A stretch of 64,000 nucleotides of DNA from an uncultured Gammaproteobacteria bacterium (GCA_964543035.1 CAZIVL010000001.1:367736-431735); one strand, 5' to 3'; positions 1 to 64,000 are shown, counted from the stretch's first letter. A program made the numbers and translations. The notes: generated by a model from the letters alone, not told the origin.

Positions 1-453
1 TCTGATACCAAAGCAATTTCAGAAGTCTCCCGAGTTCTCAAAAAAAATGGTCTTTTTTTTCTCACTGTTCCGAGCGATCGTTACAAAGAGACACTAGAAT
101 CCTATATCAAAAATCCCAAAGAATTTGCCTGGTATAACAGTCGAGTGATGCATTACAGATATCGAACTTTGGGTGAGTGGGAAAAGCTTTTGAAAAAAAA
201 CAGATTAAAGATCATCTCTCATCAATATTATTTCTCAAAAAAAATTATCCCCATCTGGTACAGGCTATTCAAAATGGCCGTGTTTCAGATCAGAGGACGT
301 GAGTTGTGGTCATATATTCGTGATTCAAAATTCAGCAAACTTATTCCCAAAGGAGTTGTTTTCTCAGTCGAAAAAATTATCTTACCTGTGTTAATTAACA
401 AATCTTTAGATTCAGATGGCACATGGCACTTTATCATCGCCCAAAAGAGTTAG
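1..453 (+). CDS. SAM-dependent methyltransferase, C-terminal part (5' end cut by window edge)
   Basis: Frame 1 is open from base 1 and runs into the listed ORF 145..453; 'VLKKNGLFFLTVP' is a typical class I methyltransferase post-motif segment. Confidence 0.5.
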   Translation, partial: SDTKAISEVSRVLKKNGLFFLTVPSDRYKETLESYIKNPKEFAWYNSRVMHYRYRTLGEWEKLLKKNRLKIISHQYYFSKKIIPIWYRLFKMAVFQIRGRELWSYIRDSKFSKLIPKGVVFSVEKIILPVLINKSLDSDGTWHFIIAQKS

Positions 454-1276
454 TCCAAAAACTTACACAAAAAAATACTATTTAGAAGATTGTAGTGGGT
501 ATGACTTGTTCAAAAAAACGAACGGGGATGCAATCGACGACAGACTGCAAAAAATTGTGACCCTTCTCCCAAACCTCAAGAATGCAAAAATTTTAGACAT
601 AGGCTGTGGCAGAGGAGAACTAGGTATATATTTGGCAAAAAAAGGAAACTATGTGCTGGGTATTGATTATTCAAAAAACGCGATAGATCTCGCAAAAAAA
701 GCTCTAAGTCTTCAGTCAGGATTTGTCAGGTCTAGATTGTCATTTCTTACACTAGATTTACATAACTTGGAGAGTCTGAAAAACAAATTTGATCTAATCG
801 TCTGCACTGAGGTTTGGGAGCACATCTACCCCGACGAGCAAGACGCCTTACTCAAGTCGGTTCGCACGTTACTTAAGCCTGGAGGATTTGTGTTCATTCA
901 CACTGCCCCATCCCGGTGGTTCAACGAGTTTACATATCCCCTTTGGTGTTACCCGGTCAGTAGTTTTATTGTAGGCATTTGGAATAGGTTGTACAAAAAA
1001 AGCTATGGCAACATTCCTCCGCCCGAAGAACTTAGACCTCATTATCATCAGCTTATGCACGTAGCTGAACCTGACTATTTTTCTTTCAGGGCGACGCTCT
1101 TAAAAAATGGCTTTACAGGTAGTATCAGATCCACCAACATCACAGTAAACAAGCCAATATTTTCATTCAAAGATACCTTGTACAATTTTTTGGTTTACTT
1201 ATCTCCTCTAAGCAACCTTTTTCCCTTAAACATATTTTGGGGCAATGACTTTTGGGTATTGGCAAAAATGATATGA
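416..1276 (+). CDS. class I SAM-dependent methyltransferase
   Basis: Glycine-rich SAM-binding motif 'ILDIGCGRGELG' followed by an acidic residue ('LGIDYS'). Confidence 0.7.
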   Translation: MAHGTLSSPKRVSPKTYTKKYYLEDCSGYDLFKKTNGDAIDDRLQKIVTLLPNLKNAKILDIGCGRGELGIYLAKKGNYVLGIDYSKNAIDLAKKALSLQSGFVRSRLSFLTLDLHNLESLKNKFDLIVCTEVWEHIYPDEQDALLKSVRTLLKPGGFVFIHTAPSRWFNEFTYPLWCYPVSSFIVGIWNRLYKKSYGNIPPPEELRPHYHQLMHVAEPDYFSFRATLLKNGFTGSIRSTNITVNKPIFSFKDTLYNFLVYLSPLSNLFPLNIFWGNDFWVLAKMI

Positions 1277-2388
1277 AAATTGCCATTTTTCACAACTTTC
1301 CCGCAGGTGGCGGTAAGCGCACAGTCTTCGAACAGGCAAAAGGATTGCTTGCTCGCGGCCATCAGGTAGAGGCCTTCGAGCTTACAAACACAGACTCAAG
1401 CTTTTGCGATCTCAGAAAGCTCAAGTGTCGAGTTGCAGTTTTTCCGTTCGAAAAGGAAAGTTTTCTACCAGGCTTTTTATCTCGTCTCCAAAAAGATTAT
1501 CAAAACTTTTTTGTTCTAAACCATGTTCACAAAAAAATTGCTACCCACATAAACAGCTCTGGGTTTGACGTAGCCCTAATTCACACCGACTTACACACAG
1601 AGTCCCCGTACATTTTGCAATATCTCAAGATTCCACATGTATATCATTGTCACGAGTTGCTTCGCATTGCTTACGAAAAAGAATATGCGTTTACAGAGTC
1701 GGTATCCTGGCCAAAGTATTGGTACGAGATGATTACTCGAAAGATCAGAAAGCAAATTGATCGCATAAATGCTCAAAGCGCAAAAAATATTATTACCAAC
1801 TCAGAATACACCAAAAAAAATATTCAAATGGCATACGGTCGGATCGCCAAAATCTGTTATTCCGGAGTGGATCCCAAGGTGTTTAGACCTATTGGCAAAA
1901 GGACAAAATCCATTTTATTTATGGGCCAAAAGAATTATGTAGGCGGCTACGATTTTGTAAATGAAATTATGGCTCATATACCAATAGAAATGGGTATTCA
2001 GCTAAAAAACTTTGGCTTCCCCAAAGGCCGTCCAGATACGAAAAATGATCTTTTGCTCGCCAGATCATATTCTCAAGCGCTGGCCACTTTATGTGTGTCA
2101 TATGGCGAGCCTTTTGGTCTCAAAGCTCTTGAGTCTATGTCATGTGGGACACCAGTGATGGCCACCCGCGAAGGAGGGTATCCAGACTCAATAGTGCCAG
2201 GCATTAACGGCTGGCTGTTCCCCAGAGATCCAAAAGTGTTTGCAAAACAGATAATCGCATTGGCAAACAACCCTTCAATATCAAATCGGATGGGTAGTAA
2301 CGCCAGAAATCATGTTCTCAAATCTTGGACCTGGGACCGGCATGTTGGGCAGTTAGAAAAAATACTCTTGGATGTCGCACATGTCTGA
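1273..2388 (+). CDS. glycosyltransferase family 4 (GT-B fold)
   Basis: 'MKIAIF' start and the C-terminal GT4 signature 'GEPFGLKALESMSCGTPVMATREGG'. Internal Met chosen over the 1252 ATG. Confidence 0.7.
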   Translation: MKIAIFHNFPAGGGKRTVFEQAKGLLARGHQVEAFELTNTDSSFCDLRKLKCRVAVFPFEKESFLPGFLSRLQKDYQNFFVLNHVHKKIATHINSSGFDVALIHTDLHTESPYILQYLKIPHVYHCHELLRIAYEKEYAFTESVSWPKYWYEMITRKIRKQIDRINAQSAKNIITNSEYTKKNIQMAYGRIAKICYSGVDPKVFRPIGKRTKSILFMGQKNYVGGYDFVNEIMAHIPIEMGIQLKNFGFPKGRPDTKNDLLLARSYSQALATLCVSYGEPFGLKALESMSCGTPVMATREGGYPDSIVPGINGWLFPRDPKVFAKQIIALANNPSISNRMGSNARNHVLKSWTWDRHVGQLEKILLDVAHV

Positions 2389-3127
2389 CGTTTCTACCAT
2401 CATTGTAAAATACAAAGCCGAAGCCGAATATCGCAAGTGTCTGGCCTCTATCCCAAAAAAACAAACTGAAATCATCACGATAGACAATAATAAGATCAAT
2501 AGGGGATACTCCCAAGGCAACAATCTGGGAGCAAGCATTTCAATTAAAAAGTATCTTTTCATTCTCAACCCGGACACAGTCCTTTTTTCAGACACCATAC
2601 AGCGGCTAGTCTCGTTTCTGGATACTCATCCAAAAGCGGCCATCGTAGCCCCTCTCTTACTGGATTCTAAAGGGACTGCCTATCCACTCCAGGGTACATC
2701 TGAGCTGACGCCCATATCTGCCATTTTTAGCTTGTCTTTTGTCTACAAGTTTTGGCCAAAAAATCCAGTGGCAAATCACTATTGGCTCAAAGGCTGGGAC
2801 AAAAAGTTCCCCAGATCAGTAGATGTAGTCCCAGGCACGGCATTTCTTATTAGAAGACAGGTATTTGAACAAGTAGGAGGTTTTGACGAAAAATTCTTTC
2901 TATATTTCGAAGAGTCTGATCTGTGCAAGCGAGTCAAAAGCTTGGGACACGAAATATGGATAGATCCCCAAGCTCGACTGATTCATCATTGGGCCCGAAG
3001 TACTAAAAAAGAAAACACCAAAGAAACATTTGTAAACAGCCGCAAATATTATTTCAGAAAGCATTTTGGAGCAGTGGGTGCTTTTTTAGTAGAAATGTTT
3101 TGCAATCCGAGGTCAGTGTTAAAATAA
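2372..3127 (+). CDS. glycosyltransferase family 2
   Basis: GT2-like N-terminal domain and DxD-like region 'FYFEESDLCKR'; 251 aa. Confidence 0.6.
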   Translation: MSHMSDVSTIIVKYKAEAEYRKCLASIPKKQTEIITIDNNKINRGYSQGNNLGASISIKKYLFILNPDTVLFSDTIQRLVSFLDTHPKAAIVAPLLLDSKGTAYPLQGTSELTPISAIFSLSFVYKFWPKNPVANHYWLKGWDKKFPRSVDVVPGTAFLIRRQVFEQVGGFDEKFFLYFEESDLCKRVKSLGHEIWIDPQARLIHHWARSTKKENTKETFVNSRKYYFRKHFGAVGAFLVEMFCNPRSVLK

Positions 3128-3131
3128 TCAT

Positions 3132-3878
3132 ATGTTGACTGGCGTCGTTTTGACACACAATTGCAAAAAAGACTTAGTGCGCTGTCTGGAATCATTGGAG
3201 TTTTGTGATGAGATCTTGGTAGTAGACGACGATTCTATAGATCAGACTCTGACACTCGCAAAAAAAACCAAAGCCAAAATAATTTCCCGGTCTCTGGATG
3301 GCGATTTTGCAGCTCAACGCAATTTTGCCCTCTCTCATGTCAAGTCTGGTTGGGTGCTATTTATTGATCCAGACGAAGTAGTCTCAAAAGAACTAGCCTC
3401 AGAAATAATTCAAAATACTAGATACGAGATACAAAATACAGCTTTTTATATTCCTCGCATAGATTACATGTGGGGACGACTTCTCCTGCATGGGGATTCA
3501 GGACTTACCAAATTAGTCAGACTAGGCAAACACGACGCGGGAAAGTGGGTTTATCCAGTACATGAGATCTGGAAGGCAGATGGACCCACTGGGGAGATCG
3601 GCTTACCCTTACTTCATTATCCTCACCCAACCCTTTATCTATTTTTGTCCGAGCTAAATTTTTATTCATCGATCAGGGCCAAACAGTTTTTAAGTGAAGG
3701 AAAAACTACCAATCTGGTCGAGATCATACTCGGTCCGCCTTGGCGATTTTTTGAAAATTATTTTCTCAAGCTTGGAATATTGGATGGTACAGCTGGACTT
3801 GTTCATGCCATGTGTATGGCGTTTTATATGTTTTTGGTCGCCGGCAAGCTATGGCTCATGTCACATTCGCGCTCCTAG
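3132..3878 (+). CDS. glycosyltransferase family 2 (LPS/core-type)
   Basis: 'ILVVDDDSIDQT' and 'FIDPDE' motifs of GT2 enzymes. Confidence 0.65.
   Translation: MLTGVVLTHNCKKDLVRCLESLEFCDEILVVDDDSIDQTLTLAKKTKAKIISRSLDGDFAAQRNFALSHVKSGWVLFIDPDEVVSKELASEIIQNTRYEIQNTAFYIPRIDYMWGRLLLHGDSGLTKLVRLGKHDAGKWVYPVHEIWKADGPTGEIGLPLLHYPHPTLYLFLSELNFYSSIRAKQFLSEGKTTNLVEIILGPPWRFFENYFLKLGILDGTAGLVHAMCMAFYMFLVAGKLWLMSHSRS
3411..3442. repeat. 7-bp-period tandem array, ATACNNN family (ATACTAG ATACGAG ATACAAA ATACAGC), in frame within the GT2 CDS
   Basis: Direct reading; encodes 'IQNTRYEIQNT'. Confidence 0.7.
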
Positions 3879-4942
3879 TCCTCTCGTTTATAGCCGGAAA
3901 TATATTCAAAGTAGGTGGTGTGTCTTTACTGGACTTTTCGGTGTTCATATTCTGGATATTTACCCTCAAAAAAAACCACTTCAGACTAACCTTGCCCAAA
4001 CCACATGTAATATTTATCTTTGTAGCCTTTTTGTCACTGCTGTTGGCAACTCGGTGGGGAGCCACCTCCCAGTTTATAGGTCTGCAATATTTAGTCAGAT
4101 TTGTGATTTATTCAAGCTTGCCTTTTTTTACAAAACCATTGTTTGAAAAAAGAAGCCTTCATCACCTCATATATTATTTAGGTTTAGTCACAGTTATTAT
4201 CGGTCTATCTCAGTACATATTAATGCCTGACGTCCGATTTCTTTCTGCTTGGAATTGGGATGACCACTATTTCAGAGTGATTGGCTCTTTTCTCGATCCC
4301 GGATTTACAGGTCTTTTGCTGGTACTATTTTTTACCTTTTACTTTTTCCACAGACACCGCTTTTTGACGATCCTCACTTTTATTACCATGGCCCTTACCT
4401 ATTCCCGCAGCTCATATCTGGCATTTTTAGTTGCAGTAGGAATTATGGCTTTTCAAAAAAAATCACTCATGTTTTTTGTCAAAGGGACCCTAATACTCAT
4501 TTTGACAATTGCAATTCTTCCTCGAGCCTCCCAGGGCGAGGGGGTAAAACTAGAAAGAACCAGTACCATCCAGGCCCGACTGATCAATTGGGGTCAGTCT
4601 ATCCAGATTTTTTCAGACCATCCAGTTTTGGGAGTGGGGTTCAACACATATCGTTATGCGCAGAAAGATTATGGTTTTCTAGAAGAAAAAAACTGGCTAC
4701 AAAATCACGCCGGCGCAGGAGCCGACTCCTCTCTCTTATTTGTCGCTGCAACGACCGGAGTAGTAGGATTGTTTTTTTACTTCGGCTATCTGAAATCTCT
4801 ATACATGATACTTAATACAAAATACATGATACCCATACTAGTACACTCCTTCTTCCTCAATTCCCTTTTTTATCCAGCCACAATGTTATTGATAGCAATA
4901 TTAATCATGGTTGGTAATTCACAAGAATCTCCTTCTTTATAG
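3851..4942 (+). CDS. O-antigen ligase/polymerase-like polytopic membrane protein
   Basis: Multiple hydrophobic segments; position in the glycan cluster; Wzy_C-like loop region. Start at internal ATG 3851. Confidence 0.45.
   Translation: MAHVTFALLVLSFIAGNIFKVGGVSLLDFSVFIFWIFTLKKNHFRLTLPKPHVIFIFVAFLSLLLATRWGATSQFIGLQYLVRFVIYSSLPFFTKPLFEKRSLHHLIYYLGLVTVIIGLSQYILMPDVRFLSAWNWDDHYFRVIGSFLDPGFTGLLLVLFFTFYFFHRHRFLTILTFITMALTYSRSSYLAFLVAVGIMAFQKKSLMFFVKGTLILILTIAILPRASQGEGVKLERTSTIQARLINWGQSIQIFSDHPVLGVGFNTYRYAQKDYGFLEEKNWLQNHAGAGADSSLLFVAATTGVVGLFFYFGYLKSLYMILNTKYMIPILVHSFFLNSLFYPATMLLIAILIMVGNSQESPSL
4801..4842. repeat. 7-bp-period tandem array, ATACNNN family (about 6 units: ATACATG ATACTTA ATACAAA ATACATG ATACCCA TACTAGT)
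   Basis: Direct reading; in frame in the ligase-like CDS ('LYMILNTKYMIPILV'). Confidence 0.7.
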
Positions 4943-5618
4943 AATTGGTCGCCAGATCTTGGGCTTCAACAATTATTTTATTCTCTCCAGCATTCAAATT
5001 TACATTGGTAGAAAAATTCCCTTCCGCATCTACTATTAGTAGTCTCTGATTTACAAATATTCTGGCTCCAGGGTCAGTTACTCCTTTTACCTCTACTCGG
5101 GCAGTCCCACCCGTGATTGTGGAGCCTTCAGCCGGAGCACTCACCTCAAGCTTGGGAGTCTTTTTTAGATACAAAATATTAAGTGTTTTAGATTTTTGAC
5201 TCAGGTTTCCTCCGGCATCTTTTGCTACAGCAACCAGCTTATTTTCTCCTTCTACTAGATTCACAGTCCCAAAGTGGAAAGTTCCATCCTCGGCTGCCAC
5301 CAGATTGCCTATCTCTTCCTCGCCTCGTGACAGGTAGACTGTCACCCCAGGTTCAGTCGTTCCGGTCACCACTTGGGTGGCACTATTTGTTGCAGGATAC
5401 GGGTTGTATAAAACTGGAGGAGGAGGGGGGATAAAGTCATTTTTGTCGACCGGTTTGTTTGCCGAGTTGATTTCAGCTAAGAATGCCGCCATTTTAACGA
5501 CTGTGGGGACACCCAAGATCACAACCATAATGATAAGTACCACGGTTCCGATTCCCAAAAGTGTCGCGGTTCTCACACTCCGTTTTTCTTCCAGTCTTTG
5601 CAGCCTCGATCTATACAT
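4905..5618 (-). CDS. membrane-anchored secreted protein with proline linker and tandem bacterial Ig-like domains
   Basis: N-terminal TM helix, a PPPPP linker, and a repeated 'VTGTTEPGVTVY / VKGVTDPGARIFV' beta-sandwich-like pattern. Confidence 0.45.
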   Translation of the reverse strand: MYRSRLQRLEEKRSVRTATLLGIGTVVLIIMVVILGVPTVVKMAAFLAEINSANKPVDKNDFIPPPPPVLYNPYPATNSATQVVTGTTEPGVTVYLSRGEEEIGNLVAAEDGTFHFGTVNLVEGENKLVAVAKDAGGNLSQKSKTLNILYLKKTPKLEVSAPAEGSTITGGTARVEVKGVTDPGARIFVNQRLLIVDAEGNFSTNVNLNAGENKIIVEAQDLATNSIKKEILVNYQP

Positions 5619-5646
5619 TCTGATGGTAAAATTGTACCACGATAGC

Positions 5647-5719
5647 GCCGAAGTAGCTCAAATGGTAGAGCGAGGCTTTCGTAAAGCTTAGGTAGTGGGT
5701 TCGATCCCCACCTTCGGCT
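5647..5719 (+). tRNA. tRNA-Thr (anticodon CGU)
   Basis: Manual cloverleaf: acceptor GCCGAAG/CTTCGGC, D-stem GCTC/GAGC, anticodon loop TTCGTAA, T-loop TTCGATC, 73 nt, no encoded CCA. Confidence 0.8.
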
Positions 5720-5764
5720 CATTGGTCCATTGTCTTTCCAAAGCCTTGTCTGTATAAATATGGG

Positions 5765-7996
5765 GTGACACAGCGAAGTCTTGTACTCATAATTGCGTCT
5801 CTTCTGATGGCCTCGAGCCTGTCAATGATACTCTCGCCCAAATTGTCTTCACTTGTATATCCTCTTTTTTCCACTCAAATTCCAGGAGTATCAGAAAGTT
5901 TAGTGTCCGCAAAATCATATGATTTGGTTGAATTTGGAGTTACTTTTGTATTGGGGTTATTTATTTCAATAACAAATATTTTTCTCTTCAAGAAAGTCGA
6001 ATCCAAAGAGCATCTTCTCAGCACTCTTTTAATCTCTGCAGGAGTAATCACATTTTTGCTTACAAAATTTGCTACATATTCCGGTCGGGCCGTGTTTGGT
6101 ATCGTAATAGTGGTCGAGTTGTTTATATTATTATTGGCTATTTTCTCTTCACGAAAAAAAATATCCTCACAACACGACAATCGTCTAGTACATTTGAGTC
6201 TGCTCAATGGGATATTTTTAGGTTTTTTTTGTTTGCTGGCAATAAAGCTGATTACACCCATCGTGATTATCCCATTATCAGCGTTGGTTCTTATCCCGAT
6301 AATAAATTTGTATTTTTCTTATACTTACTCTTCCTGGGCCAAGCAGATGGCTTTTTTTCCAGGATTCTTAGTTCCAGCCATCCTTTTATTTCCAACAGAT
6401 CTTTCTAAAATAGTCATATCAGGGGCAACTATTCTTTTGATTTGGGGATTATCAACATACTTAAAACGAACTATATTTCCCATACGGCTTTTATCTTCAT
6501 ATATATTGCCATCACTTTTAGTATTTCTTGCTGCATACAACCCCACATTTGTGATAGGTAATTTTGATTCGGTCGAAGAGGGTTTTTGGAGCGCCTGGGT
6601 CCAGAGGCTCTTACAAGGCGATGTTCTGTACAAAGATGTCATGGTATATCATCCTCCAGTATTTATTTGGGGGTTATATGTATTTGAAAAATTGGTTGGT
6701 GTATCACTGGTATCCCAAAGACTATTTATGCATCTACTTCAAGTAGCAGGAGCAATCATATATCTGTTTTTTATAAAAAGAATTATAAAAAGTCGAGGTC
6801 TGGTTATTCTTCTTATGCTTGTCTATTTCGGTCTTACTACAACCGCTGTAAAAAACAATGTAGAAATACGTGTTGGTCTGGGGCTACTTAGTCTATTGGC
6901 TATTTCTTATTCAAGATTTTCGACAGCCGGAGCTCTTGCAGCTATTTCACTATTTTCCAGTGTTGAAGTAGGCCTAGCCAGTATTGTCTCCGGTCTTGCG
7001 TTCAGCTTATTTCAGTCAAAAAACAGACTGAAGAGTGTTTTTTCTTGGAGTCTAGGTTTTGTCATCGGTAGCCTTCCAATATTGGCAATCTTGGCATGGC
7101 TTGGAAGTCTCGGTCATTTTATAAATCAAATCACTTTTTATGCATCTATTTTTTCCCAGGGGTATTTCAACTCTCCAGTAGATAGGGCTATTAGTTTGTC
7201 TTTCTTTCACTGGCATATATTTAATCAATTTTTTGGATCCCCGGCTATGTGGTATGAGCTAATAAAATTAGTCACATTTTCATCAGTTATATATGGCTTA
7301 TTGAAACTTTTTTTCAAAAAGGCCTTGTCAGAAGACAATCTAATACTGAGTACTGCCATTATGGCCGGCGTGCTTACAAGAGTCGCCCTGGGCAGATCAG
7401 ACTACTTACACTTACTGTTTCCTCTTTTAGTTGTAATTGCCTTGGTAGGGTATGGCATCGATAGACTAAATGATCAAAAGCCAAATCTTGCAGTTCTACT
7501 GACTACTATTTTAGTCATGGTTTTGGCCAGAGAAGGGATCAATTCGGCTTACCTAGAAAATCTCTCTTTCCGACTCCAAACTTACGGCTCTATTGTAGAT
7601 GAGTTTCATACCTACAAGACCCCAAGAGCCGTGGGCATCCAAAGAGATTCCAGAGTCACAGCCGACTCCGAAAATGAGCTAATTTCATACATTCAGTCCA
7701 ATACCACAGCCGCGGACTCAATATTTACCTACCCTTGGTATCCCGAGCTATATTTTATTACGGATAGAAAAAATGCCACATCAGTTGATACTCCTTATGC
7801 GTTTTATACCCCAGAACATCAAAAAAAAATTCTGTCCGATCTTTCAGAAAAAAAGCCAAAGTATGTCATCTACAACCCTGACATGAATTTTGGAGGCCTC
7901 TCAGTGGGCTCTTTGTCAGATGTAGACAATTACATAAAATCACACTACAAAGTGGTCAAACAGTTTGGAAAAAACCAAGTCTTAGAATCACAATAG
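5765..7996 (+). CDS. large polytopic membrane protein, possibly ArnT/PMT-like glycosyltransferase or YfhO-like
   Basis: 743 aa with more than 12 hydrophobic segments plus a C-terminal soluble domain; next to the GT cluster. Confidence 0.4.
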   Translation: MTQRSLVLIIASLLMASSLSMILSPKLSSLVYPLFSTQIPGVSESLVSAKSYDLVEFGVTFVLGLFISITNIFLFKKVESKEHLLSTLLISAGVITFLLTKFATYSGRAVFGIVIVVELFILLLAIFSSRKKISSQHDNRLVHLSLLNGIFLGFFCLLAIKLITPIVIIPLSALVLIPIINLYFSYTYSSWAKQMAFFPGFLVPAILLFPTDLSKIVISGATILLIWGLSTYLKRTIFPIRLLSSYILPSLLVFLAAYNPTFVIGNFDSVEEGFWSAWVQRLLQGDVLYKDVMVYHPPVFIWGLYVFEKLVGVSLVSQRLFMHLLQVAGAIIYLFFIKRIIKSRGLVILLMLVYFGLTTTAVKNNVEIRVGLGLLSLLAISYSRFSTAGALAAISLFSSVEVGLASIVSGLAFSLFQSKNRLKSVFSWSLGFVIGSLPILAILAWLGSLGHFINQITFYASIFSQGYFNSPVDRAISLSFFHWHIFNQFFGSPAMWYELIKLVTFSSVIYGLLKLFFKKALSEDNLILSTAIMAGVLTRVALGRSDYLHLLFPLLVVIALVGYGIDRLNDQKPNLAVLLTTILVMVLAREGINSAYLENLSFRLQTYGSIVDEFHTYKTPRAVGIQRDSRVTADSENELISYIQSNTTAADSIFTYPWYPELYFITDRKNATSVDTPYAFYTPEHQKKILSDLSEKKPKYVIYNPDMNFGGLSVGSLSDVDNYIKSHYKVVKQFGKNQVLESQ

Positions 7997-7998
7997 GT

Positions 7999-8823
7999 AT
8001 GGACAAGTTCTCCGCCACTTGGATATCTCACTCTTCACTCTCAGATTATCTGAAATGTCCCCGGGCCTACTATCTAAAAAACATGTGGAGAAACCCCGCC
8101 ACTGGTCACAAAGTCAGTGTCATGTCACCGGCTCTTGCCCTCGGTCAGTCAGTCCACGAAGTAGTTGAGTCTCTAAGTAGTCTTCCAGTTGAAAATAGAT
8201 TCGCAGAGGACTTACTAGAAAAGTTTGAAAAAAGTTGGGCAAAAGTTTCAGGATCCAAAGGCGGGTTTACAAGCCCAGACCAAGAACAGCAGACCAAGTC
8301 TCGAGGTGTTCAGATGCTTCAAAGAGTTATAAATAACCCGGGTCCGTTAAAAAACAAAACTATCAAGATCAGAGAAACTGTCCCATATTATTGGTTATCA
8401 GAAGAGGACAATATTATTTTGTGTGGCAAGATCGACTGGCTGGAGTATGTAGAGGCCACAGACTCGGTCAATATTATTGATTTCAAGACGGGCAAATATG
8501 ATGAAGATCCCGAGTCTCTTCAGCTCCCCATCTATTTTCTTTTGGCCGGACACACTCAGAGTAGACCTGTTTCAAAAGCGTATTACTGGTATCTCGACCG
8601 CGATGACGCTCCCAAAGAAGTTATCCCTCCGGATTTGGTCGAGTCAGAAAAAAAAGTCCTAAGTCTTGCCAAAAAAGTGTCACTCGCCCGTAAGCTCAAT
8701 CATTTTCAGTGTCCAAAACTTGGGGGTTGCAGATCGTGTGATTCATTGGAAAAAATTGTCTTGGGCAAGGCAACTCTGGTGGGGACAAATGATTTTGGTC
8801 AGGATGTGTATGTACTCGCTTAA
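7999..8823 (+). CDS. PD-(D/E)XK nuclease, RecB/Cas4-like, with C-terminal Cys cluster
   Basis: 'IIDFKTGK' (D/E-x-K), 'QLPIYFLL' (QxxxY) and C-terminal 'CPKLGGCRSC'. Confidence 0.6.
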   Translation: MDKFSATWISHSSLSDYLKCPRAYYLKNMWRNPATGHKVSVMSPALALGQSVHEVVESLSSLPVENRFAEDLLEKFEKSWAKVSGSKGGFTSPDQEQQTKSRGVQMLQRVINNPGPLKNKTIKIRETVPYYWLSEEDNIILCGKIDWLEYVEATDSVNIIDFKTGKYDEDPESLQLPIYFLLAGHTQSRPVSKAYYWYLDRDDAPKEVIPPDLVESEKKVLSLAKKVSLARKLNHFQCPKLGGCRSCDSLEKIVLGKATLVGTNDFGQDVYVLA

Positions 8824-9337
8824 AAGAAACCGCAGATCACGTGGTATCAGTATTTCCATAAGGCCCGGAGGCGAAGTCATAGTGACTGCCCATCCTCTCA
8901 TGCCAAAATATGCTATAGAGGCATTTGTGAGAACCAAACAAGATTGGATAGACAAGCATCGCCAAGTTCAGTTAACCAAAGCCCCACTTCTTACAAAGCT
9001 CGAAGAAAAAAAAGAATATCAGGTTCACAAGTCCAAAGCTCTTGCCCTTGCCCACGCTCGTCTCGAACACTTTAATCGTGTATACGGCTTCAAATACAAT
9101 TCAGTCTCAATAAGAAATACGGCATCCAGATGGGGGAGTTGTAGTAGGTCCGGAAATCTAAATTTTAGTTACAAGATTGCTCTTATTCCCCTTGTCCAAG
9201 CCGATTACATCATAGTCCACGAGCTGTGTCACCTAAAGGAGTTTAACCACTCTCAGAGATTTTGGGACTTAGTAGCCATTACCTATCCTGATCACAAAAA
9301 GATACGAAAGCTCCTTCGTGACACTAGCTTACAGTGA
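8804..9337 (+). CDS. YgjP/DUF45-like zinc metallohydrolase (HExxH)
   Basis: 'IIVHELCHLKEFNHS' HExxH motif near the C-terminus, DUF45-like length. Start set at the internal ATG, which overlaps the upstream nuclease gene end. Confidence 0.55.
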   Translation: MCMYSLKRNRRSRGISISIRPGGEVIVTAHPLMPKYAIEAFVRTKQDWIDKHRQVQLTKAPLLTKLEEKKEYQVHKSKALALAHARLEHFNRVYGFKYNSVSIRNTASRWGSCSRSGNLNFSYKIALIPLVQADYIIVHELCHLKEFNHSQRFWDLVAITYPDHKKIRKLLRDTSLQ

Positions 9338-9617
9338 CACCTATCATGTCAAAAGCCTTGTACCGGGCCCGCACCTCAGCTCTAAATTTGTCAGCTAGAT
9401 TACTCGAGTACTTTCCATGTCCGCCAGTCTCCATCTTTCCGCACAGCCATCTCTCGGTGTCTTCGACTATTCGCCTTACTTCTCGACCAATTTCATTGAA
9501 CTTTTCTTGGTTGGCCTCCTGATTTTTCAGATACGCCTCATGAATTTTATCAAATAGCTCAAACTCCTCTTTGTGTTTGACCAGCATGTCTTCAAATGCT
9601 TGTTTGTATCTAGTCAT
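9324..9617 (-). CDS. hypothetical small charged protein
   Basis: Intact ORF tightly packed with neighbours; no recognisable motif. Confidence 0.3.
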   Translation of the reverse strand: MTRYKQAFEDMLVKHKEEFELFDKIHEAYLKNQEANQEKFNEIGREVRRIVEDTERWLCGKMETGGHGKYSSNLADKFRAEVRARYKAFDMIGVTVS

Positions 9618-9976
9618 TTTGGCAAATATGCAAATAAATCGATCTTGTATCCGTCCGGGTCAGACACTACCGCATATCTTTGTCCCCAAAATGCGTCCCA
9701 GGGCTCAGTGACAGTCTTATGTCCTGCAGATTTTACTTTTTCAAATGTCTCATCCACCTCCTTGGGAGACTCATATAGCAGTGCAAACGCAGATGTTGTT
9801 CCCGGCCCTGGCTTTTGGTTACCATCTATCATGAGCCGCACTGCGCCTTCTTTTGAAATAGCCTCTAGGTGGTCCTCATCCGGTTTGTACTCCGGAAACT
9901 CAAATCCCAAAAGAGTGTAAAACTCCACAGTCTTAGTAAGGTTACTAGTTGTGACCCCCACCGCATCTAATCGCAT
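9614..9976 (-). CDS. VOC family protein (glyoxalase/bleomycin-resistance fold)
   Basis: 120 aa with a 'VGVTTSNL...FY..LGF' N-terminus and 'DPDGYKIDLF' C-terminus typical of VOC proteins. Confidence 0.55.
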   Translation of the reverse strand: MRLDAVGVTTSNLTKTVEFYTLLGFEFPEYKPDEDHLEAISKEGAVRLMIDGNQKPGPGTTSAFALLYESPKEVDETFEKVKSAGHKTVTEPWDAFWGQRYAVVSDPDGYKIDLFAYLPK

Positions 9977-10009
9977 AATCCTTAAATAATATCACCGGAT
10001 TCGACGAAA

Positions 10010-10813
10010 TCAACGTGATAAATCAACCAAATACTTGGCAAAAATAGGAGCGACGGTCTGGTTTGCCACCCTGTTTGGGTGAGAGTCCCAGAAGGCAAAC
10101 CGTTCATACTCTGGTTTCAGAAAACCATTTTCATCCGACAGTAGTCCAAAAAAATCAAATACATATATATTTTTCTTTCCATCCAGAAATTCATCAGACT
10201 TAAGCCAGTCAACCAATTGCGTAGCTCTTTTTGCATTATCTACGTTTGTTGTAGATTTTCGAGCCGGCGGGGGAGTCAGAAGTACAAATTTTTTGTTTGG
10301 ATATTTTTTTAGGCTTTCTCGAATTGCTTTGTAGTACTCGATGTCTTGCTGCAGCTGCTCTTCTGAGACGATTCTGGTGGTCGGATAACAGTTTTTAAAA
10401 GCAATTACGTCATAAGACAGTATTGAAGCCAGTGTTATGTCGCTCGGTTCCCTGGAAAATATTTCTGCATATTCTCTAGGACTGTTGTTACTAAGAGAAA
10501 TTTTGTAATCGGTCCCCGTTATTTGTCCTTTGTCGTCAGTCAGCCCTCTCAGGTGTGTCAGTTTAGAGAGTACCCCGCCCAATATAGGAGAGAGGTTATA
10601 GTTATGATCCCAAAATTCTATCTTGGCATCGATCTTTCGGATCTCATCTCTCACGTTTCCCTCGCGAATCAGGTTTCCTCCGGTAGAGTGGTGAATAAAT
10701 AGTATTTTTGAGTCTGCTGAAAAGTTGGCCTTTACTTGATTTTTCATCATAAAACTAGCGAGTGGCATCAAGCATGCCAATGCCAACATTATCTTATACA
10801 ATTTTAACAACAT
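10010..10813 (-). CDS. secreted hypothetical protein (possible hydrolase)
   Basis: N-terminal signal peptide 'MLALACLMPLASF'; no firm family call. Confidence 0.4.
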   Translation of the reverse strand: MLLKLYKIMLALACLMPLASFMMKNQVKANFSADSKILFIHHSTGGNLIREGNVRDEIRKIDAKIEFWDHNYNLSPILGGVLSKLTHLRGLTDDKGQITGTDYKISLSNNSPREYAEIFSREPSDITLASILSYDVIAFKNCYPTTRIVSEEQLQQDIEYYKAIRESLKKYPNKKFVLLTPPPARKSTTNVDNAKRATQLVDWLKSDEFLDGKKNIYVFDFFGLLSDENGFLKPEYERFAFWDSHPNRVANQTVAPIFAKYLVDLSR

Positions 10814-11264
10814 TAAAAAGTTGCCGAATAAGGTAAATCAGTCCCAAAAAAGTGAACAATTGGTTCAAAACTATGTTTACATAAGGGTTTGAGATGAGTT
10901 TATATGGATGATCGACTTTGATGTTCAGTCTCTTGTTGTTAAGTAGCGGCAAGCCTTGGGAAAAGATATCTACTAGGTTTGCAGCTATCATGCACGCCCA
11001 GCCATACCACCCTACATTATTTTGGATAGCCAGATACAGCACAAAACCTGTGATTAACACTCCAAAAGAGGTCATAAAAGCCAGAGTTACTTTGTCACGG
11101 CGAGACGCAAGAGGGGACTGAAACATGATCTTCATTTCTTGGGTAGGATGAGGAAACAAGTCTAGTACAAAGTGAGATAAAAAAGAGGCAGATATTCCCA
11201 AAACAGGGTTACTGGTCATCTGTGATATGACCAGACCAGCAATCACATGATTTTGAATCATCAT
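10794..11264 (-). CDS. membrane-bound metal-dependent hydrolase-like protein (YdjM/DUF457-like)
   Basis: Small polytopic membrane protein with a 'SHFVLD' His/Asp motif. Confidence 0.3.
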   Translation of the reverse strand: MMIQNHVIAGLVISQMTSNPVLGISASFLSHFVLDLFPHPTQEMKIMFQSPLASRRDKVTLAFMTSFGVLITGFVLYLAIQNNVGWYGWACMIAANLVDIFSQGLPLLNNKRLNIKVDHPYKLISNPYVNIVLNQLFTFLGLIYLIRQLFNVVKIV

Positions 11265-11351
11265 GGAGCGGGGTACGAGAATCGGACTCGCATCTCATCC
11301 TTGGGAAGGATGCATACTACCACTGTACTAACCCCGCAACGTAACACTATT

Positions 11352-11885
11352 TTACAACCTTCTGCACAATACTTTTAGTTTCAACCCGGGTTCGATAAGT
11401 CTGGGATTTGGGATCTCGTTGTTTGTCGCAATCTGTTGCCACTGAAACCCATCTCCACAAAACTGGACAGAGATATCCCACATCGTGTCACCTTTTTCTA
11501 CTGTGTATTCCACTGGTTTCTCCGGCTCCAGCTTTGGCAAAGTTATTTTCATACCTTTCACAAGCATAGAAGGATTGTTTCCTATTGTTTCTTTGTTTTG
11601 ATCATAGATCTTAGTCCAGGCATACCCATCGCCATATGCATCTTCAGCAATCTTCCAGAGACTGTCGCCAGCTTCGATAGTATATGCACCGTCTTGGACT
11701 TCTGTCGAAGTAGCAGAGATATTGTCTGAACTTGCCGTTTTATTTATGGACTTTATATAACCGCCTATGACGTAAGCGCTCAATATCAGGACCACAATCC
11801 CCAAAACAAACGTCATCTTGTCCTCATTTATACGAAAAATTCTCAAAACAGCTTCCATACTTGCATGTGCAAAATTTGACCTCAA
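11352..11885 (-). CDS. LysM peptidoglycan-binding domain protein (two LysM domains, N-terminal TM anchor)
   Basis: 'YTIEAGDSLWKIAEDAYGDG' and 'YTVEKGDTMWDIS' LysM motifs. Confidence 0.6.
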   Translation of the reverse strand: MRSNFAHASMEAVLRIFRINEDKMTFVLGIVVLILSAYVIGGYIKSINKTASSDNISATSTEVQDGAYTIEAGDSLWKIAEDAYGDGYAWTKIYDQNKETIGNNPSMLVKGMKITLPKLEPEKPVEYTVEKGDTMWDISVQFCGDGFQWQQIATNNEIPNPRLIEPGLKLKVLCRRL

Positions 11886-11965
11886 TATATTACCCTCTTG
11901 TCAAAAAAGCAATACATCGTGACATACACTCTCCGATTTGAGATAATAGTAAGTGGAACACCCGT

Positions 11966-12039
11966 GGGGTCGTAGCGCAGTTGGTTAGCGCGGCTCCCTG
12001 TCAAGGAGCAGGTCGCGGGTTCGAGTCCCGTCGGCCCCG
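11966..12039 (+). tRNA. tRNA-Asp (anticodon GUC)
   Basis: Manual cloverleaf: acceptor GGGGTCG/CGGCCCC (one G-U pair), anticodon stem GCTCC/GGAGC, loop CTGTCAA, T-loop TTCGAGT, 74 nt. Confidence 0.8.
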
Positions 12040-12042
12040 CAA

Positions 12043-12798
12043 ATGCCTGAAATTCTTCTCTCAAATATGGCCTTGTGGCCACTAGCTGGTCTACCACTGG
12101 AATACACAGGCTTAATAGCAAGAAGTCTGGGTTATGATGGGGTCGAACACATTCCCACAAAGGTCGGAAGACGACAGCTGGCAGACGGAAAAATCGGACC
12201 AGTTGCAAGAATAAAAGCGGCCCATGTCAGCTGGAGGTCAGAACCTTACGGCGAAAGTGGTCGTAAAAAGGTCTTGGAGTATCGGAAAACCCACGGACTT
12301 CAAAAAACAGTTGCTGGACTAATAACAATTGCTACTTTGCCACTGGCAGAAGAATCAGAAGAGTATTTGACCAGGTTACAAACTATCCTAGGTAATAAAC
12401 TACCAGTGATTTTATATTCAGACAAACTGGCTGACAAACACCCGAGTCAGATGCCATTCAAGGAAAAATCTGTTCAAATCACAACAGCAGCACTAGGCCA
12501 TCTTGGTGCGACCTCACTTCCGCATCTAGTAGATATACTACACGGATTGGATGTTCATCCCTGTTATGACACAGTACACAGCCATGACTTACAGGATCCA
12601 ATCAAAGCCTTTGTTCAAACTAATTCTCGAGAAGTTCATATTGGCGTAGATAGAATTGATACCCAGGAAGATCATGGTGACACTTCCGAATTAGAAGACT
12701 ATTTACTAGCCGAAAGATTTGTGGTCGAATCGGCAATTCCCAACTTCGCCAAACTAGCCAGGGTTGCGGCCTCGTTAAAAAATTCATTGCGCTCATGA
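12043..12798 (+). CDS. hypothetical protein (possible xylose-isomerase-like TIM barrel)
   Basis: 'GYDGVEH' N-terminal motif resembling sugar-phosphate isomerase/epimerase TIM barrels; weak. Confidence 0.3.
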   Translation: MPEILLSNMALWPLAGLPLEYTGLIARSLGYDGVEHIPTKVGRRQLADGKIGPVARIKAAHVSWRSEPYGESGRKKVLEYRKTHGLQKTVAGLITIATLPLAEESEEYLTRLQTILGNKLPVILYSDKLADKHPSQMPFKEKSVQITTAALGHLGATSLPHLVDILHGLDVHPCYDTVHSHDLQDPIKAFVQTNSREVHIGVDRIDTQEDHGDTSELEDYLLAERFVVESAIPNFAKLARVAASLKNSLRS

Positions 12799-13361
12799 AA
12801 AGAGTAATAATAATCGCAGGTCTCATGGGCAGTCCAAACGGCAATTGGAAGCCCTGGCTCATGGCAGAACTTGAGAAAAAGCAGATCCTGGCCGCCTCAG
12901 TCTACATGCCCGAGTTTGACAATCCTACTCCAGAAGGCTGGTCAGCCGAGCTTACACACCAAATAAATCTCAATCCTGAAGACGAAATATATCTAGTTGG
13001 CCACAGTCTGGGAGGTACGACGATCCTTCATTATCTCCAGTCTCAAAACGCCAAGCCTGTTTCCGGGGCTATTTTTGTGGGTAGTCCGTGTGGAGTCGTA
13101 AAAAATAACCGGATTGACAATTTTTTTACCAAGTCATTTGACTTTCAAAAAATCAGATCAAATTGCCATCAGTTCAGTGTCATCCACAGCGACAATGACC
13201 CATACGTCCCCGAAGAGCACGCTCATATATTGGCAAAGGAATTATCAGCTGACCTGACCATCGTCCCCAGAGCTGGTCACTTCAATACAGCCAGCGGCAG
13301 CTTCACCCTTCCAAAATGCCTAGATAGTTTAATGAAGATGACAACCCGATTAACTGAATGA
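12795..13361 (+). CDS. alpha/beta serine hydrolase, YdeN/RBBP9-like
   Basis: 'LVGHSLGG' nucleophile elbow, about 190 aa. Confidence 0.55.
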   Translation: MKRVIIIAGLMGSPNGNWKPWLMAELEKKQILAASVYMPEFDNPTPEGWSAELTHQINLNPEDEIYLVGHSLGGTTILHYLQSQNAKPVSGAIFVGSPCGVVKNNRIDNFFTKSFDFQKIRSNCHQFSVIHSDNDPYVPEEHAHILAKELSADLTIVPRAGHFNTASGSFTLPKCLDSLMKMTTRLTE

Positions 13362-13774
13362 ACAAAGAATATGCCTCTATCCGTGTCCTAGTGGTCCAAG
13401 ACGGCAAGGTCCTCGTCATCCATCGCCTAAATCATGGTGAGGAATACTGGGTTTTTCCTGGAGGTCATGTAGAAGAAGGGGAGTCGGCAGAAACTGCCGC
13501 CAGGAGAGAAATTCTCGAAGAAACAAGTCTAAGAGTCACCGAAATCTTACAAATCATTCCCTATCAACACCCCAAAAACAATGAGCTTCAAGCGGTAGTT
13601 GTGGCTCAAGTTGAACCAGGCACGCCCAGACTTGGCAATGGTAATGAGGTATTTACACCAGAGGACCAATACACACCCCAGTGGTTAGATCTGAAGACTG
13701 CATTGACGCTTACTAATATTCTTCCCTCCCCAGCCGCCAAAATCTTTCACGATCTTTTTGCTAAACTATCTTAA
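13358..13774 (+). CDS. NUDIX hydrolase
   Basis: Nudix box 'GGHVEEGESAETAARREILEETSL'. Confidence 0.75.
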   Translation: MNKEYASIRVLVVQDGKVLVIHRLNHGEEYWVFPGGHVEEGESAETAARREILEETSLRVTEILQIIPYQHPKNNELQAVVVAQVEPGTPRLGNGNEVFTPEDQYTPQWLDLKTALTLTNILPSPAAKIFHDLFAKLS

Positions 13775-14079
13775 TGCATCGGGGAATCAAAAAAGCTAGA
13801 CTCGACAAGGACAAAAATGGCGTAGACGACAGGCTGGATCTGATTACAAATATCTGTGCCGTCATTCTTCCCTTTACGACCCTAGATCAACTCTATTTGA
13901 TCTATGTCCAAAAGAAAACTGAGGGTGTATCTGCCACCACCTGGCTCCTTTATGGCATACTCAGTATCCCCTTGTTCGTATACTCTCTAAAGCGCAAAGA
14001 CAAGCCAATGATAGTTTTGAATGGGCTGTGGGTAATAATTGACCTTTCAGTCTGGATGGGTGTACTTTTGTACCGATGA
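13774..14079 (+). CDS. PQ-loop / SemiSWEET-like small membrane protein
   Basis: About 100 aa with 3 TM helices and a 'LPFTTLDQLYLIYVQKKTEGVS' PQ-loop-like motif. Confidence 0.4.
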   Translation: MHRGIKKARLDKDKNGVDDRLDLITNICAVILPFTTLDQLYLIYVQKKTEGVSATTWLLYGILSIPLFVYSLKRKDKPMIVLNGLWVIIDLSVWMGVLLYR

Positions 14080-15866
14080 AAACTAGTCGCAGCATGTCCA
14101 ATCTAGAGATCGCAAAGCTGTTGCGGTCAGTCTCAGCCGCTCTCGTCCTCTCAAATGCCAATAGATTTAGAGTTATTGCCTATGACAAAGCGGCCGACGC
14201 CATCGAGCACGCCAGCTCGGAGGTCAAAGATCTCTGGGACGACGGAAAGCTCAAGGATTTGGCAGGAGTTGGTGAAGGAATTGCTAGCTCTTTGGACGAA
14301 TTATTTTCGACTGGTCACATCAAGCATTTTGAAGAAATACTTGCTCCATTTCCAGAATCCGTCTTTGAGCTCATGGAAGTTCCGGGTATCGGTCCAAAAA
14401 ATGCTCTCAAATTTTCCAAAGCCTTTGGTATCACTCATGCCCACTCAGCCGTAAGTAAGCTCGAAAAAGCCGCCAAAAAAGGCGAGATTGCCAAGCTGGA
14501 AGGGTTTGGAGAGGACTCCCAGACCAGAATACTCCAGGGCATCACCGAATTATCTGGCCGGTCAAAGCGAATATTGTTGGACCAAGCCCATACTATCGCC
14601 GATTCGCTAATCGCCTACATGCAAAAAAATCCCCATGTCAAAAAAATTGATTATTTGGGCTCACTTAGGAGGCAAGCCAGCACCGTGGGAGATCTTGATT
14701 TCTCAGTCGCCACCGAACATCCAAAAGAAGTCATAGACCATTTCTGCAAGTATCCTCACAAATCTCGAGTTTTGGAAGCAGGAGAAAAGTCCGCCTCTCT
14801 AATACTTCCTGGGGATCATCAAGCCGATCTTATGGTCCAGCCTCCTGAAGCCTACGGATCACTCCTGCAGCACTTTACCGGATCCAAACATCACAATATT
14901 GCTCTGCGCGAGCTAGCTCTAAAAAAAGGTTTTTCTTTATCCGAGCACGGAATACGTCCACTAGGTCATGACGAGTCTGTAAAACCATACGACGATCCCA
15001 AATTGATAAAAATTCCGACCGAAGAAAAATTCTACAAATTCTTAGGACTCGACTGGATCCCGCCCGAGCTTCGGGAAGGCCGGGGTGAGATTGATGCTGC
15101 CAAAGCTCACACTCTCCCAAGATTGATCGAAGTAGGGGATATAAAAGGGGATCTCCAGCTCCATTGCAACTTCCCCATCGAGCCTAGTCACGATTTGGGA
15201 CAAGACCCGCCGGAAGAAATGGCCAAAATCGCCAAAACTCTAGGTTATGAATACATCGGACTGACCGATCACAATCCAAGCCTAGCCGGTCATACTGAAA
15301 AGCAGATTATTGATTTAGTAAAAAAGCGCTCAGAGGCCATCAGAAGCACCAAAGCCGGTGTCCACATCTTTGTCGGTCTCGAGATCGATATCCAGCCAGA
15401 TGGCAAATTGGCCCTTCCCGAGGCTGCTCTCGAGTATCTGGATTATGCTTGTGTATCCATACACAGCAGTTTCCGTCAGACCAGAGACCAGGCCACCACC
15501 CGTGTTCTTCGCGCTCTCGAGCACCCCAAAGTCAGGTTTCTTGCCCACCCGACCGGAAGACTATTGGGAGAGCGTGAAGGCGTAGAACTCGATTGGGATC
15601 AGATTTTTGATTTTTGTCTCAAGCATAATAAGTGGCTGGAGATCGATGGCTGGCCAAACCGTCTCGATCTTCCAGACGTGATTGCTCACGATGCGATCAA
15701 ACGAGGTATCAAACTAGTCGTAGACACGGACTCGCATGCAGCCGCTCAACTCCCCTTTATGAAATATGGCGTCTCAGTCGCCCGCCGTGCCTGGGCCACC
15801 CAAAAAGACATTATCAATACAAAGTCACTTCGAGAAATTCTCCCTCTTTTGTCATCCCGAGCGTAG
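14076..15866 (+). CDS. polX: DNA polymerase X family protein with C-terminal PHP domain
   Basis: HhH N-terminus, pol-beta-like palm ('GDLDFSVAT'), and a PHP domain ('GLTDHNP', 'HAAAQ'). Confidence 0.8.
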   Translation: MKTSRSMSNLEIAKLLRSVSAALVLSNANRFRVIAYDKAADAIEHASSEVKDLWDDGKLKDLAGVGEGIASSLDELFSTGHIKHFEEILAPFPESVFELMEVPGIGPKNALKFSKAFGITHAHSAVSKLEKAAKKGEIAKLEGFGEDSQTRILQGITELSGRSKRILLDQAHTIADSLIAYMQKNPHVKKIDYLGSLRRQASTVGDLDFSVATEHPKEVIDHFCKYPHKSRVLEAGEKSASLILPGDHQADLMVQPPEAYGSLLQHFTGSKHHNIALRELALKKGFSLSEHGIRPLGHDESVKPYDDPKLIKIPTEEKFYKFLGLDWIPPELREGRGEIDAAKAHTLPRLIEVGDIKGDLQLHCNFPIEPSHDLGQDPPEEMAKIAKTLGYEYIGLTDHNPSLAGHTEKQIIDLVKKRSEAIRSTKAGVHIFVGLEIDIQPDGKLALPEAALEYLDYACVSIHSSFRQTRDQATTRVLRALEHPKVRFLAHPTGRLLGEREGVELDWDQIFDFCLKHNKWLEIDGWPNRLDLPDVIAHDAIKRGIKLVVDTDSHAAAQLPFMKYGVSVARRAWATQKDIINTKSLREILPLLSSRA

Positions 15867-15908
15867 CCGAGGGATCCCTCCATTCCACTTCGTTCCAGTC
15901 GGGATGAC
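15851..15908. repeat. hairpin repeat family member R1 (GTCATCCCGA...TCGGGATGAC with inner ATCCC/GGGAT stem)
   Basis: Perfect 10-bp terminal inverted repeat; the polX stop codon TAG lies inside the element; it sits between convergent genes. Confidence 0.65.
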
Positions 15909-15909
15909 A

Positions 15910-17115
15910 TTACAACAAGAAAACGCCATCCTTGTATATTACTTTTTCACTTCCATCAGAAAGGATGGCCGTCACAGTCCTCTTGGTCGTACTGATCATA
16001 TCTGTGTGTACGCTCGAATCATTAAATCCCATTTCTTTCCATTGAGCAGGTTTAATTTTTGATGGATCACCATCGTAACTGTCTTGATATGCACTCCCCA
16101 GAGCAATGTGGGTATTTCCAAAAGGTCCTGAAATATTTTCATCAAATAGGGTTTCCGCCATAAATCGGTCTATTCTGGATAATCTCTTGTCAGTCAAAGA
16201 AAATTCCCCGATCTTGTCAGCATCTTTGGTGTCTATCATGGCTTTCAGCACGTCATAATTTTTATTAGCACTTGATTTGACGACTCGGCCATCTTTAAAT
16301 TCCAATCTTATCCCTTCAATCAGTGACCCATATCTATACAACGGCTGGTTAAATTCGATATATCCTTCCGTTCCTCGCCAGTCAGGACTGATAAATACCT
16401 CAAAAGAGGGGATATTTCGCCCCGATCCCCCCAGCCACTTTCTATGAGGACCAATTTTTATCTTCAGATCAACACCATCTCCCTCCACATGCAATTGAGA
16501 AACTGAGATACTGTTCAGCTTTGCTTTGATCTCATCATTTTTCTTTGTCACTTCTTTCCACTTGGCAATTGGGTCGGTTTCATCCAAAAAACAGGCTTTG
16601 ATTATCTGCTCCCAATACTCTGGGAGACTCATATTTGCTTCTTTTGCCATGGCCGGTGTACCAAAGAGAGCCAGAGTCCAGGTATATTTGCCATCATTTT
16701 CTTTCTTGTTTAGCCATTTTTTGATTGACCTGATTGCCTTTTGCCTTATCATAATTTTCTTCGGGTCCACTCCTTCAAGTTCGTGCAAATCAGTATCGGC
16801 AATGATCGTGATCGAGTGATCTATGGTGTCAGCCAGACCCTTGAGATATTTTTTGGGCTCAAATTTTAAGAATTCTTCATCAGCCAGCTCATATACCTCG
16901 CGCGACACATCATCAGGCAAATAGTTTGTAATATAGTGAGCCCTTGATCTAATCAATTGATTTCTGATTTCCACATATAGAGGTTTGGCGGCTTCATTTA
17001 TCGTAATCCGTACTACCTCACCAGGTCTTACGCCCTCGCCCGAGTTGAGGGCAAAGTTCACCAACACTTTCGCATACCGTTGCAAGATGACTTTACTTGG
17101 AGTAAAACTATTCAT
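15910..17115 (-). CDS. aminopeptidase, M29 (AmpS/PepS)-like
   Basis: About 400 aa with an M29-like N-terminus 'MNSFTPSKVILQRYAKVLVNFAL'. Internal Met chosen; the ORF could extend to 17223. Confidence 0.5.
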   Translation of the reverse strand: MNSFTPSKVILQRYAKVLVNFALNSGEGVRPGEVVRITINEAAKPLYVEIRNQLIRSRAHYITNYLPDDVSREVYELADEEFLKFEPKKYLKGLADTIDHSITIIADTDLHELEGVDPKKIMIRQKAIRSIKKWLNKKENDGKYTWTLALFGTPAMAKEANMSLPEYWEQIIKACFLDETDPIAKWKEVTKKNDEIKAKLNSISVSQLHVEGDGVDLKIKIGPHRKWLGGSGRNIPSFEVFISPDWRGTEGYIEFNQPLYRYGSLIEGIRLEFKDGRVVKSSANKNYDVLKAMIDTKDADKIGEFSLTDKRLSRIDRFMAETLFDENISGPFGNTHIALGSAYQDSYDGDPSKIKPAQWKEMGFNDSSVHTDMISTTKRTVTAILSDGSEKVIYKDGVFLL

Positions 17116-17673
17116 ATGGAATTGGTTTGGGTCATTATAGGTATAGGGGCAGTCGTAGTCTACTTCGTGATCGTCTACAACGATTTTGTTACTTCCAGAG
17201 CTCGCATTAGAGCTTCTATTCAAGAAATTGGCAATCAGCTCAAGCGTCAGACCGAGCTTCTGCCAAATTTGGAAACTTCAGCCAAGGCCTATCTCAAGCA
17301 CGAAAAAGATATCTTAAAGATGCTCTCAGATGCCAGGAAGATGACCGCCGCGGGTGAGGACGCATCTGAAAAGATCGCTCAGGTTCTGCCCAAGATCCAA
17401 GTAGTCGTGGAGAGCAATCCCGAGCTCAAGGGTGTAGATGTGATCACCAAGCTCATGGACGAGCTCAGGGACACTTCAGACAAGGTTATGTACAGTAGAA
17501 GGACTCTCATCGATCTCTCGGCCGACTACAATATCAAGCTGGCAACTTTCCCCACCAATCTTGTCGCCAAAGTCTTTGGCTTTACCCCCGAAAAGGGCTT
17601 AGATACTCCCACCTCAGGTGCTCATCTCACCGTTTCTGAATCAGACACTCACACTCCCAAGATTTCCCTGTAA
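17116..17673 (+). CDS. lemA: LemA family protein
   Basis: 'MELVWVIIGIGAVVVYFVIVYNDFV' TM start and 'LPNLETSAKAY' region; sits upstream of htpX. Confidence 0.7.
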   Translation: MELVWVIIGIGAVVVYFVIVYNDFVTSRARIRASIQEIGNQLKRQTELLPNLETSAKAYLKHEKDILKMLSDARKMTAAGEDASEKIAQVLPKIQVVVESNPELKGVDVITKLMDELRDTSDKVMYSRRTLIDLSADYNIKLATFPTNLVAKVFGFTPEKGLDTPTSGAHLTVSESDTHTPKISL

Positions 17674-17676
17674 TTC

Positions 17677-18603
17677 ATGCAAAACGTCTTTGAATCGGTC
17701 GAGGCAAACAAGCGCAAAAGCTGGCTAGTCATGATCCTCTTTACCTCTTTTGTCCTCGTATCCTCGTATTTTATCTCCCGGGGCCTGGCCTACTACTACG
17801 GCTACGAATCAACAGGTCTTGAGCTTACGGGCATGGCCTTTATTATCTCGGGGGCTATGAGCTTTGCCTCCTACTATTGGTCAGACAAGATAGTTTTAGG
17901 ACTCTCGGGCGCCAGGCCAGCGGATCGCAAAAAGGATTTTCATTTTTATACCGTGGCCGAAAATCTGAGTTTGGCAGCAGGGATCCCAGTGCCCAAGCTC
18001 TACGTGATCGAGGACACGGCTCTCAACGCCTTTGCCACCGGCCGGGATCCGGCTCATGCGGCAGTCTGTGCCACTACTGGACTTCTGTCTACCCTAAGTC
18101 GCACCGAGCTCGAAGGCGTAGTGGGCCACGAGCTATCCCATGTGGCAAATTATGACACCCGCCTCATGTCCATAGTCACTATCCTAGTTGGCCTCATCAC
18201 GCTCCTAGGAGACTGGTTTTTTAGAGCTACCTATTTTGGCGGCCGAGGGAGAGACCGAGAGGACAAAGGGTCCGGAGCCATATTATTGGTTATTGGCATC
18301 GTATTTGCCATGTTGTCCCCCATCATTGCCCAGCTGATTCAGCTGGCCATCAGTAGAAGAAGGGAGTACCTGGCCGATGCCACCTCAGTCCGCCTCACTC
18401 GCCAGCCCAGTGGTCTGATATCTGCTCTCAAAAAGCTGGGGGCCGACCGCGAGCCTCTGGAAGCAGCAAATAAAGCCACCGCTCATCTGTACATCACAAA
18501 TCCTCTCAAAAATCACCATGATGCTGTAGGCTGGTTTGCCAACCTCTTCAACACTCATCCCCCTCTAGAAGACCGCATCAAGACCCTGGAACAGATGGTT
18601 TAG
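17677..18603 (+). CDS. htpX: zinc metalloprotease HtpX (M48)
   Basis: 'VVGHELSHVANYD' HExxH motif, 4 TM segments, paired with LemA. Confidence 0.8.
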   Translation: MQNVFESVEANKRKSWLVMILFTSFVLVSSYFISRGLAYYYGYESTGLELTGMAFIISGAMSFASYYWSDKIVLGLSGARPADRKKDFHFYTVAENLSLAAGIPVPKLYVIEDTALNAFATGRDPAHAAVCATTGLLSTLSRTELEGVVGHELSHVANYDTRLMSIVTILVGLITLLGDWFFRATYFGGRGRDREDKGSGAILLVIGIVFAMLSPIIAQLIQLAISRRREYLADATSVRLTRQPSGLISALKKLGADREPLEAANKATAHLYITNPLKNHHDAVGWFANLFNTHPPLEDRIKTLEQMV

Positions 18604-18760
18604 TTTTCACGACTTATTACCACGAAAATTAGTCTCAAAACAAATAGGATATTTATATTTCTAAAATCTGCTATTTTCATAACAACTTATAGTCAACCTC
18701 TTAAAAAAATATAACTTTCTTGTCAGAAGCTTCAATAGGTTAATGACCCAGTTTGATATC

Positions 18761-18789
18761 TTGACACCACACCCTCTTTTTTCTATTAT
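18761..18789 (+). promoter_or_regulatory. sigma70-like promoter upstream of clpB (TTGACA-17-TATTAT)
   Basis: Exact consensus -35 and near-consensus -10 with 17-nt spacing, about 25 nt before the clpB start. Confidence 0.4.
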
Positions 18790-18814
18790 CACTCTCACTA
18801 ACTGACTGCCAAAT

Positions 18815-21382
18815 ATGGATCCAAATAAGCTAACTCACAAGTCCCAAGAGACCCTAGTCGCTGCCACCGAACTGGCAAAAAAGCGGTCTCACCCAGAAGT
18901 CACGTCCGCCCACCTACTCTTGGCCCTTTTGGCAGACTTTGACGGCGTCGTAGTCCAGCTTTTGCAAAAGATGGACGTGTCAATTTCTGATCTTGCCCAA
19001 AAAGTAGAAACATTTTTAGAAAAAGTTCCATCAGTTACGGGTCAAAGCGAAACCCAGATCGGATCAGATCTTCAAAAGGTGCTAAAGGCATCCTTTGAAG
19101 AAGCAAAATACTTAAAGGATGTGTATATTTCTCGGGAACACCTCTTTTTGGCACTCACAAGTGTCGAGTGTCAAGTTTCTCCTATCCTCAATTCTCTACC
19201 GATAAATAGGGCCAAAATGATAAAAGAACTAGCGTCTTTACGTGGTTCACAAAAGTCTGATTCGCCTGAAGCAGAAAGCACATACAACGTGCTAGAAAAG
19301 TACACAACCAACCTTACCAGTCAGGCGCGGGCTGGCAAGTTGGACCCCGTCATCGGCAGAAATGATGAAATCCGTCGAGTTATGCAAATTCTATCACGAA
19401 GGACCAAGAACAACCCAGTGTTGATAGGTGACCCCGGCGTTGGCAAGACCGCGATAGTCGAGGGTCTGGCCCAAAGGATCGCGGGAGGTGACGTCCCCGA
19501 GAGTTTGAAGGGGAGGGAGGTCCTATCTTTGGACTTGGCAGCCCTCCTGGCGGGTTCCAAATTTCGGGGTGAGTTTGAGGACCGCCTCAAGGCACTCCTC
19601 AAGTCTCTAGAAGAGGCGTCTGGACGCTATCTGTTGTTCATGGATGAGCTCCATACCCTAGTTGGAGCCGGGTCAGCAGAGGGGGCTACAGATGCGGCAA
19701 ACATCCTCAAGCCGGCTCTCGCCCGGGGAAGTTTACACGCCATTGGTGCCACTACTCTCAAAGAGTATCGCCAGTATATAGAAAAAGATGCAGCCCTCGA
19801 GCGCAGGTTCCAACCAGTCTTAGTAGGTGAGCCGACGCCCGAAGATACGGTTGCCATACTCCGGGGTCTCAAAGAGCGTTATGAGCTGCACCATGGGGTA
19901 AGGATCACCGACGATGCCGTCGTCTCAGCCGTAAATCTGTCTATTCGCTACATTCCAGATCGATTTTTGCCAGACAAAGCTATTGATCTGATCGACGAAG
20001 CTACCAGCTCCCTTCGTATGGATATAGACTCCAGACCTGCCGAACTAGACAATATGAGTAGAAAAGTAACTCAGATAGAAATCGAGCTAGCTGCCATGAA
20101 AAAGGAAAGTGAAAAGTCTGTGGAAAGTAGGAAAACTCAATTACAAAAAGAATTAGCGGATCTCAAGGAGTCTCTTTCCCAGTCAGAGCTGAAGTGGAGG
20201 ACCCAAAAAGAGCAGCTCAAATCCATCCAAGTCCTCAAAGAGCAGGCAGACGCAGCTCGTATCGAGCTAGAACGAGCAGAAAGAAACGTTGATCTAGAAA
20301 AAGCCGCCGAGCTCAAATACGGCAAGTTGCCTGAGCTGGAAAAACAGTTAAATGAGGCTCAAAAAAAGTGGGAAAAAGTTCCTCCCGAGGAAAAGATCTT
20401 AAGACTCGAGGTAACTCAAGAAGATATAGCCGAAGTGGTCGCCCGCTGGACAAATATTCCGGTTTCCAGGCTTATCTCGTCAGAAAAAAGTAAGCTCACT
20501 CACCTTGAGGACGAATTGCACAAAAGACTGGTCGGCCAGACAGAAGCCGTAACCCAGGTAGCCAATGCCATCCGCAGGAGTAGAGCTGGAGTGTCTGAAG
20601 AAGGCCGGCCCATTGCCAGCTTTATCTTTCTGGGCCCCACAGGTGTTGGTAAAACCGAGCTAGCCAGATCTCTGGCCGAGGTCCTGTTCAATGACGAAAA
20701 TGCCATGATCAGAATTGACCTATCCGAGTACCAAGAGAGTCATACGACAGCCCGTCTCATAGGTGCCCCTCCTGGGTACGTAGGTTACGACGAAGGTGGT
20801 CAGCTAACCGAGGCAGTTCGTAGAAGGCCATACTCGATTGTTCTTTTTGACGAGCTCGAAAAAGCCCATCCCAGTGTATTCAATCTATTTTTGCAGATCT
20901 TAGACGATGGCCGCCTGACCGATGGCCGTGGTAGAGTGGTCAATTTCAAAAACACGGTCATTATTATGACCTCAAATTTAGGATCAGATCTTATCCAAAA
21001 AGAAACAGATCAAAAGCAGCTCAACACCAAGCTAAATGAATTGTTGCGAAAGACCTTTAAGCCCGAGTTTTTAAATAGAGTCGACCAGACGATAGTCTTT
21101 GATCCCCTAGATCAAAAACAACTCGAAAGTATTGTCGACATCCAGCTTGAGCGAGTAGGCCGCAGGCTCAAAAAACAAAATCTACGTCTCGAAGTGACAT
21201 CTGATGCCAAGAAATTATTGGCCAAGATTGGTTTTGATCCCACTTTTGGTGCCAGACCCCTAAAAAGAGCTATCCAAGATCACGTTCTCGATGAACTAGC
21301 CCTCCAGATTATTGAGGGAAAGATTGAAGACGGCTCCACCGTCCACGTAGATGTCGCAAAAGATAAGATAGTGATAAAGTAA
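18815..21382 (+). CDS. clpB: ATP-dependent chaperone ClpB
   Basis: Two AAA+ modules (Walker A 'GDPGVGKT' and 'GPTGVGKT') with a long coiled-coil middle domain; 855 aa. Confidence 0.9.
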
Positions 21383-21581
21383 ATATATACGCCAAACCCA
21401 GAAGTCAGTACAATCGATGACCTGCTTAGTATAAGGGTAAAAAACTTCCCAGATCATCAGTTGCCAAAAACCACCACGACCATAACAGTAGTCCGAGTCT
21501 CAGAAGACGGCGAAAAAAAATTGAAAGTGACTCCACAGGGCGAAGTATTTTTAGAAACTCCGTGATAAACTTGAAGCTAAT

Positions 21582-21866
21582 ATGGACGTCGCGCATGTCG
21601 CAAAATTAGCAAATTTACCTCTTAAGCCCGGAGAAGAAGAAAAATTCTCCACCCAATTTGACGAAACCCTAAAGACCGTAAACCTCATCAACGAACTAGA
21701 TACTCAAAACACACCTCCTACTTCACAGGTCACAGGTCAAAAAAACAAAACCAGGCCAGACGTCATAGACAAGAGTCGTGTTCTCCCTGTTGTTACCGCT
21801 CTTTCAGGAGCAAAAAAAACCCGCCAAAATTATTTCGTCGTCCCCAATGTCTTCAATGCTCAATAA
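21582..21866 (+). CDS. gatC: Asp-tRNA(Asn)/Glu-tRNA(Gln) amidotransferase subunit C
   Basis: 94 aa, 'VAKLANLPLKPGEEEKF' GatC N-terminus, directly upstream of gatA. Confidence 0.65.
   Translation: MDVAHVAKLANLPLKPGEEEKFSTQFDETLKTVNLINELDTQNTPPTSQVTGQKNKTRPDVIDKSRVLPVVTALSGAKKTRQNYFVVPNVFNAQ
21706..21751. repeat. possible degenerate 7-bp-period array (CTCAAAA CACACCT CCTACTT CACAGGT CACAGGT CAAAAAA)
   Basis: Direct reading inside gatC; weaker than the other arrays. Confidence 0.3.
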
Positions 21867-23220
21867 ACACTCGTTGACTGAAGCCTTAGATGGCCTGAGG
21901 TCCAAAAAATTTAGTTCCAAAGAACTCGTTCAATCGTGTTTGGATGAGATAAAAAAATCCGATCCCCAAGTCCACGCCTTCCTACACATTAACGAAAACG
22001 CCATTGAGGAAGCGGAAAAATCCGACTTACAACCAACAACTAACAACTTATTACTCAATGGAATCCCAATCGCCGTAAAAGACAATTTTTTAACAGTCGG
22101 TATCCCTACCACAGCCAGTAGCAAGGTATTGGATGGTTACATGCCACATTACGAGTCCACAGTTACCCAAAGACTCAAAAATGCTGGAGCAATTATTTTG
22201 GGCAAGACAAACATGGACGCGTGGGCTCACGGCAGCTCGACCGAGACCTCAGATTACGGACCGACAAAAAATCCTCGAAACTTGGGACATTTGCCTGGTG
22301 GTTCTTCCGGAGGATCCGCAGCAGCTGTTGCCGCTGACATGTGCATAGCAAGCATTGGTTCTGAAACTGCAGGTAGTATTCGTCAGCCAGCGGCCTGGTG
22401 TGGAGTCGTAGGTTTCAAACCCACCTACGGCCGTGTTAGTCGCTACGGTGTCGTGGCTATGGCCAGTTCCACCGATTCTCCGGGACCGCTGACCAAAACA
22501 GTTGCCGATGCCGCTCTCCTTACCAGGATTATTGCCGGTTCTGATCCATACGATGCCACTACCTCAAATGTAGAAATACCAGATTACACACAACTCACAT
22601 CAGATAAGAAGCTGAGAATTGGTCTCCCCAAAGAATACCTAGAAGTAATGGAACCAAAAGCCCAAGAATTGGTGCTTGCAGCAGCAAAAAAAATGGAAAA
22701 ACTGGGCCACGAGGTCGTTGAAATGTCTCTTATCCATCCAAAGTATTCCATTGGTGTTTACACCATAGTCCAAAGAGGTGAGGTAAGTAGTAATCTTGCC
22801 CGCTACGATGGTATTCGATATGGTCAAGATCGCAGTGTCTTCGGTGACGAAGCCAAGCGAAGGATTATGCTGGGAACATTTGCCCTCTCGTCAGGTTATC
22901 ACGACCAGTACTACACCAAAGCTCAAAAAGTTCGCACTCTTATCATTAATGATTTCAAAAAAGCTTTTGAAAAGTTTGATCTACTGATAGATCCTGCTTC
23001 TCCAGGTCCAGCTCTGGCTCTGGGAGCCACGGCAGAAGACCCCATGTTTGGAGAAAATCAGGATATATTGGTCGAGCCATCCAGTATCGCCGGTCTTCCC
23101 GGCATCAGCGTACCATGTGGAAATGTAGGAGATTTACCGATCAGTTTTGGATTTATTGGCCCTCAGTTCAGTGAGAGTCTAATATTACAAGCCGCTCATC
23201 AGTATGAATCATCCCTTTAA
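21847..23220 (+). CDS. gatA: Glu-tRNA(Gln) amidotransferase subunit A (amidase)
   Basis: Amidase signature 'GGSSGGSAAAVA', 'KDN' and 'GKTNMDA'. Start at the internal ATG overlapping the gatC end. Confidence 0.85.
   Translation: MSSMLNKHSLTEALDGLRSKKFSSKELVQSCLDEIKKSDPQVHAFLHINENAIEEAEKSDLQPTTNNLLLNGIPIAVKDNFLTVGIPTTASSKVLDGYMPHYESTVTQRLKNAGAIILGKTNMDAWAHGSSTETSDYGPTKNPRNLGHLPGGSSGGSAAAVAADMCIASIGSETAGSIRQPAAWCGVVGFKPTYGRVSRYGVVAMASSTDSPGPLTKTVADAALLTRIIAGSDPYDATTSNVEIPDYTQLTSDKKLRIGLPKEYLEVMEPKAQELVLAAAKKMEKLGHEVVEMSLIHPKYSIGVYTIVQRGEVSSNLARYDGIRYGQDRSVFGDEAKRRIMLGTFALSSGYHDQYYTKAQKVRTLIINDFKKAFEKFDLLIDPASPGPALALGATAEDPMFGENQDILVEPSSIAGLPGISVPCGNVGDLPISFGFIGPQFSESLILQAAHQYESSL
22022..22052. 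repeat. 7-bp-period tandem array, ACAACNN family (ACAACCA ACAACTA ACAACTT), in frame in gatA
   Basis: Encodes 'DLQPTTNNLL' just before the conserved 'NGIPIAVKDN'. Confidence 0.7.
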
Positions 23221-24445
23221 AAAACTACTCGCCCACAAAAATTTCAAGCTTCTTTGGAGCTCGCAGCTTCTGTCTCAGCTGACTATCAATCTGGTCAACT
23301 TTTCTATCTTGAGCGCCATCTTTGAGCAGACCAGCTCGTCTATCGCCGTCTCTCTTCTTTGGGTCGCTTACTCTCTTCCAGCCCTATTTTTTGCTCCATT
23401 TTCTGGCAGCATCGTGGACGCTTTTAGTAGACGCAAGATGATGATCGTCACCAACTTTCTTCAGGCCGTCACCGTCTCTTTATATCTATTTGTCCCCGAA
23501 GGCAAGGTCTTTATTCTTTACGCCCTCGTCTTTATGTACTCCGCGTTAGACCAGCTTTATCTTCCCAGCCAGCAGGCGAGTCTGCCCAAGATTGTGGGCA
23601 AAGAGCTGTTGCCATCTGCCAATGGTTTATTCCTCATGACCCAGCAGGCCTCGTTTTTGGTCGGGTTTGGCTTAGGCGGCATCTTGCTGTCCATATTTAG
23701 CCGCGACGTCACGACTATTATTTCCACTGTTATGCTTCTTATAGCGACTCTGGCTGTATATATTCTTCCCAACGACTCGAAAAAATCTGATCCCGATGAA
23801 GAAAAAAATCTGGGCCGTTTTTGGGACGACTTCAAAGAAGGCTTTTCTTTTGTCAGAGGCCACCCGGTCGTGATGTTTCCCCTTCTTCTTATTGTCTTTA
23901 CCCAAGTGTTTATTACTATTATTGCCACCAATCTGCCCTCGTATACCAAAAATATTTTAGGCATGTCCATAAATCACGCCAGTATCACCCTCGTAGTTCC
24001 CGGAGCAGCCGGTGCCTTTTTGCTCACTTATTATCTCCACAAGATTCTCAAAAAAACCAGAAAAAAGGTCGTGATCCAAAACAGTCTATTACTAGGTGGC
24101 TTGTGCTTACTTGCTATGGCCGGTCTTCGTTATACCGAGCATCTGCGTCTCTTGTTTTCAATTACCGTCGCCATCGGCCTAGGAGTTTCGATCGCTGGTG
24201 TCATGGTTCCCGCCCAGACACTTCTGCAAGAGCACACCCCGACTTGGTTTAGAGGCAGGGTCTACAGTTCTCTCTCGTTTTTACTCATTGCTGCGACTTC
24301 AGTGCCTCTTATTGTCTCGGCTGCTATCACCGACGCCATTGGCATCTCCGGACTTTTTGTGACCCTGTCTGTATTATTGCTATCTATGTGTTATTTCATT
24401 TACAAAAGGAGTGATCATGTCTTGGCGCACGGTATTAGGATTTGA
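23204..24445 (+). CDS. MFS transporter
   Basis: 12 predicted TM helices and an MFS-like 'SGSIVDAFSRRKMM' loop. Confidence 0.6.
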   Translation: MNHPFKKLLAHKNFKLLWSSQLLSQLTINLVNFSILSAIFEQTSSSIAVSLLWVAYSLPALFFAPFSGSIVDAFSRRKMMIVTNFLQAVTVSLYLFVPEGKVFILYALVFMYSALDQLYLPSQQASLPKIVGKELLPSANGLFLMTQQASFLVGFGLGGILLSIFSRDVTTIISTVMLLIATLAVYILPNDSKKSDPDEEKNLGRFWDDFKEGFSFVRGHPVVMFPLLLIVFTQVFITIIATNLPSYTKNILGMSINHASITLVVPGAAGAFLLTYYLHKILKKTRKKVVIQNSLLLGGLCLLAMAGLRYTEHLRLLFSITVAIGLGVSIAGVMVPAQTLLQEHTPTWFRGRVYSSLSFLLIAATSVPLIVSAAITDAIGISGLFVTLSVLLLSMCYFIYKRSDHVLAHGIRI

Positions 24446-25649
24446 AGTCCATGTAGAGCTGGGTACCCAGTCCAAGATGTTTTGTGGTTGTCCAGCAGAG
24501 CATTTTGGCAGGCCGGCCAATACTCAGACTTGCCCAGTCTGTCTGGGACTGCCAGGCGCTCTCCCTGTTCCCAATGCCAGGGCTATCGAATGGTGTATCA
24601 AGCTCGGGCTCGCTCTCAACTGTCAGATCAACCTGTTTTCCAAATTTGATCGCAAAAATTATTTTTATCCCGATCTCCCCAAAGGCTATCAGATCAGCCA
24701 ATACGATCTACCATTTTGCTTTGATGGGTATCTAGATCTGCCGTCAGGAAAAAAGATTCGCATCAGAAGAGTTCACATGGAGGAAGATACCGGCAAGTTG
24801 TCCCATTCAGGCAGCGAGACTTTGGTGGACTTCAACAGATCTGGTGTTCCATTAGTTGAGATCGTCACCGAGCCCGATTTTGAAGATCCCGACACCGGCA
24901 CCGAGTTTCTCAAAGAAGTCCAGCAGATCATTCGCGCTCTCAAGATCTCGACTGCAGATATGGAAAAAGGCTCCATGCGCCTCGAAGCAAATATATCTGT
25001 TAGAAAAGAGGGTGGCCCGCTGCCTGATTACCGAGTCGAGGTAAAAAATGTGAATTCGTTTAGATTTATAAAAAAAGCCATCGAGTTTGAGACATCACGT
25101 CAAATCCAAATTCTAGAATCAGGTGCTAATCCGTCTCAAGAGACAAGAGGGTTCTCAGAAGCAAAAGGGGAGACGGTGTTGCAACGAAGCAAAGAAGACG
25201 CTCAGGATTACAGATATTTCCCCGAGCCAGATATTCCCCCGCTCGAATTTACCTCAGATCAGATCGAGACATGGCGAAGAGAGCTTCCTGCGCTTCCCGC
25301 ACAGCTTAGATCCGAGCTGTCCCAAAAATATAGCTTGCCTACCAACTATGTAAATCTCATCGTGGCCGATGAGACCATGTTGTCAGAATTTCTAAAAAAT
25401 CCGTCACTGGCTACAGCCAATGCTTTGGTCAACAAGCGCCCAGTCACTCAAACAATCTCAGTCACAGACGACCAAATATTAGAAGTCGCCAAAAAAGTGG
25501 TAGAAGCCAACCCCAAAGCCGTGGCAGATATCAAATCTGGCAAGACCCAAGTCATGGGCTTTCTCGTAGGCCAGGTCAAAAAAGACCTGGGCAATGTCGA
25601 CACAACAGCAGTCATAGGAGTATTATCAGATCAGATTAAAAATGACTAA
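24417..25649 (+). CDS. gatB: Asp/Glu-tRNA amidotransferase subunit B
   Basis: 'GFEVHVELGTQSKMFCGCP' GatB N-terminus; AAGGAG Shine-Dalgarno 8 nt upstream of the ATG at 24417. Confidence 0.85.
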   Translation: MSWRTVLGFEVHVELGTQSKMFCGCPAEHFGRPANTQTCPVCLGLPGALPVPNARAIEWCIKLGLALNCQINLFSKFDRKNYFYPDLPKGYQISQYDLPFCFDGYLDLPSGKKIRIRRVHMEEDTGKLSHSGSETLVDFNRSGVPLVEIVTEPDFEDPDTGTEFLKEVQQIIRALKISTADMEKGSMRLEANISVRKEGGPLPDYRVEVKNVNSFRFIKKAIEFETSRQIQILESGANPSQETRGFSEAKGETVLQRSKEDAQDYRYFPEPDIPPLEFTSDQIETWRRELPALPAQLRSELSQKYSLPTNYVNLIVADETMLSEFLKNPSLATANALVNKRPVTQTISVTDDQILEVAKKVVEANPKAVADIKSGKTQVMGFLVGQVKKDLGNVDTTAVIGVLSDQIKND

Positions 25650-25860
25650 TCCCACTCAACGCGTAACTGATGCCTATGCCGAAGTAGCAAAAGCGAAAGA
25701 GAGCGAGGGAAGTCTGTTATTGATACCTGCACTACCCACCAAAGAACAGTCAGCCGCCATTCTGGAAGCCATCGAAGCTGGTGCGAAACCAACGGAACTA
25801 ATTTACGCAATTCTCTGGGGAGTTGAATCCGTAGAGAATGGGTTGCCAAAGGACTTCTGA
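25642..25860 (+). CDS. hypothetical small protein
   Basis: ORF only. Confidence 0.25.
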   Translation: MTNPTQRVTDAYAEVAKAKESEGSLLLIPALPTKEQSAAILEAIEAGAKPTELIYAILWGVESVENGLPKDF

Positions 25861-25912
25861 TACCCTATCATTCTCTTTGAAACAGTCGTTGATCGACTGA
25901 AACAATAATTAT

Positions 25913-28900
25913 ATGTCTGCCAACTTTGTCCATCTTCACGTCCATTCCGAATACTCCCTTTTGGACGGCCTCTCCAAGATCAAAAAGCTCGTAAAAAAAG
26001 CCAAAGAACAAGAGATGAATTCACTGGCTCTCACCGACCACGGGGTCATGTACGGAACAATAGAATTTTACAAAGAGTGTACCAAAGAAGGGATCAAGCC
26101 TCTTATTGGTATGGAGGGCTACATAGTCAATCGTGATCTGCACGACAAATCTGGTAAAGGGGAAAACAATCATTTGCTGCTTCTGGCAAAAAATCACGAA
26201 GGTTACAAAAATCTCATGAAGCTGTCATCTATTGCCCAAGTAGAGGGCTTTTATTATCGTCCCCGTTTTGACAAAGAGACTCTAAAAAAGTATTCATCAG
26301 GTCTTATTGCCACCTCCACTTGTCCCAAAGGCGAAGTAGGCCAGCTTCTAATAGATGGCAACTATGAAGAAGCAAAAAAAGCCGTCGAGTGGTATGCCGA
26401 TCTGTTTGGTCCCGAAAATTATTATCTTGAGATCCAAAGGCATTTTTACCAAGATTATTTTGACTCAGTCAAAAACCAGCCCAAGATCTTGTCCAAGCTG
26501 CAAGACATGGTCAAGACCGAAAAAGTTTGGATAGATGGCATTGTGAAGCTCAGTCGTGAGCTGGGTCTGCCGCTCGTCGCCACCAATGATGCTCATTACA
26601 TAAACCAAACCGACGCCACCGCCCAAGACGCATTAGTCTGCATCTCAACTGGAAAAAATGTCTCCGACGTCGAGCGCATTCGCTACATCGACACCCCCAC
26701 TTTTTTTCTAAGAAGTGGCGAGGACATGCAAAATATTTTTCCAGATTATCCAGACGCCATTTCCAACACCCAAAAAGTAGCCGACTTATGTGATGTCCAG
26801 ATTGAACTCGGCAAGTGGCATTTTCCCAAGCTCGAGCTTCCCGAAGGCAAAGATGCTGCGACTACTCTCAAAGATTTGGTAGCAGAACGGATCGCAGACC
26901 ACTACCCAAAAGTAGATGCAGATTTACAAAAAAGAATCGATTTCGAATTGGACACAATTATCACCAAGGGTTATGCGCCATACTTTTTGCTCATGTCAGA
27001 TTTGGTCAACTGGTGTTCAGATAACGGCATTATAACTAACACCCGAGGTTCGGCAGCAGGCTCCGTAGTCTCATTTATTATTGGTATCACCACGGTGGAT
27101 CCCCTTCGTTATCTCTTACCATTTGAGCGTTTTCTCAATCCGTATCGCCCCAGTCCCCCCGATATCGATCTTGATATTGCAGACGATCGCCGGGAGGAAC
27201 TAATTGCCTATGTCACCCAAAAATTTGGCCGGGAAAAAGTAGCTCAGATTTGTACCTTTGGAAGGATGCTGGCCAGAGCTGCTGTCCGGGATATGACTCG
27301 CGTGCTTGGACATCCGTATGCAGTGGGCGACCGTCTGGCCAAAGTCATCCCTTTGGGAGCTCAAGGCTTCCCAATGACTATCGACAGGGCCCTCTATGAA
27401 TCACCTGAATTCAAAGTTCTTTATGACACCGACCCCACTTCCAAGCAGATCATAGATCTAGCCCGTGAGATAGAAGGCAACGCCAGGCATGCCTCGGTCC
27501 ATGCAGCGGGCACAGTGGTGTCACCCACTGATATGACCGATTTCACCCCCCTTCAACTCGAACCCAATGGAGAGAAGATTATTACTCAATACGAGATGCA
27601 CGCTTGTGAAGAAGTGGGTCTAGTCAAGTTTGACATCCTCGGTATTCGAAATCTCTCTATATTGGGGGCTGCTCGCGACATTATCGAAAAGCACAGAGGC
27701 ATAAAAGTAAATTTGCGAAAAATCCCCCTCGACGACAAAAAGACTTTTGCCATGCTTGCCCGAGGCGAGACCATGGGAGTTTTTCAAATGGGTGGCAGCG
27801 GCATGACCAAATGGATTAAAGAGCTCAGACCTACTCGAGTCGAGGATCTCATGATCATGATCGCTATTTTTAGACCAGGTCCCATGGCCAACATTCCGGA
27901 GTTTATTTCCAGAAAAAATGGCAAAAGCAAAGTCGAGTACATGCATCCTGCCATGGCCAAGTTTTTGGACAAGTCATACGGCATCTTGGTGTACCAAGAC
28001 GACGTGCTTTATACCGCCCTCGAGCTAGCCGGTTACAACTGGGATAGTGTGGACAAGTTCAGAAAAGCCATCGGGAAAAAGATCCCGGAGGAGATGGCCA
28101 AACAGCACGAGATTTTTGTAAAGGGTTGTCAAGAAACGTCCAAAATGACAGCCGAAGAAGCCGAAAAACTCTGGGAACTCTTCGTACCTTTCCAAGGCTA
28201 TGGGTTCAACAAGGCCCATGCTGCCTCATATGGAATTGTTTCTTACCAGACAGCGTATCTGAAAGCCAATTATCCCGTGGAATACATGACCGCTCTATTG
28301 ACGGCGGAATCAGGCAATACTGAAAAAATTGTGGAGGCCATTGATGAGTGCAAGCGCATGAAGATCAAAGTCCTGGCCCCGGATGTAAACAAGTCAGATA
28401 CCGATTTTACGATCGAGGACGGTACTAGTATTCGCTTTGGACTGTCAGCTATCAAAAATGTGGGCGATGTGGCCATCACCCTTATTTTGGATGCCCGCAA
28501 GGCAGGACCATTTACTTCACTTACTGATTTATGTCTACGAGTCGATGCTGGCAAGGTCAATCGCAAAGTCTTGGAGAGCCTTATCAAAGCCGGAGCCCTC
28601 GACTCTTTTGGCAAGAGATCTGCCATGCTAGCAGGCCTTGATAAGATCCGCGATCAAGGCATGTCTCTGAACAAAGCCAAGAGTCTGGGCCAGTTCAGTC
28701 TCTTTGGAGAGGAAGAGGGTCCAAAAGATACAGCAGACAATCTCCCCGATATCGAAGAGATCGAAAAAAAGCAAAAGCTAAATCTCGAAAAAGAATTATT
28801 GGGCTTTTATCTCACAGAGCATCCTCATTCCCAAGCCATAAGTGAAGCCCACGACTCAGGCCTCCCCACTCACCGCATTTCCGAGCTGTATTCGGGAGAT

Positions 28901-29479
28901 TATTCAGGAAAAATAGTCACCGTCGTAGGTGTGGTGGAATCTTGTCGCAATGTCGTGACCAAGGCCAAAGGTGAGGCCATGTGTTTTGCCAAGTTGACCG
29001 ATCTTTCCAAAGCCATTGAAGTGGTGGTCTTCCCCAAGACTTATGCCACGACCAATCTCTGTTGGCAGGTAGACAATCTGGTCATCGTCACCGGCCGGCT
29101 CGAAAATCGCTCTACCATAGAATCCGAGTCAGATGAAGAGGTCGAGCAGACCTATACTCTCATTGCCGATACAGCTGTCCAGTACACCGGCCCCGACACA
29201 GTATTGCCCAAGGCTCCCAACCGGGGGGGTCGGTCAGATATTTCATCCCAAAAACTAACAACTAACAACTTACAACCAACAACTATATCTATCACTATCC
29301 CCAAGGGTACTCCTCAGTCCAAGCTAGTAGCCCTCAACACTCTTCTTCAGTCAAACAAGGGCAGTCGTCCAGCCGAGCTAATTTTTGAAGGAGTCACCCC
29401 AGCCAAGATTTTGCCCCTCCCCTTCGGCCTCACCTGGTCTGAAAAATTAGAAAAAGATATCAAAGAGTTATTTATCTAA
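25913..29479 (+). CDS. dnaE: DNA polymerase III subunit alpha
   Basis: N-terminal PHP 'HLHVHSEYSLLDG', polymerase core and OB-fold; 1188 aa. Confidence 0.9.
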   Translation: MSANFVHLHVHSEYSLLDGLSKIKKLVKKAKEQEMNSLALTDHGVMYGTIEFYKECTKEGIKPLIGMEGYIVNRDLHDKSGKGENNHLLLLAKNHEGYKNLMKLSSIAQVEGFYYRPRFDKETLKKYSSGLIATSTCPKGEVGQLLIDGNYEEAKKAVEWYADLFGPENYYLEIQRHFYQDYFDSVKNQPKILSKLQDMVKTEKVWIDGIVKLSRELGLPLVATNDAHYINQTDATAQDALVCISTGKNVSDVERIRYIDTPTFFLRSGEDMQNIFPDYPDAISNTQKVADLCDVQIELGKWHFPKLELPEGKDAATTLKDLVAERIADHYPKVDADLQKRIDFELDTIITKGYAPYFLLMSDLVNWCSDNGIITNTRGSAAGSVVSFIIGITTVDPLRYLLPFERFLNPYRPSPPDIDLDIADDRREELIAYVTQKFGREKVAQICTFGRMLARAAVRDMTRVLGHPYAVGDRLAKVIPLGAQGFPMTIDRALYESPEFKVLYDTDPTSKQIIDLAREIEGNARHASVHAAGTVVSPTDMTDFTPLQLEPNGEKIITQYEMHACEEVGLVKFDILGIRNLSILGAARDIIEKHRGIKVNLRKIPLDDKKTFAMLARGETMGVFQMGGSGMTKWIKELRPTRVEDLMIMIAIFRPGPMANIPEFISRKNGKSKVEYMHPAMAKFLDKSYGILVYQDDVLYTALELAGYNWDSVDKFRKAIGKKIPEEMAKQHEIFVKGCQETSKMTAEEAEKLWELFVPFQGYGFNKAHAASYGIVSYQTAYLKANYPVEYMTALLTAESGNTEKIVEAIDECKRMKIKVLAPDVNKSDTDFTIEDGTSIRFGLSAIKNVGDVAITLILDARKAGPFTSLTDLCLRVDAGKVNRKVLESLIKAGALDSFGKRSAMLAGLDKIRDQGMSLNKAKSLGQFSLFGEEEGPKDTADNLPDIEEIEKKQKLNLEKELLGFYLTEHPHSQAISEAHDSGLPTHRISELYSGDYSGKIVTVVGVVESCRNVVTKAKGEAMCFAKLTDLSKAIEVVVFPKTYATTNLCWQVDNLVIVTGRLENRSTIESESDEEVEQTYTLIADTAVQYTGPDTVLPKAPNRGGRSDISSQKLTTNNLQPTTISITIPKGTPQSKLVALNTLLQSNKGSRPAELIFEGVTPAKILPLPFGLTWSEKLEKDIKELFI
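29251..29285. repeat. 7-bp-period tandem array, ACAACNN family, 5 units (AAAACTA ACAACTA ACAACTT ACAACCA ACAACTA), in frame in dnaE
   Basis: Encodes 'KLTTNNLQPTTI' in the C-terminal region. Confidence 0.75.
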
Positions 29480-29484
29480 GTCCC

Positions 29485-30378
29485 ATGTCAGAAGACCAAA
29501 TATCTGCCGAAAAACCCAAAGTGCCTCGACGCACCGCTCTCAGATTTGCGGGTTTGGCGGGTGCCGCAGCACTAAGTGCTTGGTGGCTTAAGGAAAACGT
29601 TATCGATCCCGATGATCAGCGTTTTCAGCTGATACCTCAATCGGACAAAATTGCTACCCAATCAGCACTTTCTAAAGTCGAGGATCGAATGGCCGAGATT
29701 AGTCAAGCGTACAAAGACAACTTTCCGGAACTAGCAGCAGAAGTGACAAAAGTTCCGAATGTTTTATTTAGAAATTCATTAGCGATCCAATTAGAATTTG
29801 CCGGAGTTACACCTGATCAAAATCATAGAATATCAGGTGTTTCCGGAACAGCAATTGGCCCCAACTTGATTGTTCTGGCCGATCATACTGTTTTTCCATC
29901 AGATAAAGTCAAATCCGAAAACAACCTCGGTGAATTGGTGGGTTTAGCTAGTTCAACTCCACAGTTGGTTAAAAAACATGCGGTACAGATACCAGCTAAT
30001 TCTTTTTCGATTCATCGACTACCAGAGCATGACCTAGTGATTATCAAATCGCACGCAAATCCATTTGTAGACAGTGAGGCATATCCTGTCGTTAATTCCG
30101 ATTGGAAACCTTACAAAGGTGATATGGTTCATGCTTTGAGTTTTCCAACCGAGGCCCAAGACAAATCTGTCTACGTTCCTCACAATTATCCAATACTTCA
30201 CATCAGAAGGAATATTTTTGTGTTGGATGGAATTGTTAGCGGCGGTTCAAGCGGGGCAGGGGTAGTAAATGACACAGGAGAGTTAGTTGGGGTAATCAAT
30301 GCCATTGGTGGTTCGGGGGCAAGGGCCACTCGGCTAGATCATTCCTTTACTACGCTTCTGGATCGGGCAAGGTCTTAG
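29485..30378 (+). CDS. trypsin-like (S1) serine protease with twin-arginine-like signal
   Basis: 'RRTALRFAGLAGAAALSAW' signal; 'LADHTV' His region; 'GGSSGAGVV' GDSGG-like serine motif. Confidence 0.45.
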   Translation: MSEDQISAEKPKVPRRTALRFAGLAGAAALSAWWLKENVIDPDDQRFQLIPQSDKIATQSALSKVEDRMAEISQAYKDNFPELAAEVTKVPNVLFRNSLAIQLEFAGVTPDQNHRISGVSGTAIGPNLIVLADHTVFPSDKVKSENNLGELVGLASSTPQLVKKHAVQIPANSFSIHRLPEHDLVIIKSHANPFVDSEAYPVVNSDWKPYKGDMVHALSFPTEAQDKSVYVPHNYPILHIRRNIFVLDGIVSGGSSGAGVVNDTGELVGVINAIGGSGARATRLDHSFTTLLDRARS

Positions 30379-30790
30379 TAGTTCTAGCCCAACGGTGTAC
30401 CGCCGCAAAGGCAAATACTCCCAGAGCCGTTCCCGCAGCCGTCGCTGCCAGCTGCTCTACTTGCACGGGTCTTCCGGAGTGCAATATTGGTTGAAGAACC
30501 CCTTCGGTGATCATTTCGGCACACACATACCCTCCCCACAGCATTCCAAATGAGGCCCGTCTCAGCCAAGTTGGGGCATGTACTCCTGCTTCTCGCTCAG
30601 TAACCCTGATTAACAAATCAATCAAAAAAGGCATGACGGCCGCTTCCCCAAAATGTTCTCCCAAGACCTTCAACCTTCCCAGACCATAAAGATTGGCAAA
30701 ATCCAGAAGTTCCAGTCTCCATTTGGTCAAAGCCGCTCCTGACACAGCCAAGCTTAGCTCAAACAATCTCAGGGCCCGTTCTCTGTCCAT
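30350..30790 (-). CDS. hypothetical Ala-rich protein
   Basis: Only long ORF in a roughly 440-nt segment; GC noticeably above its surroundings. Confidence 0.3.
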   Translation of the reverse strand: MDRERALRLFELSLAVSGAALTKWRLELLDFANLYGLGRLKVLGEHFGEAAVMPFLIDLLIRVTEREAGVHAPTWLRRASFGMLWGGYVCAEMITEGVLQPILHSGRPVQVEQLAATAAGTALGVFAFAAVHRWARTTKTLPDPEA

Positions 30791-30817
30791 AGCGCGGGAT
30801 TATACATAAATTCCCAT

Positions 30818-31012
30818 TTGACAAACATAGCTATAAGGACTAAAAAACAAGATATGAATCTGCCAAATGAGTCCATAGTCTTTTTTTTCATAGCTTTTGG
30901 CATAATCGGAGCCTACTATGGATTATTTGTAGAAGGCAGAAACCTAACCAAGGCTCTTAGAAAAGCAAGAGAACAAGGAGAGCAGATTGGGCCAAGAAAG
31001 ATTGAGAAATAG
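30818..31012 (+). CDS. hypothetical small membrane protein
   Basis: 64 aa with one TM segment. Confidence 0.3.
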   Translation: MTNIAIRTKKQDMNLPNESIVFFFIAFGIIGAYYGLFVEGRNLTKALRKAREQGEQIGPRKIEK

Positions 31013-31036
31013 GCCCAAGTAGGCTAAAATAAGGCC

Positions 31037-31360
31037 ATGACCAATATTGCAGTTGTAAAAGACACCACTTTCCACGTCGGCGACCTAATCAAGGTCCACT
31101 ACCGAGTCGTCGAAGGGGAAAAAGAGCGTATCCAGATCTTTGAAGGCTTGGTCATTGGTATCCGGGGCCGGGATGTAAACAAGACTATGACAGTGCGCAA
31201 GATCGCAGCCGGCGGCATCGGAGTCGAGCGTATTTACCCTCTGTCCTCTCCTTGGATATCCAAAATTGAAGTAAAAAAGACCGGACATGTCAGACGGGCC
31301 AAGCTCAAGTACGTCAGAAATCAGTCCACCAGACGTGTTGCCAGTATCACCCAGGGATAA
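31037..31360 (+). CDS. rplS: 50S ribosomal protein L19
   Basis: 'FHVGDLIKVHYRVVEGEKERIQIFEGLVI' is a classic bL19 sequence. Confidence 0.85.
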   Translation: MTNIAVVKDTTFHVGDLIKVHYRVVEGEKERIQIFEGLVIGIRGRDVNKTMTVRKIAAGGIGVERIYPLSSPWISKIEVKKTGHVRRAKLKYVRNQSTRRVASITQG

Positions 31361-31370
31361 TAATTTTTTT

Positions 31371-31407
31371 GTCATTCTGAGCGGAGCGTAGCGCAGTCGA
31401 AGAATCT
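31371..31407. repeat. hairpin repeat family member R2 (GTC-ATTCT-loop-AGAAT)
   Basis: Matches the family consensus 'GTCATxCTGAGCG...'; the stem has compensatory changes (ATTCT/AGAAT). Confidence 0.5.
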
Positions 31408-31423
31408 CTTGTAATATTGGTGG

Positions 31424-33094
31424 GTGTCGAAAAAAACAATTTTTTTGGGTTTAATCCTTGTTGCAGCCTTTTTTCTTCGCTTTTATGATCTCGGCCTCCT
31501 CCCAAACGGTCTGCATTGGGATGAGCAGGATACCGGCTACCAGGCCTTATCTCTTTTCAAAACTGGTCGTGATTACCACGGCGTGCCCTTGCCTCTCTTT
31601 CCTCACTCTTTTGCCGACTACCGCACCCCGGTCTTCATCTACTCAGCCGTCCCAGTCGTCGCCAAACTTGGTCTGACGGCCTTTTCCGTCCGTCTCCCAG
31701 CGCTCATCTGGGGATTAGTCGGAGTGGCAGCTATGTATACACTCGCCACTCTCATACTTAGAAATTCGAAGTTAGGATTTATATCTTCAGGACTTTTAGC
31801 ATTGTCACATTGGCATCTCCAGTATTCTAAAAAAAGCGTGGAGACGATTTCTCTTAGTACCTTGTTTTTGATCGGTCTGGCTTGCTTTTTCAAGGGTCTC
31901 AAAAAGCCGGTTTGGCTCATCTGGTCTGGGTTATTTTTTGGTCTAGCAACTGCAGCCTACAGTCCAGGCAAGCTCTTTGTCCCATTAATACTTTCTACTT
32001 TATTCGTTATACATTTTACAAATCTCAGGTCACACCTAAAACACTCGATTCTTGGAGCCCTAGCATTTTTAGTAATATTCGTCCCCGTATTTGCGGACGG
32101 ATTGTGGGGCAAGTCGGGGACTCGCTTTCATGATGTCTCAGTCTTTACCGATCCCACACTTGGAACTACCGTGGATTTCAAACGGCTTGAGTCAATCCTT
32201 TCCTCAGGCATACCCAGAACAGTAGGCTTGTCTCCCAGATTGATTGACAAAATACTTATAAACAAGCCCGAAGAAGCAGTATCAAAGATTGTGACCAATT
32301 ATTTCACGACCTTAGGCAGCGAGTATTTATTTATAAAAGGGGATTCAGAGCCCCGTCATTCTCCGAGCCAAGATAGGATTGGCATGCTCCAGGCCATCGA
32401 GCTCATCCCCTTTATCCTGGGTCTCGTAGTCCTACTCACAACCCACAACCTACAACTAAAAACTATATTATTTTGGCTTCTCCTCGCCCCTCTCCCGTCT
32501 GCTCTTACTCGTGACGGGGGCGGCCATGCGGCCCGGACTTTTATTCTCCTTCCCGCCCTTATTTTGATTCTCACCCTCGGCCATAAGTTTTTATATCAAA
32601 AATCCAAAATACTTTATACGTTATACCTAATACTTTATACAGTTAGCACTTTCTACATCTATGGCTATTACTTTACAGTCTACCGGACCGAGTCGGCCAA
32701 ACCTTTTCAGTATGGGTTCGACTGGGTCATTTCCAAAGCGGTAGCCGGGTCAGCCAGTTATGACAAAGTGTATGTAGACGGCAACCGTGACACACTCCTC
32801 ATGTCGTACCTGTTTTATCACCAACAAGATCCCGCCGCGTTCCAAAAAACCCTGCCTCTTCAGGATGAAGAAATTTTTCCCGGAGTAAGAGCCCTGAGAT
32901 TTGGAAATATTTATTTGCTAGCCCCAGGTAGTAGGCACTGGACCGATATTACCAACAGTCAGACCTACACTGGTCGCAATCTCATCATCTCAGCGGCTGA
33001 CCAGCCACTTCTGACCGACCAGATCAAGACTAAGCTTGATACCCTCATCTACCCGGACACCATGACCCCGGCCTACTACGTCTTTACAAAATAA
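31424..33094 (+). CDS. glycosyltransferase family 39/83 (ArnT/PMT-like), GTG start
   Basis: 'LRFYDLGLLPNGLHWDEQDTGYQA' N-terminal signature, more than 10 TM helices; reading starts at GTG 31424. Confidence 0.7.
   Translation: MSKKTIFLGLILVAAFFLRFYDLGLLPNGLHWDEQDTGYQALSLFKTGRDYHGVPLPLFPHSFADYRTPVFIYSAVPVVAKLGLTAFSVRLPALIWGLVGVAAMYTLATLILRNSKLGFISSGLLALSHWHLQYSKKSVETISLSTLFLIGLACFFKGLKKPVWLIWSGLFFGLATAAYSPGKLFVPLILSTLFVIHFTNLRSHLKHSILGALAFLVIFVPVFADGLWGKSGTRFHDVSVFTDPTLGTTVDFKRLESILSSGIPRTVGLSPRLIDKILINKPEEAVSKIVTNYFTTLGSEYLFIKGDSEPRHSPSQDRIGMLQAIELIPFILGLVVLLTTHNLQLKTILFWLLLAPLPSALTRDGGGHAARTFILLPALILILTLGHKFLYQKSKILYTLYLILYTVSTFYIYGYYFTVYRTESAKPFQYGFDWVISKAVAGSASYDKVYVDGNRDTLLMSYLFYHQQDPAAFQKTLPLQDEEIFPGVRALRFGNIYLLAPGSRHWTDITNSQTYTGRNLIISAADQPLLTDQIKTKLDTLIYPDTMTPAYYVFTK
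32431..32465. repeat. 7-bp-period tandem array, ACAACNN family (ACAACCC ACAACCT ACAACTA AAAACTA)
   Basis: In frame in the GT39 gene; encodes 'LLTTHNLQLKTI'. Confidence 0.7.
32609..32643. repeat. 7-bp-period tandem array, ATACNNN family, 5 units (ATACTTT ATACGTT ATACCTA ATACTTT ATACAGT)
   Basis: In frame in the same GT39 gene; encodes 'KILYTLYLILYT'. Confidence 0.7.
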
Positions 33095-33126
33095 AGACTC
33101 TTTGATACACTATAGGTCATAAGAAT

Positions 33127-33417
33127 ATGTTTGAAGCATTAAAAAATCGAATTTTCGGTACACCCCCTTTAACTCGAGATGAGGATGCCGATTTCTATAA
33201 AGAGTTAGGGGCTACCGTAACTTTAGTAAGGGAAGGCAAGGATGCTGCAGCTTCTAGGAATGTAGGTCAAGTAGAATGGGGTGGGTCTGTTGCGGTGGTT
33301 CCAGCTGAAAAAGTCCAAACATTCAAAACTGCAGTCTGGCAAGAACTTAATTTAAAAACCAAAAGAGAAGTAGCAGATGAGCAAGAAAAGGCAAGAAGAC
33401 AGTTCGAGACATTGTAA
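33127..33417 (+). CDS. hypothetical protein
   Basis: ORF only. Confidence 0.3.
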   Translation: MFEALKNRIFGTPPLTRDEDADFYKELGATVTLVREGKDAAASRNVGQVEWGGSVAVVPAEKVQTFKTAVWQELNLKTKREVADEQEKARRQFETL

Positions 33418-33418
33418 T

Positions 33419-35203
33419 CTACTCCGCCAGGAATCCATTCTGCTGCATCTCCCACAATCTTTTGTACAACCCTCCAGATTGTTTTATCAGCGTCCTGTGA
33501 GTCCCAGACTCAGCGATCGTTCCCCTGCGTAAGACTATTATGCGATCAGTCCGCATCACAGTAGACAGCCTGTGGGCAATCACGATACTAGTTCTGGGAT
33601 TTGTCGGATCTTTGGCCAAGTTCCAAAAAGCGTCCTGGATAGCCCCTTCCGACTCCGAGTCCAGAGAGCTGGTGGCCTCGTCAAATATGATTATCTTGGC
33701 TTTTTCGAGTAAGACCCTGGCAATGGCCAGTCTTTGCCTCTGTCCACCAGACAGCTTTATCCCTCTTTCTCCCACTTTGGTCTCCAGTCCCTCAGGCAGC
33801 GATTTTACAAACTTTTCCAGCATGGAAGCCCTCAGCGCTTCCCACACCTCTACTTCTGAAGCCTCCGGTTTGCCATACTTTATGTTGTAGCCAATGGTGT
33901 TATTAAACATGATGGGGTCTTGGGGGACGATCCCGATCAAGCTTCTCAGATAGCTTTTTTTCATATCTTTTACATTTATGCCATCTATCCGGATTTCTCC
34001 CTGAGTCGTGTCATACATGCGCATCAGCAGTTTCACAAGCGTCGTCTTTCCCGATCCCGATAGTCCGACCAGAGCCACCGATTCTCCAGGTCTGATAGAG
34101 AGACTCAGATTGCGAAATACCCGGGCTCTTGAGTGGTAAGAAAAAGACACATCATCTATTACTATCTCGCCTTTCAGATTTTCTATAGTTCGAGGAGTGG
34201 CCGGGTCCGCCACTGTGGATTTTTCCTCAAATATTTTAAACAGGTCTTGCAGATCGGTATATCTTTTTGCGATTGATCTGACATTCATTAGAACTGCAAT
34301 TAGCCTAGGAAAGACTGTTACAGAAAAACTGGCAATGAGGACAAAACTGGGCAAGTCTATTCGCCCGGCGGACAGGTCCCAGACAGCAACGAGTATAGTG
34401 CTAGCAATCGCGATATTTGCGTAGTTGCCGACTGTTAGATCAAAGAGTCTAAAGGTATTAAAATATTCTTGAGCCGATGTATCCCAAGCCCTCAGAGCCG
34501 CCAAAAAACGATTTTGCTCAAATTCTTCTTTGGCAAAATATTTGACAGTGTCAAAGTTTATAAAATTATCTATTCGCATGCCCGCGATTCGGTCGTCCCA
34601 TTGCGTCAGTCCCTTTCTTTTTATCATGTTGTACTTTATTAAAGGTCGCATCGTAACAGCAGAGACTATCAAGACTAGTAGTGTGATGGCCACATATTTT
34701 GGATCAGTTCCCCAAAAGGCATAGAGGAGAAATCCAAATCCGATCAATGTTCCAAACAGCTCTCGATTTATGATCTCAGTCAGATTAAACATCGCGTCTT
34801 CACCTCTTTTTGTCAGAGATATCAGACGCCCAGAGCTTTTTTCTGCGTGATAAGAAAAATCGAGTTCATGGATTTTTTTCAGTGCGTCCAGATTTACATC
34901 CACCAGAGTCCTCATAGCCGACCTGTCTCCTAGCATCTGCGAGATAATATGAAAAAAAGTCCCAAACAGAAGCACCGTTCCCATCCACAGAGCCAGCTTT
35001 ACGGCGCTGTCATAGTCATGACTGTTTACAGCCTGGACGATCCACTTTACAAAAAAGTTCTGCATGTTTTCGGCCGACCGAGCCAGTACCAAGGTGACCA
35101 TCCCGCTCAAAAACAAAGCCGGGTGGCGAAGTAAATAGCCGTAAAACGTTCCAAAGGTTTTTCTCATTACATTATTATTGCACTCAATCCGAAAAAAACT
35201 CAA
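33419..35203 (-). CDS. ABC transporter, fused permease/ATP-binding exporter (MsbA-like)
   Basis: 6 TM helices, then Walker A 'GLSGSGKTT', ABC signature 'LSGGQRQR' and Walker B 'IIIFDEATS'. Confidence 0.8.
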   Translation of the reverse strand: MSFFRIECNNNVMRKTFGTFYGYLLRHPALFLSGMVTLVLARSAENMQNFFVKWIVQAVNSHDYDSAVKLALWMGTVLLFGTFFHIISQMLGDRSAMRTLVDVNLDALKKIHELDFSYHAEKSSGRLISLTKRGEDAMFNLTEIINRELFGTLIGFGFLLYAFWGTDPKYVAITLLVLIVSAVTMRPLIKYNMIKRKGLTQWDDRIAGMRIDNFINFDTVKYFAKEEFEQNRFLAALRAWDTSAQEYFNTFRLFDLTVGNYANIAIASTILVAVWDLSAGRIDLPSFVLIASFSVTVFPRLIAVLMNVRSIAKRYTDLQDLFKIFEEKSTVADPATPRTIENLKGEIVIDDVSFSYHSRARVFRNLSLSIRPGESVALVGLSGSGKTTLVKLLMRMYDTTQGEIRIDGINVKDMKKSYLRSLIGIVPQDPIMFNNTIGYNIKYGKPEASEVEVWEALRASMLEKFVKSLPEGLETKVGERGIKLSGGQRQRLAIARVLLEKAKIIIFDEATSSLDSESEGAIQDAFWNLAKDPTNPRTSIVIAHRLSTVMRTDRIIVLRRGTIAESGTHRTLIKQSGGLYKRLWEMQQNGFLAE

Positions 35204-35484
35204 ACCCCTTCTATATTGCTATGCAGCCCACACACAAATCCTGGAACTTCGACAAGTGTGCTGCCAAATCCCAAAAAACCGCCGCGTTCGACTTTGACCT
35301 TAGCTGCGATGGGTCCGGGACAATCAACACTTGCCTCAGTTGCCGCTGCTAGATTTTGAGCTTCTTGATACATTTGCGTTAGACCGACTCCACTAAGTCC
35401 AAAAGTGTCAGAAATCCAAGGTGTAACCGGTTGTTGTCTCAATATCTTGATCCAAGGACAATGCTCACTGCAAAGTGGTGCCAT
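35200..35484 (-). CDS. hypothetical protein
   Basis: ORF with a 4-nt overlap to the ABC gene. Confidence 0.3.
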   Translation of the reverse strand: MAPLCSEHCPWIKILRQQPVTPWISDTFGLSGVGLTQMYQEAQNLAAATEASVDCPGPIAAKVKVERGGFLGFGSTLVEVPGFVCGLHSNIEGV

Positions 35485-35535
35485 TTCCAGACTCTAGACC
35501 TAGCACAAATGTTTGTCAACAGATTTCAAAAACTC

Positions 35536-35700
35536 TATATATCTTTGTGGGGCGGCGGGGGATCGCTCGCGAAGCGCAAGCCGCAGGCTTGAGCCTGGAA
35601 AATCACCTGGTCAAATAAATTTGACACATCTTCGATGGAAAAGGGTGCTGCTCTTAGATGAGCGTAGCGAGTCGCATCAAACTATACCAAGCTGAGCGGA
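35536..35700 (-). pseudogene. degenerate tRNA-Lys-like copy with three internal insertions (pseudo-tRNA or att-site scar)
   Basis: Shares 'tggggcgg.gggggatcg', 'aatcacc', 'aaaagggtgctgctct' and 'agctgagc' blocks with the adjacent tRNA-Lys, in the same order; lacks a pairing 5' acceptor strand. Confidence 0.35.
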
Positions 35701-35708
35701 TTTTTTAG

Positions 35709-35781
35709 TGGGGCGGCCGGGGATCGAACCCGGGACAATCACCTTAAAAGGGTGCTGCTCTACCGGCTGAGCTACCGCCCC
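35709..35781 (-). tRNA. tRNA-Lys (anticodon UUU)
   Basis: Reverse complement folds: acceptor GGGGCGG/CCGCCCC, D-stem GCTC/GAGC, anticodon loop CTTTTAA, T-arm CCGGG-TTCGATC-CCCGG. Confidence 0.8.
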
Positions 35782-35822
35782 AAGATTTTCTGAAACACCC
35801 AAATTTTACTACAATTGACTGA

Positions 35823-38132
35823 TTAACCCAACCCGAGTGGTCTTTTGCCAGACAGAAGCTTCCTGGCTTCCAGTATAACCACAAACAATCCCGCAGTTCC
35901 AAAACAGTACAAAAATGCAAAATTTGGTAGGGGAGTGATGTAGCCGGCGATCAAGGGGTGAATGACAAATGGGATGAGTGCCGCTGCTAGAAACGCCAGG
36001 TTTCCAAACATTTTCCAGGAGGAAAACACAGACCTGTGATTTATCCAGCAGTCAGTAAATATGACAAATTGCAGCAATATCATAGATGTAAACAGCACTC
36101 CGGAAGCCAGCCTACTTTCGAGTCCAAACGCCCAGGTGGAAGCAAAAGCCAGAAGAGACATTAGTAGTCCCACTGCTATCATGTACTTGGCCTCAGATCT
36201 ACCCAAGAACTGCTCTACGTTTCTGGGCAGTCCATACATGAGTCCCTGCACTTTGTCCGCAAATGCAAATGCTAGAGCCGGCAGACCATCCGTGACCAAG
36301 TTGATGTACAAGATCATAAACGGTGTCAGCATGGGTAGATCAAATAGAGCGGCGACAGTAATGTAGGCTACCTCACCCAGGTTGCAAGCCAGCAAAAACT
36401 TGATCGCTCCCACCAGGTTTGCAAATATATTTCTACCTTCTTCAATAGCATTGACCAGGGTCGCAAAATTGTCATCAGTTAGTATCATGTCCGCAGTCTG
36501 GCGGGCCACATCTGTCCCCAGCCTGCCCATAGCCACTCCCACGTCTGCTTGCTTGAGAGCCAGGACATCATTTACTCCGTCTCCTGTGACTGCCACCACT
36601 TCACCCATCTGTTGGTACAGTTTTACCAGTCTATATTTTTGTTCTGGCTCCGTCCTGGCAAATATTCGCACGCGGGGAAGTATGGCCAGCAGTTCCTCGT
36701 CCGAATAATCGTTCAGTTGAGCGCCCGTCAGGATATCCTCACCTTCGTGGATTATCCCCACTTCCCGGCCTATGGCCTCAGCCGTCAGCACATTGTCCCC
36801 TGTCACCATGACTGTTTTTATCCCAGCATGTTTGGTGGCCGCAATCGCGCCTTTTACTTCAGGTCTTACCGGGTCCGCAATCCCCACAAATCCCAAAAAT
36901 CGCAGCTTTCCGCTACCTTTTTTAGCAGCAAATGCGATCATCCGGTACCCCTGCTTGGCAAATTCCGAAAATTCTCTTTGGATCTTTTCTTTTTGGGTGA
37001 CAGTTTCCGATTTACACATGAAGAGGATCGACTCCGGCGATCCTTTCAGAAACACATATTTTTCAGATCCCTTGTGGACAGTCACTTCCATGGTCTTGGT
37101 CTTGGAGTCAAATGGTTTTACAGCCAATGTCTTCCATTCATCTCTGGTCTCAGATATGTTCCACCCCAGGTCCGCAGCCCAGTACAGAAGAGACCCTTCT
37201 GTGGGATCGCCAATGACATCAAATGTCCCGTGATCCACCTTGGTCACGACTGAAGCTGTCGAGCACAGTATTCCATTTAGAGCCATCAAGGACTCATCTT
37301 TTTTGGCCACACTCCAGACCTTTTTGACCCGCATATTATTGGTCGTCAGAGTCCCGGTCTTGTCAGTGGCAATGAGAGTCACAGCCCCCAGAGTCTCAAT
37401 AGCCGGCATTCTTCGCACGATGGCTTTCTTTCGAGCTAGTCTCTCCACACCCATGGCCAGAGTGATCGTCATAACCGAGGGCAAGCCCTCAGGGACTGCA
37501 GCTACAGCCAAAGACACAGCCAAGAGCAGTCCGTGTGGCAAAGGCTCTCCTTTCCAAAGAGTTATTGCCAGTATCGACACAGCCGCCAGCATTCCCAGTA
37601 AGCCCACTTGTCCGGTCAGTTTTGAGAGTTTTATTTGTAGGGGAGTCAGAGGATCTTTTATCTCGCCCAGTTTTTTGGCTATTCGGCCAAACTTTGTTTG
37701 GTCCCCTAGGCGAAGGACGGTCGCATACACTTGCCCTTTTGCCACGACTGTTCCCATGTATATTTCGTCATCATTTTTTTTGGCGACGGCCATGGACTCA
37801 CCTGTCAGGACTGACTCATCGAGTTCCAGGTTTGTGGATCCAGTCACCACGCAGTCAGCCGGCACCCGTCCTCCTTCTTCCAAAAATATCTTGTCACCGA
37901 TCGTAAGTTGTCTGCTATCTATCTCAGATTCCACCCCATCTCTGATCACCCTGACCATAAAGACCGACATTTTTCGCAGAGTAGCTAGAGCTTTTTCGGA
38001 CTTATATCCTTGATAAAAAGTGATGGCCGTATTCAGCATCACGATCCCGACTATCGCAATCGCATCAAACTGATCCCCAATCAGATAGCTGACAACCGCC
38101 GCCACCACCAGTAACCAGTTCAGTTTTCCCAT
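35823..38132 (-). CDS. cation-transporting P-type ATPase (type II, Ca2+/Mg2+-like)
   Basis: 'DKTGTLT' phosphorylation motif, 'TGDN' and 'GDGVNDVLALKQADVG' hinge. Confidence 0.85.
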   Translation of the reverse strand: MGKLNWLLVVAAVVSYLIGDQFDAIAIVGIVMLNTAITFYQGYKSEKALATLRKMSVFMVRVIRDGVESEIDSRQLTIGDKIFLEEGGRVPADCVVTGSTNLELDESVLTGESMAVAKKNDDEIYMGTVVAKGQVYATVLRLGDQTKFGRIAKKLGEIKDPLTPLQIKLSKLTGQVGLLGMLAAVSILAITLWKGEPLPHGLLLAVSLAVAAVPEGLPSVMTITLAMGVERLARKKAIVRRMPAIETLGAVTLIATDKTGTLTTNNMRVKKVWSVAKKDESLMALNGILCSTASVVTKVDHGTFDVIGDPTEGSLLYWAADLGWNISETRDEWKTLAVKPFDSKTKTMEVTVHKGSEKYVFLKGSPESILFMCKSETVTQKEKIQREFSEFAKQGYRMIAFAAKKGSGKLRFLGFVGIADPVRPEVKGAIAATKHAGIKTVMVTGDNVLTAEAIGREVGIIHEGEDILTGAQLNDYSDEELLAILPRVRIFARTEPEQKYRLVKLYQQMGEVVAVTGDGVNDVLALKQADVGVAMGRLGTDVARQTADMILTDDNFATLVNAIEEGRNIFANLVGAIKFLLACNLGEVAYITVAALFDLPMLTPFMILYINLVTDGLPALAFAFADKVQGLMYGLPRNVEQFLGRSEAKYMIAVGLLMSLLAFASTWAFGLESRLASGVLFTSMILLQFVIFTDCWINHRSVFSSWKMFGNLAFLAAALIPFVIHPLIAGYITPLPNFAFLYCFGTAGLFVVILEARKLLSGKRPLGLG

Positions 38133-39496
38133 CTATTTATCCTACCACTGCTGACCACCTTAATTTTTTTCATATTCTTGGGTTCGCGGATAAATCTTTT
38201 CAAGATCTTGTATGTATCCACATCAAATCGCCCAGAATTTTCTATCCACGCCTCTTCCCGGGCCTGGCCCAAGTAGCACCATTTATCAAACACATGCGCC
38301 TCATTATTTTCGTTTATGACGATCGGTCCACCAAACGGCCAATTGGCAATCTTATTTTCAGCGACCGCCATATCAAATCTTAAGTTGTAAAGTATGGGGT
38401 CCTCCTCACCAAGACATGCAGTGCACCGACCCAAATCAGCCTCAAAGCATGTCTTTCGCATCTTCTCGAGGCCAAGGAGCTTTGCGCACAGTCTTTGCTC
38501 CTTACACTTTTGTCTCATCCAGTCGGTGGCTTGACTGCGCGTCTTAAATACACCTACCGTTTTTTCATCCGGTCCCTCGCCTTCAGCAATCCTCATGGTT
38601 TTAAAGCCATTCTTGATTTCCAGTTCTACGAATACCAATTGATAGCTTTGCCTTAACATGCGGTTATGCAGAGGCTGAAGTTTTTTGATAAGCGACGCTT
38701 CTCTCAAAAAAGCTCCCAACTCTCCACTACACACTTCAGTCTCAATACTTGCCACCTCCGAAGACAGTCTCATCTCACGGGCATCGCGAAGCGAGGCAGA
38801 TAGATGAGATAGCACTCGGTCTTTGATATTTATACTTTTGCCCACATACAAAGGCATGCCACTTTCGCCGTAAAATATATAGACACCAGGTTCTGGTGGC
38901 AGTCTGTCTATATCTGATTGGGCTATTTTTTCTGGTGTAGATGGATGCAAAAGTAGGTCCCCCACGGTTTTTTCAAACAGGGTTGCACCCTTTTGTTTCT
39001 TGGCCTTTTTAAAAAAATTCCATATAGCCACTGCGTCGTCCAGAGCTCGATGTCTATTTTTTACCGTCAGGCCAAACCGGGCTGCCACCTCATCCAGATT
39101 ATGTCTATGGTATTCCGGATAGAGATGCCTAGAGAGTCTCACCGTACACAGCTGTCTGACTGTCAGTTTCTTTTGCAGCCTCCCAAACTCAGCTTTTACA
39201 AATCCATAGTCAAATCTGGCATTGTGAGCCACAAATACACAATCAGACATGAGTTCCTCGACCTCGTCTGCTATCTGGCGAAAAGTCGGAGCCCTCTCCA
39301 AGTCGCGTGTGGTGATGCCAGTCATTTGTGATATTTCCGGTGGCAGATATTGGTCTGGGTCCACAAGGCTCTGGTATTTGCTCGTGACTTTATTATTTTC
39401 GACTCGTATTAGTCCGATCTCGATTATCCTGTCCCGGGCACAGTTTCCGCCCGTAGTCTCGACATCAATAAAGGCAAATTTTTCCGGAAGATTCAT
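38120..39496 (-). CDS. fusion of DnaQ-like DEDDh 3'-5' exonuclease and GIY-YIG nuclease (Cho/UvrC-like)
   Basis: 'FAFIDVETTG' Exo I motif and 'FVAHNARFDYGF' Exo II/III; C-terminal 'GVYIFYGESGMPLYVGKS' GIY-YIG. Confidence 0.7.
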   Translation of the reverse strand: MNLPEKFAFIDVETTGGNCARDRIIEIGLIRVENNKVTSKYQSLVDPDQYLPPEISQMTGITTRDLERAPTFRQIADEVEELMSDCVFVAHNARFDYGFVKAEFGRLQKKLTVRQLCTVRLSRHLYPEYHRHNLDEVAARFGLTVKNRHRALDDAVAIWNFFKKAKKQKGATLFEKTVGDLLLHPSTPEKIAQSDIDRLPPEPGVYIFYGESGMPLYVGKSINIKDRVLSHLSASLRDAREMRLSSEVASIETEVCSGELGAFLREASLIKKLQPLHNRMLRQSYQLVFVELEIKNGFKTMRIAEGEGPDEKTVGVFKTRSQATDWMRQKCKEQRLCAKLLGLEKMRKTCFEADLGRCTACLGEEDPILYNLRFDMAVAENKIANWPFGGPIVINENNEAHVFDKWCYLGQAREEAWIENSGRFDVDTYKILKRFIREPKNMKKIKVVSSGRINRWEN

Positions 39497-39523
39497 ATAT
39501 TATTCGGATGATATCATGGTAAC

Positions 39524-40489
39524 ATGCAAAATTTTTGGGCGGCCATTTTGGCTTTTTTTGGACTGGCAAATACTGTCCAATCACCAGCCGGATCCATCCC
39601 GGTTACACCCACTCCTCACCCTTTTAGTATTACAGCTCTTTCGACAAGAACTTACGATTCAGATCTGGTCATCCAGTCCCAGGCTCGTACCACCAGCACT
39701 TTCACATCCCACATAGTCAGCTACGAGTCAGATGGTCTCAAGCAGTATGCACTTCTAAACAAACCGTCAGGTCAAATACCTGCAGGAGGTTGGCCAGTCG
39801 TCATCGTAAACCACGGATACATAGATCCCGATGTCTATTCCACTCCCAATTCGTATATCAACACGTCTGCCTATTTTGCCTCTGCCGGTTTCGTGGTCTT
39901 AAAGCCTGATTATCGGGGTCATGCAAATTCCGAAGGAGAAGCCGGATCTCTTACTTCGCGCATCAACTATGCAGTCGATGTCCTCAATCTGCTGGCGGCA
40001 GTCAAGAAGCAGGGTTACGTAAATGCCAGTCGTATCTATATGTACGGTCACTCCATGGGGGGAGATGTCACCTTGCGTGTCATCGAAGCCTGTCCTGCTT
40101 GTATAAAAGCAGCGAGCCTGTGGGCGCCGGCTGTCACAGATTGGCCAGAATCATTTATGTATTTTGCCAGGAGAAATCCCCAAGATACAGCTCGTATCCA
40201 AAGGCGCGAGAGATTTCAAAAAGATCTAGCAGAATTGTTCAAACCTGAGGATTATTCATCCGTTTCTACACTAGCAAACGTCCCCCTCGTGCAGATCCCA
40301 GTCAACATCCATCACGGGACCAATGACGAATCCGTGCCGTATGAGTGGGGGACCCAGCTCAAAGAAAAGTTAGAGGCGACAGAAAAAACAGTCAATTTTT
40401 ATGCATACCAAAATGCCGATCACGACATTTCCTCCCACTGGTCCACAGCCCTAAACCGCGACATCGAGCTGTTTAGATCTCATCCGTAG
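39524..40489 (+). CDS. secreted alpha/beta hydrolase (S9 peptidase/esterase-like)
   Basis: Signal peptide, 'YGHSMGG' nucleophile elbow and a C-terminal His motif. Confidence 0.55.
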   Translation: MQNFWAAILAFFGLANTVQSPAGSIPVTPTPHPFSITALSTRTYDSDLVIQSQARTTSTFTSHIVSYESDGLKQYALLNKPSGQIPAGGWPVVIVNHGYIDPDVYSTPNSYINTSAYFASAGFVVLKPDYRGHANSEGEAGSLTSRINYAVDVLNLLAAVKKQGYVNASRIYMYGHSMGGDVTLRVIEACPACIKAASLWAPAVTDWPESFMYFARRNPQDTARIQRRERFQKDLAELFKPEDYSSVSTLANVPLVQIPVNIHHGTNDESVPYEWGTQLKEKLEATEKTVNFYAYQNADHDISSHWSTALNRDIELFRSHP

Positions 40490-40838
40490 GCGGTGGTTTC
40501 AATGTTTCAGATCTTGAAGCGTATGCACCCAGAAGTCCGCCCAGCATCATATAGGTGACCAAGGCGGCTCCAATATCATCTCTTTGCAAGAGATACCCCT
40601 CTCTTATGGGTTTGGCAATGCACTCATACGCCAAATACAATCTTGCACACTCAGCCATAAATAGTAAAAACATTTCCAAAAAATCAGCTCTACCTTCGAG
40701 CTCGTGGTGGCCAAGTATTCGAACAGATCTAAAGGGCAAACATGCACCTTCAACAATCTCAGTAATCATCTTCGTCAAAAAAGGCATTATATAAGCTAAA
40801 ATTGCCAAATGCACAATCACGCCCCAGATGGGTATCAA
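40473..40838 (-). CDS. hypothetical membrane protein
   Basis: ORF only; overlaps both neighbours. Confidence 0.2.
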   Translation of the reverse strand: MIPIWGVIVHLAILAYIMPFLTKMITEIVEGACLPFRSVRILGHHELEGRADFLEMFLLFMAECARLYLAYECIAKPIREGYLLQRDDIGAALVTYMMLGGLLGAYASRSETLKPPPTDEI

Positions 40839-41291
40839 TGCGTCTTATGTCTTCCCGCCCAAGGCATCGAGAGTGATGTCACCATGATGAAACAAGCCGA
40901 TATTTTTTACAAAGATGACCTCGTCATTGCAGCCATCAACTCAAAGTTTATGGAGACCAATCCGGGACACATAATAATTTTTCCAGTAGCTCACTATGAA
41001 AATATCTACGATCTCCCAGATGAGGTGAGCGCCAGAGTAGCCCAGCTTGCCAGGCGTGTGGCTATTGCTCTAAAGGAGATCCGCAAATGTGATGGAGTGA
41101 CCACCCAGCAAAACAATGAGCCAGCCAGCGGCCAACATGCTTTTCATTATCACTTCCACATCTTTCCCAGGTGGTCAGGAGACAAACTATATTCAGGCTC
41201 ATCTGTCAGGGTCTCAGATCCTTCTGAGAGGATTCCTTATGCAGAAGCACTCAAGAACTATTTTCAATCAAATTCTCAACCTTCTCTTTAA
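40809..41291 (+). CDS. HIT family (histidine triad) hydrolase
   Basis: 'HAFHYHFHIFPR' HxHxHxx motif and N-terminal 'CVLC'. Confidence 0.7.
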   Translation: MHNHAPDGYQCVLCLPAQGIESDVTMMKQADIFYKDDLVIAAINSKFMETNPGHIIIFPVAHYENIYDLPDEVSARVAQLARRVAIALKEIRKCDGVTTQQNNEPASGQHAFHYHFHIFPRWSGDKLYSGSSVRVSDPSERIPYAEALKNYFQSNSQPSL

Positions 41292-41859
41292 ACCTCTCAA
41301 ATCCCTCAAACAAAAAAGCATTTATACCGACCTCGTGTGCGCCAGATAAAGCCTCAGGAGTATCGTCGGAATAGATTATTTCTTTTGGCCTAACCCCAGA
41401 AAGTTCCACTAGTCTTTCATAAATCCTTTTGTCTGGCTTCATAACCCCTGCTTCATAAGAAAATACGGGCACGTCAAAATGTTTCAAAAAACCAAATTTT
41501 GCATCCAGCTCTCGAACTCTCGTGACAAAGTTGTTAGAACAAATACATGTCTTAAATCCTCGAGTCCTTACACTCAGCAGATACTCGTGCACCTCAGAGT
41601 TCACCTCGTAACTATCACGTAGTAACTTAAATATTTCTTCGTTTCCGATCTCAATTCCTAGAGAGTCTTTTGCAAACTGCCAATACTCTTCTTCACTCAA
41701 CTTCCCAGACTTAAATGCTAGTATCTGTGGACATTTGTACAAAACCCAGTTTACTTGGGTTTCATCACTTACTTTCTTGGGTAAAGAAGCCTTAAATCTC
41801 TTAAAGCTCTCGCCAGTAAAATAAACTCCATCCAGATCAAATGTAATTGCTTTAATCAT
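41251..41859 (-). CDS. HAD-IA family hydrolase
   Basis: 'ITFDLDGV' motif I and a C-terminal 'SDD' motif. Confidence 0.7.
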   Translation of the reverse strand: MIKAITFDLDGVYFTGESFKRFKASLPKKVSDETQVNWVLYKCPQILAFKSGKLSEEEYWQFAKDSLGIEIGNEEIFKLLRDSYEVNSEVHEYLLSVRTRGFKTCICSNNFVTRVRELDAKFGFLKHFDVPVFSYEAGVMKPDKRIYERLVELSGVRPKEIIYSDDTPEALSGAHEVGINAFLFEGFERFKEKVENLIENSS

Positions 41860-41864
41860 TTTTT

Positions 41865-41883
41865 GTGACTCGATCGGGATTTG
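41865..41883. repeat. direct repeat of the tRNA-Glu 3' end (gtgactcgatcgggatttg), followed by a 'gagttacag' block also present in the tRNA
   Basis: 19/19 identical to 41939..41957 with 55 nt between the copies. Confidence 0.6.
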
Positions 41884-41939
41884 CTGTGTAACACGACCGC
41901 TTGCGGTCAGCAGAGTTACAGAGATAATGCTAGTTTTTG

Positions 41940-42013
41940 TGACTCGATCGGGATTTGAACCCGAGTTACAGGGATGAAAGCCCTGTGTCCTGACCAGGCT
42001 AGACGATCGAGCC
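41940..42013 (-). tRNA. tRNA-Glu (anticodon UUC)
   Basis: Reverse complement folds: acceptor GGCTCGA/TCGAGTC (one G-U), anticodon stem CAGGG/CCCTG, loop CTTTCAT, T-arm TCGGG-TTCAAAT-CCCGA. Confidence 0.75.
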
Positions 42014-42057
42014 GAACCCTACTATTTTATCAGTTTCTTTCCTAAACCCAAAAACTC

Positions 42058-42288
42058 TTATCTCCAGCCTTGGATGATACCATCGCTATATCGCCCTGAT
42101 CCTCCACCCATAGATGGCTCATCGTCGTACCAGTCGCCGACAGCACTGATCCTTGAGGACATATATTTGGCCTGAAAAGGCGGTTCAGGCGCAACTTCTT
42201 CTTCCTCTCTTCCAAGTAATTCTCTCAGAGCAGTCACGGTGTTTCCCCAAGCAATTGCAGTTTCAATTGGAAACAAAGCTTCAATCAC
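42058..42288 (-). CDS. hypothetical small acidic protein
   Basis: ORF; its N-terminus 'MIEALFPIE' resembles that of the next ORF. Confidence 0.3.
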   Translation of the reverse strand: MIEALFPIETAIAWGNTVTALRELLGREEEEVAPEPPFQAKYMSSRISAVGDWYDDEPSMGGGSGRYSDGIIQGWR

Positions 42289-42326
42289 AATGTTATTTTA
42301 CCAGTTTCAGACTCTTAATCCAAAAC

Positions 42327-42611
42327 TTATAAACTCCACGAGTTCTGAGTGTAATTCACAACTCGTTTATGTACGGGGGTAATTACACTCAAATGTTTTC
42401 TGCTAGCTTTGTCTTTTACAAAGTCTCCGTTCAGATGCACTAGTATCCATGCAGTATTTCCTTTCGTGTGTCTCACATCACCAAATACAATTCCGTCGCC
42501 ATTATCAAACATTACAAAGTCTCCTTTAACTGCCAGCATTTGGTCTAACTCAGGATCGAGCTCCGGTTCAAATTCTGGTTCAGGTTCTGGACCCCACAGA
42601 CTCTCGATCAT
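42327..42611 (-). CDS. hypothetical small protein with acidic EPEPEFEPELDPELD N-terminal tract and beta-rich C-terminal domain
   Basis: ORF; N-terminus 'MIESLWGPEPEPEFEPE'. Confidence 0.3.
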   Translation of the reverse strand: MIESLWGPEPEPEFEPELDPELDQMLAVKGDFVMFDNGDGIVFGDVRHTKGNTAWILVHLNGDFVKDKASRKHLSVITPVHKRVVNYTQNSWSL

Positions 42612-42649
42612 ATGGACGGAATATACTCGAATGCTGTACAGTAAATCAA

Positions 42650-43231
42650 ATGAGCAAGATTCCCATTATCCTCCTCTTTATCCTCCTCATTTCTGGCATT
42701 TTGGCCGTAGGCTACTTTTGGGTCAGATCTCTTATGAGCCAGAACCCCACTTATGCCCAAAAACTCGATCCCGGCACCTTTGCCTCTAGCTTAAGGCTGG
42801 TGCGCGAAGTGGACCCGGAGACCAAAAAACTCATTAGACAATATTATGTCTTGGATACCCAAAACAATTCTTCTACCGACTTTTTCAACTGCAAATACAC
42901 TCTAGTCTCCAAAGGTGACCAAAAAAAGTACGACGCTTTTTTCAAAGATTTTACCCTCAAAAATTGCAAAGTCTTTACCCAGGTCCAGCCCCATTATGAT
43001 TGCACCCTGACCAACAAGCTCAATGAATGGCTAAATTATGACAAGTCCAGAAATCGTGACAAATTCTTAAGTCACGCAACAGCCACCATCGCCATGTCCC
43101 GCTTTTTTGACAGCCAGACCACGACTGCCAATGCGTATCTTACCCAAAATGCTCTTTCTGACATCTACAGCGTAGACGTCACTTGCAAGCTAAAAAACGG
43201 CCGCGGCGTCTTCCACACTCAGACATTTTAG
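42650..43231 (+). CDS. hypothetical membrane-anchored protein
   Basis: N-terminal TM segment 'IPIILLFILLISGILAVGYFW'. Confidence 0.35.
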   Translation: MSKIPIILLFILLISGILAVGYFWVRSLMSQNPTYAQKLDPGTFASSLRLVREVDPETKKLIRQYYVLDTQNNSSTDFFNCKYTLVSKGDQKKYDAFFKDFTLKNCKVFTQVQPHYDCTLTNKLNEWLNYDKSRNRDKFLSHATATIAMSRFFDSQTTTANAYLTQNALSDIYSVDVTCKLKNGRGVFHTQTF

Positions 43232-43234
43232 TTT

Positions 43235-43960
43235 TTATTTCATGCACCAGACGGAGCCAACTGGGGCCCACTCCGAAACAGCAAATCCGCCGTCAAAAAA
43301 AGCCGAGGCCGAGCCACCATCCAGGTTGATAGCAGTCACTATCCCCACATCCATTTTGTCTGCCTGCTTGAGGACCAGTTCTGGTAGTTCTGATAGCTTT
43401 GGTCCATCCAGAGGGGAGTCGGGGTCATAAAACATCCCAAACAGTAGTTGGTCATCGTCAGTTAGAATTGCCACCGACCTTCGAGACGCCCCGTCATTTT
43501 TTAGACTCAGCCTCACAGGCTGACCTGCTTCCACGAGTACCGGACCAGTTTGCACTCCGTCTCGTACGATTTTTGGGTCCACACTTCGCGAGATACCTAC
43601 ATGACCATCTTGGTTCACGTATACATATCCATTAAAAAGAGGGTTTGGTCTCACATCTTTTATTTTTTTGAGCTCGGACACGACCAGACCCAAAGGATTG
43701 GCCTCAGTATCATAAAAACCCCCATTTATAGCCTTTTTACAGCTATAATTCACAACGAGTTCCCGAAAATCTTGTTTAGCGGAATAGTTGGGGATGAGGC
43801 TCAGTCTATCCGCGTCATGCACTAAAAACCACACAAAGTTCTCCCGTGCGGGAGCAGGGCTAATTGTATTTTCAGACAGCACTGCCGGGTTTGCCCCACC
43901 CAGTATCCAGCCAGTCAGGCTGGCCATGACAAAAGCAGTGATTTTTTGCAAAAACTCCAT
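43235..43960 (-). CDS. phosphodiester glycosidase family protein (NAGPA/DUF2233-like)
   Basis: 'AINGGFYD' and 'AINLDGGSAS' motifs plus an N-terminal signal/anchor. Confidence 0.55.
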   Translation of the reverse strand: MEFLQKITAFVMASLTGWILGGANPAVLSENTISPAPARENFVWFLVHDADRLSLIPNYSAKQDFRELVVNYSCKKAINGGFYDTEANPLGLVVSELKKIKDVRPNPLFNGYVYVNQDGHVGISRSVDPKIVRDGVQTGPVLVEAGQPVRLSLKNDGASRRSVAILTDDDQLLFGMFYDPDSPLDGPKLSELPELVLKQADKMDVGIVTAINLDGGSASAFFDGGFAVSEWAPVGSVWCMK

Positions 43961-43998
43961 GGGCTAAGTATACCCGAATAGTATATAGTGAATCCGCA

Positions 43999-44550
43999 AT
44001 GAGAATTCTTGGGATCGATCCGGGGACAGCTACCACTGGATTTGGAGTAATAGACGTATTAGGGCCTGACAAATACAAGCTTTTGGAGTTTGGATTGGTC
44101 GAGACCTCCAAAGAGCTCCCTCACGGCGAAAGGCTAGATATCATCTACAACAAGATTTCGATAATTGCCAAAAAACATACACCTGACGTCGTCTCTATCG
44201 AGAGATTATTTTTTGCTACCAATGCCGCCACAGCCATAGCAGTCGGCCAAGCCATAGGTGTCATCAAGCTGGCTCTTCATCACCACAGCTTACCCGTCTT
44301 CGATTACACTCCCATGCAGGTCAAATTATATGTAGGAGGCTCTGGCAAAGCAGATAAAAAAGTCATGAAAGCCAAGATCAAAAAGATGTTCAGGATCAAA
44401 GAGACCAAAGGTATGAAGACTCATTTTGACAACAGTGCAGATGGTATTGCCATCGCCATCTGCCACGCGATTAAGATAGACCCCGTTTTATCCGCTCAGG
44501 ATCGTAATAAGCCAAAAAGCGCAAAAAAGCCTGCCAAGAAGTCTTCTTGA
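43999..44550 (+). CDS. ruvC: crossover junction endodeoxyribonuclease RuvC (with Lys-rich C-terminal tail)
   Basis: 'MRILGIDPGTATTGFGVID' and 'IERLFF' RuvC motifs. Confidence 0.85.
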   Translation: MRILGIDPGTATTGFGVIDVLGPDKYKLLEFGLVETSKELPHGERLDIIYNKISIIAKKHTPDVVSIERLFFATNAATAIAVGQAIGVIKLALHHHSLPVFDYTPMQVKLYVGGSGKADKKVMKAKIKKMFRIKETKGMKTHFDNSADGIAIAICHAIKIDPVLSAQDRNKPKSAKKPAKKSS

Positions 44551-44908
44551 GCTCACTTAACACAGCCTCCCCAATTTCATGACTAGTCAGGATATCATCT
44601 TTGGTCAGAAGTATCCTCTCCACCCGACTCATAACCAATTCCACTACTTTTCGTGATTCAGACAGGCTCAGGTCTCGGCTTTCGCTCGCAGCTCTATAGA
44701 TGCCCAGATACAATCTAGCACGATCAAATAATTGTGTCTTGCCAGATTTCTTCAGAACGCGCTTCATAGACAAATCTGGAATTTCAGAGGTTGTAAACAC
44801 TTTCAAGCATTTCAGACATTTTCGTCTTCGCCATACTCCATGCAATCTAAAATTTGGTCTAGAATTGACCACTACTAGCTGAAGAGAACTGCAAAATGGA
44901 CATTCCAT
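44471..44908 (-). CDS. nrdR: transcriptional repressor NrdR
   Basis: 'MECPFCSS...VVNSRP...RRRKCLKCLKVFTTSE' zinc ribbon followed by an ATP-cone. Confidence 0.75.
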   Translation of the reverse strand: MECPFCSSLQLVVVNSRPNFRLHGVWRRRKCLKCLKVFTTSEIPDLSMKRVLKKSGKTQLFDRARLYLGIYRAASESRDLSLSESRKVVELVMSRVERILLTKDDILTSHEIGEAVLSELKKTSWQAFLRFLAYYDPERIKRGLS

Positions 44909-45014
44909 AGCAATATATTGACATAGAACACAAAATATTCAACATTCTTACTCTCAAATAATTGCCAAAAAGGCTAGATCTTGCGATGTACATCCGGCCT
45001 GCTGGCCATGAAAA

Positions 45015-45569
45015 TTGCATCTAATGAGTTGGTTATCAGGAGCAAAAATTACTGGCGAAGTTTTGAAAAAACACATTGTCATAGATCCATTCCATCCTAA
45101 CCAAATAAATCCCAATAGTTACGATTATCGACTCTCGCCAATTCTAAAACGTGTTTTGCCCAACAGTCATCTAGGAGCCACACCTGTCATTGATCCGAGG
45201 GTACTCACCAAATATGAGTCTATTTATATTCCTGATACTGGCTATCTACTTGAGCCACACCAGGCATATTTAGGTAGCACGGTCGAAAAGTTTGGCTCCA
45301 ATAAGTACGCAAGCTTAGTAACGGGCAAGAGTTCGGTCGGAAGACTCTTTATCCAAAATCACTGCTGTGCAGGCCTAATCGATCAAGGGTTCTTTGGCTC
45401 AATTACTCTGGAGATCACAGTTACCCATCCTGTCTTAATATTTCCAGAAATGCGATTTGGTCAGATCTACTGGTACAGAGTATTTGGTGATCCACTGCTC
45501 TATTCAGGTAAATACCAATCCCAATCTGAAGGTCTGGTGAGTCAAATATACAAAGATATTTACAAATGA
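45015..45569 (+). CDS. dcd: dCTP deaminase
   Basis: N-terminus 'ILKKHIVIDPFHPNQINPNSYDYRLS' typical of Dcd/dUTPase-fold enzymes. Confidence 0.75.
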   Translation: MHLMSWLSGAKITGEVLKKHIVIDPFHPNQINPNSYDYRLSPILKRVLPNSHLGATPVIDPRVLTKYESIYIPDTGYLLEPHQAYLGSTVEKFGSNKYASLVTGKSSVGRLFIQNHCCAGLIDQGFFGSITLEITVTHPVLIFPEMRFGQIYWYRVFGDPLLYSGKYQSQSEGLVSQIYKDIYK

Positions 45570-46117
45570 ATAGTGAAAAACCACTAAAAATAAGCTTCTA
45601 TGGCGAGTCAGGTTCTGGCAAAGGTTATGTTGCAGAGCATCTCAAAACAAATCTTGAATTATCTGGAACAAGTTCGGCAACTATAGATATAGCTACGCCC
45701 TTACACCACATTCAAGCAGCAGCTGCACATATTTTCAGATTGCCAGAACGGGGCCAAGATGGAGCCTTACTTCAATTTCTCGCCCACCACTTCGTTTCCC
45801 AAATGGCACGCTATTTCGACGACCAGCTCCATGCTCTCGAGACAGGGTCAAATCCCCCTGATGTGATAATCAATTCTGATTGTCGAAACAATATGTATAG
45901 CAGGCTAAAAGACTACGGTTTTTTATTTTTCCATATAGTTACTCCGCTTGAAGTTCGGATCCAAAGGTTGGCTAGAAGACAAGATATCACGGACTTTGAC
46001 CCAAACGTCTCAGTAAACAAGATTGATTCTATGGTGGCAGATTATGTTTTGATTAGTCCAGTAGATCTCGATGATCTTACCGTTTTGATTCAGGCTCTCG
46101 TAGACAAAAAGGTATAA
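45566..46117 (+). CDS. P-loop NTPase-like protein (putative nucleotide/nucleoside kinase)
   Basis: Atypical Walker A 'YGESGSGKGY'; next to dcd. Confidence 0.3.
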   Translation: MNSEKPLKISFYGESGSGKGYVAEHLKTNLELSGTSSATIDIATPLHHIQAAAAHIFRLPERGQDGALLQFLAHHFVSQMARYFDDQLHALETGSNPPDVIINSDCRNNMYSRLKDYGFLFFHIVTPLEVRIQRLARRQDITDFDPNVSVNKIDSMVADYVLISPVDLDDLTVLIQALVDKKV

Positions 46118-46125
46118 TTTGCGTA

Positions 46126-47583
46126 ATGTACAAAATTTTTACCACCATCTTTATATTCTTTTTTTTCAGTTATGTCCCAGCATTAGCTGTTGTTGATCCA
46201 CTGGCCGTTCCCAACAACAAGTATGGGGTCCATATCTTAGAGCCCGGGGAGATTACAGCCGCGGCCAAGCTGGTCAATTCGTCCGGCGGGGACTGGGGCT
46301 ATGTGACGATCCCGATTAGAAGTAACGACCGGGACAAAGAAAAATGGCGTGAATTTTTCAAAAATGCTGCCAACCATCACATTATCCCCATCCTTCGCAT
46401 CACCACCTTTCCTGACAAATCTTCTTGGACGGCCCCAACTGCCGGCGATCTAGTCGACTTTGCCAACTTCTTAGACGAGCTGCCCTGGCCCACCAAAAAC
46501 CGCTACATAATTATTTTCAACGAGCCCAATCATTCCCAAGAGTGGGGCGGATATCTCTCGCCACTAGAGTATGCCAATCTCTTGACCGAAAGCAGCCGCA
46601 TATTCAAAAGCCGTAGCGAGGACTTCTTTCTCATTTCAGCCGGACTGGATATGTCCGCCCCCCAGACCAAGACTTCGCTGGATGCTCTCTATTATATTCG
46701 CGAGCTCAATCGCTTGAGACCCGGGTGGTTCAACTCAGTCGACGGTCTCTCCTTTCACGCCTATCCCAATCCGGCTTTTTCTGCCTCTCCTTTATCCAAG
46801 ACCAGATATGGTCCCAAGAGTTACACCTACGAGCTAGATCTTCTTTACAAAGCCGGTCTTGAAAAGGACAAACCCATTTTTATTACCGAAACTGGGACCA
46901 TCCTCCAAAATGATTTTTACAAAACAGCCTTTACAACTGTTTGGACAGAATCAAACATTGTCGCCATCACCCCATTTTTGCTTTTTGCCGGTTCTCCCGA
47001 TTTTGAAAAGTTTTCTCTCCTGGACAAAAATCATCAGCCCAAAGACACTTACAAGCAGATAATGGCCCTTCCAAAGTCAGTGGGAAGTCCACTACTAGCC
47101 ATCATCGAGCCCACAAGTGTTTCCGCACAATCCTCGTCCAGTGTCATCCTGAGCGTAGCGAAGGATCCAGTACAAAATTTTATTGAAGCTTTAAAAAAAT
47201 TCTTTTCTATATTTAAGTCATCTCGCACCCTTTCAATCGGTGATGACTCGCTTGAGGTAGAAATCAGAGACACTCCCAAAGAAAGGGCTCAAGGCTTATC
47301 AGGTAGACCTCCTCTGGCTCCAGGCCACGGTATGCTATTTATTTTTGCTGGCCCCGGTATTCAACCATTTTGGATGAAAGACATGAAATTTGCTCTGGAC
47401 TTTGTCTGGATCAGGGGCGGTGTCGTAGTCGAGCTGACAGAAGATGTGCCACCACCCACCAAAGAAAATCCCATCCCCCAAGTGATTATTCCCAAAGAGC
47501 CAGTGGATCAAGTACTAGAGGTCGCGGCGGGGACCATTGAGAGTCTGGGTCTGCGACTCGGCGACTACGTCACCTTGAACTAG
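46126..47583 (+). CDS. secreted protein: glycoside-hydrolase-like TIM-barrel-like domain fused to C-terminal DUF192 domain
   Basis: Signal peptide; 'IIFNEPN' acid/base-like motif; C-terminal 'GLSGRPPLAPGHGMLFIF...FWMKDMKFALDFVW' DUF192 signature. Confidence 0.5.
   Translation: MYKIFTTIFIFFFFSYVPALAVVDPLAVPNNKYGVHILEPGEITAAAKLVNSSGGDWGYVTIPIRSNDRDKEKWREFFKNAANHHIIPILRITTFPDKSSWTAPTAGDLVDFANFLDELPWPTKNRYIIIFNEPNHSQEWGGYLSPLEYANLLTESSRIFKSRSEDFFLISAGLDMSAPQTKTSLDALYYIRELNRLRPGWFNSVDGLSFHAYPNPAFSASPLSKTRYGPKSYTYELDLLYKAGLEKDKPIFITETGTILQNDFYKTAFTTVWTESNIVAITPFLLFAGSPDFEKFSLLDKNHQPKDTYKQIMALPKSVGSPLLAIIEPTSVSAQSSSSVILSVAKDPVQNFIEALKKFFSIFKSSRTLSIGDDSLEVEIRDTPKERAQGLSGRPPLAPGHGMLFIFAGPGIQPFWMKDMKFALDFVWIRGGVVVELTEDVPPPTKENPIPQVIIPKEPVDQVLEVAAGTIESLGLRLGDYVTLN
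47143..47170. repeat. hairpin repeat family member R3 (GTC-ATCCT-GAGCGTAGCGA-AGGAT-CCAG), read through in frame
   Basis: Identical core to the R4/R5 members; lies in the linker between the two domains and encodes 'VILSVAKDPV'. Confidence 0.65.
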
Positions 47584-47692
47584 CTTTATTATCGCCCTAA
47601 TTACTTTTACCAGCACGTCCACTCTGTGTCTTAACGTCTCGATCTCGCGTAAGATCAATGTTTCTGGGGTCACAAGTTTATAATAGCACTGC

Positions 47693-48343
47693 ATGCAAAT
47701 AATTCACGGAGATAATCAGATCGCTTCCAGACAACTTTTTTTATCAAAAAAAGTCGAAGCTCAAAAAAAAGGTTTAAATATTGTTGACCTGGCAGGAGCA
47801 GACCTCACATTGCAAGATCTAAAAAATTCTCTCTCATCAACTACACTTCTAGGCGAGTCCAATGCGGTTTTTGTCGAAGGCTTTTTTGGCAGGCGCCCCA
47901 GCAATGAAAAAAAAGCCATTGCAGAGTTCATCAAATCCGATCCAAATACTCCGGTTATTTTTTGGGACGGCAAAGACATTTCCTCCCAACTGCTCTCTAT
48001 TCACCAATCGCTAATCACTAAACAGGATCTTCCCAAGCATCTATTTACTTTTATAGACAACTGGCAGCTTACTCTATATCACCAAGCCCTCAAATCTACA
48101 GATCCAGAGCCTATCATGGCTCTTTTGGCCAAGCGCATTCACGATCTAATTTTAGTCAAAGAAGGTCGTGGAAAATTTCCCAGCTGGCAAGCCTCAAAAC
48201 TAGAATTTCAAGCAAAAAAATACAGCCTCTCACAACTCACTACTTACAACCAACAACTTCTCGATATTGATTACAAAAACAAATCCGGAGATCTCCCTTA
48301 TGACCTGGCGGCAGCACTGGAGTTGTGGCTTCTAAAAATGTAA
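47693..48343 (+). CDS. hypothetical protein, possibly a short DNA polymerase III delta subunit (HolA)-like protein
   Basis: Weak N-terminal resemblance to HolA clamp-loader delta. Confidence 0.3.
   Translation: MQIIHGDNQIASRQLFLSKKVEAQKKGLNIVDLAGADLTLQDLKNSLSSTTLLGESNAVFVEGFFGRRPSNEKKAIAEFIKSDPNTPVIFWDGKDISSQLLSIHQSLITKQDLPKHLFTFIDNWQLTLYHQALKSTDPEPIMALLAKRIHDLILVKEGRGKFPSWQASKLEFQAKKYSLSQLTTYNQQLLDIDYKNKSGDLPYDLAAALELWLLKM
48225..48259. repeat. 7-bp-period tandem array, ACAACNN family (ACAACTC ACTACTT ACAACCA ACAACTT)
   Basis: Shares the exact 16-mer 'CTTACAACCAACAACT' with the dnaE and gatA arrays but is read in another codon phase ('LTTYNQQLL'). Confidence 0.7.
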
Positions 48344-48353
48344 ACTGGTCTCA

Positions 48354-50726
48354 ATGCCCAAACTCTTTGGTACTTCTGGTATCCGCGGGTCCTCCGAAGG
48401 ATTTTTTACAAATCAGTTTTGTCAGACTCTGGGAGAGGCATTTGGCAACTGGCTCAAGTCAAAAAATCGCGAAGGAGACGTGGCGATAGCGTATGACCCC
48501 AGAGACAGCAGTCCCAGGATCAAAGACGAATTTCTCAAAGGACTAGCGAGCACTGGCTACGAGATTTTAGACGAGGGCGTGATTCCCACTCCTGCATTGG
48601 CATATTTTGTAAACAAAAATCCCCATCTAGCAGGCGGGGTCATGATCACCGGTTCTCATATCACCTCAGATCTCAATGGTATCAAATTCTTTTTAGGTAG
48701 CGGCGAAATCCAAAAAACCCACGAAGTCGAAATCGAGAAAATAATCTCGTCTATTCCAATCACAAATCACCAATCACAAACAACCAACATCAAAGTTGAT
48801 TCCGCAGCTCGTGACTTATATCTCGATATGTTGGTGGGTCTTGCCAGTCTTCCCTACCCTGAGTGGACAGTCGCAGTAGATACAGCCAATGGTGCCCAGT
48901 CTGAGATCATCCGCCCGCTTTTTGAGAGACTCAGTCTCACGCTTGTGACGACCGGTGATTGTGACATCCAATCTCCTTATTTCGTTCCTCGTGATACCGA
49001 GGTTCAGACATCGACCGCTGACCTGCAAAAGCACGTTATCTCAAACAAAGCTGATTTAGGAGTAGCCTTCGATGCCGACGGCGACCGAGTAGTATTCATT
49101 GATCCTAAAGGCCAGTTTGTCCCGGGTGACTACTCATGCACACTGCTTGCTCGGGAGGATGATTCAGAAAAAATAGTTACCACAGTTAGTACGAGCTCGG
49201 TCGTGGATAGCATAGGCAAGCACATATTTCGCACTCCGGTGGGATCTCCATTTGTGACAGCCAAGATGCAAGAAGTCGGAGCCACTTTTGGCTTTGAGCC
49301 CAATGGTGGCAGTATCAGCTCAGATCTTCACTACAGTCGCGATGGGGGATCGACTTTTATTAAGCTTCTCAATCTCCTAAAAAAATCTGGCAAAAGCCTG
49401 GACGAACTGGTCTCCACCTTGCCCCACTACGCGATGTACAAAGACAAAATAGATTGCCCGGTCAACAAATATCAGCAGATTTACGATACTGTCTCGGAAA
49501 AATATTCAGATCACGAGCAAGACAAAACCGATGGCCTAAAGGTGTTTCTAAACAGTACAGACTGGCTGCTTTTCCGCGGATCTGGCAACGCTCCCGAGTT
49601 TAGAGTGATAGTCCAAGCTCACGCCGAAGCTACAGCCCGCGACCTCGCCCTCAAATCCCTAAAGCTCATAAAAAGCATAATCAATCCTAATAATGAAATA
49701 CAAAATACTAGATACAAGATACAAGATACATTAAATGTCCTGAGCTCCATCCGCCTCTTCCCCGACCAATGCGCTCAAGTCCTCTCAGATCAAGGGATTT
49801 TTCGGATCCCCAACATGTGTAGTCTGGTGGATAACATCGTAGTCTCTGGCATGGGCGGATCTGCCTTGGGTGGACGCATAATTGACGCTCTATCACGAAG
49901 GATTCTCAAAGTCCCTCTCTCCATCTCTACTCAATACAATTTGCCAAATTTTGTAAACTCAAAGTCACTGGTCATCATCTCGTCCTACTCAGGTGACACC
50001 CAGGAAACGGTCGAAAGTTTTCATGAAGCCAAAGCAAAAAATGCCCAGATTTTTGTCATTGCCACGGGGGGACAGCTGGCAAAGCTAGCAGCAGAATTCA
50101 ACGTCCCGATATATTTAGTAGATCCCATCCACAACCCCAGTGGTCAGCCGCGCCTAGGCTTAGGTTACAGCGTCATGTCCATGCTAGCTGTCCTCAACCG
50201 CTGTGGCCACATCAGAATTCCCCACAGTATCGACACTCTCCCCAGCTATCTAAAAGAGCACCAAGACGAAAGTCGGTTCGAAGCAGTTGCCCAAAAACTG
50301 AGTGGCAAGATCCCAATCTTGATATCCGGAGAGCATCTAGTAGGTAGTAGTCATGCCATAAAAAACATGTTCAACGAAAACAGCAAAACTTTTTGCGCAA
50401 GTTTCGACCTGCCTGAGGCCAATCATCATCTTCTAGAGGGCTTGCAATTTCCCAAGACCAATACAGACAATCTGGTGGCTGTCTTTGTAGGCTCACCTTA
50501 TTACAATCCTGAGCTAGGAAAGACCATCCTTGCCACAAAATCCGTGTTTGAAAAAAATCATATTCCAGTTGTAAATCTTGAGTTTGATTCTCCCAATCCT
50601 CTGACCGAAAGTCTGGAGTATCTCCAGGCAGGAGCTTTTATTTCATATTTCTTAGCTAGCCTCAATGGCGTTGACCCGGGCCCCATTCCCTATGTACACT
50701 GGTACAAGGATCAAATTAGTTTATGA
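48354..50726 (+). CDS. phosphomannomutase/phosphoglucomutase fused to phosphoglucose/phosphomannose isomerase (SIS domain)
   Basis: N-terminal 'FGTSGIRG' and 'TGSHITSD' PMM/PGM motifs over about 440 aa; C-terminal roughly 300 aa with a 'VVSGMGGSALGGRI' SIS/PGI-PMI motif. Confidence 0.6.
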   Translation: MPKLFGTSGIRGSSEGFFTNQFCQTLGEAFGNWLKSKNREGDVAIAYDPRDSSPRIKDEFLKGLASTGYEILDEGVIPTPALAYFVNKNPHLAGGVMITGSHITSDLNGIKFFLGSGEIQKTHEVEIEKIISSIPITNHQSQTTNIKVDSAARDLYLDMLVGLASLPYPEWTVAVDTANGAQSEIIRPLFERLSLTLVTTGDCDIQSPYFVPRDTEVQTSTADLQKHVISNKADLGVAFDADGDRVVFIDPKGQFVPGDYSCTLLAREDDSEKIVTTVSTSSVVDSIGKHIFRTPVGSPFVTAKMQEVGATFGFEPNGGSISSDLHYSRDGGSTFIKLLNLLKKSGKSLDELVSTLPHYAMYKDKIDCPVNKYQQIYDTVSEKYSDHEQDKTDGLKVFLNSTDWLLFRGSGNAPEFRVIVQAHAEATARDLALKSLKLIKSIINPNNEIQNTRYKIQDTLNVLSSIRLFPDQCAQVLSDQGIFRIPNMCSLVDNIVVSGMGGSALGGRIIDALSRRILKVPLSISTQYNLPNFVNSKSLVIISSYSGDTQETVESFHEAKAKNAQIFVIATGGQLAKLAAEFNVPIYLVDPIHNPSGQPRLGLGYSVMSMLAVLNRCGHIRIPHSIDTLPSYLKEHQDESRFEAVAQKLSGKIPILISGEHLVGSSHAIKNMFNENSKTFCASFDLPEANHHLLEGLQFPKTNTDNLVAVFVGSPYYNPELGKTILATKSVFEKNHIPVVNLEFDSPNPLTESLEYLQAGAFISYFLASLNGVDPGPIPYVHWYKDQISL
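48758..48792. repeat. 7-bp-period tandem array (AATCACA AATCACC AATCACA AACAACC AACATCA)
   Basis: In frame in the PMM domain; encodes 'ITNHQSQTTNI'. Confidence 0.65.
49698..49732. repeat. 7-bp-period tandem array, ATACNNN family, 5 units (ATACAAA ATACTAG ATACAAG ATACAAG ATACATT)
   Basis: At the PMM/PGI domain junction; encodes 'EIQNTRYKIQDT'. Confidence 0.75.
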
Positions 50727-53002
50727 AGTACGTAAAGTGGTTCAAAGAATTAAGTCGTGAGGATATTCCTATTGCCGGAGGCAAAGGAGCAAATCTGGGT
50801 GAGCTCACAGGCGCCGGTGTTCCAGTGCCCGATGGCTTTGTAGTTCTTTCAAATGCCTACTTTGATTTTCTCGATTACAACAAATTGCGTTTAGAGATCC
50901 ACAAGATTCTCAAGTCGCGTGATGCCGCCGATCCCGCCCAGCTAAAAACCGCTTCAGAGCAAATCCAAAAGCTTCTCAAAAAAGCCGAGATTCCCCCCGA
51001 GATAGCGCGCGAAGTCTTTGAGTCGTATCACAAATTGGGTAGCAAGACCCCAGTCGCTGTTCGCTCTTCTGCCACCGCAGAAGACTTGCCCGAGGCTTCA
51101 TTTGCCGGCCAGCAGGAGTCTTACCTAAATATCTTGGGAGACGCCAATGTGCTCCTCAAGGTCAAAGAATGCTGGATGTCTCTGTTTGGTCAAAGAAGTA
51201 TTTTTTACCGTGAGCAAAAACACTTTGATCATTTCAAGGTGGGTATCGCAGTCCCTGTCCAGACCATGGTCCAATCCGAAGTATCAGGCGTCATGTTTAC
51301 CACCGATCCGATTTCCCAAGACAAAAACAAAGTCGTAATTGAGGCCATCTATGGATTGGGTGACTATATCGTCCAAGGCGTCGTGACTCCTGACCATTAC
51401 GAAGTATCAAAAGCTGGTGAGAGTATTATCCAAAAACAGATTGCCCTCCAAGAAGTCGCCGAAGTCAGGACCACCCAGGGCGTAAAAGAGATAAAAATTC
51501 CTAAAAAAGAGGGTGAAAAACAAAAGATCTCCGATGCAAACATTGTTAAGTTGGCCCAAATTGGCAAAAAGATTCATCAGCATTATCTATTTCCCCAAGA
51601 CATCGAGTGGGCATATGCCAAAAACAAGCTCTATATCACCCAAGCCCGCCCCATCACCACACTATCCTCATCCTCACAAACTATCACACAACCCACTACT
51701 CACAATTTAACCGCGATACTCACAGGTGCCCCCGCTTCTCCCGGTCTCATCTCAGGCCCAGTAAAAATAATTGCCAATATAAAAAATATTGACCGCATCA
51801 AAGCCGGCGACATCATGGTTACCGATATGACCACCCCGGATTTTGTGCCAGCTATGAAAAGAGCTGGCGCCATCATTACCAATCGCGGTGGCCTGACTTC
51901 TCATGCGGCCATAGTTTCCCGTGAGCTCGGTGTTCCTTGCGTCGTAGGTACAAAAGATGCCACCCAAAAGCTAGTCGATGGCATGGTGGTAACTGTTGAT
52001 GGTGCCAAAGGCGAAATCTACAAAGGCGCAGTTTCAAGGCAATCCAAAAAGCTTTCCATGACTGAGAAACTGGAAAACTTGGCATCTGAAAAACTTCACA
52101 CTGCCACTAAGTTGTATGTCAATTTGGCCGAACCAGATCTTGCCAAAAAGATCTCCGCACACCACATCGATGGCGTAGGCCTGCTTCGGGCCGAGTTTAT
52201 GATCGCAGGCATTGGCGTCCACCCCAAAAAATTATTAGCAGAAGGAAAAGGCGAACAATTTATTTCCAAGCTCACAGAGCAGATAGCCACTTTTTGTGAA
52301 AGTTTTTCCCCGAGACCCGTCATTTACAGAGCCACCGATTTCAAGACCAATGAATATCGAGCCTTGAAGGGCGGAGAAGCCTACGAGCCAGAGGAATCAA
52401 ACCCAATGCTAGGTTTCAGAGGCGCCATCAGATACATCAAGAGTCCAGAGGTTTTTGCCCTGGAACTAGAAGCGATTAAGCGCGTAAGAAACAAACACAA
52501 TCTCAAAAATCTTTGGCTCATGATCCCATTTGTCTCGACGGTTTCAGAGCTTGTTGAGGTAAAAAAGATTGTCGCCGCCAGTGGTCTATATAGGAGTAGT
52601 AATTTCAAGCTCTTTATGATGGTCGAGATACCCTCAAACGTGATTCTGTTGGACGACTTTTTGGATGTGGGTATCGATGGTGTATCTATTGGCAGCAACG
52701 ATCTGACAATGTTAATCTTGGGTACAGATCGTGACAATTCTGAGGTCGCCTCGCAGTTTGACGAGAGAAACCCCGCCGTCATGTGGGCTCTCGAAAAGAC
52801 TGTCAGGACTTGTGCCAAAAGAGGTGTCATGTGCGGCATCTGCGGCCAAGCTCCTAGTGAGTATCCAGAGTTAGTCGAAAAATTGGTTGAGTGGGGAGTG
52901 ACCAGTATTTCAGTCAATCCCGATGCCATCGGTCGCACTCGCCAGATCATATTCAATGCTGAACATAGTCTTATTACTAAGAAATCTAAATCGTCATCCT
53001 GA
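50723..53002 (+). CDS. ppsA: phosphoenolpyruvate synthase (pyruvate, water dikinase)
   Basis: 'IAGGKGANLGEL' ATP-grasp N-terminus, 'GGLTSHAAIVSRELGVPCVVG' phospho-His domain and PEP-utilising C-terminus. Confidence 0.85.
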   Translation: MKYVKWFKELSREDIPIAGGKGANLGELTGAGVPVPDGFVVLSNAYFDFLDYNKLRLEIHKILKSRDAADPAQLKTASEQIQKLLKKAEIPPEIAREVFESYHKLGSKTPVAVRSSATAEDLPEASFAGQQESYLNILGDANVLLKVKECWMSLFGQRSIFYREQKHFDHFKVGIAVPVQTMVQSEVSGVMFTTDPISQDKNKVVIEAIYGLGDYIVQGVVTPDHYEVSKAGESIIQKQIALQEVAEVRTTQGVKEIKIPKKEGEKQKISDANIVKLAQIGKKIHQHYLFPQDIEWAYAKNKLYITQARPITTLSSSSQTITQPTTHNLTAILTGAPASPGLISGPVKIIANIKNIDRIKAGDIMVTDMTTPDFVPAMKRAGAIITNRGGLTSHAAIVSRELGVPCVVGTKDATQKLVDGMVVTVDGAKGEIYKGAVSRQSKKLSMTEKLENLASEKLHTATKLYVNLAEPDLAKKISAHHIDGVGLLRAEFMIAGIGVHPKKLLAEGKGEQFISKLTEQIATFCESFSPRPVIYRATDFKTNEYRALKGGEAYEPEESNPMLGFRGAIRYIKSPEVFALELEAIKRVRNKHNLKNLWLMIPFVSTVSELVEVKKIVAASGLYRSSNFKLFMMVEIPSNVILLDDFLDVGIDGVSIGSNDLTMLILGTDRDNSEVASQFDERNPAVMWALEKTVRTCAKRGVMCGICGQAPSEYPELVEKLVEWGVTSISVNPDAIGRTRQIIFNAEHSLITKKSKSSS
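51672..51710. repeat. degenerate 7-bp-period array, ACAACNN family (…ACAACCC ACTACTC ACAATTT)
   Basis: In the ppsA inter-domain linker; encodes 'QTITQPTTHNLTA'. Confidence 0.5.
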
Positions 53003-53055
53003 GGCGCACCGAAGGATCCAGGTTTCTCTGGATTCTTCACTACGTTCGGAATGAC
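52993..53055. repeat. hairpin repeat family member R4 (GTCATCCTGAGGCGCACCGAAGGATCCAG… ending …GGAATGAC)
   Basis: Contains the ppsA stop codon TGA; inner ATCCT/AGGAT stem, a second GGATCCAG/CTGGATTC stem, and imperfect terminal inverted repeats. Confidence 0.65.
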
Positions 53056-53071
53056 AATATAGACTATACAT

Positions 53072-54340
53072 ATGAAATTAAAGCAGCTTTACGCCAGAGA
53101 AATCATTGATTCCCGTTCGACTCCGACCGTAGAAGTCGTGGCTATACTGGATACAGGTGAGTTTGGCGTCGCCTCAGTGCCATCTGGCAGTTCCACCGGC
53201 AGTTACGAAGCCTTAGAGCTCCGAGACAATGACCCAAACAGATATTTAGGCAAAGGAGTCCTCAAATCAGTAGGTTTTGTAAACACAGACATAGCCCAAG
53301 CTCTAGTCGGAAAAGATTTTGAAAGTATCGGACAGTTGGACGATATTTTGATCAAACTAGATGGTACTCCCACCAAGTCTCGTCTAGGGGCAAATTCGAT
53401 CCTGGGTGTCTCCATGGCCGCGACCAAAGCCGCCGCCACCGCCGCCAAGTTACCTCTATATAAATATATTTCCCAACTCACAACCCAAAACCCACAACCT
53501 ACGACTAATTTATTCGTCCCCGTCCCCATTTTCAACATGATAAACGGCGGCAAGCATGGTGCTGGCAATTTGGATTTTCAGGAGTTCCATGTCATCCCCA
53601 GCCGGCTCAAATCATTTGCGTCCATGCTCGAAGTAGGCTGTGAGATATATCAGACTATAAAAAAACTTTTGGCCAGACGGGGTGCTATTCATAGCGTAGG
53701 TGACGAAGGTGGCTTTGCTCCCAATCTTTTTACTAATCTGGATGCTCTAGAGATTCTCAATGAATCTATTATGGAATGTCACAAAAAACCCACCATCGAT
53801 GTAGAGCTGGGCTTGGATATTGCGGCCAATAGTTTTTTCAAAGATGGCAAGTACATCATCAAAGATCGCAGTAGTCCCATGGACACGGCCGAATTTGTAG
53901 ATTATCTCAGAGATCTAAATAGCCAGTACCACTTGAGACTTCTCGAAGACCCCTTGCACGAAGATGATTGGAAAGGCTGGAGTCAGCTCACGAGTACTTT
54001 AGGCAGTGTGACGACTATTGTAGGCGACGATCTAATCGCAACCAACAAAGACAAAGTAAAAAAGGCTATCACCGAAAAAGCCTGTACCGGGGCCATTATC
54101 AAACCAAATCAGATCGGAACCGTCACCGAAACGATCGAAGTCGTAACCCAGGCGCGTACTGCCGGCTGGAAGATAGTCGTGTCCCATAGATCAGGTGAGA
54201 CCAACGACACATTTATCGCCGATTTTGCAGTCGGAGTCGGAGCCGATTATGCCAAGTTCGGCGCTCCCGCCCGCGGCGAACGTGTGGCCAAGTACAACAG
54301 GCTACTATCTATAGAATCTGAATTGTCTCAGCACCCTTAA
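53072..54340 (+). CDS. eno: enolase (phosphopyruvate hydratase)
   Basis: 'YAREIIDSRSTPTVEV' N-terminus, 'SHRSGETNDTFIADFAV' and C-terminal enolase signatures. Confidence 0.9.
   Translation: MKLKQLYAREIIDSRSTPTVEVVAILDTGEFGVASVPSGSSTGSYEALELRDNDPNRYLGKGVLKSVGFVNTDIAQALVGKDFESIGQLDDILIKLDGTPTKSRLGANSILGVSMAATKAAATAAKLPLYKYISQLTTQNPQPTTNLFVPVPIFNMINGGKHGAGNLDFQEFHVIPSRLKSFASMLEVGCEIYQTIKKLLARRGAIHSVGDEGGFAPNLFTNLDALEILNESIMECHKKPTIDVELGLDIAANSFFKDGKYIIKDRSSPMDTAEFVDYLRDLNSQYHLRLLEDPLHEDDWKGWSQLTSTLGSVTTIVGDDLIATNKDKVKKAITEKACTGAIIKPNQIGTVTETIEVVTQARTAGWKIVVSHRSGETNDTFIADFAVGVGADYAKFGAPARGERVAKYNRLLSIESELSQHP
53473..53507. repeat. 7-bp-period tandem array, ACAACNN family (…ACAACCC AAAACCC ACAACCT ACGACTA)
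   Basis: In frame in eno between 'LYKYIS' and 'VPVPIFNMINGG'; encodes 'QLTTQNPQPTTNL'. Confidence 0.7.
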
Positions 54341-54553
54341 CACCACACAAACAAACTTCTAAAAAATCGTCGTAGGCAGCTTCGCAACACACCAACTGCG
54401 ACTGAAAAAATTTTGTGGAAAGAATTACGAAACAATAAATTAGGGGTAAAATTCACAAGACAATATAGTATTGACGGCTATGTGCTTGATTTTTATTGTC
54501 AGAGCAAACGAAGAAGTGATAACCGATCTAGTGGAAACATTAAATATCATTAG
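54341..54553 (+). pseudogene. DUF559 (Vsr-like endonuclease domain) gene remnant, no start codon and truncated C-terminus
   Basis: Frame encodes 'KNRRRQLRNTPTATEKILWKELRNNKLGVKFTRQYSIDGYVLDFYC', the DUF559 N-terminal half. It opens right after the eno stop, has no Met, and diverges before the catalytic region. Confidence 0.5.
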
Positions 54554-54560
54554 AAACGAG

Positions 54561-54585
54561 ATCCCCTCTTAGAGTAAGAGGGGAT
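54561..54585. repeat. perfect 10-bp stem hairpin (ATCCCCTCTT-agagt-AAGAGGGGAT)
   Basis: Direct reading; immediately follows the DUF559 remnant; no U-run after it. Confidence 0.6.
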
Positions 54586-54616
54586 TATAGGGGTGTTATT
54601 GATGTAAACTATATTC

Positions 54617-56245
54617 ATGGCAAACAAACCAGTAGTCCTTACGATTCTCGACGGCTGGGGTATCACCCCTCCCAGCCCTGGCAATGCCATAGCCCAAGCC
54701 AAGACACCCAACATGACCTCCTTCTGGCAGGAGTACACCCACACTCAGCTCATCGCACACGGTGAGTCAGTAGGCCTTCCCAAAAGAGAGCCGGGAAATA
54801 CGGAGACCGGACATCTCAATCTGGGAGCCGGCCGCATCGCCTATCAAGATCTCCCCAGGATAAACATCTCGATTGCCGATGGCTCTTTTTTCCAAAACCC
54901 CGCACTTTTGGCCGCTACCAAACATGTGAGCGATCACAAAAGCAATCTTCACATCTTAAGCCTAGTCGGAGGCGGCGGAGTGCATTCTGATCTATCTCAC
55001 TTTTTTGCTCTCTTGCGACTTTGCCACGAACAAAATATGAAAAACGTTTATCTACACATATTTACCGATGGCCGTGATTCTCCTCCCACTTCTAGTTTGG
55101 ACTATATCAAGCAGCTTCAGGCGGTTATGGCTCGTGAGGGTGTAGGCAAGATCGCCTCTGTGTGTGGTCGGTTTTACGCCATGGACCGGGATTTTCGTTG
55201 GGATCGCACCCAAAAAGCCTACGAGGCCCTAACTGAAGGAAAAGGAAAGACAGCTCCCGATATCGAAACGGCCATCAAAGAAAGCTACAACCAGGATCTC
55301 ACCGATGAGTTTATCGAGCCGACTCTCATAGTAGACGCGGCCAAAAACCCAGTGACAAAAGTAAGTGACAATGATGCTGTGATTTTTGCCAATTTCAGAA
55401 TTGACAGGCCTCGCCAGCTCACCAAAGCCTTTGTTCTTCCAGATTTGGATGCCAAGGGCAACACCATCGATTTTGATCCATATGCCATCCAGTACACAAA
55501 AAAACATGTAGATGAAAAAGACAGTATCCGCCCAAAACCATTTACCAGAAACGTAGTTCTCAAGAATCTTTTTTTTGTCACTCTCACTGAATACGAAAAA
55601 GATCTTCCAGTGCACGCCGCCTTTCCCCCTCAAGTGATCCAAAACACGCTAGGAGAAACTATTGCCAATCACAGTGCAAAACAGCTACACATGTCCGAAA
55701 GCGAAAAAGAGCGTTTTGTAACCTATTATTTCAATGGCCTAAGAGAACAAAGTTTTCCCGGGGAGAACCGCCTCATTATCCCATCGCCCAAAGTGTCCAC
55801 TTACGACAAAAAGCCAGAGATGTCAGCCTTTGAGCTGACAGACCGCCTGATATCAGAAATTAAAAGTGGGACTTATGATTTTATAGTCGTAAATTATGCC
55901 AATGCGGACATGGTCGGTCACACGGGTAATATCAAAGCTACCATTCAGGCTTGTGAGACGGTAGACACCTGCTTGGGAAGACTCAAAGATGCTATTCTCA
56001 CCACAGACGGAGTACTGGTCATAACGGCCGATCATGGCAATGCCGAAGAGATGCTAAATCTAGCCACCAACACGACCGATACCGAGCACAATGCCAACCC
56101 TGTACCTCTAATAATCATTGGTAACCAATTCAAAAATGGTAAACAGTTGCCTCAAGGCATATTGGCAGATGTAGCCCCCACCGTGCTTCAACTTATGACC
56201 ATCCCCATTCCGTTCTCCATGTCCGGCCGCGACCTCCTGGCCTAG
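54617..56245 (+). CDS. gpmI: 2,3-bisphosphoglycerate-independent phosphoglycerate mutase
   Basis: 'PVVLTILDGWG', 'ADMVGHTGN' and 'ITADHGN' iPGM motifs. Confidence 0.9.
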   Translation: MANKPVVLTILDGWGITPPSPGNAIAQAKTPNMTSFWQEYTHTQLIAHGESVGLPKREPGNTETGHLNLGAGRIAYQDLPRINISIADGSFFQNPALLAATKHVSDHKSNLHILSLVGGGGVHSDLSHFFALLRLCHEQNMKNVYLHIFTDGRDSPPTSSLDYIKQLQAVMAREGVGKIASVCGRFYAMDRDFRWDRTQKAYEALTEGKGKTAPDIETAIKESYNQDLTDEFIEPTLIVDAAKNPVTKVSDNDAVIFANFRIDRPRQLTKAFVLPDLDAKGNTIDFDPYAIQYTKKHVDEKDSIRPKPFTRNVVLKNLFFVTLTEYEKDLPVHAAFPPQVIQNTLGETIANHSAKQLHMSESEKERFVTYYFNGLREQSFPGENRLIIPSPKVSTYDKKPEMSAFELTDRLISEIKSGTYDFIVVNYANADMVGHTGNIKATIQACETVDTCLGRLKDAILTTDGVLVITADHGNAEEMLNLATNTTDTEHNANPVPLIIIGNQFKNGKQLPQGILADVAPTVLQLMTIPIPFSMSGRDLLA

Positions 56246-56291
56246 CCCATAGTCTTGATATTCATTTTTTAGAAGCGTAAAATATCCATTT

Positions 56292-56564
56292 ATGATCTCA
56301 GAAGGACCTCGCAGGGGATGGGAACACCGCCAAGTACAAGCAATTGAGGCGGCTTTTGATGATGGAGCTCAAGCAGTTTATCCCATACCTGCACCTGTAT
56401 CATTAGAAAGTTTGCAAGAAATAAACGCAGAGGCACAAGCAAATGGCTTCGAGGTTATTGGACTAGTCCTTCCTGAAGTCGGACCACGTAGTGAGATAGG
56501 TCTAGTCTCAGGAGTGTCTTGGCGTATCGTCCACACAAATCCTAACCCAGATATACAAGAATAG
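56292..56564 (+). CDS. hypothetical protein
   Basis: ORF only. Confidence 0.3.
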   Translation: MISEGPRRGWEHRQVQAIEAAFDDGAQAVYPIPAPVSLESLQEINAEAQANGFEVIGLVLPEVGPRSEIGLVSGVSWRIVHTNPNPDIQE

Positions 56565-57189
56565 TAACCTCGCCCTTGATCTTCATTCCAGTTTGATATT
56601 CCTCAATACTTTCATGTATCTTGGTCAGCTCTTGCGCCACTACGATCTTGGCCTCGGGATATCTCTCTTTTATTTCCTCCAGAGTCTTTTGGGCTCTTTC
56701 GGGGGATTCATAAATAACATTCGTCATCTCAGGCAGCAGTTCCCATTTTTTGTTGAGAAATCCATGGAACACAAATTTGTTGGTAGGCAGTCCCGCGGCG
56801 GACAGTGCGGCAGCCGCCGCAAATGGTCCTGGTATAGGCGAGACCGTGACTGCCGCCTCACGAGCAGCCCGGACGACTTTGAATCCCGGATCAGATAGTA
56901 AGGGAGTCCCAGCATCTGATACCAAGGCTACATCACTTTCCTGCAGCGCCGTCAGTATTTTCGGGACGGTTTCCAGTTCATTAAAATCCCGGACCGATAT
57001 ATATTTCCTCTCAGGAATCTCCCCCGTCAGATTTGTCCCGTATCGCTCCTCCAGTATTTTGAGTAGGTTTCCCGTATGTCTCGTATCCTCACAAGCAATC
57101 ACCGGTGTGCTCAAAAGTATCTTGATCGCCCGTATAGATATATCTTCCAGGTTGCCAACAGGCGTTGCTACTACATATAATGTCCCCAT
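56542..57189 (-). CDS. rsmI: 16S rRNA (cytidine1402-2'-O)-methyltransferase RsmI (short form)
   Basis: 'LYVVATPVGNLEDISIRA...ACEDTRHT' tetrapyrrole-methylase-fold N-terminus. Confidence 0.7.
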   Translation of the reverse strand: MGTLYVVATPVGNLEDISIRAIKILLSTPVIACEDTRHTGNLLKILEERYGTNLTGEIPERKYISVRDFNELETVPKILTALQESDVALVSDAGTPLLSDPGFKVVRAAREAAVTVSPIPGPFAAAAALSAAGLPTNKFVFHGFLNKKWELLPEMTNVIYESPERAQKTLEEIKERYPEAKIVVAQELTKIHESIEEYQTGMKIKGEVTILVYLG

Positions 57190-57844
57190 GCTATCTCAGA
57201 TTATAAAGCCTTTTGAAGATATTCTCCTAAATCTTGCCCACACCATCCCCCTTGAGCTCTTTGTCCCCATTGGTTCTTTTGTAGAAGAAATCGTGGCTCC
57301 CATTCCCTCACCCCTGATTATGATTACCGCTGGATCCATTGCTTCCTTTCAGGGTCGCACCATTGCATCATTATTCGTTCTGTCGCTTTTGGGAGCCATT
57401 GGCAAGACCATAGGCGCCGTCATCCTCTATACACTTGCTGACAAAGGAGAAGATTTTGTCTTCAAACACTTTGGTAAATACCTGGGCTTCAGCCACAAAG
57501 ATGTGGAATCAATTGGTAAGCATTTCAATGGGGGAATCAAAGATGACCTGATTCTCTTGGGTATCAGAAGTTTGCCTATTATCCCAAGTGCTCCAGTCTC
57601 TTTGGTCTGCGGTGTGATCAAGATCAAGTTTCGCACCTTTGTGACCTCTACATTTGTAGGTACCATCATTCGCGACTCGTTGTTTTTATACTTCGGCTAC
57701 AGTGGACTGGCCAGCCTCAATGCCGTCGTTCATGGTGTAGAAGCCTTTGAATCAGTCATGCAGATCGTCATCTTCCTATCTCTTGGCATCCTCATCGGCT
57801 GGGCCTACTATCACCGCCACAAAAGATCAAAAGCAAAAAATTAA
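57188..57844 (+). CDS. DedA/TVP38 family membrane protein
   Basis: 'VEEIVAPIPSPLIMITAGSIA' DedA signature. Internal start chosen because the upstream 5' part of the ORF is antisense to rsmI. Confidence 0.65.
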   Translation: MLSQIIKPFEDILLNLAHTIPLELFVPIGSFVEEIVAPIPSPLIMITAGSIASFQGRTIASLFVLSLLGAIGKTIGAVILYTLADKGEDFVFKHFGKYLGFSHKDVESIGKHFNGGIKDDLILLGIRSLPIIPSAPVSLVCGVIKIKFRTFVTSTFVGTIIRDSLFLYFGYSGLASLNAVVHGVEAFESVMQIVIFLSLGILIGWAYYHRHKRSKAKN

Positions 57845-58476
57845 TTTATCGTTTGATATCTTCGTATTACCCCCACGACTTTCCCCTGTATTTTGACTTT
57901 TGTTACAAATATCGGGGACATGGTGGAGTTGGCTGGTTCCAGTCTGACCCGAGTCGCTTCTTTGAAATATCTTTTCAAAGTGGCAAAACCATTGTCTAGG
58001 AGGGCCACGACCACCTCACCATCGCGGGCTGTCTCTACTTGTTCGATTACTACATAGTCACGGTCAAATATCCCCGCCTCGATCATCGAGTCGCCTTTTA
58101 CTTGCAGTACAAAGCAACGTTTTTTGGATGACACCATAGTAGGAGGCACCGAAAACGTCGCATTGGGATCTGTAAATGGCTCGATCGGTTGGCCAGCCGC
58201 AATAAATCCTAGGACTGGTAGGTCGACCGCCGAGGCTGAAGACATTCTCTCAGCCGCATTCTTATCTAGTATCTCCATGCCGCGCACCGCGCCATCAAAT
58301 CTCTTGATCACGCCTTTTTTCTCCATCGCTTCCAGATGCTCGTGCACTGTAGCCAGAGAGGAGACGCCCAAAGCTTTAGCAATTTCCTGAAGCGTTGGGG
58401 AAAATCCGTGGGATTGGATATATTGAGCGACGAAGTCTAAAATCTGTCTTTGTCTGTTGTAAAGAACCACTGGCAT
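57841..58476 (-). CDS. lexA: LexA repressor
   Basis: N-terminal wHTH 'GFSPTLQEIAKALGVSS', the 'AAGQP' cleavage region, and the 'VKGDSMIEAGI' Ser/Lys-dyad protease domain. Confidence 0.85.
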   Translation of the reverse strand: MPVVLYNRQRQILDFVAQYIQSHGFSPTLQEIAKALGVSSLATVHEHLEAMEKKGVIKRFDGAVRGMEILDKNAAERMSSASAVDLPVLGFIAAGQPIEPFTDPNATFSVPPTMVSSKKRCFVLQVKGDSMIEAGIFDRDYVVIEQVETARDGEVVVALLDNGFATLKRYFKEATRVRLEPANSTMSPIFVTKVKIQGKVVGVIRRYQTIN

Positions 58477-58483
58477 ATGTACA

Positions 58484-58512
58484 ATATAATCCGAATGTTA
58501 CCCAAATGTCAA
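58484..58512 (-). promoter_or_regulatory. sigma70-like promoter for lexA (TTGACA-17-TTATAT on the minus strand)
   Basis: Exact -35 and a good -10 about 8 nt upstream of the lexA ATG. Confidence 0.35.
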
Positions 58513-58522
58513 CACGCAATTT

Positions 58523-58552
58523 GTCATCCTGAACGACAGTGAAGGATCCAGT
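58523..58552. repeat. hairpin repeat family member R5 (GTC-ATCCT-GAACGACAGTGA-AGGAT-CCAG) in the lexA/uvrB divergent intergenic region
   Basis: Same flanks and stem as R3/R4 with a different loop. Confidence 0.6.
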
Positions 58553-58561
58553 TCAAAAACT

Positions 58562-60619
58562 ATGTTTAAATTAAAATCCAACTTCAAACCTACAGGAGAT
58601 CAGCCGGAGGCCATTACCAAGATTGTCCAAAATCTTGCATCTGGTGTAGACAATCAGGTGCTTCTAGGAGTCACAGGTTCTGGCAAGACTTTCACCATGG
58701 CCAATGTCATTGAGGCGTATAAGAAGCCGACTCTGATTATTTCTCACAACAAGACTCTGGCCGCCCAGCTCTATCAGGAGTTCAAAGACTTTTTTCCAGA
58801 CAACGCCGTTTCCTATTTTGTCTCTTACTACGATTATTATCAGCCAGAAGCCTATATCGCCTCCTCAGACACATATATAGAGAAGGAAACCGACATCAAT
58901 GACGAGATAGACAAATTGCGCCTCGCTGCCACGACCAATCTTCTCACTCGTCCGGACACCATCGTCATCGCCTCAGTCTCATGTATTTATAATCTAGGCT
59001 CTCCGGTCGAGTACGGCAAGACTATTTTGGAGCTCAAAGAGGGTCTAAAAGTGGGTAGGGACCAGATCTTGATGCGCTTAAACGAGCTGCAGTACACCCG
59101 CTCTGACTACGACTTTCATCGGGGTACTTATCGCGCCCGCGGTGATCTAATAGATATTTTCCCAGCTTACGAAGACGTCTGTATCCGTATTCATTATCAA
59201 TTAAATAAGATCATTCGCCTGGAAAAACTGAACCCATTGACAGGCGATGTCATCCCGACCAAGACCGTAGGTCGCGCGGAGGGATCCCTCGACTACGCTC
59301 GGGATGACAATAAAAATATCACCATCTATCCAGCCAAGCACTATATAGCTGCCAAAGACAATATCGAAGGTGTGCTTAAGCAGATTTATGACGATATGAC
59401 CATCCAGTACCAGCATTTGATTGATACCAACAAGCCTCTAGAAGCCCATCGCATCAAGCAGCGCGTGACCTACGATATCGAAATGATAAGAGAGCTGGGT
59501 TATGTAAATGGCATCGAAAATTATTCTCGCTATTTTGACGGTCGCAAGCCCGGCGACGCTCCCTACTCACTCTTAGATTATTTCCCCAAGGACTATTTAC
59601 TCATAGTAGACGAGTCGCATATCACCGTGCCTCAAGTCCGCGGTATGTACAACGGAGATCAAGCTCGAAAGAAAAATCTCATAGACTACGGCTTCCGTCT
59701 CCCATCTGCTCTTGATAACAGGCCACTTCGGTTTGACGAATTTATGCGCCGGATGGGCAAAACTGTATATGTGTCCGCTACCCCGGACGAATGGGAAGTC
59801 TCCCAAAGTGCAGGCGAGGTAGTAGAGCAGCTAGTCCGCCCCACGGGTCTCGTAGATCCCGAGATTATTGTCCGCCCGACCAAAGGCCAGATCACAGATC
59901 TGGAGGCGGAGATTGAGAAGAGGGTCGCCAAGGGTCAACGAGTTCTGGTCACTACTCTCACCAAGCGTATGGCCGAAGATCTGGCCAACTATTTGTCCGA
60001 ACATAGTATCAAGGTTCATTATCTTCATGCAGATATTGACACTTTAGAGCGGCTAGATATCTTGTCAGATCTCAGATCCGGCACTTACGACGTAGTCGTA
60101 GGTATCAACCTTTTGCGTGAAGGCCTGGACCTTCCCGAAGTTTCACTGGTGGCGATTCTAGATGCTGATAAAGAAGGTTTCTTGAGATCTCGCACCTCCC
60201 TCGTTCAGACCATGGGTAGGGCTGCTCGTCATGTGGAAGGCCAGGTCATCATGTATGCCGACCGAGTGACCGACTCCATGCGCCATGCTATAGATGAAGT
60301 TAGTCGCAGGCGTGAGTATCAGATCAGTTACAACACCGAGCATGGCATCACCCCGACTTCTATCCAAAAAGCCATTCGCGAGCGGATTGTCGAAAAGTCT
60401 GAGGATTCTCCCATCAAGTTTGATCCCAAACAGATTATTCGCGGCAAGATCGTAGATGCTGCCGATGTGGATATGTCCAAAGTCGAGCAGCTGTTGCCCG
60501 CAGACATGACCAAGCTGATCAAGATCATGACCCGTCAGATGCACACTGCGGCCAAAAACCTAGATTTTGAGACAGCGGCAAAAATCCGCGACCGCCTGCA
60601 AGACATAAAGTCTCTCTAA
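58562..60619 (+). CDS. uvrB: excinuclease ABC subunit B
   Basis: 'GVTGSGKTFT' Walker A, beta-hairpin region, and a C-terminal UVR motif 'AAKIRDRLQDIKSL'. Confidence 0.9.
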   Translation: MFKLKSNFKPTGDQPEAITKIVQNLASGVDNQVLLGVTGSGKTFTMANVIEAYKKPTLIISHNKTLAAQLYQEFKDFFPDNAVSYFVSYYDYYQPEAYIASSDTYIEKETDINDEIDKLRLAATTNLLTRPDTIVIASVSCIYNLGSPVEYGKTILELKEGLKVGRDQILMRLNELQYTRSDYDFHRGTYRARGDLIDIFPAYEDVCIRIHYQLNKIIRLEKLNPLTGDVIPTKTVGRAEGSLDYARDDNKNITIYPAKHYIAAKDNIEGVLKQIYDDMTIQYQHLIDTNKPLEAHRIKQRVTYDIEMIRELGYVNGIENYSRYFDGRKPGDAPYSLLDYFPKDYLLIVDESHITVPQVRGMYNGDQARKKNLIDYGFRLPSALDNRPLRFDEFMRRMGKTVYVSATPDEWEVSQSAGEVVEQLVRPTGLVDPEIIVRPTKGQITDLEAEIEKRVAKGQRVLVTTLTKRMAEDLANYLSEHSIKVHYLHADIDTLERLDILSDLRSGTYDVVVGINLLREGLDLPEVSLVAILDADKEGFLRSRTSLVQTMGRAARHVEGQVIMYADRVTDSMRHAIDEVSRRREYQISYNTEHGITPTSIQKAIRERIVEKSEDSPIKFDPKQIIRGKIVDAADVDMSKVEQLLPADMTKLIKIMTRQMHTAAKNLDFETAAKIRDRLQDIKSL

Positions 60620-60627
60620 GACCTTGT

Positions 60628-61089
60628 CTAATTCACTTTCTTTGAAACACCCCTGTTAATCCAATGAGTCAGAGCACCGTCGATGCCGGCATATGCGGTA
60701 AAAGCTACGGCATACATTCGCATGTTTACAGAAAGCTCGGGATCAATATCAAGGCCAATAAACTTCAGCACATCAGGTCCAGCAAGAGCAGTTGCAATGC
60801 CGAGAACAGTTCTGACAATAGTAACTACCTCATTCAGGCTCATAGTCTGTGTTGTATCGTACTCGGATTTTTTACCCTTTTTAAATTGGTTATAAGTATC
60901 CCAACTAACTGGACTCAATGGTCCAGCAACAATGTATGCCGCAGAAAATACCGCTTTTCCGACAAATCCAATAACCTTAGCAGCAGGTAACAACCTATCT
61001 TCATAAAGACTTTTTGCGGATCTTGATGCGTCAGTCAAATCTTCCTCGATACCATCTCTTAACACCTCGCGAAAGTTTTTGTTCTGCAT
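60628..61089 (-). CDS. hypothetical protein
   Basis: ORF only; lies inside the segment bounded by the uvrB-end direct repeat. Confidence 0.3.
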   Translation of the reverse strand: MQNKNFREVLRDGIEEDLTDASRSAKSLYEDRLLPAAKVIGFVGKAVFSAAYIVAGPLSPVSWDTYNQFKKGKKSEYDTTQTMSLNEVVTIVRTVLGIATALAGPDVLKFIGLDIDPELSVNMRMYAVAFTAYAGIDGALTHWINRGVSKKVN

Positions 61090-61274
61090 GCGTGGATTCT
61101 AGCACCTAGCGTAATTCTTAGCATATCAATACTTTGATCCGTAAAAAATTATGATATACTACAAGACATCAAAAGTTTATAACCAGTTGTAAAGAATTTC
61201 CACACATAACTACAGATCACCCAGACTATATCAAAGCAGAAGGAGTGAGTTTTTTTGCGCAATTACGCGCTCTC

Positions 61275-61415
61275 ATGACCCGCGAGAAACAATGGAAAGG
61301 TGCAGGAAGCGAGAGCTGCATGTTTAAAGGACTTAAAGCTACTACTCGTGTGAGAAGTGGAAAATGTGGTGTTTGCAAAGTAATGGCAGACGTTCAATCA
61401 GTATCACAAACCTAA
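61275..61415 (+). CDS. possible 46-aa Cys-containing small protein (MTREKQWKGAGSESCMFKGLKATTRVRSGKCGVCKVMADVQSVSQT)
   Basis: Short ORF not in the supplied track; has a CxxC; speculative. Confidence 0.15.
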   Translation: MTREKQWKGAGSESCMFKGLKATTRVRSGKCGVCKVMADVQSVSQT

Positions 61416-61447
61416 AATAGTCTTCCCCTCATGAACAAAATCCAAAA

Positions 61448-61786
61448 TTATATAGCCCGGGATTTTAAATACATTGCAAGTGGTACTCCGAGAATGTTCG
61501 CTATACCTTCAAGCAAGTAAAGCGACAACACAGTTCTCGCAATTGTGTCCAATGTGTCATGTACTGGCCCTTCTGGAACCACAGACAGTACCGCAGCGGC
61601 AAAAAAACCCATAACAAGCGGTCTCAATTCACCCAACAACATTCCCAACACCAAATTTGTTGACTCCTTAGATGTGAGCTGTCTGCCTTGGGCTGCATTA
61701 AATACTGATATAGAAAAAACGCTGATCGGAACTAGCGATGCTCCTAGCATTGTGAGACCATTTGCTTCAGACCTATTCTGAGACAT
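61448..61786 (-). CDS. hypothetical small membrane protein
   Basis: ORF with two or three hydrophobic segments. Confidence 0.3.
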   Translation of the reverse strand: MSQNRSEANGLTMLGASLVPISVFSISVFNAAQGRQLTSKESTNLVLGMLLGELRPLVMGFFAAAVLSVVPEGPVHDTLDTIARTVLSLYLLEGIANILGVPLAMYLKSRAI

Positions 61787-61837
61787 TGTCCAATTTTATG
61801 GGTTGCTTTTAGAATTTTCAACACTCGTATGCACGAA

Positions 61838-61884
61838 GCTGCCAAAAAATCCGCGACCGCCTGCAAGACATCAAATCTTTGTAA
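61838..61884 (+). repeat. duplicated uvrB 3' end fragment (would encode AAKIRDRLQDIKSL* after a 1-nt frameshift)
   Basis: 28-nt exact match 'caaaaatccgcgaccgcctgcaagacat' to 60579..60606, with flanking similarity including the stop codon. Confidence 0.7.
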
Positions 61885-62124
61885 AAAGATCTTGACACGG
61901 TTTGCAAATCCTGGCATAAAAATCAGATGCTGGTTGAATCCCTCTTTCAAAAACCTCCGCAACCACCAGTTATAAGACAACCTGAAAGACCACTTCCGTC
62001 TGTTATAAGACCTCCTCATCAAACACAACAAGTCCACAAAAAACACGTACCCCAGACCGGAAAAAGAAACCCACGCGGGTCTTGAACAAAACCCGAAGAG
62101 TGTATACAATAGTAAGTCGATTGT

Positions 62125-64000
62125 ATGCCAGATTATATAAAGATTAGAGGAGCCAGGGAGCACAATCTCAAGGGAGTTGACCTCGATATCCCCAAGAACA
62201 AATTGGTAGTTTTCACCGGCCTTTCTGGGTCTGGCAAATCCAGCATGGCCTTTGACACCATCTACGCCGAAGGTCAGAGGCGTTACGTGGAGTCCCTATC
62301 TTCCTACGCTCGTCAATTTTTGGGGGTTATGGACAAGCCCGATGTGGATCAGATCGAAGGATTGTCTCCTGCTATCTCCATCGATCAAAAGTCTGTCTCT
62401 CACAATCCCAGATCGACTGTGGGTACTGTCACCGAGATCTATGACTACATGCGCTTACTCTTTGCCCGTATTGGTCATCCCCATTGTCCTATCTGTGGTC
62501 GTGAGATCTCCCAGCAGTCCGCCCAGCAGATAGTAGACAAGATTGTGGCAGTCGCCAAAGATGAGATCAAGCTGACCAAGTCAGTTCGCTTTCTTCTTTT
62601 GTCGCCCATCATCAGAGATCGCAAGGGTGAGTTCAGAGACCTCTTTGGGTCACTACGCCAAAAAGGCTTCACCCAAGTCAGAATCGACGGCAAGATCATA
62701 GATCTGACCGAAGATATATTGCTACTCAAAAATAACAAACACACGATCGAAGTAGTAGTCGACAGGTTGGTCATCGACAAAAATCTACTGACAACTGACA
62801 ACTCACAACTGCGAACTCGATTATTTGACTCCATCGAGCACGCCCTCAAGCTCTCCGAAGGCATAGTGATCCTTTCCAAAGTGACGGACAAGTCATTTGA
62901 TATGCCAGCCAGGCCTACCCAGATGGAGGATCAGCTTTTTTCTCAGCGTTTTGCCTGTCCAGTGGACAATATTTCCCTGCCTGAGATTGAGCCTCGGTTA
63001 TTTTCTTTCAACTCGCCTCATGGCGCTTGTCCCACCTGTACAGGACTGGGGACTCTTCTCAAGATCGATGACAAGTTGATCCTCAATCCCAATCTGACTA
63101 TCTCCGAAGGCGGCATCCTCCCATATGCCAATACATTTACTTACGACTCATGGTTTGCCCAAAAAGTCGGCAAGTTCATAGATTTGCGAAAGCCCATTAA
63201 AGATTTGCCCAAAGAGGATCTCAAAGATCTTTTGTATGGCAATGAGTATTTTGAGGGCGTGATCCCAAATCTGGAGCGTCGGTACCGCCAGACCGAGTCA
63301 GAATATATAAGAACCGAGATCGAAAAATATATGCGCAAAGAAGTTTGTCCCACGTGTTCTGGTCAGCGCCTCAAGCCCGAAGCCTTGGGTATTACGATCA
63401 ATGATCTGTCCATAGTCGATGTCACTACCAAATCGATTTTGGGAGCTCTCACTTTTGCCCGGGATCTTGATGGTCTCATAGGTTCCGAAAGTATCATCGG
63501 CAAACCCATTCTCAAGGAGATCAAAGAGCGCTTGGGCTTTTTGGTCTCAGTGGGCCTCGACTATCTCACCCTCGATCGCACCGCCACGACTCTGGCCGGA
63601 GGCGAGTCCCAGCGTATTCGTCTGGCCTCTCAGATTGGTTCCGGCCTATCAGGAGTCCTCTATGTCTTGGACGAGCCGTCAATAGGCCTTCACCAGCGCG
63701 ACAATCAGCGTCTGATCGACACCCTGCATCATCTGCGTGACTTGGGCAACTCAGTGGTTGTAGTCGAGCACGACTCCGAGATGATGCTTCAGTCCGATTA
63801 TCTGGTCGATTTTGGTCCCAAAGCCGGTGAGCACGGTGGCAAGATCGTTGCCGAAGGCACGCCCGCTGAAGTTGTGGCCAATCCCAAATCTTTGACAGGT
63901 CAATATCTCTCCGGCAAAAAATCTATCCATGTCACATCTCCAACTGAGAAACTGAATAACTGGGATACTGCAAAACTATTGATAAAAGGCGTCACCGAGC
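62125..64000 (+). CDS. uvrA: excinuclease ABC subunit A (3' end cut by window edge)
   Basis: 'MPDYIKIRGAREHNLKGVDLDIPKNKLVVFTGLSGSGKSS' N-terminus, zinc-finger 'CPTCSGQRL' and ABC signature 'LSGGESQR'; the frame stays open to base 64000. Confidence 0.85.
   Translation, partial: MPDYIKIRGAREHNLKGVDLDIPKNKLVVFTGLSGSGKSSMAFDTIYAEGQRRYVESLSSYARQFLGVMDKPDVDQIEGLSPAISIDQKSVSHNPRSTVGTVTEIYDYMRLLFARIGHPHCPICGREISQQSAQQIVDKIVAVAKDEIKLTKSVRFLLLSPIIRDRKGEFRDLFGSLRQKGFTQVRIDGKIIDLTEDILLLKNNKHTIEVVVDRLVIDKNLLTTDNSQLRTRLFDSIEHALKLSEGIVILSKVTDKSFDMPARPTQMEDQLFSQRFACPVDNISLPEIEPRLFSFNSPHGACPTCTGLGTLLKIDDKLILNPNLTISEGGILPYANTFTYDSWFAQKVGKFIDLRKPIKDLPKEDLKDLLYGNEYFEGVIPNLERRYRQTESEYIRTEIEKYMRKEVCPTCSGQRLKPEALGITINDLSIVDVTTKSILGALTFARDLDGLIGSESIIGKPILKEIKERLGFLVSVGLDYLTLDRTATTLAGGESQRIRLASQIGSGLSGVLYVLDEPSIGLHQRDNQRLIDTLHHLRDLGNSVVVVEHDSEMMLQSDYLVDFGPKAGEHGGKIVAEGTPAEVVANPKSLTGQYLSGKKSIHVTSPTEKLNNWDTAKLLIKGVTE
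62784..62818. repeat. 7-bp-period tandem array, ACAACNN family (TCTACTG ACAACTG ACAACTC ACAACTG CGAACTC), in frame in uvrA
   Basis: Encodes 'LLTTDNSQLRTRL'. Confidence 0.7.

What the first reader, a model, noticed from the sequence alone, without database searches (positions are those of the whole stretch)
60576..62127. uvrB and uvrA separated by a roughly 1.2 kb segment bounded by a direct repeat of the uvrB 3' end
The last roughly 44 nt of uvrB (60576-60619, including the stop) are duplicated at 61838-61884 with a 28-nt exact core and one extra A. The roughly 1.2 kb in between holds two minus-strand hypothetical ORFs (60628-61089 and 61448-61786) and a tiny Cys-containing ORF. uvrA begins about 240 nt after the second copy. 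Direct duplication of the target gene's 3' end flanking novel DNA is the classic footprint of site-specific integration, or of a duplication-insertion event, next to a conserved gene. No integrase remains.
Basis: seen in the sequence. Interest (0 to 1): 0.6.

Follow-up and report, generated by a model that had tools for sequence, protein, structure and literature searches.

The report
Insertion scar with displaced uvrB tail
About 1.2 kb of extra DNA carrying two orphan genes sits between the repair genes uvrB and uvrA of an uncultivated Patescibacterium, and the event left a second, dead copy of the uvrB end beside it; the same kind of scar recurs at this spot in several related lineages.

Summary
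The uvrB 3' end is repeated 1.27 kb downstream: 36 of 40 nt match, with a 27-nt exact core. It is one of only two such repeats in the 64-kb window. The copy is larger than reported: about 90 nt of uvrB tail plus stop plus the first bases of the uvrA promoter, with a 25-nt internal deletion, so it is a pseudogene remnant. The closest relative has uvrB and uvrA 47 nt apart with the same uvrA promoter, so the DNA in between is an insertion. All four differences in the last 12 codons are silent (P about 0.004), so both tails evolved as working gene ends, probably in different genomes. At least three other lineages carry uvrB-tail remnants in enlarged uvrB-uvrA gaps. One has two in series, and in one the remnant is demonstrably the ancestral tail. 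No integrase, transposase, inverted repeats, or phage or plasmid match was found. The best reading is recombinational import from a related donor that replaced the uvrB tail (homology-facilitated illegitimate recombination or similar). A decayed integrase-driven element is the main rival. The two cargo genes are orphans, probably small helical or membrane proteins. This is a known kind of scar in a new place, of moderate interest.

The parts
58562..60619 (+). uvrB, intact (685 aa), with a complete C-terminal UVR domain
   Evidence: Pfam UvrB_inter, UvrB, Helicase_C, and UVR at aa 651-684; 83-87% identical to L022 UvrB
60539..60626 (+). Repeat copy 1: the working uvrB tail (codons MHTAAK...IKSL*), the stop, GAC, and CTTG (the start of the ancestral uvrA -35 box)
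   Evidence: Alignments; homology to copy 2 and to the L022 junction ends at CTTG
60627..61828 (.). Insert A, about 1.2 kb, absent from all relatives. GC is 0.41; GC content falls at the 11th percentile of same-size windows and tetranucleotide distance is in the top 8%
   Evidence: Empty site in L022; no other copy in the window or in 160 related loci; composition; no terminal inverted repeats
60628..61089 (-). ORF153, a probable real orphan gene, predicted all-helical with hydrophobic segments. Its stop codon lies 8 nt from the uvrB stop (convergent)
   Evidence: In-frame codon log-odds 0.231 against 0.219 +/- 0.053 for the window's long genes, with the other five frames near or below zero. 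No Pfam, PHROG, PADLOC or NCBIfam hit. Only itself in 5.8 billion clusters. Only weak hits to repeat proteins in an index-free search. AlphaFold2 pLDDT 53, helices
61245..61415 (+). ORF56 (Cys-containing), probably not a gene; lies in the 358-nt spacer between the two cargo genes
   Evidence: No frame-specific coding signal (0.041 against 0.057 in the neighbouring frame); no family hits
61448..61786 (-). ORF112, a plausible orphan gene for a small protein of three long hydrophobic helices
   Evidence: Codon log-odds 0.105, best of six frames; three Kyte-Doolittle peaks; AlphaFold2 gives three helices at pLDDT 68; only itself in the protein database
61793..61821 (-). Promoter-like site (TTGAAA, 17 nt, TAAAAT) ending 6 nt before the ORF112 start codon
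   Evidence: Consensus scan, 10/12 matches; a consensus match only
61829..61895 (+). Repeat copy 2: the displaced uvrB tail remnant (MHEAAK, 25-nt deletion, KIRDRLQDIKSL*), the stop, and AAAGATCTTGA (the start of the -35 box)
   Evidence: All 4 differences in the last 12 codons are silent (P=0.004). Overlapping ORFs have no coding signal
61896..62079 (.). Insert B, 184 nt, absent from L022, flanked by a 6-nt direct repeat TCTTGA (61890-61895 and 62080-62085). It contains a GTTATAAGAC repeat and a small hairpin at 62067-62082
   Evidence: Alignment A1; repeats and hairpin; no inverted ends and no coding signal for its 52-aa ORF
62082..62124 (+). Conserved uvrA promoter block (TTGAAC, 17 nt, TACAAT) and leader, intact
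   Evidence: Promoter scan; 44/45 nt identical to L022, and the box TTGAAYAAAACCCGAA is conserved in L004, L006, L009, L083, L098 and L099
62125..64000 (+). uvrA (5' part; runs off the window)
   Evidence: Pfam UvrA_inter and UvrA_DNA-bind; 85% identical to L022

Best explanation
The segment is a recombination scar. Ancestrally the uvrB stop codon was followed within a few bases by the -35 box of the uvrA promoter. DNA from a related (Amesbacteria-like) genome was taken up and recombined with one homologous crossover in a conserved flanking gene (uvrB or uvrA) and one illegitimate join in or next to the last ~90 nt of uvrB. That left a working uvrB tail, about 1.2 kb of new DNA with two small orphan genes (insert A), and then the other, now redundant tail. 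The redundant tail has since lost 25 nt and is dead. A separate 184-nt insertion (insert B), bounded by a 6-nt repeat, sits at nearly the same nucleotide of the -35 box. uvrB and the uvrA promoter both stayed intact, which is probably why this architecture survives. Shown: the insertion, the repeat and its true extent, the coding-type divergence of the two tails, recurrence in relatives, and the absence of mobility genes. Inferred: the donor, the direction of transfer, and the enzymology (RecA-type recombination after DNA uptake, that is, homology-facilitated illegitimate recombination or a similar one-sided event). Function of the cargo: two small helical, probably membrane, proteins, one with its own promoter-like site abutting the start codon. 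Their role is unknown.
For: Empty site with the same uvrA promoter in the closest relative L022, and gaps of 35-44 nt in four further Amesbacteria-like relatives (L004, L006, L009, L089). The repeat is far above chance and almost unique in the window. All 4 differences in the last 12 codons are silent (P=0.004), and over all aligned coding positions 5 of 8 differing nucleotides are silent. Both tails therefore diverged under protein constraint. The same scar is present in other lineages: L098 (remnant KFELAAKIRDRIKEIYL*), L099/L100 (two remnants in series) and L016. In L098 the remnant matches the tail of the uninterrupted relative L009 at its C-terminal end, with 7 of 7 differences silent (P=5e-6). 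The working L098 tail (ILEIKVLQ*) is shared, together with the adjacent cargo ORF, with L092, L007 and L101. So there the working tail arrived with the cargo. Cargo differs in every lineage and is ordinary or orphan; no integrase was found among the main gap ORFs scanned. No inverted ends. No phage, plasmid or viral counterpart. Precedent: serial displacement that leaves orphaned 3' ends and cargo downstream of a conserved anchor, attributed to homology-facilitated illegitimate recombination (PMC5361080). Natural competence has been demonstrated in Patescibacteria, with com genes conserved across the group (PMC10633639).
Against: No donor sequence and no strain-level variant was found, so neither the crossover nor the microhomology at the illegitimate join can be shown. 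uvrB shows no identity breakpoint against L022, although at about 80% identity the test has little power. Polarity (which tail is native) is unresolved in the window, because outgroup codons disagree. Composition of the insert is only mildly atypical. Two breakpoints (inserts A and B) within 1-2 nt of each other in the -35 box, plus the recurrence across lineages, would also fit an enzyme with target preference. All remnants are short (20-90 nt), which random illegitimate joins do not obviously predict.
Confidence: 0.55

Rival explanations
1. A decayed site-specific integrative element. A circular element carrying a substitute uvrB 3' end integrated by an integrase at a core inside the uvrB tail, as e14 and phage 21 do in icd. 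The integrase and most of the element were later deleted.
For: Direct repeats share a 27-nt exact core with diverged sequence on both sides. Both tails evolved as coding sequence, as expected for an element-borne substitute end. The same target is used repeatedly in several lineages. Relatives show an empty site.
Against: There is no integrase or other recombinase in this gap, and none among the main ORFs scanned in enlarged gaps of relatives; only L016 has an IS200-like Y1 transposase. Inserts are very small (0.3-3.6 kb) and all different. The cargo matches no PHROG or PADLOC family. The insert has no DNA match in 50,697 phage or 72,556 plasmid records. No uvrB-tail mimic was found in 2.9 million viral contigs with three degenerate patterns. 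In L092 the same cargo abuts a promoter-box remnant with no tail remnant between them.
Confidence: 0.2
2. Local duplication-insertion within one genome. A replication template switch, or a transposon-like insertion, duplicated about 90 nt of the target, and the copies then diverged in place.
For: Insert B does look like a simple insertion with a 6-nt flanking repeat. In L099, remnant r1 differs from the working tail by two non-silent CpG transitions, as a decaying self-copy would.
Against: In the window the differences between copies are concentrated at silent sites (4 of 4 in the last 12 codons, P=0.004). A neutral dead copy should accumulate mostly non-silent changes at least as fast as the live copy accumulates silent ones. 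There is no transposase and there are no inverted ends. A duplication of about 90 nt is far longer than transposon target duplications.
Confidence: 0.12
3. Ancient, stable gene order: the two ORFs are long-standing residents and the repeat is a chance or functional motif.
For: ORF153 uses the genome's codons well, and composition is not an outlier.
Against: No relative has these genes. The closest relative has the empty junction. The repeat is far above chance and reads as a uvrB tail in frame.
Confidence: 0.03

Closest known systems
Orphaned 3' ends and cargo arrays at T6SS effector-immunity, Rhs and CDI loci, attributed to homology-facilitated illegitimate recombination (PMC5361080, and the references it cites)
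   Same: A conserved upstream anchor gene; incoming DNA brings a new 3' end plus new small genes; the old 3' end is pushed downstream and decays; repeated events give serial remnants (seen in L099); no dedicated recombinase.
   Different: There the anchor is a polymorphic toxin gene whose variable 3' end is itself the selected cargo, with immunity genes following. Here the anchor is a housekeeping repair gene whose tail sequence stays the same, and the cargo is unrelated to it. The host is an uncultivated Patescibacterium. The mechanism is inferred in both cases.
Prophage e14 and phage 21 integration in the E. coli icd gene (attachment site cited in PMC12803456; the substitute 3' end is from my own knowledge of Hill et al. 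1989 and Campbell et al. 1992)
   Same: Insertion inside the 3' end of a conserved housekeeping gene. The inserted DNA supplies an alternative 3' end that differs mainly at silent sites. The displaced original end remains as a pseudogene fragment at the far side.
   Different: e14 and phage 21 are 15-40 kb prophages with an integrase and a defined att core. Here the insert is 1.2 kb with no recombinase and no phage genes, and no free element is known.
Experimental homology-facilitated illegitimate recombination in Acinetobacter, Streptococcus pneumoniae, Pseudomonas stutzeri and E. coli (PMC3240628; PMC122324 and PMC122325 as cited)
   Same: One homologous anchor plus one illegitimate join integrates foreign DNA next to a conserved gene.
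   Different: Laboratory events usually delete recipient DNA rather than duplicating it. Microhomology at the join, which defines the laboratory events, cannot be checked here without the donor.

Membership tests
Site-specific integrative element (integrase with attL/attR, substitute 3' end) | Integrase or recombinase gene inside the element | tested here: not met
   The three ORFs in the segment have no significant Pfam, NCBIfam, PHROG or PADLOC hit. No integrase was found among the main ORFs scanned in relatives' gaps.
Site-specific integrative element (integrase with attL/attR, substitute 3' end) | Direct repeats with an identical core flanking the inserted DNA | tested here: met
   27-nt exact core within a diverged repeat of about 90 nt.
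Site-specific integrative element (integrase with attL/attR, substitute 3' end) | Empty target site in relatives | tested here: met
   L022 has a 47-nt uvrB-uvrA spacer with the same promoter.
Site-specific integrative element (integrase with attL/attR, substitute 3' end) | The element, or its attP, exists elsewhere (free, or in other hosts) | tested here: not met
   No DNA match in phage or plasmid records. No tail mimic in viral contigs. Cargo proteins are orphans.
One-sided homologous plus illegitimate recombination (HFIR-type tail replacement) | Conserved anchor gene directly adjacent to the new DNA | tested here: met
   uvrB and uvrA flank the insert, and lexA-uvrB-uvrA synteny holds in 73 loci.
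One-sided homologous plus illegitimate recombination (HFIR-type tail replacement) | The displaced and working copies of the anchor's end come from different functional alleles | tested here: met
   Differences are silent only: P=0.004 in the window, 0.0006 and 5e-6 in L098. The L098 remnant matches the L009-type ancestral tail.
One-sided homologous plus illegitimate recombination (HFIR-type tail replacement) | Microhomology of a few bases at the illegitimate junction | tested here: inconclusive
   In L098 the cargo end TTAAAT overlaps the remnant start AATTCGAGC by 3-4 nt, when compared with L092. In the window the donor is unknown, so the junction at about 61828/61829 cannot be evaluated.
One-sided homologous plus illegitimate recombination (HFIR-type tail replacement) | A donor-derived segment with a homologous crossover in the anchor gene | tested here: inconclusive
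   There is no identity step along uvrB or uvrA against L022, but the only outgroup is about 80% identical. No closer genome was found.
One-sided homologous plus illegitimate recombination (HFIR-type tail replacement) | DNA uptake and RecA-type recombination available in the host | not tested
   Literature only: competence shown in Saccharibacteria, with com genes conserved across the group (PMC10633639). This genome was not screened.
Transposable element (IS or MITE) | Transposase, terminal inverted repeats, and a short identical target duplication | tested here: not met
   No transposase. End-to-end inverted-repeat scores are within shuffles for A and B. The repeat flanking A is about 90 nt and diverged. 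Only B has a short (6-nt) flanking repeat.
Integron-type cassette (attC hairpin) | Imperfect palindromic recombination site next to each cassette, and an integron integrase nearby | tested here: not met
   No perfect hairpin with a stem of 8 bp or more in 60400-62200 and no integrase. A 40-nt hairpin repeat lies next to remnants in L099 and L092, but not in the window.

The most novel reading that the evidence does not exclude
The uvrB/uvrA junction of Microgenomates (Amesbacteria and neighbours) may be a recurrent gene-capture site. Incoming DNA would be fixed by replacing the uvrB tail, each event pushing the older tail and cargo downstream, so that small orphan genes accumulate without any integrase. 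A more radical version is that an undescribed targeting activity recognises the uvrB tail or the uvrA -35 junction. Hints for that version are two breakpoints within 1-2 nt of each other in the window, and hairpin repeats next to remnants in L099 and L092.
Probability: 0.25. Interest if true: 0.6.

Novelty: new member of a known kind. Interest (0 to 1): 0.4.

Why it matters
Patescibacteria are almost entirely uncultivated, and how they gain genes is poorly documented. This locus gives a dated, readable record of gene gain next to a housekeeping gene. It shows that the incoming DNA brought, or displaced, a homeologous uvrB end. The process has happened repeatedly at the same junction in related lineages, leaving small orphan genes behind. 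That is natural evidence for recombination with diverged DNA in this group. It fits the recently demonstrated competence of cultivated members. It also points to a simple genomic signature, dead 3' tails downstream of conserved genes, that could be searched for systematically. For the window itself the consequence is modest: uvrB and the uvrA promoter are intact, and two orphan genes of unknown role have been added.

Tried and rejected
1. Family searches of ORF153, ORF112 and ORF56 against Pfam, NCBIfam, PHROGs and PADLOC found nothing significant.
2. Homolog searches returned only the query for ORF153 and ORF112. The index-free search of ORF153 gave only weak multi-stretch hits to giant Ig/PKD repeat proteins, judged compositional.
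3. Single-sequence AlphaFold2 models were too weak (pLDDT 53 and 68) to justify a fold search.
4. No strain variants were found: exact-protein look-ups returned only the same organism.
5. Collection scans for the tail peptide pattern found nothing in viral or metagenome contigs.
6. Rfam found no RNA family in 60400-62300.
7. uvrB and uvrA show no recombination breakpoint against L022.
8. Composition as proof of foreign origin is rejected as decisive; it is only mildly atypical.
9. ORF153 and ORF112 are not paralogs.
10. There are no terminal inverted repeats, so no transposon reading.
11. L016 polarity could not be resolved from its relatives.
12. I initially assigned three silent changes to the remnant branch using L022 as outgroup. 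I withdrew this because L003 and L083 carry the other codon states.
Full report
**1. What is there**

The window comes from a Candidatus Amesbacteria-like member of the Patescibacteria. Its UvrB is 83-87% identical to that of MAG contig CAYHIN010000059 (L022) and 69-76% identical to several Amesbacteria MAGs.

- uvrB is 58562-60619 (685 aa, with all UvrB domains including the C-terminal UVR motif).
- lexA lies divergently upstream.
- uvrA starts at 62125.
- A gapped alignment scores 63, against a maximum of 33 in 200 shuffles.
- In the whole 64-kb window only one other direct repeat of at least 24 nt lies within 6 kb.

**2. The copy is a dead uvrB tail, larger than reported**

In one frame the copy reads KIRDRLQDIKSL*, exactly the UvrB C-terminus. 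Just upstream, in a shifted frame, it reads MHEAAK where UvrB has MHTAAK.

The copy therefore corresponds to uvrB 60539-60619, with 25 nt deleted between two GC(C/G)..AAAAA motifs.

After the stop both copies continue to CTTG or CTTGA. Comparison with relatives shows that this is the beginning of the -35 box of the uvrA promoter. ORFs overlapping the copy have no coding signal.

**3. It marks an insertion**

- In L022 the uvrB stop is followed after 4 nt by TTGAACAAAACCCGAAGAGTATATACAATAGTAAGTCGATTGT and then the uvrA ATG.
- The window has the same block, 44/45 nt identical, at 62080-62124.
- lexA-uvrB-uvrA synteny holds in 73 related loci.
- In 41 of them the uvrB-uvrA gap is 150 nt or less, and in 32 it is larger. 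Several loci are duplicates of the same lineage across the two collections.
- None of the larger gaps contains a relative of the window's ORFs.

The window junction can be written as follows:

- tail 1, TAA, GAC, CTTG
- insert A (60627-61828)
- dead tail, TAA, AAAGA, TCTTGA
- insert B (61896-62079)
- TCTTGAACAAAACCC..., then uvrA

Both breakpoints fall within 1-2 nt of each other inside the -35 hexamer. Insert B is bounded by a 6-nt repeat.

**4. The cargo**

- *ORF153* (60628-61089, minus strand) uses the genome's codons like a real gene. Its in-frame log-odds is 0.231, against 0.219 +/- 0.053 for long genes, and the other frames are near or below zero.
- *ORF112* (61448-61786, minus strand) is weaker (0.105) but best in its own frame. 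It has three hydrophobic helices and a promoter-like site ending 6 nt before its ATG.
- *ORF56* and the 52-aa ORF in insert B show no coding signal.
- Both main ORFs are orphans in every library and database tried.
- The insert has no DNA match among phage or plasmid records and no Rfam match.
- Composition is only mildly atypical. GC3 is 0.36 and 0.39, against 0.46 +/- 0.06 for the window's genes. GC is at the 11th percentile of same-size windows, and tetranucleotide distance is in the top 8%.

**5. The two tails evolved as coding sequence**

In the last 12 codons the copies differ at four nucleotides (ATA/ATC, AAG/AAA, CTC/TTG). All four are silent. Four random substitutions would leave the peptide unchanged with P of about 0.004.

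A dead copy made in place would collect mostly non-silent changes. So a simple local duplication followed by decay does not fit. The two tails must have diverged while each was the working end of a uvrB gene, which implies two genomes and a transfer. I could not decide which tail is native in the window, because the outgroups L022, L003 and L083 disagree at the informative codons.

**6. The same scar recurs in relatives**

Searching each enlarged gap with the locus's own uvrB tail, and with a profile of UvrB C-termini, found remnants in three other lineages:

- L098 reads KFELAAKIRDRIKEIYL*.
- L099/L100 has two separate remnants, 300 nt apart.
- L016 has a 20-nt copy immediately after an IS200-like Y1 transposase gene.

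L098 allows polarity to be read.

- The uninterrupted relative L009 ends ...IRDRIKEISLYSS*.
- The L098 remnant matches L009's tail-end DNA (ATTAAAGAAATTT.TTTATA). It differs from the L009 tail at 7 sites, all silent (P=5e-6).
- The working L098 tail ends ILEIKVLQ*.
- That working tail is shared, together with the next ORF, with L092, L007 and L101.

So in L098 the working tail came in with the cargo and the ancestral tail was displaced.

In L092, L007 and L101 the same cargo is followed by a remnant of the uvrA promoter box and then by yet another tail remnant. Pieces of the junction have therefore been duplicated repeatedly.

Cargo in the enlarged gaps is unrelated from lineage to lineage: NUDIX, phosphoketolase, a penicillin-binding protein, LysM/SLT, pterin dehydratase, a hydrolase, and orphans. 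No integrase was seen among the main gap ORFs scanned.

**7. Mechanism**

The features shown are these:

- a homeologous tail;
- new DNA next to a highly conserved gene;
- serial remnants;
- a possible 3-4 nt overlap at the one junction that can be compared (L098 against L092);
- no recombinase, no inverted ends, and no free element.

They fit one-sided homologous recombination with an illegitimate join at the other end. That mechanism has been proposed for the arrays of orphaned 3' ends and immunity genes at T6SS, Rhs and CDI loci (PMC5361080). It has been demonstrated experimentally in several competent bacteria (references; PMC3240628). Natural competence has been shown in cultivated Patescibacteria, and com genes are conserved across the group (PMC10633639).

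I put this at 0.55. The enzymology and the direction of transfer are inferred, not shown.

It would explain the exact core, the recurrence, and the clustering of breakpoints. It has no positive support from any gene or any external copy.

Local duplication (0.12) fits insert B and one L099 remnant, but not insert A.

**8. Novelty and score**

The kind of scar is known. This is a new instance, at a housekeeping repair operon in an uncultivated phylum, and it recurs across lineages.

It would interest people who study gene gain in Patescibacteria, and it suggests a searchable signature. It does not overturn anything. Interest 0.4. The more novel reading is a dedicated capture site, or an unknown activity targeting this junction. 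That keeps about 0.25 probability.

Noticed in passing
window 41860-41883 and 41934-41957 (minus-strand tRNA-Glu at 41939-42013): A perfect 24-nt direct repeat. The last ~19 nt of tRNA-Glu plus AAAAA recur 74 nt downstream, after a 50-nt piece containing a small hairpin (GACCGCAAGCGGTC), directly before the ATG of ORF 41251-41859. It is a second, miniature 3'-end duplication in the same genome.
   Followed up: partly
window 61896-62079: A 184-nt insertion absent from L022, flanked by TCTTGA on both sides, inside the -35 box of the uvrA promoter. It has a GTTATAAGAC repeat 33 nt apart, a hairpin followed by a T-run on the minus strand at 62067-62082, and a proline-rich 52-aa ORF without coding signal. 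Its origin is unknown.
   Followed up: partly
window 62082-62097; L022 1439-1454; also L004, L006, L009, L083, L098, L099: The box TTGAAYAAAACCCGAA (the uvrA -35 hexamer plus the next 10 nt) is conserved across lineages whose UvrB is only 60-70% identical. That is more than a promoter alone needs. With lexA next door it could be an operator.
   Followed up: no
L099 6957-6988, 7446-7477 and 1031-1054; L092 7411-7454 and 8025-8074; also L007 and L101: A 40-nt near-perfect hairpin repeat (TTAACAC...GTGTTAA) occurs next to uvrB-tail remnants in two lineages and also elsewhere in L099. It is a dispersed REP- or MITE-like element, or a terminator module. It is absent from the window segment.
   Followed up: partly
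L016 8059-8876: An IS200-like Y1 transposase gene (8177-8827) is bracketed by ~45-nt direct repeats containing a CACCCC.GGGGTG hairpin, and, outside them, by a 20-nt duplication of the uvrB tail (AGGGACAAGATTA.GGAAAT). This family is not expected to duplicate its target.
   Followed up: partly
L092 about 7300-7460 (also L007 and L101): After the shared cargo ORF there is a remnant of the uvrA promoter box (CTTGAACAAAACCCGAA) without uvrA. It is followed by a further uvrB-tail remnant (LDFELAAQIRNKIKL...) and the hairpin, so both halves of the junction get duplicated.
   Followed up: partly
window 60628-61089 (ORF153): The index-free search gave weak hits (E 5e-6 and 1e-4), each over 7-8 stretches, to 1923- and 1739-aa Ig/PKD-repeat proteins. 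They are probably compositional, but could mean that ORF153 resembles a repeat unit.
   Followed up: partly
L003 8000-8524 and L083 4074-4604: The next-closest lineages share a minus-strand NUDIX gene between uvrB and uvrA, with no tail remnant. This is an older, vertically inherited insertion at the same junction.
   Followed up: partly
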